Below are positions 1 through 64,000 of a DNA stretch of 64,000 nucleotides, in pieces (position 1 is the stretch's first letter; the number at the start of each line of letters is the position of its first letter). The translations under genes and the position numbers were made by a program. Below the pieces are notes generated by a model. The model was given only the letters and a program-made list of their open reading frames with translations. It was not told the origin of the DNA and did not search any database. This DNA is from the human T2T-CHM13v2.0 reference genome, Homo sapiens: NCBI RefSeq assembly GCF_009914755.1, contig NC_060930.1. One strand, 5' to 3'.

Positions 1-1344
1 TAATATGAGTGGCTTGGTTTTACTCTAGGCCTAATATATTTCTGTTTCTAGGCATACATTACCCTAAGTGATTATGTATTTCAAATGGATATTAGACAAG
101 ATATATTTGGTTCAGCTAACTCATTTTAAATCTGTACATGCATTAACCATATTTTACACTAATATATGTTAGTTCAACTTTATATAACCTAAAATTATTA
201 AGTCAGCAAAATATGGAAAATTAAAAAAATCTTATAAATTTGAGCAACTATTTTAGCCAGAGAAGTCAAATCATTGTAAATTTTTCAGCTATGCATGCAT
301 TTGAATAATCTTTCATGTCAAATAACTATATTTTAAGCCTAATAGCTCTAATAATAGTTTTGTTATATATCTTTCCACTTGAATCATTCAATATTTTACC
401 ACTGACTAGAAATTTCTGGTTAGCAGTACAACTGTCATTCAGCTTTTAGTTTCAGAGTTCAAATTTTAATTACTTGATTAATACTGAACTTTTACTACCC
501 TGAAGACCGCAAGGCAGCGAATGGCTAATTTAAACCTAAAGGGAAGTAAAGGGAAAAAGAGGTGAGGCAATAAATATAGAATAGAAAACGGGAGCAGAAG
601 GCAGAAGGTGACAATTTCCATTCCAGACAACATTCCTAGGCACTGTTCTCTGAGCATGACACATTAGGGAAAAAGGGGGTTCCCCATTCTTTCCCCTTGG
701 TGGTTGCAATCGTCATTTACCAGTAGTCAAATTACCTCTTCCCAGTTTATTTTTTGGATTCCCAAATCACTGAAGCCATCTTCCAAGCTTCCCGTACCCC
801 TTTCTTACAAAAACACGTATTCATGCATTCATACAAAAGGAGTATAAAATTTTAGAGGGTTCACACATACTCTCTGGAACTCATCCAGAAGTCTCAAAGT
901 TGGGAGCCTCTGACTTAAAAGTTGAGTTTGTCTACTAGATAAAAGGGAGGAGGGAGGAGATTATTTCAGGTGGATAAAGTAAATAAGCAATATGTTCAAG
1001 TTGCTTTAATTTTAAGTTGCTGTATTTGGGCACTGCCAATAGTTTTCTATTTATTTCCAAATAACAGGTTTTGTAGGAGAATTATGGGGATAAATGCATG
1101 GATAAAAGGTGTTGAAATACGATGAAATTATGCTGAATTTTGAACTGTATTTATGTATTTATTTTAACAATGGATAGAAATGCTTTTGAATTTCCAGGCT
1201 GTCCTCCTGCAATGGACTTATTTTATTGCCCTACTGTCTGCTATTTTACAATCCTTTCTGTGCCTTATTTCTGCTTATGATTTGGAAGTTCTGTTTTTCT
1301 AACTAATCATTTCCCAGGAGTTAATCATCGGAATGTCCTTTCTT

Positions 1345-1505
1345 CCTGAACATTCACTCAAAAACTATACTTTCTTATTGAAGACCCATGACACAGCCAC
1401 TGGAGGCCAAGTGCTGAACAAGATGAACCCAATTCTAGCCCTCATGCAGGCTATCTTCCATCAAGAAGATGCAGCCATTAAAGGACTGATTAAATAATTA
1501 GTGTC
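1345..1505 (-). mobile_element. L2 LINE 3' fragment (continues at 5140-5188 and 5602-6700)
   Basis: cattcactca...gtgctgaacaagatgaacccaattctagccctcatg resembles the reverse complement of the L2 3' end; interrupted by the L1 at ~1506. Confidence 0.65.
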
Positions 1506-1621
1506 AGGACAAAATTGAGACCCAAAATTCATACAAACGATCAATGAAACCAAAAGCTGGTTTCTTGATAAGACAAATACGCTCAATAGACCACCAGCTA
1601 CCTTAACATAGAAAGAGAGAA

Positions 1622-1925
1622 GGACAGGCATGGTGGCTCACGCCTGTTATCCTAGCACCTAGGAGGCTGAGGTGAGTGGATCACAAGGTCAGGAGTTCGA
1701 GACCAGCCTGGCCAACATAGTGAAACCTCATCTCTGCTAAAAATACAAAAAAATTAGCCAGGCGTGGTGGCAAGCACCTATAATCCCAGCTACTCAGGAG
1801 GCTGAGGCAGGAGAATCGCTTGAACCCAGGAGGTGGAGGTTGCAGTGAGCCAAAATCTCACAGTTTTACTCCAGCCTGAGCGACAATGCAAGACTCTGTT
1901 GATACAATGAGAGAAAGAAACAAAG
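1622..1925 (+). mobile_element. AluS (Sg/Sc-like) inserted in L1
   Basis: Dimeric Alu, ggatcacaaggtcagg, A-rich linker; flanked by aaagagagaa-like duplication. Confidence 0.95.
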
Positions 1926-2279
1926 AGAGAGAAGATCCAAATAAGCACAGTCAAAAACAATAAAGGTGACATTACAACCAATCCCAATTCCTAGAAACAC
2001 ACAATCCCCCAAGATTGAATCAGGAAGATATTGAAATCCTGAACAGACTAATATTGAGTTCCAAAATTGAATCAGCAATTAAAAAAAAAAAATCTACCAA
2101 CCACAAAAAAAAAAAGCCCCAGACCAGATGGATTCACAGCCAAATTCTACCAGTTATACAAAATAGAGCTAGTACCAATTATACTTAAAGTATTCTAAAA
2201 AATCAAGGAGGAGAGACTCCTGCCTAACTAATCTGTGAAGCCAGCATCACCCTGATACTCAAACCTGGCAAAAGAGCAA

Positions 2280-2313
<34 letters not shown>

Positions 2314-2601
2314 CACAGGTCATTGTGCCTGATGAACATAGACCCAAAAATCTTCAAAAAAAAAAAAAGCAAACCAAATCCAGCAGCACATCAAAAACTT
2401 AGTACAACACTGTCAATTAGGCCTCATTCCTGAGATAAAAGGTTGGTGCAACAAATGCAAATCAATAAATAAGATTCACCACATAAACAGAATCAAAAAT
2501 GAAAACTGTATGATTATATCAATAGATGCAGAAAAAGTGTTTAATAAAGCCCAATATCCCTTCATAATAAAAACTCTCAACAAACTAGGCATTGAAGGAA
2601 C

Positions 2602-2978
2602 TGTATTAGTTCATTCTCACACTACCACAAAGAACTACCTGAGACTGGGTAATTTATAAACAAAAGAGGTCTAAGTGACTCATAGTTCTACATGGCTGAG
2701 GAGGCCTCAGAAAACTTACAATCATGGCAAAAGGCAAAGGGGAACAAAGGCATGTCTTACATGGTAGCAGGAGAGAGAGAGCAAGGCAAAAAGTGCTACA
2801 CCTTTAAACCATTAGATCTCATGAGAACTCTGTCATGAGATAGCAGTAGGAGGATGGTGCTAAACCATTAAAAACCACCCCCATATTCCAATCACCTCCC
2901 ACCAGGTCTCTACCTCAACACACGGGGATTACAATTTAAGATGGGATTTGAGTGGGAACACAGAGCCAAACCATATCA
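2602..2978 (-). mobile_element. MaLR solo LTR (MSTA/THE1D-like) inserted in L1
   Basis: tgtattagt...cagagccaaaccatatca termini; diverged 5-bp TSD ggaac/agaat; L1 ORF2 resumes on both sides. Confidence 0.92.
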
Positions 2979-5188
2979 AGAATATATCTCAAAATAAGAG
3001 CTATCTATGACAAACCCCCGGCCAACATCATACTGAGTGGTCAAAAGCTGGAAGCATTCTCCCTGAGAACTGGAATAAGATAAGAATCCTCACTCTCACC
3101 ACAACTGTTCAACACGGTACTAGGAATTCTAGCCAGAGCAATCAGGCAGATGAAATAAATAAAAGGCACCCAAATAGAAAAAGAAGAAGTCAAATTATCT
3201 ATTTTGGTGGAAAACAGAATTCTATATCTAAAGAAACCTAAAGATTCTCCCAAAGGGCTCCTGGAACTGATAAACAACTTCAGTAAAATTTTGGGATACA
3301 AAAATCAATGTGCAAAAATCAGTAGCATTTCTATACACCAATAACATTCAAGCTGAGAGCCAAATCAAGAACTTGATCCCATCTACAATAGCCACAGAAA
3401 CAATAAAATACCTAGGAATACATCTAACCCAGAAGGCAAAAGATCCCCATACAGAGCACCACAAAACACTGCTGAAAGAAATCATAGATGATACAAACAA
3501 ATGGAAAAACATTCCATGCTTATGTATTGGAAGAATCAATATAGTTCAAATGGCCATACTGCCCAAAGCAATCTACAGATTCAATGCTATTTCTGTCAAA
3601 CTGCCAATGTCTTTTTTCACAGAATTAGAAAAAAACTATTCTCAAATTCATGTGGAACCAAAAAAGGCCCAAATGGCCAAAGCAATCCCACCCAAAAGGA
3701 ACAAAATGAAGGCATCATTTTACCCACCTTCAAACTACACTATAAGGCTACATTAAAAAAACATCATGGTACTAGTACAAAAATAAATACATAAGCCAAT
3801 GGAACAGAATAGAGGACCCAGAAATAAAGCTGCACAGTTACAGCCAACTGGTCTTTGAGAAACTCATTAAAAATGAGCAATGAGAAAAGGACTTCATATT
3901 CAATAAATAGTGCTGGGACAGCTAGCTAGCCCCATGCAGAATAATAAAACTGGACCTCTTTCTTTCAACATATACAAAGATTAACTCAAGATAGATTAAA
4001 AATTTAAATGTAAGACCTCAAACTGCAAAACTCCTGGAAGAAAACATAAGAAACACCATTCTGGACATTGGCCTTGAGAAAGAATTTATCATTAAGTGCT
4101 CAAAAGCAATTGCAACAAAAACAAAATTTGACAAGTCAGACCTAATTCAACAAAAGAGCTTGTGCACAACAATAGAAACAGAGTAGACAGATAACCTGTA
4201 GGATGGGAGAAAATATTAACAAACCATGCATTCAACAAAGGCCTCATATCCAGAGTATATAAAGAACTTAATCCAACAAGCAAAAAAAAACCTCTTTAAA
4301 AAGGGGCAAAGGACATATATGACATTTCTCAAATAAAGACATCACGAGACCAACAAACATATGAAAAAATGCCAAACATCACTAAATATCAGAAAAATAC
4401 AAATCATAACCACACTGAGATACCATCTCACACAAGTCAGTATGGCTATTAAAAAGCAAAACAATAATAGATGCTGGTGAGGCTGCAGAGAAAAGGGAAG
4501 GGTTGGTGGGAATGTAAATTTATTCAGCCACTGTGTAAAGCAATTTGGAATGTCTCAAAGAACTTAAAACAGAACTACCATTTGACCCAGCAATCCCATT
4601 ACTTGGCACACTTCCAAAATAAAATAAATTATTCTACCAAAAAAGACGCATACCCTTGTATATTCACTGCAGCACTATTCACCAAAGAAAGACATGGAAT
4701 CAACCTAGGCACCCATCAATGGTGCATTGGATAAAGAAACTGTGGTACACATACACCATGGAATACTATGCAGCCATAAAAAAGAATGAACTCATGTCCA
4801 CTGTAGCAACATGGATGCAGTTGGAGGCCATTATCTTAAGTGAATTAATGCAAAAAGAGAAAAACAAATACAACAAGTTCTCACTTATAAGTGGGGGCTA
4901 AACTTTGGATACTCAGTGACAAGTTGGCAACATTAGATACTGGGGACTATTAGAGGAGGGAAGGAGAGAGGGGAGCAATGGTTAAAAAACAAACTACTGG
5001 ATACTATGCTCACTACCTAGGTGATGGGATCAATCATACACCAAATCTCGGCATCATGCAATATACCCGGGTAATGAACCTGCACATGTGCCACCTGTAT
5101 CTAAAATAAAAGTTGAAATTATAAAAATAAGAAAAAAAGTTAGTTATTTAGAGTCATGATGAGTGCTACATAGAGAAAGTACAAGTCC

Positions 5189-5601
5189 TGTATTAGTCAT
5201 CTTGGGCTGCCATAACAAAACACCATACACTAGATACTTTTTTCTTATAGTTCTGGAGGCTAGATGTCTAACGTCAAGGTCTGGAGGCTAGATGTCTAAC
5301 ATCGGGGTCTGGCAGAGTAGACTTCTGGTGGGAGCGCTCTTCCTAGCTTGCAGATATCTGCCTTCTCACCATTACTTCATATGACCTTTCCTTGGTGAAT
5401 GTACAAGGAAAAAGAAGGAGAACAAGTTCTCTGGTATCTCTTCTTAATAGGATATTAATCTTTTTTAATTAGGGCTCCAACCTTATGACCTCATTTAACC
5501 TTAAGTACTTCCTTAGAGGTTCCATCTCCAAATATAGCTACTCTAGGGGTTTAAGCTTCAACATATAAATTTAGCAGAATACAGACATTCACTGCATAAC
5601 A
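5189..5601 (-). mobile_element. MLT1 (MaLR) solo LTR inserted in L2
   Basis: tgtattagtcatcttgggctgccataacaaaacacca...cattcactgcataaca. Confidence 0.88.
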
Positions 5602-6700
5602 AGATCTAATCAGAGTATTTAACAAGGCACCTGATTTAATCTGTATTATTAGGGAAGCATCTATGAGCAGGAAATAATTGAGCTCTGAAAGAATAATTAA
5701 TTAAAAAAACAAGAACGGAAAAATCATATAGACAGAGAAAACAGCATATAAGAAGGCCCTGGAGTGAGAAGCATACCATATTGGAGGAATTAAAGCATGG
5801 GCAGTATTGTTGGAGGAATGATGTGATAAAGAGTAGTGGCAGGCAAAGCTGGAAACATAGGTAAGAGTCAGAATTTACAGGCCCTTGTAGGCCAAGTTCC
5901 CAACCGCGTAGACACTGAGCAACTTTTAAGGCCTAGGAGCAACATGATTACATAGATGTGTCTTTTATAAAGGAAATTCTCTAACAGCAGTATAAAGAAC
6001 AAATTAAAGAGGATCAACAATAAAATTAGAGATCATTTATAAAGCTATGGCACTATTTCAAGTGAGAAATAATGGTGGCTCAGGAAAAAGTAATGACTTT
6101 GGAAATAAGGAGAGGTAGATTGAATTTGATTTATTTTGGAGGTAGAATGGAGATAGTGATGGATGATTAGCTAAGAAAGGAGATAAAGAGAAAAGAGTTA
6201 AGAATGACTTGGGTTTCTGGTTGAATTGGGGTTCATTCACTATGATGGAGAAGAATAATCTTTTTGGTAGGGGCTGGATAGGCAGAGAGAATCATGTGCT
6301 CAGTTCCGGACATGTTGAACCTTCAGTGCGTATAATACATTCAGTTGGATGTATGTGCTGCAGATTATTTTAAGAAGCTCTGGGATAGGGGTGTCAATTT
6401 GAGAATTATCAACCATAAATGACAAATAAAGCTATTAGCCCTAGCTCAGATTTCCAAAGGATAAAGTATAGAAAAGGAGAGCAAAAGCTTAGGGCAGGAC
6501 CTTGAAAAAAAGCCAAGATTTAAAATTCAGTAAGAAGCTGTTAAGGACCCTTAGAAGGACTCATCAGAGAGGGATGAGGAGAACTCAAGGAACATTGTAT
6601 TTCAAAGTAGTCATAGGCAATGGAGACAGCTGCTAAGAATCAAGCAAGATGAGATCTGAAATTTGACAAATGTGTTTAGCCAAATGGAGAGAATGGAGAG
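5602..6700 (-). mobile_element. L2 LINE, continuation
   Basis: Purine-rich degraded L2 antisense (gaaggccctggagtgagaagcat; gaatgacttgggtttctggttg; ggacatgttgaa). Confidence 0.75.
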
Positions 6701-9700
6701 CTGTTTAGTGAAGGAGTAGTAGTTGGAGCCAAACTGAAGTGTGCAGGAAAATGTGCGGGACACGATAGAAGTTGGAGAGAACAGCAGCTCCAGGGATCTC
6801 CTGTCGCTTAACCTGGATATATACCTGGCAACTCAACAAAAAGATGAATTTGAAACATAGAACAGCTGAATTTATCCAATTAGAAATCAAACAACAATGC
6901 TCACTTCCCTTTTTTCCTGGTGCCTTAAAGATGATGGGAATATTTCGGGTTTTATGCATTCTCTGAGTAGATTTTCAACACCTAAACAAAAGGACTGAAA
7001 TTGAAATTCTATGTACCTTATCAGGGCACAAGGACACAATTCCCAAAGCCTTTTATTTTAACAAGAATGAAACTCAGTTTTGCAAGGGAAAAAGAGAAAG
7101 TGATATTGAAAATAAATAGGTAAAAGTCTAAAAGTGAAATAAGATACTTTAAAAAATACTATGTGTTGTAGTATTTAAAGGAGTCACTAGAAGATTGAGT
7201 CACCATGATAAATATAAATTATCTTATGTGTCCTCACAGAATTTTTTTAAAATAAGATTTTAGTAATAATAGAAAATATAATATTTGTAATCTTCTTAAT
7301 ACACGTGATGAGGTCTATAATAGACAGGTAAGAGGCATTTTCTGGGCAATGAATTACCCAGAGACGCTGATGAAAGCATTCAGGAAATAGTATGTCTGCC
7401 ACTAGGAGAGGAGGTAATTAATACAGAGTGAATTTACTGCAAGGGCTTTAGTAAGAAGGTATGTTCTGCAAGAATGCTGGGAGCCTCGTTTACCAGGACA
7501 GACCATCACAATGTATGACAGCAGCTTTAAACACCAAGAGCAAAATATGACACTTCATTACTCAATTCTCCCCAAACATATTAGTTTTTAAAATCATATT
7601 TTAGGGCTGGCTCGAGCAATTGTTCAATTTCCACTAAGAACCAGACAAAAAGGGGATAGTTTTATAAGAAAATATATCGTTAGATTTCTCTGTTAAATTA
7701 AGCACTGCATTTGTCACTCAATGTCTACAAACAAATCAAGTGCTAGTCATAAGAATGGGATAATAAGACTTGTACAATCAATCTCTTTGAAGATTTTAAG
7801 GAAAAAGAAAACATATTATATGGGAAGAGTGAAATACAGTTCTACAAATAGACGAGGATACTTCTATGATTCGGGCTCACTCCAAATTTCGCTCCATTTA
7901 GGTGTGGAAGAAAATAGGAAGAAGAAAAATAGCTTTGTTGATGAATGAGATAAATAGTTATGCTCTGGTGAAAAATTTTCTGAATAATGTCTCCTGTAAC
8001 CAGACCTTGCACAATTCTAAATGTTTACACAGTCAGTGCCAATGGAAAACTTTCACGTCTATAAACAACTTTTATTCCAAGCCCAAACATCTCCCTGCTG
8101 CGGGATGGTTAGTAAGCAAATACAAGCTGTCAAATAGCACCTTGGAGCCAGATTCCACATACAGAGCAGCATGTATCTGTGTGCAGGCTGATTCATGTGC
8201 ACAGCACAATATTTTCCAATAGCTAAAATTCAATGTAGAAAAAGGGATTTGGGAAGCCAAATCTGTTTCACCTAAATAAAATACATTTTTTTTCAAGCTA
8301 CCTTTCTTTTCCTCTCTCTTCTCTTTCATAAATGTCATAAAGAAAACTCAGGTATCAATCAATTATTTATGGAAGAGGGAACCTGAAGCAGAGAAACAGT
8401 GAATGTTAACTACTTGTTCCTTTGGTGGTCAGGAGAAAGAGAGGGAGCAGCAGCTCAGTAAGGAAGACAATGGCAAGTGAATACTGTGGACTCCGTTTCA
8501 GGAGCATTTACTTAAAGATAAAATTTTTGGAAAAGTAGGCAGAAAACAAAAGCACAGAGATGTAAGTGAAATGCAGAATACTGTTGCCCACGACGCTTAC
8601 ATAGAATGACAGCGGGGAGCAAAAATAATTGAAACGCTCTGTTGTAAAAGGTTTTGAACGTTGTTACTGTTTATCGTTTGTCTGCATTGGTTCCTTAAGT
8701 CAAAAACAAATAAAAAACCCTGGCATATCTCAACAGTGGGACCTGGTGTGTTTTCTAGCTCTGGATGTACAATTATAAATGCTACATTTTTTAACTATTA
8801 GCAGAAAACATGTCTCACATCTTAAAACACTTTAGAAACCAATCCACAAATGATGTAGTATTTGTAAGTTCATCACTGCATTAGCATCACTAAAACAGTA
8901 TCTGCCAAACTTATGGCTGTCTCCTTGCTTTGGTCATGACTGTTCTCAGATTCTTTTAACTGTATCAAAATTAGAATATCAGGATACCACTGCCAGACAA
9001 GGGTCAAGGGGCTTCACAAATCCTTTGTTCACTATTCAGTGTATTGTCCAAATAATATCCAGCCTGCTTTATTCATCTCCCTTAAGGTGAGAATTGCCCT
9101 TAATAAGAAATGTCCTGAGTCCCAGGCTGGCCTTGCTTGCATTGGAGGGGTCCCACAACTGTTCAATTGGGTGTTTGTGGGCTAGACTGGAAAGCACCAA
9201 TGAAGAAGAAGAACATAGGGACCTTTTTTCTCCCCTCATGCTAGTCAGAAATTATAAAATTCTGATGAAATAAATTTTGCTTTTATTTATTTAGGAAAGG
9301 TGGACCAATCTCTTTCTAATCTATATATCTACATATTTCTTTGTATTTTTGTACCTATCGATTCTATGTATCTATGTATCCTCAGTGAATATATTCTACT
9401 TCCCAGCTTGAGTGACCACTGCCAGGCTGATAACACCATGATTTGGATCATCAGTTTATTTTTTTCTCTGGAGCTTTATAGACACATAGGTATATAGAGA
9501 TACTGATATACATATAAGTAAAGATATAGATATAAAGACAAAGGAGCAGGATTATTTGAATCACAGATTAGAGAGCGTTTCTGATTTTTCCTCAGAGTAG
9601 CCATGAAACCTGTATTTAAAAAAATAAAAGACAGGGACTTCGGTTCACATTGCATTTTCATGATCTGTTAGAACAGTTTCTATAAGAAAGAAAAACAAAC

Positions 9701-9939
9701 ATCTTGTCTTCTGCTTTGTAGGACTCATTTGGGGATGATGCTGAGCAACATCTCTAGCCTCACTGCAGGAAATGGTGCAAACTGTGATCTCCTGCTTTCA
9801 AGGCACTTAGAAGCAATTAATAGACAAGACTAACATGTATAATAAAGTAATACAAGAGAATGCCTTAGAAAAGCTAAATTATGTTATGCTAAATATGCCA
9901 CAGGAGAGGGAATTTAAGGAAGGAGATATTACTAGCATC

Positions 9940-11150
9940 TGTCCTATTCTTTCCTATATCCCTCCTACTGAGATGAAAGCCATCTTTCCTCCTTACTACT
10001 GAGAGGATAATCCCACTTTCTTATCAATATTAAAAGTGGTTCTAGTCTCTCCCGTTAAAAAAAATACTCTTTAACTTCATAACCCCTCCAACTCCTTCAT
10101 AATCAAATTTCTTGAAAAAAAGAAAAAAAACCATTTACATTCAGAGTTTAGACTTTCTTATAAATGATTTACTTCTCAAGCCACAGGTGTGATACCATGG
10201 GTTAAGGAACAACTAATACAAGGGATGTTAAAGTGTAAAACATAGCAGTCCCTTCTCCCTCATACTTAAACATCTCTTATGGGTCTATACTAGGCTATTG
10301 CTCTTCTTTCTCTGTGAATATATTCTACTCTCCAGCTTTAGTGATCATTGCCAGGCTGATAACTCCATGTTTTGGGTTACCAGTACATTTTTTTCTCTAG
10401 AGATTCATATACACATTTTCAACTGTGTACTGAATATCCCTTTCATACATGCAATCGAATATGTTCAAAACTGAAATTATCTTACTGTTCTCTCTTACCA
10501 TCCAACACTCTGTAAATTAATACATCTCATTCCTTCCCTTTCTATTTCTTGCCAACATACTGATACTACTCTAGGTCATTATTTAGATATACAAGTACTG
10601 CCTGTATGATTTCAACAAGTCTCCATTTTCATGTTTTGAATCTGGTTTTATTCCCTCCAATCATTTCCCACATACCAAATATAACAATCTTAAAAAATAA
10701 ATAAATCTGAACATGCTTACCCTTTCTAAAATGCTTGAAGGACCCCCAATTACCCACAGGATGAATATGATATTCTTTAAAAGGCTGACATGATTCACTT
10801 TCCCCTCCCATGCAACAATCTAGACAAACACATCTACCTTCAATTGTCCAAAGGCCCTGGACTTCTACATAGACTATTACCTCCTGCCTAGTAGACTCTT
10901 CATTTCATTTGTCACAGATTATTTAAATTACACTAATGTTTTTCTGTGGACATCCCTTCCTCTTAGTAGTCTTTCTTTGAATCTGCACACCTATTACTTC
11001 TATGACAGTTTTGATTAACTTTATCTCATTTCTCTTAGCTATATCCTCTGTTAAGCTCAATGGGGTCAGAAAGTATGTCTGTCTTAAATACTTTACTTCT
11101 TATAACTAAGCACAATGTCTGACATACAGTAGGTCCTCAATACAGGTGAT
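9940..11150 (+). mobile_element. L2 LINE fragment to 3' end
   Basis: Pyrimidine-rich L2 body ending gcacaatgtctgacatacagtaggtcctcaata. Confidence 0.7.
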
Positions 11151-11324
11151 CAGAGAAAGATATATCAATAAAAGTCTCTTGAGTAGAATTTAAGTGGGGT
11201 TGATTTTTCAAGAAATAATGTATATGAAAGCGTTCCCTCTGTAACACTTTGAAGACTGGTCAAATTTAACAATCTACTTGACAATCATTTTATGGCAACA
11301 CAAAAATATGATAAAACCTTGCCA

Positions 11325-11525
11325 TGATATATTGGACTCTGGGGACTCAGGGGAAAGGGTAGGGGGTGGGGAGGAATAAGAGACTACACATTGGGTACGG
11401 TGAACATTGCTCAGGTGATGGGTGCACCAAAATCTCAGAACTCACCACTAAATAATGTATTCATGTAGCCAAACACAACCTGTTCCCCAAAAACCTATTG
11501 AAATACAAAAACTAAAAATAAAAAA
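11325..11525 (+). mobile_element. L1PB/L1MA1-2-like 3'UTR stub
   Basis: ggactctggggactcagggg...gggtgcaccaaaatctcagaactcaccactaaa...aaaacctattgaaata + A-tail; possible TSD aaaaccttgcca/aaaactttacaa. Confidence 0.88.
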
Positions 11526-13796
11526 CTTTACAAATGTTGACCAAACAGGGAAAAAAATCAATCAGAGCGGAGTGAAAGTAAAATAATGGCATAATTTTAA
11601 AAATGAATATAAATATATTAGTTTTTACTAAGATATTCCAAACTAGCCTAAGAAACTCTTTGTAGAGGTGCTAAGGAACTCAGTCTAAAAAAATAGAAAT
11701 GCTTTCAAGTTAGCATGTATATTGTAAGTATGTGGGCGTTTCTAAAAGTGCTTCAAAATCACCCATTCACTTAAGTATTTTAAGCATTCCTCCTGCAATT
11801 TAGCTCAAGCTGCAATTTAGAACAATTTGCGGGAAAGATTTGCTAAGTACAAATAATTTCCAATCAGCCCCTTTTCCAAATTATTATAAACTTTAAATTT
11901 ATATTAGCTGTTCTAATTAATGAGATCTCAGTGTCCTTAAAATTGGAAAATAAAGTGGTTGATCCTGGGTGGTGTATGGTACCAAAAAGGAAGTATACAA
12001 ATTTTAAAACGTATTATCCTCATCTATGGAATAAAAGAAAAAATTCTCAACACAACCAAATGATAGCTTTTAAAAGCTGTCAGAGACACCTCATTTGTGA
12101 GTCATGTTTTTAGTCCAGCAGCCTGAATGCAGAGAACTCTAGTCACAGACTACACCTAGACTAGCTCAGAGAACACTCAGAGCCTTTTGCTAAGGATGCC
12201 CCTGAGCAGTGATTCCCAAATCAGAGTGCATGTGCAGAGAGAGGAGAGGGGGTAAGCAGGCAGTATCCCTGAGCGTAACATTTCAGAACAGCATAAATCA
12301 ATGTTTACTTAGTTTATTTTGACAAGGAAGTGCCTTCATTATATTTGTGGGTGAGTTCCTCTGTTTGCAAGGTCAAGTTATAGTGCACAACATTTTACAA
12401 GGTTTTCCTAAAGTAGTATTTATTTATATGATTTTATCATTTTAGTTTTATATGTGCATATTAAAATATACATTTTTGTGTACACAAATGTCTGCAAAAA
12501 AATATTTGCATCAAAAGATGAAGTATTAAAAATATGATATATTTTACTATATTTATTCTCATAATAGTTTATAGAAAAAAATGATCCTGACTATTTCTAA
12601 GGCAATAAGAATTCAGGAAATGCCATCATTTTTATCCCTACATGTTTTGTAGAATTACATATAAACAACAACGAACTGATGAGGAAACATTCTGTGTTTA
12701 AAGACCTTCAGACAAAGAGATCTGCAAACCACTTTCAACAATGTAACCCTGAAAAAATACCTAAAAACTTTTGCCAGAGGAAACTATTTTCTATAATAAC
12801 ATGAATTCCTCAGATAGCAGCAAAAGCCCATTTCCTGCTGTTAGGTTCTCAATGGAAAGGAGATGAATAATTTTTCTTCATATCTTTGAACAATGTTTAA
12901 ATTATGCCCCAATCTTCTCTGTTTCACACTAAATAATTTCTCACTCCCTGAGCACTTCTTCAAGGGTGTTACTTGAAATTATAATTGTTGATCTCCATTG
13001 CACCCACTTCAGTCTCTTTATGAGTTATAGAAAACTAGACTCAAAATTTAATAAGAGCAAAACTCATATTTCACATTTTTCATAGTTTTATTTGTAGATC
13101 CCAATCTTCTAGTTAAAAAAAAAAGAAAGAATAAGAGAAAATAGCAATACCATATTCTGGAACTTATTTTCTGACTAAATGTTTACTATTGCCCTCATCT
13201 ATACCTGTCATCCTCCCCTACCTGTCCCCACTCTCCTCTATTTCCAGATAAGTGCAATATTTTACAAACTGAAACCTCTAAGCACTATAAATATCACTAT
13301 AGTATAGGGCCCCATGAGGCTATTTAAATAAAATAAGAGAGCACCAGAGCCCTTTGTTAAGACAGGATTCTGTTGTGAAGAACAATGCTGATTTCTCCAG
13401 TGGACAGAGGGAAATGGTTTTAATTGGATTACTAATGTGACCCTTGGGTCCCATAGAGATCTATAATGCTTAGTTAGATACCATTTTACCTAACTAAAAG
13501 GATTTGCTAAAGAAATGTGATTTTTTTTAAGTTCCCTGGAACAAAATGTATTGTTGGAGCAGTATATCTTAGTCACATTGCAGGCTGTGGGATTTATGTC
13601 ATGTTTTACTGTTTGATCAGAAGCTCCTTTAGACTTGTGGAGGACGAGCTAGACATTCTCAGTATGAGCTTATTAATAGTTGTACTTAAATAATTGCCCA
13701 AGAGCCTCATTACTTGCTGGACTTAATAACAGTGTTATGTAGTTGATGTAGTACATTCATTCTAATATTGAAAACACTTTGTTCTCCTTGGTGAAA

Positions 13797-14045
13797 GGCA
13801 GTGTATTGCATGGTTAAGGGTCCTGGAAGCCTCTGGAGTTAGACTGCTTGAGTTTGAATCTTGTACTATGCATTTATTAACTCTGTATCCTTAGACTAGT
13901 TAAGCATTACTTGTCTCATATGTAAAATAGAGATAACACTTTTTCAAAGGGTTGCTAGAAAGATTAGATGAATTAATAAATAATCACTTAATTATGGACA
14001 TGGTAAATATTCAATAAATTATAATTATGATTATTATCATCATCA
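13797..14045 (+). mobile_element. MIR SINE
   Basis: ggttaag...ctctggagttagactgcttgagtttgaatc...tgtaaaatagagataa...gggttgct..agattagatga. Confidence 0.85.
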
Positions 14046-14948
14046 TTGTTTACATTTGTGACTTTTTTTCCTTTACATATATATAAGAGTCTTATTCCAA
14101 ACTGTGACCCTTCCTCTTACTTTCCCCTAATCTGGTAATCACTTCAAGTATGATTAAAAGCTGAGTTACATGCAAAAAAGTACTGAAAGTACTGAGGAAC
14201 TTGAAATCACGTAATGAAAGAGAATATGACTATCAAATCCAAAAAGATTCATTAACATAATTTCCTCTAAAGTATGTTTAAACAAATAAACAGATGAAAA
14301 GTTCAATTTAAAAAGCAATCATATGAAATATTTCGTCCCAAATTTGAGAGTAGACACCAAAATCTCTTCTCAAGAGGAGAGTGATGAGTAGGGGGAGGAA
14401 GGAAGGAACAAGGACAAATTCCTTCTATTTGGTACCTGTGCTTTCTTCCCAAATCCTAGAGAAAATACCAAGTGGTTTCTGACTTCAGAAGCTTGAAATC
14501 TAGAGTGAGAAGCTCATGCAGGCCCATTATGAACATTATCTCTCAAAGGGAATATTGGTAACCATGATAGAGGTAACATAGACCCACATTAATTCAATGT
14601 TGACCATATATACAGGTTTAGGAGTTAAGAAGATGGTTCTTCATATGCAAATTCTCCTAAGGGTAAAGCTTATCATTCCTTCCTGCATCATTTTGACTGA
14701 CTTTCTTCTCATGCTTTCTTTAGTTGGCATTTAGCTGAATCTGTATGTATGTTAATTTTAATATGAGGGAGGAAGAGGGGTTACGCCATACAATTTTATT
14801 GTGCTAATTGTCTAGTGGATGCATTAGCTAGCCAGTGCAAGGGATAATAGAATGAGTATACAACTGCCATAAAGCAATACATGCTTTAATAAAGATAGAG
14901 AAATTTAGCATGTATAAAATATATAGAATGCAAAGAAAATATAATGTG

Positions 14949-15316
14949 TATATTAGTTCATTTTCATACAGTTGTGAAGAAATACCCAAGACTGGGTAAT
15001 TTATAAAGCAAAAGAGGTTTAATGAACTCACAGTTCCATATGGCTAAGGAGGCCTCACAATCTTGGCAGAAGACAAAGAAGGAACAAAGGCATGTCTTAC
15101 ATGGTGACAACAAGAAGTGCCCAGCAAAAAGGGGGGAAAAGCCCATTATAAAACCATGAGATCTCATGAGAACTCACTCACTATCATGAGAAAAGCATAA
15201 CCGTAACCGCCCCCATGATTCAATTATCTCCCATGGGTCCCTCTCATGACATGTAGGGGTTCTGGGAATTACAATTCAAGATGAGATTTGGGTGGGGACA
15301 CAGCCAAACCACATCA
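14949..15316 (-). mobile_element. THE1 (C/D-like) MaLR solo LTR
   Basis: tattagttcattttcatac...gagatttgggtggggacacagccaaaccacatca. Confidence 0.93.
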
Positions 15317-15429
15317 TGTGTTACGGGACACAGACTCAGTGCTTTTGGTGGCCAGTGGAGGGGAGTGATCACATACAAGGTAGGATCAATAAATGTTTGA
15401 CCTCCCAATAGGAGGTGAGACACCAGAGA

Positions 15430-15760
15430 AAAATGATTCATGGTTTGGGCTTTACATAGGAATTCACAGCTGACCACCTTCAGAAAGACTTATTTGGCTA
15501 ACACAGTGTTCTTAAATTTTAAAAATTATATTGCAATATTTTTAAAACAATATTTATATAAACATTTCTGTTTATATATTTTCTTTATAAATGGGAAGAT
15601 CTGTATAGAGTGGTCCTCATGGCCAAGAGCAGGAGTTCATGGGAGGCTGGGGAGAGCTAGAATATTGTGCTCTGTAGATTACCTGGGCCCGGCTCCCCAT
15701 GCCAACTCCATGCATCGAGGCAACCTGTCTGAATCTTGTACACATTTAAAATTAAGGTTT
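15430..15760. mobile_element. Degraded hAT/Charlie-type DNA transposon (MER102-like)
   Basis: tttggctaacacagtgtt...aaatgggaagatctg...ctgggcccggctcccca resembles recalled MER102 sequence. Confidence 0.35.
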
Positions 15761-16599
15761 TCAGTACACATGGTATTATTATTTTAGAATATTTAACGCT
15801 TTTTTTTGCTCTATGCCAAATTGTATAAACTGGGGACATTTTGTGTTAAATACCGTATATGAAACTTATATGTAAATAATAGTAGAAAACCAAAAAAGTT
15901 GAAAGGTTCCAAAGAGTAGATATTATTTAAAGTGAACTTAGAAGAATAGGTAATATTTATAAACCGGGGGAGTGATGAAGAGTAAAGTACTCCAGGTGTA
16001 AGCAAAGAAACAAAGCAAGAATATTTGTTCAATTTTAAAAAACATAAGTTTTCCTGTATATACATGGGGTACATTGGGGAATAGCAGAAATCTGGGGAAT
16101 GACTTTCACATACCTACCTGGCTCTCTACTCGCAGCTGCAATACAATGTTATCATCAACCCTCATTCTTTGCCAGATACATTGCTGAAGCCAGAAGACAT
16201 GATCCAGATGATGGAACAAGGCTGTGAAGTCTATTGGAATCCTGGTGAAAAGTGGTCAGGCTCAAGACTTTCTTTCTCTGATCTTGAGGAGTACCTAGAA
16301 CTTAGCCACCAACTGTCTGGGGGCAAAAATTAGAAACAAGAGTAGTCCCTAGAAACTCTCAAGGGGAAGGGCCAAATAGGCTTTGGAAATCTAACTGGTA
16401 GCACCTAGAGATCTCGGGGGTTTCATAGACAGCCACGGAGGAAGAAGAACAGTAGGCTCAGTAATCTTCACCTCTAAAGCTGCTGGCCATTGCAGCTAAG
16501 AAGCCCAGAATGCAGAGTTCCTTCCTTCAGGGAGTTACACACAGCTAGCTCTCAGAAGTGGACACCACTGACCCTTTACCCTTTCCAGGGTAGGATTGT

Positions 16600-17200
16600 C
16601 ACTGCTGGGAAAAAAAAAAAAAAACTGATCTTGAGCTGCAAGGTAGCCAAGAATGGGCAAAGAAAAATAACACCTCAGGAAATGCATCAGCCAGAGAAGA
16701 AAGAGAAGCAGACCAGATCATGCTGCAACTAGTGGAAAACAATTGCTAAGGAGGAAATTTGTAACTTGGACAAAACACTAATGTTAATTTACAAAGCTTT
16801 GATTATTATAAACAATAACCACAAAAACATTTATGAACACATTTTTTGGGGGACTGAGAAATTATTATCAAATTTAAAAATCTACCAATTGATAACACAC
16901 GATTATATTCTTGAGAAACTAACAATTTGCCTGTAAGACCCAAAAAATAAAAATCTTGCAACACAAAGAAAAAAAAGATAGAAATTATAAGACAGAAGGT
17001 AAGAGAGCTGGAGGAACAAACTGGGAGAGACACAGGCAGATATTAAAAATTCAAAATGGAGGTAAAGTAAAGAACAGAAATTAAGGGCAGGAATTGAGTA
17101 ACAAATTGTGAAAAATCTTATTGGTTGAAAAAATATTTGGGTCCATAGCTTGAAACAAAATGCTCAGAGAAATCATGTTAAAATTTCTGAAGAAACTTTT
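16600..17200 (+). mobile_element. Very old L1M/HAL1 ORF1-like remnant
   Basis: A-rich, Glu/Lys-codon-rich tract (gaaggtaagagagctggaggaacaaac...gaaatcatgttaaaatttctgaag) typical of ancient ORF1. Confidence 0.4.
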
Positions 17201-17299
17201 TATCATCTATTTCTATAATTTAAATAATTCAGGAATCTCCCAATGTATAACCGACAAATTATATTACTATGTATAATTGACTTTAATTATATTATTCTT

Positions 17300-17447
17300 C
17301 TTTGTACACATTTTTTTTTCTACTATGGTTATCTATTTCTGAAAGTGGTTTTAAACTCTTTAATTATACTTTATTTTAAGATCATTTTGCCTATGATAAT
17401 CTTTGCTTCTCATATTTAGCTACCATATTGTTGGTGCACAGAGATTC
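17300..17447 (-). mobile_element. Old L1M fragment (resumes ~19461-19600)
   Basis: tatctatttctgaaagtgg...ctaccatattgttggtgcac, antisense L1M ORF2 pattern continuing after the L1PA insertion. Confidence 0.5.
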
Positions 17448-19460
17448 AAGTTCTGGCCAGGGCAATCAGGCAAGAGAAAGGAATAAAGGGAATTCAGATA
17501 GGAAGAGAAGAAGTCAAATTATCTCTGTTTGCAGATGACATGACTGTATATTTAGAAAACCTCATCATCTCAGCTCAAAATCTCCTTAAGCTGATAAGGA
17601 ACTTCAGCAAAGTCTCAAGATACAACATCAATGTGCAAAAGTCACAAGCATTCCTATACATAAATAATACATAAATAGAGAGCCAAATCATGAGTGAACT
17701 CCCATTCGCAATTGCTACAAAGAGAATTAAATGTCTAGGAATACAACTTACAAGGGACGTGAAGGACCTCTTCAAGGAGAACTACAAACCACTGCTCAAG
17801 GAAATAAGAGAGGACACAAACAAATAGAAAACTATTCCCTGGTCATGGATAGAATCAATATCATGAAAATGGCCATACTACCTGAAGTAATTTATAGATT
17901 CAATGCTATTCCCATCAAGCTACCATTAACCTTCTTCACAGAATTAGAAAAAACTACTTTAAAGCTCATATGGAACCAAAACAGAGCCCACATAGCCAAG
18001 ACAATCCTAAGCAAAAAGAACGAAGCTGGAGGCATCACGCTACCTAACTTCAAACTATATTACAAGGCTACAGTAACCAAAACAGCATGGTACTGGTACC
18101 AAAACAGATATATAGACCAATGGAACAGAACAGAGGCCTCAGAAATAATACCACAGATCTACAACTATCTGATGTCTACAAACCTAACAAAAACAATCAA
18201 TGGGGAAAGGATTCCCTATTTAATAAATGGTGTTGGGGAAACTGGCTAGCCATATGCAGAAAAGTGAAACTGGACACCTTCCTTACACCTTATACAAAAA
18301 TTAACCCAAGATGGATTAAAGACTTAAACCTAAGACATAAAACCATAAAAACCCTAGAAGAAAATCTAGGCAATACCATTCAGGACATAGGCAAAGACTT
18401 CATGACTAAAACACCAAAAGCAATGGCAACAAAAGCCAAAATTAACAAATGGGATCTAATTAAACTAAAGAGTTTCTGCACAGCAAAAGAAACTATCATC
18501 AGAGTGAACAGGCAAACTACAGAATGGGAGAAAATTTTTGCAATCTATCCATCTGACAACGGGCTAATATCCAGAATCTACAAAGAACTTAAACAAATGT
18601 ATAAGAAAAAAAAAACCCCATCAAAAAGTGGGCAAAGAATATGAACAGATACTTCTCAAAAGAAGACAGTTATGCAGCCAACAAACATAAGAAAAACAGC
18701 TCATCATCACTGGTCATTAGAGAAATGCAAATAAAAACCACAATGAGATACCATCTCATGCCACTTTGAATGGCAATCATTAAAAAGTCAGGAAACAACA
18801 GATGCTGGAGAGGATGTGGAGAAATAGGAACACTTTTACACTGTTGTTGGGAGTGTAAATTAGTTCAACCATTGTCGAAGACAGTGTGTAGATTCCTCAA
18901 GGATCTAGAACCAGAAATACCATTTGACTCAGCAATCCCATTACTAGGTATATACCTAAAGGATTATAAATCATTCTACTATAAAGACACATGCATACGT
19001 ATGTTTATTGCTGCACTGTTCACAATAGCAAAGACTTGGAACCAACCCAAATGCCCATCAATGATAGACTGGATAAAGAAAATGTGGCACATATATACCA
19101 TGGAATACAATGCAGCCATAGCAAAGGATGAGTTTATGTCCTTTGCAGGAACATGGATGAAGCTGGAAACCATCATTCTCAGCAAACTAACAAGAACAGA
19201 AAACCAAACACGCGTGTTCTCACTCATAAGTGGGAGTTGAATAATGAGAACACATGGACACAGAAAGGGGAACATCACACGCTGGGGCCTGGGGAGGCCC
19301 CAGTTGGGGGCTAGGGGAGGGATAGCATTAGGAGAAATACCTAACATAGATGACAGGTTGATGGGTGCAATAAAACCACCATCACACATGTATACCTATG
19401 TAACAAACCTGCACGTTCTGCACATGTACCCCAGAACTTGAAGTATAATAATAAAAAAAA
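17448..19460 (+). mobile_element. 5'-truncated L1PA7-like element
   Basis: ORF2 RT/C-terminal peptides (17731-19240), tttgcagatgac (FADD) near 17530, 3'UTR and A-tail at 19441-19460. Confidence 0.95.
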
Positions 19461-19630
19461 TTGTTTTCTTTCGAATGTTACATAGCACTCATCTTTGTCT
19501 TCTTTGGTAATTTTCTCCTTAAATTAATATTAACTGATAATAATACTTGTTCTTTCAAGATTAGCTTTAAAACTATTTGTTGCTTTTGTAAATTAGAAAT
19601 TATAAATAATATTCTAAAAATTTTGATGTT

Positions 19631-19746
19631 GGCTGGGCACGGTAGCTACCACCTGTAATCGCAGCACTTCAGGAAGCTGAGGTGGGAGTATCACTTGAGT
19701 CCAGGGGTTCAACACTAGCCTCAACAACGTGGCAAAACCCCATCTA

Positions 19747-19809
<63 letters not shown>

Positions 19810-19970
19810 CCTAGCTGGGCATGGTGGCGTGTGCCCTAAAGTCCAAGCTACTCAGGAGGCTGAGGTGGAAGGATGGCTTCAGTCCAGAAGGTCAAGACTG
19901 CAGTGAGCCATGATCATACCACTGCACTCCAGCCTGGGTGACAGAATGAGACCCTGTCTCAAATAAATAA
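19631..19970 (+). mobile_element. AluJ with (CA)n-expanded linker
   Basis: ggctgggcacggtagct...; AluJ-type right arm ggaaggatggcttcagtccagaaggtcaagactgcagtgagccatgatc. Confidence 0.93.
19746..19808. repeat. (CA)n microsatellite
   Basis: About 31 CA units with one TA interruption. Confidence 0.98.
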
Positions 19971-20089
19971 GTAAATATGTTAATGTTCACTTAAGTTTTT
20001 ATTTTCTAATTAATTCAAATTGGTAATTAATATTTTCTAAGAAATTATTTTCTGTAGGTTTTATATTGCCTTAGTATTTATAGAAATGT

Positions 20090-20800
<711 letters not shown>

Positions 20801-20819
20801 TTATAATAAAAAAAAATTC

Positions 20820-21140
20820 TGGAAAGGCAAATGAGGTGGGTGCTGGGGGAGTCTGGGAAGGTCTTCTATGAAGGAGAGAGGGAACAAGGAAGATTTGATG
20901 AAAGAGACATTTACTACATTGCAGGTCTAATAAAGTTTGGCAAGGCTGAGAGGGAGTCATCCAGCCAAAATTGCCTGCTAGAGTTCCAATTTTGCAGAAA
21001 TGACCCTGCCATTGTTGTCTTTCCACTTTCAATCACTGGCTAGGTTCATGGGAAGTGTGGCCTTCATGCCAACAGGTGGATGGATTTCAGAGTTCAGCAG
21101 CAAGGGCCACAGGTCAATTAGGCTCCCTGTTATTGGAGGT
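20820..21140. mobile_element. ERVL-class LTR remnant (LTR16/LTR33-like)
   Basis: agccaaaattgcctgctagagtt...gcagaaatgaccctgcc...tcactggct...gtgtggcct resembles recalled ERVL LTR consensus. Confidence 0.5.
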
Positions 21141-22253
21141 CCAAGAGGCATATTTTCATTTTAAGATGATTTCTTTCAGCATGGAAATAATAATGACTGA
21201 ATACATAAGGATTGTATCATTGGTTGCATTATTTTTTTTGAAAGCGGGTAGGGAAAGAGAGAAGAGAGAAAAAAGGCAAAAAAAAAACATACAAAACTAT
21301 GATTTTATTAAAGCACAAAAGATAAAAATATCAATTTGTATAAAATATTCTATTATTTTAAATAACCTGATATTTTAAAATGTGAGTATATTTAACAACA
21401 GGTTTAACACTATGTTAAGATGTCAATTGCTCCCAACTGATCTCTAAATTCAAAACGATCCATATCAAACTACAGCATAGTTTTTTCATGGAAATTAATA
21501 CGCTAATTCCAAAATTCACATGAAAATGCAAAAGACTTAGAATATACAGTGCAATTTTGAATGAGAACAGAGTCGGAGAGCTACCTAACTGCAAAGTCTA
21601 TTGCAAAGATATAATAGTTCAGACAATGTGGTTTGGCATCAAAATAGAGAAAGTGATCAATGGAACAGAATGGAAAGTTCAGTAGTAGACCTACATCATA
21701 GCCAACTAACATTCAACAAAAATCCAAAGGTAATTCAGTGGAAAAAGTATGTATACATGTTGTCTTTTCAAGTGGTGCTGGAAAAATTGCATATCCATAT
21801 ACAAAGGAAATATGCACTTAAGTCATAGATTCTACCACAATGCAAAATAAAACTTAAAATAGATCATAGACCTAAATATGACCTAAAACTACAAAACTTG
21901 TAGAAAAAAACATAGTAGAAAATCATTGTGGCCTTGAGTGAGGCAAATAATTATTAACTATACCACCAAAACAATGACCTATAAAATAAAAAATTAATTA
22001 ATTTGACCTCATCAAAATTAAAACCTCTTTATTTGGGGGAAGAAAACTCTTAAGACAATGAAAATACAAGTAAAAATTGGAAGAAAATAGTTGCAACTCA
22101 TATAACCGGTAAACAGCTTATATCCAGAATATATAAATCTCAAAGCTGAAAAATAAGAAAACAATAAAAAATGGACAAAAAATTTAAGTAGACATATCAC
22201 TGAAGATATAAGGATGGGAAGTAAGCACTTAAAAAGATGTTCAAAATCACTGG

Positions 22254-22999
22254 TGTAGGAGCAGAGAGAAAGCTTCCCTTCTGTCCCTTCTGAAGGTTAG
22301 CTGCAATGATTGACAATCGACAAATTAGTAGAAAAATGTTTACAAATTTATTAACATGCATATGGACACAGAAGTTCTGTAAAAATGAGACTCGAAGAAG
22401 AACCAGATAGTTAAGGCTGAAATACCCTCTTCATAAGCGGGAGGGAACTCAGGGGGCCGTAGGTAATTTTAGAGAGGTAGTACATGATTTTTAGGAGAAA
22501 TAAATGGGCCTAAATAACAAAGACCTGGGACAAAGTTTCTTGGAGCTCCAGAAGAGATGGTGGAGAGGAGATGGCAGGAAGGCAAGGAACAGACCTTCAC
22601 TGTGAACAAAGGTTGTCTTAGGTAGCTAAGTCTCCCAGGCAATCTCTTGGAGCTGACCTCAGAAGAATAGATGAAAAGCTCTTCTGGCCATGGTAACTTT
22701 TCATCTCTTCTCCAGTGGTTTATCTTTTTGAGTTATTTGATGATATTTCACAGGAGAGGGTTTTAGGATAATTGCATGTCCTCTGGAGAGAAATTTCCTT
22801 AGTCAGATAAGAAAATTTCAGAATAAGTTTATCCAGGTGCTTCAGAAAAGAAAGAGAATTAGAGAGAGAAGGGGTTGGGGAAAGGTCAGAGAAAGATGTT
22901 GGTCCTGAGGCTTATTTATGAGGCCTTTTAATTTTCTTTAATTCAAAGCACTCAGCATGCTAAGACACCATATTTTGCAGTGTTTTCTGGGCTCCAACA
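22254..22999 (-). mobile_element. ERV1-class solo LTR (MER39/MER34-like)
   Basis: TG...CA termini, end ...caccatattttgcagtgttttctgggctccaaca; 4-bp TSD ctgg/ctag. Confidence 0.82.
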
Positions 23000-23125
23000 C
23001 TAGTTACTAAAATACAAATTAAAACCATCATGAAATAGCATGTACCCATTAGAATGTCTTTAATAAAAAGACTGACCATCAAAGAGTGTTTATGAGGCTA
23101 TGGAGGAACTGGATTGGAACTCTCA

Positions 23126-24712
<1,587 letters not shown>

Positions 24713-25599
24713 AAAAATGTAAAATAGCACAACAATTTTGGAAAAAACATTTGGAAATCTTCTTTAAAAATTAAACATACATCAACCATATGACCAAGCC
24801 ATTCCACTCCTGTGTATTTAAGGGGAAGATAATGTATATCCATAGAAAAACTTGTATTCAAATGTTCACCGCAACTTATCTGTAATAGTCAAAAATGGAA
24901 TAGAGCCCAAATGTCCATCAACAAGTTACTAGATAAATATATTGTAATATAGCTTTACTACTGTAGACTATTTGACAATAAATGGAATACATTATTGATA
25001 AGTGACACATGAATGAATCTTAAAATAATTATGTGGGGTAAAACAAGTCAGACAGGAAAAGAGTATACACCGTATGATTCCAGTTATATAAAATTATAAG
25101 ATATGCAAACTAATCCAGAGTGACAGAAAACAAGGTAGGCAAGAGAGAGAGATTATAAAAGGATATAAGGAAACTTTTCAGAGCAATGGAGGTAGTCATT
25201 ATCTTGATTGTGGTGATGGTTTCATGGGTGTATATACATGTCAAAAATTTTCAAACCATTCACTTTAAATATGTGCAGTTTATGCCAATTATATATGAAT
25301 AAAATGAGTAAAAGTATATATGATAAAAGAAGTATAGTACAGTTTGTGTAAAATATTATATATATGTGCATGTGAGTATAGAAACATTTAAAAATCATGA
25401 AAGCTAGGTCTATGAAGTTAGTGATTGTCTTAGGTGGAATTCTGGATAATTTTTACCATTTTCCTCATATATTTTATGTATAAATCATTTTCACAGTAAG
25501 CACATACTATTTGTATAGTCACAGTATATCAATTTGCGTTGGGAATAAAAGAGAGTTTTGAGTGATGAAATGTTAAACTATCAAATAATAACTACACTT

Positions 25600-26050
25600 T
25601 ACGCACATCTATTAATGGGGCAGACATTAATTATATATTTACTGTAATTGAATCTGACCTTTAAAATCACTTGATGAAGTGAAATTGTTAACTCCACTTT
25701 TCTAGTGAAAAAGCTGAGCAAATTGCCTAACATAACAATTTGGTACATATTGGATCTAGAATATAAACACACACTTGAATGATTTCGAAGGCTTGTGCTG
25801 TTTTTATTATTTATTATTTTATTCCTTCAGGAAAGTCACTATCATATAATAACAATTAACAATAACATTGCTATTCTCAATAACAAGCATTGTGTGACAT
25901 TTTTCCAATGCTTAAATGTGTTAACTCATCTAATCCTCACAACAACCCTCTGATAAATGCCAAAGTTATTCACATTGTATAGATAAGGAAACCGACTCAA
26001 AGAGGTCTTTTCCACAAATACTCAACTACTAAAACATGAAGCAATATTGT
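25600..26050 (-). mobile_element. Two MIR fragments
   Basis: ttaactcatctaatcctcacaacaaccctctg...atagataaggaaaccgactc; similar weaker core at 25660-25730. Confidence 0.7.
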
Positions 26051-27544
26051 GAACAGCAGAGGCATCCATCTTGTTAGGTTTGAGAGAGGTAGTGAAGAGT
26101 TTAGGGCAGGGACTAACATAATTCAATCTATGCATTGGGAGTATAAATCTTAGGTTGACAGCAGACAGGACAGAGTGAAGAAAGAAGTTGAGACTTTATT
26201 ATCAAGGACACCTTAGGCACTTGCCTTTTACCATGCTCACAACTTGTGAGGAATTCCATCTTACCTCCTATTGCTTTAGGTAGGTTCAGTGGTGGCACTA
26301 CTGATATCACTCTAATAGAAGCCATTTACTGGTTGGTGCTCTCCACACTCTCAAATATTTAGAGATACTTTGATGCAGAAAACAGACAGCAAAGCCTACA
26401 GTCCCCTCAGAGGAAGACTTGATGCCTTACGATTGCTGGTCGCAAGGAAGAGCTGGCCTCTGGGATACGCAGAAAAAGGCACACTGCACTCCTCCTTTTT
26501 GGCTTGGCTGGGGGCATTTATTCCTTAATCGCTGCACACAGTGATGTGTTGATGGAGAAGAGCGAGTGGGTGAGCTTCTTGCCTGAGTCAACTGCAGTGA
26601 CTCAGTGCCGATATGAGTGTTCTTTTTCTCATATCGGCAATGAAAAAGCAAACTCCAAAATGGCAATGTCCATGGTGACATTCGATATGTCCCAAAATCA
26701 GGATTTGAAGCTAGTTGTTCTGATTTAGAGTTCACAAATCATTCCTCTATAACATACACATAAAATAAAGAATAACACATCTATCTTATGAAGTAAAGGG
26801 TCTAACTATAGCCTTTGTTCCATCTGTTTTAAAGATATGTATCAGGTTTTTTTTTTAAGTTCCTACCTACTTTCCATTTTTTCTGATTGGAATTAAAATT
26901 AAACATAGTTCAAGAATAATTTCCATTTGCCTGCATGTGGGAAAAAGGTGAATTAATTTTTTACAGCTTTAAGAGTGTATGGAGAGCAATAGGCATTCTG
27001 GGCAGAGAGAAGACGCACAAAGGTTTTGGCTCCCTCTGTTTATGAGGATGCAGGGACTCCATTAGACCATGCTGTGATCTGGATGCAAATATTGGACAAT
27101 TCTTGTATGACAGGGATTTTTCTGAACACAGAGTTTGCAGCAGCAAGTAAGATAGATGTAGTCTGTACCACAGAACTTAAGCTCTAATGAGGGCTTCAGA
27201 AAATAAATAATTTCAGAACATGACAAGTTTAATTAAAAAAAAAAAATGCACAGAAGGACAGAGTGTAACCAGGGTGAATGTTTTCAAGTGTTTGGTCAAT
27301 GGGCACTGTAAGAATCAATGCCGGGGGTAGCTGAACAGCGATGAAGCCAAGAACTTGAGACACAAAAGGCATTTTCCCTGTTTCCAGGACAGCTGGATGT
27401 GTTTGGGCCAAATAATTTTGTTCTGATTCATTTGAAGATTCACTGGTCTATAAATACAAGCCTACAATGTGACAATAGGATGTTCCTAACTGCATCAGTA
27501 CCAGGAAGCATGAATTAGTACAGTGATCCAATAACTTCTTGTAC

Positions 27545-28662
27545 CTTCTCAGTCATTCAAATCTTGATCTCTTAAACAGTTACCACTCAGGCAGATCCAG
27601 TTTTCTGGCTTTAAACACCATCGACACAATGATGATTACACATTTTATCTTCAACTACACCTCTCCACTCAGCGTACTCATAGACATCTCAAATTTATTA
27701 CAACCAAAATTGAGATGCTGATATTATTCTGTTTCCCTAAATCTGTTCTTGTTGGTCTTCCTTCTAAGTAAATGTAAACTCTGTGATTTTGGTAACTCAG
27801 GCAAAAACCAACTGGACCTCATTTTGACTTCTTACTTTCTCTAACATCCTATATCCAACCCATTAATCAGTATTTCCATTTAACTATAAAAATATAAACC
27901 AGGATCTGACATCTTCACCTTCTCACCAGCTCTACTGCTACCCTTTGGCCATAACTGTGCAGATCACTGCTATAGCCCTACCTGTTCTTAATGCATCCCT
28001 CTCTGCCCCTACTGTAGTTTTTTCTTAACACAACAACCAGAATGCCCCTATTGACACGTGGGCTAGCGCTTATTATAACTCCTCTACTCAGAACCTCTTA
28101 TGAGTTCCCAGCTCACTCTGAGTAAAGCCCAAACTCCTTGCTACACCTACAAAACCTAAGGAAAGTCTTCTTTCCCCTCTGTCCTCATTTCTTTTATAAC
28201 TTCATCTTCTACTACTTTATGGTATTCACTAGGCTGATCCTGAGGGCTACTTAAACCCACCAGGCAGCCTTTTCATTCAGGGTTTCCTGACATGTGCTCT
28301 CCCTAGATATGCCCATGGCCTGTTCCTCATTAACCTTTGGGTCTTTGCTTGGTAATCAACTTTTTCAAAGGCCTTCCTTGACCACGTATCTAAAATTTGT
28401 CTCCCTCAATGTTTCATATTCCTCTTATCTGCTTTATTGTTCCCCATTTCATTTCTAACAATCTAATGTAGTTTATGTTTTACTTACTCATTTAGCTTTC
28501 AACACATCTACCCCAATAGAGTGAAAGCTCCATGAGAACTAACATATTTTTAACATATTTTTCCCTTTTGGTCACTGTTTTATGCAAAGTTCTTTAAATG
28601 GTGCCAGGTATATAATAGCTGCTTAACAAATATTTGTTATATAAATGAATAATTGAATGAAT
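27545..28662 (+). mobile_element. L2a-like LINE 3' part
   Basis: ggctttaaacaccatc...ctcaggcaaaaacc...gtgccaggtatataatagctgcttaacaaatatttgttatataaatgaat L2 terminus. Confidence 0.85.
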
Positions 28663-31098
28663 ATATGGTTATAGCTAAGGAAAATTTTAATTAAAAGGAA
28701 AATGTAATAAATCTGAAAATGTATTCGTTTATATTTGATATTTGCTATCACAAGGGACACAATCTTTTATATATATATATATACATATGCTTCACGTTGC
28801 ATTTCCAGTATTTCATTCCCTTGGACTCAGGAGCTGGCCTCTACGCAGGTCTCATACGTTACCAAGCATCTTATTATGTGTTTCCATTAATGGAAAGAAT
28901 ATAGCTGGGATTTTATTTTACACAAAGGTCAGAAAATTCAAAGCAATAGTTGCCATACCAACTACAACTCGGCCCCTCAGCTCAAATGAATTTTTGCTAT
29001 TACTTATATCTGCTCTTAACTTTTATGCCTTAAAATATATAAAGGCAATTTGTCTGCCTTACTATTGCTGTGGGATTTGTCTACAAGTTACGCTTCAGGG
29101 CTCACCACAGGACTATGACATAACAGAACACACAGAATTCTTCTCTTTCTTTGGCATTGAACTAATGCACTTCCTTTACTACTGAAGTCCATCCATAAAA
29201 GAAATCATTCACTTTTTAAAGTTGTTGCTCCACATTTGACAGGGGAGAAAAATTAAAATACTTTTATACTCCACATCTGCCTCAGTTCTCCCTAAAGCCT
29301 GAGTTTTATTAAGGTGCCTTCTCCTGACATATGTGATGCTCTTTTTTTATCCACTTTATGAGACTCCAGGCACAAAGTCTCAACCTTAATCTTGCAATTC
29401 ATATGGAAATTAGAGCCATACAGATTTGCCTAATCTCCATGAGATTACTTCTTGTCTAGAGCTGTTTTTTAGAAGAAATAATAGAATCAAAGTAGTTAGG
29501 ATGTCACTTTTTAGGACCTCCATGGAATGAATTATCCATGGCAGCAATATTTCGTAACAGATTTATTTCTGCCATCACTATAGAAAACTAAGTTCCTAAG
29601 TACTGCTTTTGAGCCTTTGGGTATTACTATTGTATCAAATTTGGGTGTGTTATGCTTGTAAGATTATACACTAATTAGACTACAAGAGATGACAGGTAAT
29701 ATTCACCAAGATCTCTGGCAGTCAGACAAATAATAGGACCCCAAGAAAAATATTCTGCCATTAAGCAAAACACAAATATTGAGCTCAGCAAACTGGGTCA
29801 GCAGATCTACTCGGACAAGATAAAACATGGAAATAATCATTTGTTTTTTAAAAAAATTAATTTTAAATGTCATTGTTTGATAAAGTATGCATTTACATAG
29901 TTCTGAAACAAGAAACTATAAAAAAAAAAAGTGTACATGAGAAGTTTCCTTCCAATCTGGTTACCCATCTGCCCAGTTCTGCCATTCCCCAACCAGAGCC
30001 TTAGAATAGGGAATCACTGTTCTTACTTTTGTGTATATATAAACTTTCTGTGTTACTTTATGCTTGTACAAGTAACTACGGAAAGTGAATCTGATTGTTA
30101 CCCTTTGAAATCAAAAGTAAACAAGACAATAAAACTCCAAACAGATTTTAAGCAGAGCTAACATTTGTTTATATTTTCCTTAGGATAATTGATTATGCTC
30201 ACCAATTGCTTTCTTCCCCTATTCTCCTTTCAAATGGATTATGATATACCAACTTTTTCCTAAATTTCGTCTTAGAGATTATTAACAGCAATTTATTCTA
30301 TAGCATGAAAGCTGTTTAAGATATTCTTTAATGAAAAACACGTTTACTGATATTTCATTTTTCTAACAATAGAAAAATTAAGAATTATATAGAAAAGTCT
30401 ATTATGTACTGTGATACAGATTAGTTAAAACATTAAATACAAAAATAAACTTAAAAATTCAATTGCTTATTTTATTTTAGTTTAGGTGTTTAATAAGAAA
30501 TTACATGATTATCTTAGATTTATAATTTATAATTGGTAATGAGCAGATTTTATATACAAATATAAAATACAGTTAATTATATAAGGATTAGTTTTATCTT
30601 ACTTATGTAATTATATAAATAGCAAGTTCATGGTAAATTTTAATGTCTCATATATTTTAGTTTTTGTTTTCTTTACAAAGCATTCAAATTCTAGGGCAAT
30701 AGTAATATATTCTTTTTAGCCTGATCATTTTAAGGGGAATAGGCACTTTGATATATTCCTCTTTCAGTGATAATAATTTAAAATATATACCAACATTGTA
30801 ATGCAGACTATTTTAGTAGTAGTATGATTGAATGTGAAGGGAGAAAAAATTATCTTATGTCTAGTTCTGCCATTCCTAATAGAGTGTGACTTTGAGCAAG
30901 TTGCTTGATCTTCTGTAATTTCTAAAGAGTTTGGCCTGCTCCAAAACTTCAATTCTTCTCTAGGAATTAAATATGAAAGGTAAATGATAGAGAAAAGAAA
31001 ATCATAACAAAGTTACTAAAACTAAAAAGAGAAAAAATGAAATGAGACAGGTAAGAAAAAATATAACTTACAAGAATAAATATTTACAGTGGGCCTTT

Positions 31099-31335
31099 CA
31101 GACTTAAAGTCCTGGCTTATTTCGTTATTGTTGCTGTTGTGTTGTGTTGTGTTGTGTTGTGTTGTGTTGTGTTGTGTTGTGTTGTGTTTTAGGCTTTTAG
31201 CAGCCTAAAGCCATGGTTTCTAGTTTCTGTCTCTAGTGATAAGTGGAAAAGAGGAATGAAGGCAGGGCTTTACTGGCCCAATCAGAAACAGAAACTAAGA
31301 ACCCATGACTGTATTTTCTCCCTTGGACACCCATG
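31099..31335. mobile_element. MER107-like hAT MITE with internal (GTTGT)n expansion (31136-31187)
   Basis: ttttaggcttttagcagcctaaagccatgg...agaaactaagaacccatgactgtattttctcccttggacacccatg. Confidence 0.75.
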
Positions 31336-31444
31336 TGTTCCCTCTGTTCACCTACAAAAACAAACAAGAAAATCTCCAGGTTTCCTTTTCAAGATGCTGA
31401 TGGAGCAATTGGTTGCTACTGGAAGGGTAAAGCAAAGGGAAGAA

Positions 31445-31550
31445 TATGAACATTTACTGCATATATATTACCTCCTGAGCACTGTGCTGGGTTCTTCACA
31501 CCTGTTAGCTCATTTCAGCATGGAGACATAGTGCTACCTATGAAATTATT
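31445..31550 (-). mobile_element. MIR fragment
   Basis: aacatttactgcat...gcactgtgctgggttcttcac...gctcattt. Confidence 0.55.
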
Positions 31551-31603
31551 ACAGTCAGGAAAAGTCTGGGTGCCAGTTCTTTTTCTAACAGTTCAGTTAT
31601 TAC

Positions 31604-32226
31604 TGCATTGGTTAAATTTGTGTTGACTGGGCCATTGGATGCCAACATATTTGGTCAAACATTATTCTGGGTGTGTTTTTTGAATGAGATTAACATTTAA
31701 ATGGATAGACCCAGTAAAGCAGACTGCCCTCCCCAGTATGAATGGGCCTCATCCATTCAGTAAAAGCCTGAGTAAAACAAGAAGACTGACCTTCTCCCTA
31801 GTAAGGGGGAGCTCTTCCTGCCTAACTGCCTTCAATTTTTTTTTCCTTCACATTCAAATGGAATCATAGGCTCTTCCTGGGTCTCAAGCTTACTAGGCTT
31901 CATACTGGAACCACGTTGTTGGCTCTCCTGTTTCTTAGGTCTTCTGACTTGGACTAGAACTAAACCATCCACTCTCTCTGGTATCCAGTTTACAGATTCA
32001 CTCTGTAGATCTTTAGCTTTGCCAACCTCCATAATATCACATGAGCCATTTTTTAAATTATATATACAATATATAATTTAATATATTATGTATAATATAT
32101 ATTATATATAGAATTATTTCTATATATTATATCTATATTATATATAGATATAATATATATATAGAGAGAGAGAGAGAGAGACAAATCATATTGATTTTGT
32201 TTCTCTGGATAACCCTGACTAATATA
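31604..32226 (+). mobile_element. MLT2 (B/D-like, ERVL) solo LTR with (TA)n(GA)n
   Basis: Perfect 5-bp TSD attac (31599-31603, 32227-32231); gagattaacattt, gtaaagcagactgccctcccc, tttctctggataaccctgactaatata. Confidence 0.92.
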
Positions 32227-32262
32227 ATTACCATGATTATGTTGCCAGTAATAACAACTTGG

Positions 32263-32686
32263 TGTTATGGATAAAATGTTAGTGTTCTCTCCAAAACGTA
32301 TATGTTGAAGCCCTAACCTCCAATATGAAGGTATTTGGATATATGGTTTGGGGGAAGTAATTAGGATTAGATGATGTCATAAAGCTGGGACCCTCATGCT
32401 GAGATTAGTACCCTTATAAGAAGACACATCAGAGCATGTGCACACACAGGTTCCCTCTCTTTTTCTCTCTCTCCCCCGCCACACTGCCCAGGCACACAAA
32501 AATTCATGTGAGCACACAGCAAGAAGACAGCCATTTACAACAAAGGGGAGAGCCCTGGTTAGGAACTGATGATGCTGACATTCTGATTTCAGAATTCTAG
32601 CTTCTAGACTGTGAGAAAGGCACTTCTGTTGTTTAAACAAACCTGTCTATGGTATTGTGTTTTGACAGCCCAAGCCGACTAATATA
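32263..32686 (+). mobile_element. MLT1A-like MaLR solo LTR
   Basis: Perfect 5-bp TSD cttgg (32258-32262, 32687-32691); tatgttgaagccctaacctcc...cagcccaagccgactaatata. Confidence 0.92.
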
Positions 32687-33744
32687 CTTGGATTTGTATA
32701 GTGCTCTTTATTTTTAAATATATTCATAATTACACATAAGTGTCTTGAAAATTCTGTGAAATAGATATTTTACTTCATTCTAGCAATTAAAAAACTGAGA
32801 CATAGAATATCTGGCCATATAGAAACTGAGCTACTGTTCAGGCAATGTAATACCATATCAATGTTTAAAATGGAGTTCACACAAATAATATTTTGAAGAA
32901 AATACCTTAGTATTCTGGATTGTACTTTCCTTATATCCACTTAATCTAAGTGTCAATCAAAATAAGCCAAAATTCCATTTATCTTTAGCAGAAGCATAAT
33001 CTTTCCCACCTTCCTGATTGTGTATATCTGATGTTATTAATGATAAGCAACACTCCATATTCTCTTATCTGTTAGGCTAACAGTTACACAGGGCAAGTTC
33101 CAGTCTTTGTAAAGTATCTGAGATGCTGATCACATAATGAATTTCCAGATTATTTGTTATATACACAAAAAACTCATTAACTATAAGTGAGTATAGTAAA
33201 TCCCAGAAGTCTCCCCAAGTATCTAGTAAAACAAAAGAGCAAGATAGTGAAATATGTTCTCTATTCAAAATCTGAGTGATTAATAAAGACAGAAATGTGT
33301 GTTTGTGACATTAAAGATGCAATTTCCTAATCCTGTAAGTTACTTTATTGTTCAATTTAATAGTCTATAGATAATACAATGCCATGGCTTTTAATGGACA
33401 CAACTGACTAAATTGTCACACTTTTAAAAAGTTATAATTTTAATTTTGTGTTAAGAAAAAAATGACCAACTTCAACATAAAATTTGGCAAAGATCAGAAA
33501 AACACAAGACAGAAATTAACCTCTATAATTTCAAACTACAGATAACTACTATTAACATTTTCAGTGCAATATTTCCATTTTATTTATGTATTTATTATAT
33601 ATGTTACACACACACACACACACACACATGCACAAGCAGGTTGCATATAAACCATCATCCCAGTTATCTCCATCCCTCCTCCAGCTTGTGTAAAAACACA
33701 GGAGGAGTAGACAGAAAGGGAGTAGACTCATCAAGAGTACGGCA

Positions 33745-34759
33745 TTCCTGTACTACACATGTACAGACATTTTTTTTTCTTGTCATTACTTCCTAAACAA
33801 TACAATATAACAATGTAAGCACTAGTATTTTTATTTTTATTTCAATAGTTTTGGGGGAACAGGTGGTGTTTGGTTGCATGGATAAGTTCTTTAGTGGTGT
33901 ACCTATCTCCCAAGGAGTGTACACGGTACCCAATATGTAGTCTTTTATCCCTCACCACTTTCTCCTCCTTCCCCCCGAGTCCCCAGAGTCCATTGTATCA
34001 CAAGCTTTTGTGTACTCATAGCTTATCTCCCGCTTTTAAGTGAGAACATACGATGTTTGGTTTTCCATTTCTGAGTTACTTCACCTAAAATAATGGTCTA
34101 CGACTCCATCCAGGCTGCTGTGAATGCCATTATTTCATTCCTTTTTATGGCTGAGTAATATTTCATAGTATATATATACCGCATTTTTTTTATCCACTTG
34201 TTGGTTGATGGGCATTTAAGCTGGTTCCATATTTTTGCAATTACGAATTGTGCTGCTTATACACATGCATGTGCATGTCTTTTTCATATAATGATTTCTT
34301 TGCCTCTGGGTAGATACGCAGTAGTGGGATTGCTGGATCAAATGGTAGTTCTACTTTTGGTTCTTTAAGGAACCTCCCATAGACACCTAAATCCACTGAT
34401 GCTCAAGTCCTTTATATAAAATGGAGTAGCATTTGCATATAATCTATGCACATCCTCCCATATACTTTAAATCATCTCTAGATTATTTATAATACCTAGT
34501 ACAATGTAAATGCTATTTACCCTATACTGTGCATCCTCCTATAGACTTTAAATCATCTCTAGATTACTTATAATACCTAGTGTTTACATTGCCATAGGTA
34601 TTATAAGTAAACTAGAGATGATTTAAAGTATATGGGAGGATATGGATAGGTTATATGCAAACACTACACCATTTATGTAAGGGACTTGAGCATCAGTGGA
34701 TTTTGGTATTTGTGGGAGCTTCCTGGAACCAATTCCCCAAGGATACCAAAAGACAAATG
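33745..34759 (-). mobile_element. MER2 (Tigger MITE), rearranged and interrupted
   Basis: MER2 pieces at ~33745-33815 (-), 34369-34515 (+), 34530-34581 (+), 34583-34759 (-, followed by TA). Confidence 0.88.
33826..34377 (-). mobile_element. L1PB-like 3' end
   Basis: T-tail then tcaatagttttgggggaacaggtggtgtttggttgcatggataagttctttagtgg...gggattgctggatcaaatggtag. Confidence 0.9.
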
Positions 34760-37176
34760 TATTTCCCTGGAGCCTGTTTTTTCATGTAGCATGAAAAAAT
34801 ATCCCATTTTTCTGTCCACCATAGAAGTACTATTTCTCCACTTCTCAATTTTAGTATGAAATATCCTATAAAGGCCTTTGTGTGGCTTTGTATAGGTCAA
34901 GTGTCTGCCTCAGAACCAATCAAATATGTCCAGAAGTGGTTTGACTGGATGCAGGAGTAGTCCAGAGACAGACAGAGATACAGAAAGAGAGAGAGAGAGA
35001 TGGAAGGAAGGAGGAGGCTCTAGGAATAGAGTGACATAAATGTGCAATGCATTCTTGCTTGCAGGTTCTTGCTCATGAGTAATTTCTCCACAGCATTTGT
35101 CTTTATCTGACCTTTAATGCAGCTAACCAGAGCATCCTCTGAAATTGCTAATTCATTTACTCATAGTTTGAACCCGATGTCCTTTCTAGAGGCTATTTGG
35201 AAGTGATAATATGGCATTAGAAACTATAAGTGACAAATCAAAGTCCCATAGTCTAGCAGAAAGAGAAATGGATCAAGTCTAAATATTGATAATCATTTAT
35301 TATTTTTTATATTTTATCAAGTCTGATTAACATAAAATTAAAGAAAACTATATAGGTTTGAGTTTATTGAGATAGTCAACTGTCTTCATTGATGTTAAAA
35401 AATGTAATCACAATGCAATTGTTATAACACATTCTTCATATTGTCTCCTTATGTTCAAGTTTCAATCAAAGATACTACTTGTTAATTTTGCTGCACCTAT
35501 GCTTCTAAAAAGTTCTTTAATTTCTGAAATCCCGGGGATGAAAAGCTATAGGATACAAAGTAAACATTTGTTGAAATGTCTTCATTAAAGTTAAATTAAA
35601 CAGAAGAAAGTGTTGATTGCATGCAAGGAAAATCTAAATGAGCTAAGTCTATGAGACTGCGAAATAGACTCCCTAGGGGCAGCCTCTCGATGGTATCCTT
35701 CACAATTACCCAAGTATGATTCTTTCAGTCAGAGACTGTAGTTTTGGATTTTTCCCCAACATATTTACTAAGAGTATGTAAATAAAAAATACATTTTCCA
35801 AACCTATAAGGCATTATGATTCTGAGCTTCCATTCTAACCTATGAATATATTTCCTAAGCCATGGTGTAAAAATATCTTTGTAACTTGGCTATATGTCAC
35901 CTCTCGTGTAGCTCCTGCCATGCTAAGCATGTATGCCTAGAAGCAGGACCTAGCTAGAAAATTCTCCCAAAGCAAATGTCCACTGTCTTAAAATTAGACA
36001 ATGTTCAGAATTCCAGACAAATTACATCACCTTTCTACAGCTCCTTAGAAGGTAAATTTGTTTTCTCTCTTTCCCCAGGAGTAGATTCCTATGAACTTTC
36101 TTATTCCTTTAGCAACTGCTTATAGAATCCTTGATCACTGGATTTTCCTCTGACCACAGTTTCTCACAATTTTCTGAACACTTAAGAACGTTTTCCAGAC
36201 TATAAATATAGATATCTACTGACTCTTAATTTTTTGTCTTAGACTATTTAGACTTTTGGCTCCTATGTTTCTCTATCATTAGGCAATTGAATACCGCTTA
36301 TTCACTATCTGCCCTTTACCACAACACCTCTGACTCTTTTGTTAATTTCTTGTCTAATTTACTTGCATTTGCTGTAACATTTCATTTACCTTGATTCCTG
36401 GGTTCACACTTGTAGGTTTTTTCATGTTCACCTCCATGATCTCTACCTTGTTATACTCTTTGTTCTAGAATTACATTAATCACATCTTCATGTAGATTAT
36501 ATAATGGGTTGACTGAAAATAAATATATAAGGTAGAGAGATAAAGTAATAACTTTCCTTTGATTGATAATTTATGTGTCTCTGCTTTTGACCTGGTACTG
36601 GTATATACTTCAGATTACATGACATGAAGAAACTGTAAGAGGCCCTGAGACTAGGAATACTGCTTTGACAGATTTGTTTGTACGAGTGAAGAAAATTGTT
36701 AACAGAAAGCTGGTGACCACGGAAAAAAACCAACAATAATTTCCCTTGGTAATCTCTGATGAATTTTCTGAAAAAATGTAAAAATAGATGACCAAATATT
36801 AGCATCTGTAAATACTTTAGGCTGTGGGCTACAGAAAGTTTATTTAACAGAGATATATTTAAGCTGAGCCAAAGGGGAAACTCTAGCAGGGAGCAGAAAA
36901 TGAGAGTTTCCAAATTTGCACCTAGAAGGTTGTTTTAATATTGCCCTTCTAGACATAAAAAGAATTAAGAAGAGTTTCTATTTAAGAGAAACTCTTTATA
37001 GAATTTTGATTTCTGGGAAGCACACTGTCACATTATCTCATACCTGAGTTAAAACCTAAAACATATAAACAACTAAATTCAAATAATGTGAATAAAGTTC
37101 TAGTTATGCAACAACATAAAGCTACCTTTGTCACTAAGATAGCACAATGCCAAAATTTCTGGTTCTACATTTAAAA

Positions 37177-37178
<2 letters not shown>

Positions 37179-37225
<47 letters not shown>

Positions 37226-37290
37226 ATATATATATGTGTGTGTATATATATATGTGTGTGTGTATATATATATGTGTATGTATATATATA

Positions 37291-37342
<52 letters not shown>
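37179..37342. repeat. Compound (TA)n/(TG)n microsatellite
   Basis: Alternating TA and TG blocks. Confidence 0.98.
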
Positions 37343-37345
<3 letters not shown>

Positions 37346-37369
37346 TGTCCAGCAAACTTTTTTGCCACT

Positions 37370-37735
37370 GTTATGAGAGTTTAGGCATTACATTTAGGTT
37401 TTGATCCATTTTGAGTTAATTTTTGTATATGATGCCAGGCATAGATTGAAGTTTATTTTTAAGGACCATTTGTTTAAAACATTATCCCTTTCCTGTGAAT
37501 AGCTTGTGTGCTTTTTAAAAATATCAGTCAAATGCACGCAAGTGAGTCAATTTCTGGAATCTCTATTCTATTCCATTGATGTCCATGCCTAACCTTTCAC
37601 AAGCTCACCTGGTCTTCAATAATGTAGCTGCATATTTAGTTTTGAAACTGGGTACTATAAGTCATCTGACTTTGTTGTTTTTCTTAAACTGAGTTGGCTA
37701 ATCTAAATTATTTGCCTTTCTACATGAATATTAGC
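37370..37735 (-). mobile_element. Old L1M fragment (probably continues at 53330-53770)
   Basis: tgatccattttgagttaatttttgtatatg...ctctattctattccattgat. Confidence 0.75.
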
Positions 37736-37956
37736 ATTCAGCCATAAAAAAGAATGAAATTCTCTCATTTGCAACAACATGAATGGAACTGGAAGTCATT
37801 ATGTTGAGTAAAATGAGCCAGGGACAGAAAGACAAACTTCACATGTTCTCACTTATTTCTGGCAGGTAAAAATTAAAACAATTAAACTGAACTCATGGAG
37901 AAAGAAAGTAGAACAAGGCTGGAAATACGCTGTAAGGGTAGCTGGGGAGGAGGGGG
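37736..37956 (+). mobile_element. L1MA-like ORF2 end/3'UTR fragment
   Basis: ttcagccataaaaaagaatgaaattctctcatttgcaacaacatg...ttctcacttatt. Confidence 0.85.
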
Positions 37957-38279
37957 TGATATGGTTTGGCTTTGTCCTCACCCAAATCTTACCTTGAATT
38001 GTAGTTCCCATAATTCCCATGTGTCATGGGAGGAACCCGGTAATTGAATCATGGGGGTAGTTTTCCCCATGCTATTTTTGTGATTGTGAGTACATTCTCA
38101 CAAGGTCTGATGGTTTTATACGGGGCTTCCACCTTCACTAGGCTCTCATTCTTCTCCTTCCCAGTGCCACGTGAAGAAGGACATGTTTGCCTCCCCTTCT
38201 ACCATGATTGTAAGTTTTCTGAGGCCTCCCCAGACCTGCAGAATTGTGAGTCAGTTAAACCTTTTCTCTTTATAACTAC
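37957..38279 (+). mobile_element. THE1D/MSTA-like LTR, 3' end missing
   Basis: tgatatggtttggct...gtgagtcagttaaaccttttctctttataa, then breaks off. Confidence 0.9.
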
Positions 38280-38299
38280 TTAACAATAAGATCTACCCT

Positions 38300-38430
<131 letters not shown>

Positions 38431-39653
38431 TTAAAATATACAACACACTACTGTTATCTACAGGCACTATGCCTTGTAGTAGATCTCTAGGACTTATCCA
38501 TTTTGTATAACTGAAACTTTATACCCTTTGACTAATACCTCCCCATTTCTGCCCCCTTTTAGATCCTGGCAATCATGATTCTATTTTCTTTTTCAATAAG
38601 TTTGACTATTTTAGACCGTGATCTGAGTGGTATCATGTAGTATTTGTCTTTCTGTGTATAGCTTATTTTATTTAGCATAGTGTCCTCCAGGTTCATCCAT
38701 GTTTTTACAAAGGCAAGGTTCCCTTTTTTTTAAGGCTGAATAATATCTCATTGCACATATATACTACATTTTCTTATCTATTTATCTGTCAACGATCATT
38801 TAAGTTGCATCCATGTTTTGTCTACTGTGAATAAGCCTACAATGAACATGGGAATGCAGATATTTCTTTGAGATTATGCTTTCAATTTCTTTGGATATAT
38901 AAACCCAGAGGTAGGATTGCTGTATCAAACAATAGTTTTATTTTTAGTTTTTTGAGGAAGCTCCATACTATTGTATTTTCTGAAGAGACTACATCAATTT
39001 ATGTAACTACTAACCATGTACAAAGATTCCCTTTTCTTTACATTCTAACCAGTTTTTATCTTTTGTTATTATAGCCAACAGATGTGAAGTGATACATCAT
39101 AAAGATTTTTATTTGCATTTCCATAATGATTAGTGATGTTGAGCACCTTTTTCATATACCTGTTGGCCATGCCTTCTTTTAAGCAATGTCTATTTAGATT
39201 ATTTGCCCATTGTTAAAGTCATGCTATTTTTCCTTGCTATTTAGTGATAGAAGTTTCTTATATATTTTAGATATTAACTCATAATTAGATACATAGTTTG
39301 CAAACATTTTCTCCCATTCTGCAGGTTGCCTTTTCATTTTGTTGACTGTATCCTTCACTATGCAGAAGTATTTTAGTTTGTCAAAATGCGAATTGTTTAT
39401 TTTTGCTTCTGTTGCCTGTGCTCTTAGTATCATAACCAAGAATCATTGCCATTCCAGTGTTTAGAAACTATTTCACTATGATTTGAATTGGATTTCATTG
39501 AACCTGTAGCCTGCTTTAGATGACATGGATATTTTTACAATATTAATTCTTCCAATCCATAAATATATCTTTCATTTATTTATTTGTGTCTGCTTTAATT
39601 TTGTTTACCACTGTTTTACAGTTTTTAGTGTATCCCTAACTATTTCATTCTTC

Positions 39654-39957
39654 TTTTTTTTTTTTTTTTTTTGACACAGGGTCTCACTCTGTCACCCAGG
39701 CTATAGTGCAGTGATGCAATCAATCACAGCTTACTGCAGCCTCGACATCTCCAGGCTCAGGTGATCCTCCCTCCTTGTCCTCTCAAGTAGCTGGGACTAC
39801 AGGTGTGTACCACCACACCCAGCCAGTTTTTGTAGTTTTTCTAGAGACAGGATTTCATCATATTTCCAGACTGGTCTCAAACTCTTGGGCTCAAGCAATT
39901 CACCCACCCTAACCCTCCCTATGTGCTGGGAGTACAGGCATGAGCCACCATACCCAG
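39654..39957 (-). mobile_element. AluJ
   Basis: T-tail, gacacagggtctcactctgtcacccagg...gggctcaagcaatt; atttcatt on both sides. Confidence 0.92.
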
Positions 39958-40708
39958 AAAAAAAATTTCATTTTTGGGGGGTGCTATTATAAATGGGATT
40001 ACTTTATTAATTTTCTGTTCTGATAATTTGTTATTGCCATCAGCCTTTGTAACTAATTTTGGAATGTTAATTTTGTATCTTGTAATTTTAGTGAATTTCT
40101 TTTATAGTTCTTTTTTTTTGGCAGAGTCGTTAGAGTTTTCTACGTATAAAATCATGTTATCTGCAAGCAGAGAACATTTTTCTTCCTGCTTTCTGATTTG
40201 GATACCTTTTATTTCTTTATCTTGCCTAATTGTGGTAGTACTTCCAGTACTATGTTGAATTGAAATGGCTAGAGTGGGCATCTTTGGCCTTGTTCTAGAT
40301 TTTAGGGGGAAAGCTTTCAGTTTTTAACCTTTGCATATAATGTTACATATGGAATTTTCACATATGGCCTTTATTGTGTTTAGATAACTTCTTTTCATAT
40401 CTAATTCATCAAGGGTGTTTATCATGAAAGAATGTTGAATTTTTTCAAGTGCTACTTTTGCCTTTATTCAAATAATTACATGATTTATAGTCTTCTGTTA
40501 ATCTGTTGTATCATGTGGATTGATTTGAATATACTGAACCATCCATCTCAGGAATAAATAACACTTTTCTTCTATGATTCTTCTAATGTGCTTTTGAATT
40601 TGGTTTGTTAGTATTTTTGTTGAGAAATTTTGCATCCATGTTCATCAGTGGTATTGGTCTATAGGTTTTTCTTTTACATTTTTTTATTTCTTATTTTTTT
40701 TTTATTTC

Positions 40709-41170
40709 TGTGATGGTTAATACTGAGTGTCAACTTGATTGGATTGAAGGATACGAAGTATTGATCCTGGGTGTGTCTGTGAGGGTGTTGCCAAAAGAGA
40801 TTAACATTTGAGTCAGTGGGCTGGGGAAGACAGATCCCCAGATCCATCGGATTAGATTGTGGGCACAATCTAATTAGCTTCCAGCATATATAAAGCAGGC
40901 AGAAACATGTGAAAAAGAGAAACAGGCCTAGCCTCCCAGTCTACATCTTTCTCCCGTGCTGGATGCTTCCTGCCCTCAAACATCAGACTCCAAATTCTTC
41001 AGTTTTGGGACTCAGACTGGCTCTCCTTGATCCTCAGCTTGCAGATGGCCTATTGTAGGACCTTGTGATTGTGTAAGTTAATACTTAATAAACTCCCATA
41101 TATATATATATACATATATAAGTATATCTCCTATTAGTTCTGTCCCTCTAAGAGAACCCTGACTAATACA
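40709..41170 (+). mobile_element. 5' LTR, MLT2A1-like
   Basis: tgtgatggttaatactgagtgtcaacttgattggattgaagg...ccctgactaataca; TATA-like tataaa ~40888; aataaa ~41087. Confidence 0.95.
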
Positions 41171-41175
41171 GATTT

Positions 41176-41190
41176 TCGTACCAGGAGTGG
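41176..41190 (+). promoter_or_regulatory. Primer-binding site, tRNA-Leu type
   Basis: tcgtaccaggagtgg is one mismatch from TGGTACCAGGAGTGG, complementary to a tRNA-Leu 3' end; lies just after the 5' LTR. Confidence 0.8.
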
Positions 41191-41214
41191 TTCTAGAGGA
41201 ACAGAATATTAAGG

Positions 41215-42940
41215 ATGGAGTTCTTTTGTTGGTTTGGGGGTTTCTGGAGGTGGCTGCTTAATATGATTAGACCCAAAAATGCTAAGGACTCTACTTCTAA
41301 TAGTATGGAGAACACTGATAGTCCTTGGCATAAACTGTTTAGAGAGTCATGGAAAATAAATGCATTTGACACTCCCGATTCACTGCTTGTGAGAGGTAAG
41401 GAGTTCAGTGACTCTATACACAATGTCTTTGACCATATGTGGAGAACCAAGGAACATAATGAAGCTGGTTGGTTGCTCCTAAGTTCAGTGGACAAAGTGA
41501 TGAAAGAAAATGATGAACTCAGGGATTCTGTCTCCCAGCTTCAGAAGCAGATACTGAGCCTCAAATATGCTAAGATTGCCCTGAGTGAGAGTCTTATCTC
41601 CTGTAGAGAAAGAGCTGAAATTGTGGAAAAACAGACACAAGCTCTTATCATGTGAGTGGCTGACCTGCAATGAAAGGTGCATGCACAGCCTTGCCAGGTG
41701 TCTACTGTTAAAATGAGAGCATTGATTGGAAAAGAATGGGACCCCGCAACTTGGAATGGGAACATGTGGGAAGGACCCTGATGAAGCTGGGGACGCTGAG
41801 TTTGTAAACTCTGATGAACCTTTTTTGCCAGAAGGTACAGCTTCCCCATCCCTGCCAAACTCATGCTGCCATCAGCCTTTCCATCTTTGTCTGAGGAGAT
41901 AAACCCTGCACTGCCTAAGGCAACAGTGATGGCCTCCCCTGAGGCAGTTGCCAGGCAAGATAATGTTGATTCTCCTCAGAAGCCACCCCCAATACCTCTG
42001 TTTGCTTCTAGACCTGTAACTAAAGTCCTGGTGGGCCCCTAGAGGTAAGATTGAGAGTGTGGCCCATGAGGAGTGTGCTACACTCAAATAATTGTTTGAG
42101 TTCTCTAATTTATATAAATAGCAACCTGGAGAACAGGCATGGGAATAAATGTTAAGGGCATGGGATAATGGTGGAAGAAACACAGAGTTGGATGAGGCTG
42201 AATTTATTGATTTGGGCACACTAAGTAGAGACTCTGCGTTTAATGTTGCAGCTTAGGGAGTTAAAATGGTTCTAATAGTTTATTTGCTTGGTTAGATGAA
42301 ATATGGATTAAAAGATGGCTCACTGTGAGTGAGCTGGAAATGCCTGATCTCCCTTGGTTTAATGTAGAGGAAGGGATCAAAAGGCTTACGGAGATTGGGA
42401 TGGTGGAGTGGATTAGTCACTTTAGAACTACTCATCCCAGCTGGGAGGGTCCAGAAGATATACTGTCGATCGATGTCTTGTGAAATAGATTTTTGAGGGC
42501 AGCACCTGAATCTTTGAAGAGTCCTGTAATTGCTCTTCTCTGTATGTCAGATCTAATTATGGGAACCACAGTCACTCAACTACAAAACTTAAATACAACT
42601 GGAATAATTGGATCCCAACAGGACAGGACCAAGTGTTGGCACTCGACCATCAAAGGCAAGGTGGGCATAGCTACCATAATGGACAGCAGAGGCAAAGCAG
42701 CAATCAGAATAGTCTGACTCGCGTAGAGCTTTGGCAGTGGCTAACTAATCACGGTGTTCCTAGAAGTGAAACTGATAGGAATCCTGCTGCATTCCTACTT
42801 AATTTATACAAACAAACAGAAATCTTCTAGGTCAAATGGACAAAAGACTAATTAGAATTATAAAAACTGAGAATCATGGCCCCTCAATCAATTTTCAGAC
42901 TTGGGCCAGTTTACAGACTCAGAACCCCTTGAATGAAGGG
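41215..42940 (+). pseudogene. gag: HERV-L gag relic
   Basis: ORF pieces 41215-41655, 42493-42717, 42633-42830 (ELWQWLTNHGVPRSE); several stops and frameshifts. Confidence 0.85.
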
Positions 42941-43019
42941 GAGGCTGGGTCCCCTTGAGGAAGGACCTCACTACATTACCAACAATTTATGCAGTGAATC
43001 CTTCCCCAGGGAGACCCCT

Positions 43020-45790
43020 GGACTTTTATCAGGGTAACTGTGCAACGAGGAAAGGGAAATGATCAGACATTTGGGGACTACTGGACACTGGCTCTGAGCT
43101 GACATTGATTCCAGGGGACCCAAAACGTCATTGTGGTCCTCCAGTTAAAGTAAGGGCTTATGGAGGTCAGGTAATTAATGGAGTTTTGGATCAGGTCCAA
43201 CTTACAGTGGGTCCAGTGGGTCCTCAAACTCATCCTGTGGTCATTTCTGAGTGCCAGAATGCATAATTGGCATAGACATACTTAGCAGCTGGCATATCCC
43301 CCATATTGGCTCCCTGACTGGTAGGAGGAAGGCTATTATGGTGGGAAAGGCCAAATGGAAGCCACTAGCGTTGCCTCTACCTAGAAAAATAGTAAATCAA
43401 AACCTGTATTGCATCCCTGGAGGGATTGCAGAGATTAGTGCCACCATCAAGGACTTGAAAGACTCAGGGGTGGTGATTCCCACCACATCTCTGTTCAATT
43501 CTTCCACTTGACCTGTGCAAAAAACAGATGGATCTTGGGGAATGATGACGGATTATCATAAGCTTAACCAAGTGGAGACTCCAACTGTAGCTGCTGTACA
43601 GATATGATTTCATTGTTTGAGAAAATTAACACACCTCCTGGTACCTGGCATGCAGCCATTGACATGGAAATGCCTTTTTCTCCTTTGTCTATAAGGCCCA
43701 CCAGTAGCAATTTGCCTTTAGCTGGCAAGGCCAGCAATATACCTTTACTGTCCTACCTCAGGGATGTATCAACTCTCTGCCTTTGTGTCATAATCTTATT
43801 CAGAGATAACTTGATTGTTTTTCACTTCCACAAGATATCATGCTGGTCCATTACATTGATGACATTATGCTGACTGGATCCAGTGAGCAAGAAGTAGCAA
43901 ACACACTGGACTTACTGGTGAGACATCTGCATGCCAGATGATGGGAAATAAATCTGTCTAAAATTCAGGGAACTTCTACCTCAGTAAAATTTCTAGGGGT
44001 CCAGTGGTGTGGGACCTGTTAAGATATTCCTTCTAAGGTAAAGGATAAGTTGCTGCATTTGGCCCCTCCTACAATCAATAAAGAGGCACAACAACTAGTG
44101 GGCCTATTTGGATTTTGGAAGCAACACATTCCTCATTTGGGTGTGTTACTCCAGCTCATTTATCAACTGACCCTGGACCCTGCCAGTTTTGAGTGGGGTC
44201 CAGAACAGGAGAAGGCTCTGCAACAGGTCCAGGCTGCTGTGCAAGCTGCTCTGTCACTTGGGCCATATGACCCAGCAGATCCAATGGTGCTTGAGGTGTC
44301 AGTGGCAAATAGGGATGCTATTTGGAGCCTTTGGCAGGCTCCCAAAGGTGAATCGCAGCAGAGGTCTCTAGGATTTTGGAGCAAGGCCCGGCCATCTTCT
44401 GCAGATAACTACTCTCCCTTTCAGAAACAGTTCTTGGCCTGTTACTGGGCTTTGGTAGAAACTGAACCTTCAACTGTGGGTCATCAAGTCACCATGTGAC
44501 CTGAACTGCCTGTCATGAACTGGGTGCTTTTTGACCCATCTAGCCATAAAATGGGTCATGCATGGCAGTATTTTATCATCAAATGGAAGTGACATATATG
44601 TGATCAGGCTTGAGCAGGTCCTGAAGGCACAAGTAAGTTACATGAAAAAGTGGCTCAAATGCCCATGGTCTCCACTTCTGCAACCCTGCCTTCTCTCTCC
44701 TAGCCTGCACAATGGCCGTATTGGGAGTTCCCTATGATCAGTTGACAGAGGAAGAGAAGACTAGGTCCTGATTTATAGATGGTTCTTCACGATATGCAGG
44801 CACCACTGAAAGTGGACAGCTGCAGCACTACAGCCCCTTTCAAGGACATCCCTAAAGAACAGCGGTAAAGGGGAATCTTCCCAGTAGGAAGAACTTTGAG
44901 CAGAGCATTTTGTTGTGCACTTTGCGTGGAAAAAGAAATGGCCAGATGTGCGATTATATACTGATTTATGGCCTATAGCCAGTGGTTTAGCTTGATTTTA
45001 ATAATCAAGTAGATAAAATGACCTGTTCTCTGGACACCACTTAGCCTCTTTCTCCAGCCTCCCCTGTCATCACCCAATGAGTCCATGAAAATGTGGCCAT
45101 GGTGGCAGGGATGGAGGTTACACACAGGCTCAGCAACATGGACTTCCACTCAAGAAGGCTGACCTAGCTATAGAGGGCACTGCTGAGTGCCCAATTTGCC
45201 AACAGCAGAGACCAACACTGAGCCCTCAATACGGCATCATTCCTTGGGGTGATCAGCCAGCTACCTGGTGGCAGGTTGATTACATTGGACTTTTTCCATC
45301 AGGGAAAGGGCAGAGATTTGTCCTCACTGAAAGAGACACTTACTCATGGGTTTACCTATCCTGCACACAATGCTTCTGCCAAGACTACCATCCATGGATG
45401 CACAGAATGCCTTACCCACCCTCATGTTATTCCACACAGCATTGCCTCTGAACAAGACACTCACTTTACAGCTAAAGAAGTGTGGCAATGGGCTCATGGT
45501 AATGGAATTCACTGGTCTTACCATGTTCCCCATCATCCTGAAATAGCTAGATTGATAGAATGGTGGAATGGCCTTTTGAAATCACAAGTACAATGCCACC
45601 TAGGTGACAATACTTTGCAGGGCTGGGGCAAAGTTCTCCAGAAGGCCGTGTATGCTCTGAACCAGTATCCAATATATGGTACTGTTTCTCCCATAGCCAG
45701 GATTCATGGGTCCAGGAATCAAGGGGTAGAAGTGGAAGTGGCACCACTCACCATCACCCCTAGTGATCCACTAGCAAAATGTTTGTTTCC
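43020..45790 (+). pseudogene. pol: HERV-L pro-pol relic (protease, RT, RNase H, integrase)
   Basis: LDTG 43081-43092; LPQG 43753-43764 in frame with YIDD 43852-43863 (a stop lies between); CPIC zinc finger ~45187; integrase core in ORF 45249-45932. Confidence 0.92.
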
Positions 45791-46150
45791 TGTTCCCAAG
45801 ACATTATGTGCTGCTTGCCTAGAGGTCTTACTTCCAGGGGGAGGAATGCTGCCACCAGGAGACACAACAACGATTCCATTAAACTGGGTGTTAAGATTGC
45901 CACCTGAACACTTTGGGCTTCCCCTACCTTAAATCAACAGGCTAAGAAGGGAGTTACAGTGTTGACTGGGGTGACTGACCCAGACAATCAAGATAAAATC
46001 AGTTTACTATTACACAACGGAGGTAAGGAAGAGTATGCATGGAATACAGGAGATCCATTAGGGTGTCCCTTAGTATTACCATGTCCTGTGATTAAGGTCA
46101 ATGGGAAACTACAACAGCCCAATCCAGGCAGGACTACAAATGACCCAGAC
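45790..46150 (+). pseudogene. HERV-L dUTPase relic downstream of integrase
   Basis: LPPGDTTTIPLNW.LRLPP.HFGL and GVTDPDNQDKISLLLHNGG; position after IN is characteristic of ERV-L. Confidence 0.8.
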
Positions 46151-46615
46151 CCTTCAGGAATGAAGGTTTTGGTCAGTCCACCAGGAAAAAAAAAAAAACA
46201 TGACCTGCTGAGGTGCTTGCTGAAGCCAAAGGAAATACAGAATGGGTAGTAGAAGGTAGTCATCAATACCAGCTATAACCACATGACCAGCTGCAGAAAC
46301 AAGGACTGTAATTGTCATGAGTATTTCTTCCTTCTTCTGTTAAAAACATGTCTGGGAATGTATACACTTGCACTAAGAAAATGTCTTCATTGTATTTCCT
46401 TTCTTCTTTATCACGTGATAAAAGATTTATTGAGATCATATCAGCATTTAAGTATTGTTAACTTTATGTAAGAGTATTTGGGTTGGGGATTGGTGCATTT
46501 CTGGTTGTATAAAGGATAGTTGTACTATGTTAGGCATAATTATGATGTCTTTATTTGAAGATTATGGTATGATCTCAGGAGATGTGTATTGGTTCAAGAT
46601 GACAAGGGGTGGACT

Positions 46616-46894
46616 TGTGATGGTGAATACTCGGTGTCAACTTGATTGGATTGAAGGACACAAAGTATTGATCCTGGATGTGTCTGTGAGGGTGTTGCCA
46701 AAAGAGATTAACATTTAAGAAAGTGGGTTGGTGAAGGCAGATCTACCCTTAATCTCATGGACACAATCTAATCAGCTACCAGCAAATAGAAAGCAGGCAG
46801 AAAAACAGGAAAAGGAGAGACAGGCCTAGCCTCCAGTCTACATCTTTCTCCTGTGCTGGTTGCTTCTTGCCCTCGAACATCAGACTCCAAGTTC

Positions 46895-46945
<51 letters not shown>

Positions 46946-46988
46946 CTCCTATTAGTTCTGTCCTTCTAAGAGAACCCTGACTAATAGA
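46616..46988 (+). mobile_element. 3' LTR, MLT2A1-like, internally deleted, with (TG)n
   Basis: Preceded by PPT-like gacaaggggtggact; matches the 5' LTR except for a ~100 bp segment replaced by (TG)n at ~46897-46942. Confidence 0.95.
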
Positions 46989-49223
46989 GTGTCTTTTTCT
47001 GGTGTTAGTGTCAGGGTGATGCTGCCCTCACAAGGAGTTAAGAAATAGTCATTCTTCTGTTTTTTGGAAAAATTTGAGGAGGATTTTTATTCATTCCTCT
47101 TTAAATGATTGGTAGAACTCACCTGTATAGCCATCTGGTCCTGGGCTTTTCTTTGTTGAGAGATTTCTGATTATTGATTCCATCTCTGTATTTTTACTGG
47201 TCTGTTTAGGCTTCTTATGTCTTCCTGATTTAATCTTGATAGGTTGTATGTTTCTAGAAATGTATCTCTTTCTTATAGATTGTCCAGTTTGTGGGCTTCA
47301 ATTCTTTATAAGTCCCTTATGATCCGTTTTATTTCTATAGCATCTGTTTTAATGTTTTGTCTTTCATTTCAGATTATATATGTTTTTGTCTTCTCTCTTT
47401 TTTTTCTAGTCCAGCTAAGGGTTTGTCAACTTACCTTTTTAAAGAACCAACTCTTAGTTTTGTCCATTTCTTCTACTAGTTTTCTATTCTCTATTTCTCT
47501 TATTTCTTGCTAAATTTGTTGTATTTCTTTTTCTAGTTCATTGAGGTGTGAAATTAGCTTGTTTATTTGAAGTCCATTTTTAAATACAGGCATTTATTGC
47601 TATGAACTCTCTTAGTACTATTTTGCTGCATTCTATAACTTTAGGTATGTTGTGCTTTTATAATTTATCTTGAGATTTTTTATAATTTCCCTTTTGATTT
47701 CTTCTTTGACTCAACAGATGTTCAAGAATGTGTAATTTAATTTCCATGTATTTGAGAATTTTTCTATTTTCCTCTTGTTACTGATTTCTAGTTTTATTCC
47801 TTTGTTGTCAGAAAAGATACTTGGGATGATTTTATTCAACTTTTGTCACACCTAGCAGACCTACCATGTGTTCTATCTTAAAGAATGTTCTATGTGCACT
47901 TGTAAAGAATATGTATTTGTCTTCTATTAAATTGAATGGTTTGTATGTGTTTGTTAGGTCCATCATTTAGTCTACAATGTCAAATTTAATGTTTTCTTAT
48001 TGATTTTCTGACTGGATGACTGTCAATTATTGTAAATGAGGTATTGAAGTCTTTAACTATTATTGAATTGCTGTCCATTTCTCCCTTCAGATCTGTCAGT
48101 GTTTGCTTAGTATATTTGGTTCTCTGATGTTAGATGAATATACATTTTTATTGTTACATCTTTGTGTGAAATTTATTCTTTATCATTAGGTATTCACCTT
48201 ATGTCTCTTATGGTAGTGTTTGACTTCAAGTGTATTTTGTCTGATATGGATATAGACACCTCTACTCTTTAGCATTTGCATGGAATATCTTTTTCATCCC
48301 TTTACTTTAGCCATGTGTGTGCTTAAAGCTAATGTGGGTCTCTTGTAGACAGCATGTAGTTGGATCCCTATTTTTCATCCATTCAGTCACTCCATGTTTT
48401 GATTCGGCCATTTAATACATTTATTTTTAAAGTAATTATTGTCAGGTAAGTTCTTACTGCTTCATTTTGTTGCTTTCTGTGTGTTTTGTAGTTCCTTTTT
48501 CATTTCTGCCTTTCTTACTGTCTTATGATTTGATGATTTTTGTAGTAATATATTTTGATTATTTTTATATTCTCATTGCCATTTTCAGTTTTTTTGTGAC
48601 TGCCTATAGACATGCACAAAACTTCTTGTTATAAAAGTATAGTTTGAGCTGGTAACAACTTTAATGGCATACAAAAACTGTATACTTCTATCATTTTGAG
48701 TTTTTTGTCAAGAAGTTCATAGATTTCTAATTTTTAGGGTTCATTACTAGAAGTTTCTTTTATCCCTTGAGTGGTGTCATGTTTCTGATTCTTCATTATT
48801 TTTGTAGCTTTGATGTGTGTATATTTGAAAAAGTAGTCACCTTTTCCATTCTTTACTGACTGGCTTTGTCAGCCAAAGACCCTCATCAGTCAGCACAGCC
48901 ACAGATTCTGGGTAGGCTGAGTGGCAGGGTACAAGGGCAGGCCTGCTGCTGGGGTCCATGAATGTGAATGCCTGGCATTGGTTCCTTTTGGGTTCCCTGA
49001 AACATGAGTCCATGGAGGTGGTCCTGGAGCTTGGATCTGCAGGGGTGGGCCTGGTGCCAGGATCCCCTGGGGTAAGTCTGGCACATGGGAATGGGCCTGG
49101 CACTTCAATTCACTAGGTTGGGCCTGGGACCAGTGTCCATGACAAGATAAAATGCTCACTTCACTCTCTTTCCCCCATGGGAGAATTCCTAGGATGAAGG
49201 GATCTTTGTTGATACTGCACAGT
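46989..49223 (-). mobile_element. L1MA continuation (ORF2 5' half, then GC-richer 5' region)
   Basis: cagggtgatgctgccctca...gccatctggtcctgggcttttctttgttg antisense ORF2. Confidence 0.85.
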
Positions 49224-49605
49224 TATCTGAGTTCATTTTCTGTTGCTCATGACAGAATATCTGAAACTGGGTGATTTATAAATGAATAACATTTACTTCT
49301 TAAAATTATGAAGACTGGAAAATCCAAGGTCAAGGGACCATATCTATTGACGGCCTTCCTGCTGGCAGGTACTCTTTGCAGAGTCCCAAGGTGATACAGG
49401 GAATCATATGGCTAGGGAGCTGAGTGTGCTATCTCAGGTTTCACTTCCTCTTCTTCTAATGTCATCAGTTCTATCCCCATAGCAACCCATTAATTCATTA
49501 ATCTATGAATGAATCCATTCATGGGGGCAGAGTCCTTTGACCCAATAACATCTTTAAGGCTCCACCACTTAATACTGTCACATTGGGGATTAAATTTCAA
49601 CATGA

Positions 49606-53081
<3,476 letters not shown>

Positions 53082-53329
53082 AGAAGGGACAAATATTCAA
53101 ACCATAGCAAGGGTTTTGGGAAGGAGGGATTGAGTAAAGTGAAACTGTCTTTCCTAGCCTCTTTAGTATGTCTTTTATCTCTATGCTCCACCTGGATTTT
53201 ATAATCTGTCACCTGGATTCTGGAGCACTCATGAAGATACTGTGATTCATGGATGGTTGTCAAATTTGTTTTCTCTAGGGGAACAAGGCTATAACTTCCT
53301 GTTCTACCATCTGCTGATGTCACACTCCT

Positions 53330-53770
53330 AAATGGTACTGTTTTACAATTGATTTTTATATATTAATTTTGTGTTCTAAGATGTTGTAAACATATTATTC
53401 TAAGGAACTTTTTTGTAAATTCTTAAGGACTTGCTTTGTGATCAATTATGATGTCTACGAATAGAATTTGTTTTATTTCTTTCTTTTCAATCTCTATATA
53501 CTTAGATTTTTTGCCTTGTCTTATTACATAACATATTCAATACAATAAATAGGCTTGGTAATAGTAGATATCCCTGCCTTGTCTCTAATCTTAAGACAAT
53601 GTTGTTCAGTCTTCCACTGTTAAGTATGATGTTAATTATAGGCTTTTTGTAAATATACTATGTCAAATCGGGGAATTTCTCTTCTCTTCCTAATTTGATG
53701 AAGGTTTTTATGATAAATTAATGTTTATTGTTTTCACATGCTTTCTCTGCTTCTATTTAGATTATAAGTG
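53330..53770 (-). mobile_element. Old L1M fragment
   Basis: aattgatttttatatattaattttg...cagtcttccactgttaagtatgatgtta...gctttctctgcttctatt. Confidence 0.7.
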
Positions 53771-53842
53771 ATAATATATTAAGGATTAAAATAGAGTCAG
53801 TGTGGCTGAAACATAATGTACAGATTTAGAAAATAAACCTTG

Positions 53843-55331
<1,489 letters not shown>

Positions 55332-55499
55332 AGAAAATAAACCTTGGTCATTGGTAGTTCTCTTTGATTGCTGCCCTTTTTTCTTCTCTCTTTCTCAGGA
55401 CTTCCAAATGTTTTCTTCAAGACAATGGCAATGAAACGAGATATTCAAAATCCCTATTAGCAAAACTAATTCAAAAATTATTTAGTGCCATTGCAATAA

Positions 55500-55760
55500 T
55501 TATTTATTCAGCATGTGGTTTTAAGTAGATGCTATGCTCTACGCACTGAGATTTTTTTGAAAAACCAACAGCATACATTACATGATCCCTGCCCTTTAGA
55601 AGCTAATGGCTTAGTTGGAAAGGCTTACTAGAAATGGTTCAATTTCAGTAGACTGTGTCAAACACCAAGGTAGGAGTACATAAAAGAGTGTTAGAAGACA
55701 TAGAAGAGACAACTAATTAAGGGTTAAGGGGTCGAAGATGGCTTCATGAAAAGAGTGGGA
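55500..55760 (-). mobile_element. L2 fragment
   Basis: catgatccctgccctttagaagctaatggcttagttgg, antisense L2 3' motif. Confidence 0.6.
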
Positions 55761-55929
55761 GGTATTAATAGAAGACTACTATTTACTTATGCTATTTGTG
55801 TAAACTTATTTGAATGTTCATAAAGGTCATTGAGCTTCATCACGAAATTTTGATAAGTTAATGTAGGTTTAAGTTTTAGAAAAATAATTACTACTATTAT
55901 TACTATTGATTACTTTCATGTCTTTAAAT

Positions 55930-56610
55930 TTTTAAATAAGATTTTTCTTATTGTAAAAGCGATATAAATTCACTGTAGAATTTTGAACACTCAAAAATAA
56001 TAAACACAATAAAATGACATTCTTAACTTTAATCCTTAAATGTAACTAATCTGAATATTTACTATACGCTTTTTATCCATTAATACATATATAGATTAAT
56101 GTGGTGATATAGTGATTCTTACTTGCTTATATATCTATTGCATGTACAATAATAACTATTTTCCAGTATCATATTAATGTGCTGTAAAATGCAAGTTTGA
56201 TGATTGTAGAATATCCAGTAGATGAATATACCACAATTTGTTTCACCAGGCCCCAGTTATGGGGCACTTAAGTTCTTTCCATTTGTAAATGTATAAATAG
56301 CATGGTGATTTGCATTTTTGAAATTAAATCTTCACATGCATTTTTAATTTTTTTCAGGGTAATTGTTAAAGTTTATTGATTTAGTAAAAAGTAATAATAT
56401 TATAGAAATTTTGCTTGTCAAATTTCCCTCCAGAGAAAACCATACTGAGGTATCTTTCTCCCAGTAGCTATGTCAAAAATTAACATTTTTTATTTCAGCA
56501 GCACACCTTCATTGACATTGTTTATTACAAATTGTTTTAATTGCCAGAATTTTTGTTTAAAAGGACATTCTATTGTTTAAACTTGCATTGTTCTGATTAT
56601 TAGAGTTTTC
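55930..56610 (-). mobile_element. L1ME-like 3' fragment
   Basis: gatgaatataccacaatttg...ggggcacttaagttctttccattt...gtcaaatttccctccagaga. Confidence 0.65.
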
Positions 56611-56937
56611 TGGAGTTTGGCCAGCAAAATTAAAATGTATAGTAATAAAGTAATGCTACTGAGTTTAACCTGTTACTTCTGGAAATTTTTCCCATAACAT
56701 TATAGCCATACTATTTTCATAAACATCGTGTAACTATTAAAACCTGTTCTTAATTGTAATGTTTTTATGTTCACACATTGGATACAGAATAATAATATTT
56801 TTTATTTAAAACAATCTTAAATTTTTCAACCACTAGAAATATGAAAGGCATTGTATTTCTGAAAATACAGTTTTCCCAAGTAATAAAAAATTATTTTCAA
56901 TGGACATATCTTAAATCGTACTTGAAACTCTACAAGC

Positions 56938-57043
56938 GGGGGTGGAGCCAAGATGGCCGAATAGGAACAGCTCCAGTCTACAGCTCCCAGCGTGAGTGAC
57001 GCAGAAGACGGGTGATTTCTGCATTTCCTCAAAAAAAAAAAAA
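56938..57043 (+). mobile_element. L1 5'UTR-only retrocopy (first ~93 nt) + poly(A)
   Basis: gggggtggagccaagatggccgaatagg...gatttctgcatttcctc-A13; perfect 14-bp TSD aaactctacaagcg (56925-56938, 57044-57057). Confidence 0.95.
56949..56958 (+). promoter_or_regulatory. YY1 site of the L1 internal promoter
   Basis: caagatggcc at the canonical position near the L1 5' end. Confidence 0.8.
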
Positions 57044-59379
57044 AAACTCTACAAGCGCATAATACATTTCTAAATACTGGTATATACTGGGAGTAATATA
57101 ATACCTTTTAAAACATACCACATATAGCACTACAGAGTTAGTTCTGCTATAATTACTCCTGCCTTCCTACACTGAGTATTACAAAAAAGCTTCACTGGCT
57201 ACGGCAGTGGCTTGATATATTGTTAGTAACATATTCTGACACAGCTCAAAATGTGGATCATTAGGCATAATTTTATAGAAAGCATCGAAATAGGCTTGCA
57301 ATGATATCAGAAAGGAAAACAAAACCGCGATTCTGCCCAACCGCGGTACTGCACTGTTACAGAGCAATTTCTCCTTGGATTGCACACCTGCTTTCTGGCC
57401 CATTAAGTCCTGCTGTCTTTACAAGGAATTGAGGTTGTAATGTCTTTCCCCAATGCATATTTTTATGGGACCATGCATAACAAGTACACATAAAGTACAT
57501 ATGAATGAACATGCTGCCAACCTCATTTTTAATATGTCTGATCTGACTAGAAAAGAAAAACACTTACCTTAGAAAATAAATCTCTTAATTGCTTAAAGCT
57601 CTGTAACAGTTATTTCCTGACATATATTGCAAGAATTCCCTGTAGCTGTGTGGAATCATTATTCTGTTCACTTATATATATATACATTCCTAGAAACATG
57701 ATCTGATATCATTTTTCATAAAGAAGCAGTATTTAGGAATAATGTGCACATCAGATCTATTTTTGTGCACATCAAAATTCCACTGTGCCAAGCTCCTGCA
57801 GTCACCTGTCATTAAAGTAATTCCAGTAAGCTGTATCTCCCCTTTCTCTGCTGTGCACAGACCACTTCTCAACATATTTTCATGGTTTGCAGAATATATC
57901 AAGAGTTAGCTAAGAAATAATTTCAACAGTAGAGTTCCACTGGGAATGTCAATAAGCTAAGGGCATTTTGGCCACACTATCTGCATTTCTGAGTTTTATT
58001 TTAAGATTAAATAAGTTTGAGACAGAAGAAGCACTGATCTGTACCTGATGGAACAATGGTCTTTCATCAGAGACATATGTACATTGAAAAGGTGAGGTGG
58101 TAGTTGCAATGAAATTAATGTAGTTGGGTTCTAGAGTTCTTTGAAATTTAATCTAATCAAGAACCCAAATCTGCAATTTTCGAGACCTTTAAATTTTTTG
58201 ATACGAAGTTTTAAAAGTTAGTGTTATCATACTACTTTTATTATAAATACATATGTCGATTTTTTTTTTTACTATCTTGACTTATTAAGTCAGCTAAAAT
58301 TAAAAGTCAAGTAAAATTGTCCTGGCTGGCTAATTAAGGTGAAAATGGTCAACCCATCTTTCCCATGAAAATATAATAATTATTTATACTGACATTTGAA
58401 AATATTAAGTGACATATATAAAATTATTTTTCTCTCAGTATTTAGAAAATATTGCAAAGGGATAAGTGTATATCAGAAGCCTATTTTTCAGTTATTAGGA
58501 GAAAATGATATCTAATAAAAGGGAATAAATGGCAAATCCAATTTCTGATTTAACTTTGAACAGAACAACTTTTATATATGATTTTGAATTTTTGTTTAAT
58601 AATATGAATTTCAAAGAAATAATCAGAGATATCTTGGGAAATACAGGTGTCATGTTGACCAGAAAATAATCTGAATGTCATTTTTAAAGTCTTATGTATT
58701 TTACTCAGTTTATCCCTTTTCTCGTGTTTTCTATCAATATATTCTCTCCAGATTTTGTGGACTTGCAATTGTTATTATGAGGTGGCAAGGGGGAAAAATG
58801 CAAGCTCTTTTCAAGGACAGAGTCAAGGTACCAAAGGGAAAATCAACCAGAGAAAGAATAACCATCTGTTCTGTTTCCTACCAAAATGTAAAAACATGTT
58901 ACTTCACATCAAAGGAAGCATTAAAAATTATTCTTAGAAAAACTAATACGTCCAACTTCAATAAATACCTATAATATTATTTAATTTATGTTATTTCAGT
59001 ATAGCAGTAGACTTAATTAAATATAGTAAGTTCTTCACATCTCTTCATTGCAATGAACATGTGTAAAGACATTTAGGTCAAGTTTTGAGTGAGAAGAAAA
59101 TAAATTATCTGTGTAGCTCAACCAAAGTGAAGTAACAAAAACAGTCAATGTCTAAGGCTTTTATCACATAATCCTAGTGAGTTTTTAAGTTATATAATAC
59201 CTTGATGAGCATGCTGACTCAGAAAGAATTTTCAAATTGTATCAAGAATGTTTTGTGACATAACTGGGTAGAGTATCTGCCTGTGCATACTATCAAGATT
59301 TTGTCCTGTGTGACAGAATCAAATTTTCTAAAATGTATTTGGTTAAGTGTTGTTTCTAAACGATAAAAATGGAAAGTAA

Positions 59380-59724
<345 letters not shown>

Positions 59725-59929
59725 CAAAACACTTTTTTAACTGAATCTATCAAATATATTGTTTTTGCAGGCCAATGATTCCCAATCGTAATGTAATGTT
59801 TACAGATGCCCATCTAAATTTCTCAAATAATTGATTTTATTGTATTTAAAATATAATACATACTACTTTTGCAGGGAATAGGAGACTGAAATTATTCAAA
59901 TGTTTTTTGGGTGCCAAAAACTGTATATT

Positions 59930-60060
59930 TATCTTATTTATATTTTCACAATCCTATTAAATATTATTATTCCATACATTTTCTTAGATAAGGCACTTCA
60001 GAGATGTTAGATAATTTATCCAATATTCCACAGCTCTGATTTGAACCCATGTTGACTCCC
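59930..60060 (-). mobile_element. MIR fragment
   Basis: ttttcacaatcctatt...attttcttagataagg...cagagatgttagataatttatccaa...gatttgaaccc. Confidence 0.7.
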
Positions 60061-60329
60061 ACACCTGTGTTGCTAGTGGAGAATAAAGGCTATGAGCGAT
60101 ATCGTATCATATTGTAAAGATGTAAAAATGGCTCTTAATCTGGGTTACAGAAAAACTTTGATCACTTCAGGAATAATTTTGCTATCTGGGTTGTTGTTTT
60201 TTGTTTGTTTGTTTGTTTTTTCCTAATGTTAAATATATTCATTGAATAAACAAAGCAAGTAGCCTTTCATCACTGGCTGATATTCACTCACATTCCCATT
60301 TCACTAAAAGAATTCAAGTTTCTGGTCCA

Positions 60330-60500
60330 GGAAGCAGTGCAGAATTAAAGGCTTGGGCTTGGGAGTTAGCAGGCTTGGACTCCAAACCTAGCTCTAAGGT
60401 TTACCAGTTGTGTTAAGACAGCTTGCTTTTAACTTCTCTCAGTTTCAATTTATTCATCTATAAGAGAGAATAATAATCAGATGTATAAAATGTATGTAAA
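60330..60500 (+). mobile_element. MIR fragment
   Basis: ggctttgg-like start, ...aacttctctcagtttcaatttattcatctataagagagaataataa. Confidence 0.7.
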
Positions 60501-61179
60501 AACAAGAAGAAATAGATAGATGTTACTTCTGGTCAAGAATAAATTCAATTTTGTATCTCTAAACAGAGTCACAAAAGTTTAAACTCATATGGAAGAGATC
60601 TCTATATAGTTTTATCTCTTTTTATTGTATACAATAATTTCTAATGTGATTAAAAAGAATAAAACAAAGGAACACTGGGCAAAACAATGGAAGTGTTTTC
60701 TAATGTGATATTCATGATTTATCATTGTATGCTGTAAGCTTGCAAGAAAAATTTTTTAAAAATCACTATTAATTAGGAAGATACTATTTAAAACACAATA
60801 GAAACGTCCAGAAAATCTGATTTTTTTTTTTTTTTATCCAGAGTACCCCAATGGCTTGACCATTCTTCGTGGAATGGTCAACAATGGAAAACAACAATGG
60901 AGCTAAAATTGTCTTGTGGCAAATGCAGTGATTGTGATTTGTCGCAATTCCATGTGGCTCTGAAATATTAAGGTTATGAGAAAACCAAGTCCTGAGTATC
61001 ACAAACTCTGTTATACATAGTCAAATACAACTTTAACCAATTCTGTCACAGTTGATGTAATAAAAATATATATTTGCACATTCATTATGTTTATACTTAA
61101 CATTTCTCAGAGGAATGCTTATTTCACTTCATCTTTATAATATTAATTATTGAAGTAGTTTTAATCAAATGTCTTGTTA

Positions 61180-62907
<1,728 letters not shown>

Positions 62908-64000
62908 AAAATCCTAGAAGAATATCAAGGCAATACCCTTCAGGACAAAGGCATGGGCAAAGATTTTATGTTGAAATCGCCAAAAGCAATTGCAACAAAA
63001 GCAAAAATTGACAAATGGGATCTAATTAAACTAAAAAGCTTCCGCACAGCAAAAGAAACTATCATCAGAGCAAACAGACAACCTACAGAATGGGAGAATA
63101 TTTTTGCAATCAATCCACCTGACAAAGATCTAACATCCAGAATCTACAAGGAACTTAAGCAAATTTACAAGAAAACTAAACCCATTAAAAAGTGGGCAAA
63201 GGACATAAATAGACACTTCTCAAAAGAAGAGATACATGCAGCCAAGCAACATATGAAAAAAAGCTCAACATCACTGATCATTAGAGAAATGCGAAATATG
63301 GTACCTCGGCGAGATACCGTCTCATGCCAGACAAAATGGTGATTATTAAAGTCAAGAAATAACAGATGCTGGTGAGGTTGTGGAGAAACAGGAACACTTT
63401 TACACTATTGACGAGAATGTAAATTAGCTCAATCATTGTGGAAGACAGTTTGGCAATTCCTCAAAGATTTAGAACCAGAAATATCATTTGACTCAGCAAT
63501 CATATTACTGTGTATATACCCAAAGGAATATAAATCATTCCATTAAAAAGGTACATGCACATGTATGTTTGTTGCAGCACTATTCAAAATAGCAAAGACA
63601 TGAAATCAACCCAAATGCCCAACAATGATAGACTGGATAAAGAAAATGTGGTACATATGCACCATGGGATACTATGCAGCTGTAAAAAGGAAGGAGATAA
63701 CGTACTTTGCAGGAACATGGATGAAGCCAGAAGTCATTATCCTTGGCAAACTAACACAGGAACGGAAAACCAAACACTGCATGTTCTAATTTATAAGTGA
63801 GAGCTGAACAATGAGGACACATGGACACAGGGAGGGGAACAACACACATTGGGACCTCTCAGGGGAGGGCAGAGGGTGGGGTAGAGCATCAGGAAAAATA
63901 GCTAATGCATGCCAGGCTGAATATCTAGGTGATGGATTGATAAGTGCAGCAAACCACCATGGCACATATTTACCTATGTAACAAACCTGCACATCCTGCA
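62908..64000 (+). mobile_element. 5'-truncated L1PA8-like element, runs off the window
   Basis: ORF 62890-63342 [15 protein letters not shown]; 3'UTR gggtagagcatcaggaaaaatagctaatgcatg. Confidence 0.92.

What the first reader, a model, noticed from the sequence alone, without database searches (positions are those of the whole stretch)
56925..57057. Promoter-only L1 micro-element: first ~93 nt of the L1 5'UTR fused to poly(A), with a perfect TSD
Seen: a 14-bp TSD (aaactctacaagcg) encloses the extreme L1 5' end (GGGGGTGGAGCCAAGATGGCC...), which stops at ...ctgcatttcctc and runs straight into an A-tract. There is no ORF, no 3'UTR and no AATAAA upstream of the tail, and four CpGs are retained, so it looks young. 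Established: TPRT copies from the 3' end, so L1 copies normally lose the 5' end. The first ~100 nt hold the YY1-dependent core of the internal Pol II promoter, and the 5'UTR splice donor (ctgag|gtacc) lies only a few nt past where this copy ends, so it is not a standard spliced L1 copy. Inference: a short, prematurely terminated promoter-proximal L1 RNA was adenylated non-canonically and mobilised in trans by ORF2p. Internal promoter plus A-tail is a minimal SINE-like design, so this could be one member of an overlooked class, and it places a promoter core next to CpG-bearing unique DNA. Alternatives are a template switch onto an Alu-like ...ctc(A)n end, or near-total deletion of a full-length L1.
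Basis: partly seen in the sequence, partly recalled or inferred. Interest (0 to 1): 0.85.

Follow-up and report, generated by a model that had tools for sequence, protein, structure and literature searches.

The report
Lone L1 5'-end retrocopy with poly(A)
A 90-base copy of the very start of a human L1 retrotransposon, joined directly to a poly(A) tail and flanked by a perfect target-site duplication, is real, but it is the only one of its kind found in this genome, so it looks like a rare copying accident and not a new family of mobile elements.

Summary
A perfect 14-nt direct repeat (56925-56938, 57044-57057) encloses 90 nt of L1 5' end (56939-57028), then TC, then A16. All 39 other genomic matches to the element align only to its positions 1-90, at 98-100% identity. 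All 29 relatives I read continue past that point towards the 5' splice donor. The element therefore starts at the normal L1 5' end and stops 7 nt before the donor, or 4 nt before it if TC is L1-derived.

It is a single target-primed reverse transcription (TPRT) insertion of "L1 leader + poly(A)". It is built like the snRNA + poly(A) + target-site duplication (TSD) processed pseudogenes.

The "overlooked class" idea is not supported. Twelve tiled searches of T2T-CHM13 for an L1 5' end followed by A10, covering breakpoints about 20-128, returned this locus only. A published assay of a 5'UTR that keeps nt 1-97 shows a weak promoter.

"Young" cannot be read from the CpGs. The sequence cannot separate a short leader RNA, an RT jump on a full-length L1 RNA, and a later deletion. 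Primate orthologues would separate them. It is a real but minor curiosity.

The parts
56925..56938 (+). 5' copy of the target-site duplication, AAACTCTACAAGCG
   Evidence: 14 of 14 identical to 57044-57057; the neighbouring bases differ, so the repeat is at most 14 nt.
56939..57028 (+). L1 (L1PA-type) 5' terminus, 90 nt. It begins in the G-run where full-length copies begin and ends at ...CATTTCC.
   Evidence: 39 other genomic matches at 98-100% identity, all ending at query position 90; 29 of 29 relatives start in a comparable G-run and continue beyond this point; the 85-mer 56944-57028 is identical in 8 other L1 copies.
56949..56958 (+). CAAGATGGCC, the stretch usually named as the YY1 site of the L1 promoter
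   Evidence: The sequence is read. The YY1 assignment is recalled from the literature and was not tested here.
57029..57030 (+). TC dinucleotide between the L1 homology and the tail; origin unresolved
   Evidence: no other L1 copy reads ...TTTCCTC; 5 of the 6 identical-85-mer relatives that I hold read ...TTTCCATCTGAG, so TC could be L1 nt 92-93 with A91 missing. It could also be filler or foreign bases.
57031..57046 (+). Uninterrupted A16 tail; the last 3 A overlap the TSD
   Evidence: A run 57031-57046, 16 nt. There is no AATAAA or ATTAAA upstream within the insert.
57044..57057 (+). 3' copy of the target-site duplication
56915..56934 (-). Inferred first-strand nick site. The bottom strand reads TGTAGAGTTT/CAAGTACGAT if the TSD is taken at its full 14 nt.
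   Evidence: There are three T 5' of the nick and a C 3' of it, a partial fit to the L1 endonuclease preference (TTTT/AA, recalled). The exact nick is ambiguous by up to 3 nt because the TSD begins with AAA.

Best explanation
This is one target-primed reverse transcription event by the L1 ORF2 protein. It left a dead-on-arrival retrocopy of the L1 leader, in effect a processed pseudogene of the first 90-93 nt of an L1PA transcript.

My preferred route is that a short 5'-terminal L1 RNA served as template. That RNA began at the normal L1 start site, and its 3' end lay a few nt upstream of the 5' splice donor. It could have come from premature termination, or from a trimmed free first exon. [quoted passage not shown] These are the same two models proposed for snRNA + poly(A) + TSD pseudogenes.

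Shown: the anatomy, the TPRT hallmarks, the complete 5' end, the breakpoint position and the uniqueness of the element. Inferred: that the short RNA existed, and how it acquired the tail. The copy did not propagate.
For: - Perfect 14-nt TSD at the exact limits of the insert, and an A16 tail. A repeat of 14 nt or more arose in 5 of 2000 shuffles.
- The 5' end lies in the same G-run as 29 of 29 full-length-type relatives, so the cDNA reached the RNA's 5' end.
- L1 homology stops at position 90 in all 39 other genomic matches. This is 7 nt before the donor CTGAG|GT seen in relatives, or 4 nt if TC is L1-derived.
- There is no poly(A) signal, so canonical cleavage and polyadenylation is unlikely.
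- Precedent for the architecture and for both tail models: Doucet et al. 2015, PMC4476161, passages read (Group II snRNA pseudogenes).
- Precedent for tailing of prematurely terminated RNAs: PMC11609308, passages read.
- The junction is unique in the assembly, so it is not part of a larger duplicated unit.
Against: - No ~90-nt L1 leader RNA was shown to exist. None of my 6 answered literature searches returned a paper describing one or describing such a retrocopy.
- PMC11609308 reports that the shorter prematurely terminated RNAs are mostly U-tailed and the longer ones A-tailed.
- If leader RNAs were regular templates, several copies with clustered 3' ends would be expected. I found one, and none ending at the donor itself.
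- The TC at the junction needs an extra assumption, either a 1-nt deletion or 2 filler bases.
- The nick site fits the endonuclease preference only partly.
Confidence: 0.45

Rival explanations
1. An intramolecular (or intermolecular) reverse-transcriptase jump on a full-length L1 RNA. Reverse transcription started on the poly(A) tail, and at or just past the tail the enzyme jumped to an internal site near nt 90-93 of the 5'UTR. It then copied to the cap, skipping about 6 kb. No short RNA species is needed.
For: - The TPRT hallmarks are the same as above.
- Template switching by L1 RT is well documented, including landing at internal sites of the acceptor RNA, as in the 3'-truncated U5 and U3 chimeras (passages read; also PMC/bioRxiv 10.1101/2025.02.02.635956, passages read).
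- The untidy junction, TC or a 1-nt loss, is what a jump with misalignment or untemplated addition would leave (inference).
- A single copy in the genome fits a rare enzymatic accident.
Against: - Landing in the first 100 nt of a 6-kb RNA has low prior probability if landing is random, although this locus was noticed because of where it landed.
- I did not test whether the expected larger population of poly(A)-joined internal L1 segments exists.
- The position just upstream of the splice donor is unexplained by a random jump.
Confidence: 0.3
2. Post-insertion deletion. A full-length L1 inserted here by ordinary TPRT, and a later genomic deletion removed everything from about nt 91 to the start of the poly(A) tail, leaving TC as filler.
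For: - The TSD, tail and complete 5' end are equally expected for a full-length insertion.
- Internally rearranged L1 5' regions exist in this genome: L082 with a deletion inside the 5'UTR, L079 with the 5' end joined to a short piece I took (from recall of L1 ORF2 sequence, not from a call) to be distal L1, and L063 with an internal duplication.
Against: - The right-hand breakpoint would have to fall exactly at or within a 16-nt tail, not somewhere in about 6 kb of body. That is well under 1 in 100 for a random breakpoint (inference).
- The tail and both TSD copies are untouched.
Confidence: 0.15
3. A self-propagating, promoter-only L1 micro-element family with a SINE-like design, of which this is one member.
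For: The element keeps the 5'-terminal stretch that includes the motif usually called the YY1 site (recalled), and it ends in an A-tail, which ORF2p needs.
Against: - There is 1 such locus in 3.1 Gb. All twelve tiled anchor + A10 searches over breakpoints about 20-128 returned only this one.
- In the 2-mismatch search at the same breakpoint, 44 rows were returned against 27 in the reversed control, and only this locus has the architecture.
- The junction 25-mer is unique.
- A 5'UTR keeping nt 1-97 has about 7-fold activity against about 267-fold for wild type.
Confidence: 0.02

Closest known systems
Group II processed snRNA pseudogenes (short RNA + A-rich tail + TSD; Doucet et al. 2015, PMC4476161, passages read)
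   Same: A short, 5'-complete RNA copy runs directly into an A-tail inside a TSD at an L1-type site. The two candidate routes are the same: an early template switch from an L1 poly(A) tail, or recruitment of an already adenylated small RNA.
   Different: The copied RNA is the leader of L1 itself, a Pol II transcript fragment, and not a stable small nuclear RNA. There is only one copy, whereas the snRNA pseudogenes number in the dozens.
SpIREs, spliced integrated retrotransposed elements (Larson et al. 2018, PMC5860796; passages and section 9 read)
   Same: They start at the L1 5' end, keep the first ~97 nt and lose downstream 5'UTR. I saw such copies among the relatives: L024 and L030, L026, L080.
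   Different: SpIREs join exactly at the donor (after ...CTGAG) to an L1 acceptor, and they keep the L1 body and 3' end. This element breaks 4-7 nt upstream of the donor and has no downstream L1 at all.
U6/L1 and other L1 chimeras made by template switching or RNA ligation (10.1101/2025.02.02.635956, outline and passages read; PMC4476161)
   Same: It is a single TPRT event whose cDNA may combine two templates, flanked by one TSD.
   Different: The 3' partner here would be nothing more than poly(A), plus possibly TC, so a second template cannot be demonstrated.
Ordinary L1 insertions (5'-truncated or full-length)
   Same: TSD, poly(A) tail and L1 sequence.
   Different: The polarity of loss is reversed. 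The 5' end is complete, and the whole body and 3'UTR are missing.

Membership tests
L1 ORF2p-mediated (TPRT) insertion | Target-site duplication flanking the insert | tested here: met
   14 of 14 identical, placed at the exact insert limits. A repeat of 14 nt or more arose in 5 of 2000 shuffles.
L1 ORF2p-mediated (TPRT) insertion | 3' poly(A) tail abutting the 3' TSD copy | tested here: met
   A16 at 57031-57046.
L1 ORF2p-mediated (TPRT) insertion | Nick at a T-rich/A endonuclease site (TTTT/AA, recalled) | tested here: inconclusive
   The bottom strand reads ...GAGTTT/CAAG. It has three T but C at +1, and the nick position is ambiguous by up to 3 nt.
L1 element copy | Sequence homology to L1 | tested here: met
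   90 nt at 98-100% identity to 39 other genomic L1 5' ends. The 85-mer is identical in 8 copies.
L1 element copy | Retains the 3' end (3'UTR) from which TPRT starts, with loss, if any, at the 5' end | tested here: not met
   Nothing lies between nt 90 (+TC) and the tail.
SpIRE | Junction exactly at the 5'UTR splice donor (after ...CTGAG), joined to an L1 splice acceptor | tested here: not met
   The break comes after ...TTTCC(TC). Relatives read A[A/T]CTGAG|GT beyond it. No L1 sequence follows.
Group II-type processed small-RNA pseudogene | 5'-complete short RNA copy + A-tail + TSD | tested here: met
   The definition is taken from passages read.
Group II-type processed small-RNA pseudogene | A discrete cellular RNA species of that length exists | not testable with these tools
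   No RNA data are available here. The 6 answered literature searches returned no paper describing one.
SINE-like non-autonomous family | Multiple dispersed copies sharing the architecture and diagnostic bases | tested here: not met
   There is 1 locus in T2T-CHM13 across breakpoints about 20-128.
SINE-like non-autonomous family | Internal promoter sufficient for transcription of new copies | not tested
   Published evidence only: a 5'UTR keeping nt 1-97 gives about 7-fold against about 267-fold. The 90-nt piece itself was not assayed.

The most novel reading that the evidence does not exclude
The element is a genomic fossil of a discrete capped L1 leader RNA of about 90-97 nt. This could be a prematurely terminated transcript, or the free first exon released at the 5' splice donor and trimmed by a few nt. 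Either it was A-tailed or it was reached from a poly(A) tail, and ORF2p then copied it. That would show that L1's own abortive or splicing-intermediate RNAs can enter the retrotransposition pathway. If so, other haplotypes and primate genomes should hold a few more such copies, with 3' ends clustered just upstream of the donor.
Probability: 0.25. Interest if true: 0.5.

Novelty: new variant of a known kind. Interest (0 to 1): 0.3.

Why it matters
If the template really was a short leader RNA, this locus is a rare natural record of two things. It shows what happens to L1 transcripts that fail near the 5' splice donor, and it shows how loosely ORF2p chooses templates. If it was an RT jump, it is an extreme example of the internal skipping that the L1 enzyme can perform. 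Either way it is one inert 108-bp insertion (nt 56939-57046, with the last three A shared with the TSD) in AT-rich intergenic DNA. It has no siblings, so it bears on mechanism only and does not affect genome function or the census of mobile families.

Tried and rejected
1. Genome-wide class search. I then tiled 15-16-nt anchors, each followed by N{0,9-11} and A10. Matches by breakpoint range:
   - 20-30: 0
   - 31-41: 0
   - 40-50: 0
   - 49-59: 0
   - 57-67: 0
   - 66-76: 0
   - 73-84: 0
   - 79-88: 0
   - 90-100: 1, this locus
   - 98-108: 0
   - 107-117: 0
   - 118-128: 0

   Limits: anchors must match exactly, an unbroken A10 is required, breakpoints beyond about 128 were not scanned, and only this 5'UTR type and this one genome were searched.
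2. The 2-mismatch version at breakpoints 90-100 gave 44 rows, against 27 in the reversed control. BLAST of the element against the 30 loci, and against 9 further fetched places, found L1 5' sequence only at this locus and at L063. L063 is an L1 5'UTR with an internal duplication, not a micro-element.
3. An L1 lineage reading ...TTTCCTC, which would explain the TC, is rejected. The 3 other places with that 17-mer are not L1.
4. First exon ending at the donor plus A8, with 1 mismatch: 0 matches.
5. All junctions at position 90. 155 places have a non-A base after ...TTTCC, and I saw 118 of them with 19 nt downstream (100 of 137, 18 of 18). Nearly all are point variants of the normal continuation or spliced copies. 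37 rows were not shown.
6. RNA structure: folding energy is not unusual (z = -0.77; 40 of 200 shuffles fold as well). Rfam gave 0 matches at E up to 1 in 56500-57500.
7. A bacterial promoter and terminator scan is irrelevant to a human window and is disregarded.
9. Reading age from CpGs is rejected as uninformative.
10. No primate orthologue or second human haplotype could be reached with these tools.

Full report
**What is there.** The window reads acttg-AAACTCTACAAGCG-[GGGGTGGAGCC...CTGCATTTCC]-TC-A16(overlapping)-AAACTCTACAAGCG-cataat. One search reports a single direct-repeat family in 56700-57300. It is the 14-nt repeat at 56925-56938 and 57044-57057, 14 of 14 identical. The bases on either side of the two copies differ, so 14 nt is the maximum length. 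A direct repeat of 14 nt or more arose in 5 of 2000 first-order Markov shuffles of the 601-nt region. The observed repeat also sits exactly at the two ends of the foreign sequence. The insert has no AATAAA or ATTAAA, four CpGs and an unbroken A16. The flanks are AT-rich, CpG-poor DNA (GC 0.31-0.32, CpG o/e 0.20-0.22). They are not notable "CpG-bearing" DNA.

**Identity of the insert.** The assembly that holds the window, T2T-CHM13 at 3.1 Gb, can be searched.
- A search with the 93 nt at 56939-57031 scored 40 of 1492 first-look candidates. Besides the locus itself, all 39 matches align to query positions ending at 90, at 98-100% identity.
- I read 29 of those loci. All 29 begin in a comparable G-run, so this element is complete at the 5' end.
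- All 29 continue after ...CATTTCC with A, then A or T, then C. In 28 of 29 this is A[A/T]CTGA, leading to the ...CTGAG|GT donor.
- The L1 homology is therefore 90 nt. It stops 7 nt before the donor, or 4 nt before it if the following TC represents L1 nt 92-93 with A91 missing.
- No L1 copy in the genome reads ...TTTCCTC. Of 4 places with that 17-mer, the 3 others are not L1. The TC is unexplained.
- The 85-mer 56944-57028 is identical in 8 other L1 copies. Of the 6 I hold, 5 continue ATCTGAG and 1 continues AACTGAG. All 6 carry A where this element has T at its fifth base.

**Is it a class?** The exact junction 25-mer is unique. I then tiled twelve anchors of 15-16 nt along the leader, each followed by N{0,9-11} and A10.
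- Breakpoints 20-30, 31-41, 40-50, 49-59, 57-67, 66-76, 73-84, 79-88, 98-108, 107-117 and 118-128 gave 0 matches.
- Breakpoints 90-100 gave 1 match, this locus.
- Allowing 2 mismatches at 90-100 gave 44 rows, against 27 for the reversed control.
- BLAST of the element against the 30 loci returned, and against the 9 remaining places that I fetched, found L1 5' sequence only here and at L063. L063 is an L1 5'UTR with an internal duplication.
- A first exon ending at the donor followed by A8, with 1 mismatch allowed, gave 0 matches.

Within these limits there is exactly one such element. The limits are exact anchors, an intact A-run, breakpoints up to about 128, this 5'UTR type and this one genome.

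**What else happens at this nucleotide.** 155 places have a non-A base after ...GATTTCTGCATTTCC. I saw 118 of them with 19 nt downstream (100 of 137, 18 of 18; 37 rows were not shown). Nearly all are point variants of the normal continuation or spliced copies. Three run into poly(T), which is all such places in the genome.
- L077 and L078 are antisense Alu insertions, each with its own TSD.
- L076 is an antisense L1 3' end.
- Each was inserted into a longer L1 5'UTR after the same ...TTTCC.

The sense strand of the L1 leader therefore appears to be a recurrent endonuclease target at the very nucleotide where this element ends. I searched only at this position, so this is probably ascertainment and I draw no mechanism from it. 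It is worth a note.

**Age.** Two positions in the element look like decayed CpGs (CCAG, GAGTG). Among the first 100 of 995 genomic L1 5' ends that keep the neighbouring CpGs, the haplotypes are G-C 64, A-C 22, A-T 10 and G-T 4, counted by hand. The A and T states are common and associated with each other, so they may have been inherited from the source. The perfect TSD, pure tail and near-identity to some full-length copies suggest little decay, but 134 nt carry little power. Larson et al. 2018 place this 5'UTR and donor type in L1PA1-L1PA6, about 27 My or less (passages read). I could not assign a subfamily or test orthologues.

**Mechanism.** The TSD, the A-tail and a partly fitting nick site (bottom strand ...GAGTTT/CAAG; the consensus TTTT/AA is recalled) mark one TPRT event. 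The cDNA reached the 5' end of an RNA that began at the L1 start site. What cannot be read from the sequence is how nt 90 came to abut poly(A). Doucet et al. 2015 (passages read) describe the same architecture for snRNAs, namely a short RNA, an A-rich tail and a TSD, and give two models. [quoted passage not shown] The other is recruitment of an already adenylated small RNA. They also report internal landing for U5 and U3 chimeras. PMC11609308 (passages read) shows that prematurely terminated, non-adenylated RNAs can be tailed post-transcriptionally and exported, although the shorter ones are mostly uridylated.

I weigh the routes as follows:
- **Short leader RNA as template, A-tailed or reached by an early switch: 0.45.** It explains the complete 5' end, the absence of a poly(A) signal and the position just upstream of the donor.
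- **RT jump from the tail to an internal site of a full-length L1 RNA: 0.30.** It needs no new RNA species, and the untidy TC junction fits it.
- **Later deletion of a full-length insertion: 0.15.** It requires the right-hand breakpoint to fall in a 16-nt tail and not somewhere in about 6 kb.
- **Propagating family: 0.02.**

The RNA's predicted fold is unremarkable (z = -0.77), and Rfam has no match.

**Promoter argument.** Larson et al. 2018 (section 9, read) measured a 5'UTR that keeps nt 1-97 joined to nt 622 onward. It gave about 7-fold over a promoterless vector, against about 267-fold for the intact 5'UTR, and such elements were retrotransposition-defective without an external promoter. 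The first ~97 nt are thus not a sufficient promoter in that assay. This agrees with the absence of daughter copies. The 90-nt piece itself has not been assayed.

**Comparison and novelty.**
- It works like a Group II processed small-RNA pseudogene, but its source is L1's own leader.
- It is not a SpIRE, because the break is upstream of the donor and no acceptor-side L1 follows.
- It is not an ordinary L1 copy, because the 3' end is missing and the 5' end is complete.
- It is not demonstrably a two-RNA chimera.

Six answered full-text searches returned no paper describing an L1 5' end fused to poly(A). Subscription-only papers and the supplements of Larson et al. were not seen. I class it as a new variant of a known kind.

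**Verdict.** The element is real, well-formed and unusual in its polarity. It is also a single inert copy, and its exact origin needs primate orthologues and RNA 3'-end data. Interest 0.3.

Noticed in passing
L076 (G000:C1:19831447-19831469), L077 (C3:2424284-2424306), L078 (C4:41884005-41884027): Three independent antisense insertions sit in L1 5'UTRs immediately after the same ...CATTTCC where the window's element ends. Two are Alu with their own TSDs and one is an L1 3' end, each starting with an 18-20-nt poly(T). This looks like a recurrent endonuclease target on the sense strand of the L1 leader. They are the only three such places in the genome.
   Followed up: partly
L024, L030, L026; L080 = G000:C18:9427900-9429600: Spliced L1 copies occur among the closest relatives. 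L024 and L030 join ...CTGAG to CTTTGAAGAGA / CCTTGAAGAGA, which is the 97/622 type. L026 joins it to GAACGCAGCTCC, which is in ORF1 and of the 97/976 type. L080 joins it to CAAACGGCATACC further inside the 5'UTR, a junction not among the classes named in the passages of Larson et al. that I read.
   Followed up: no
L079 = G000:C1:245135300-245137000: An old L1 5' end is joined at the donor (...GACTGAG|GGAAATTGATATT...) to about 75 nt that I took, from recall of L1 ORF2 sequence and not from any call, to be distal L1 sequence. It then runs into GC-rich non-L1 DNA with no poly(A). This is another very short 5'-end-bearing L1 remnant with a different structure.
   Followed up: no
L063 = G000:C24:20492868-20493302; G000:C12:73550244-73550278: These are L1 5'UTRs with a short internal tandem duplication of the stretch around ...GACGCAGAAGA...GATTTCTGCATTTCC. 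In both, the leader motif is followed by a second copy of upstream leader sequence.
   Followed up: no
Genome-wide rows: Two CpG sites of the L1 leader are associated with each other (CCRG and GAGYG). Among the first 100 of 995 rows, T occurs in 10 of 32 A-copies but only 4 of 68 G-copies. This fits either subfamily structure or age-correlated decay.
   Followed up: no
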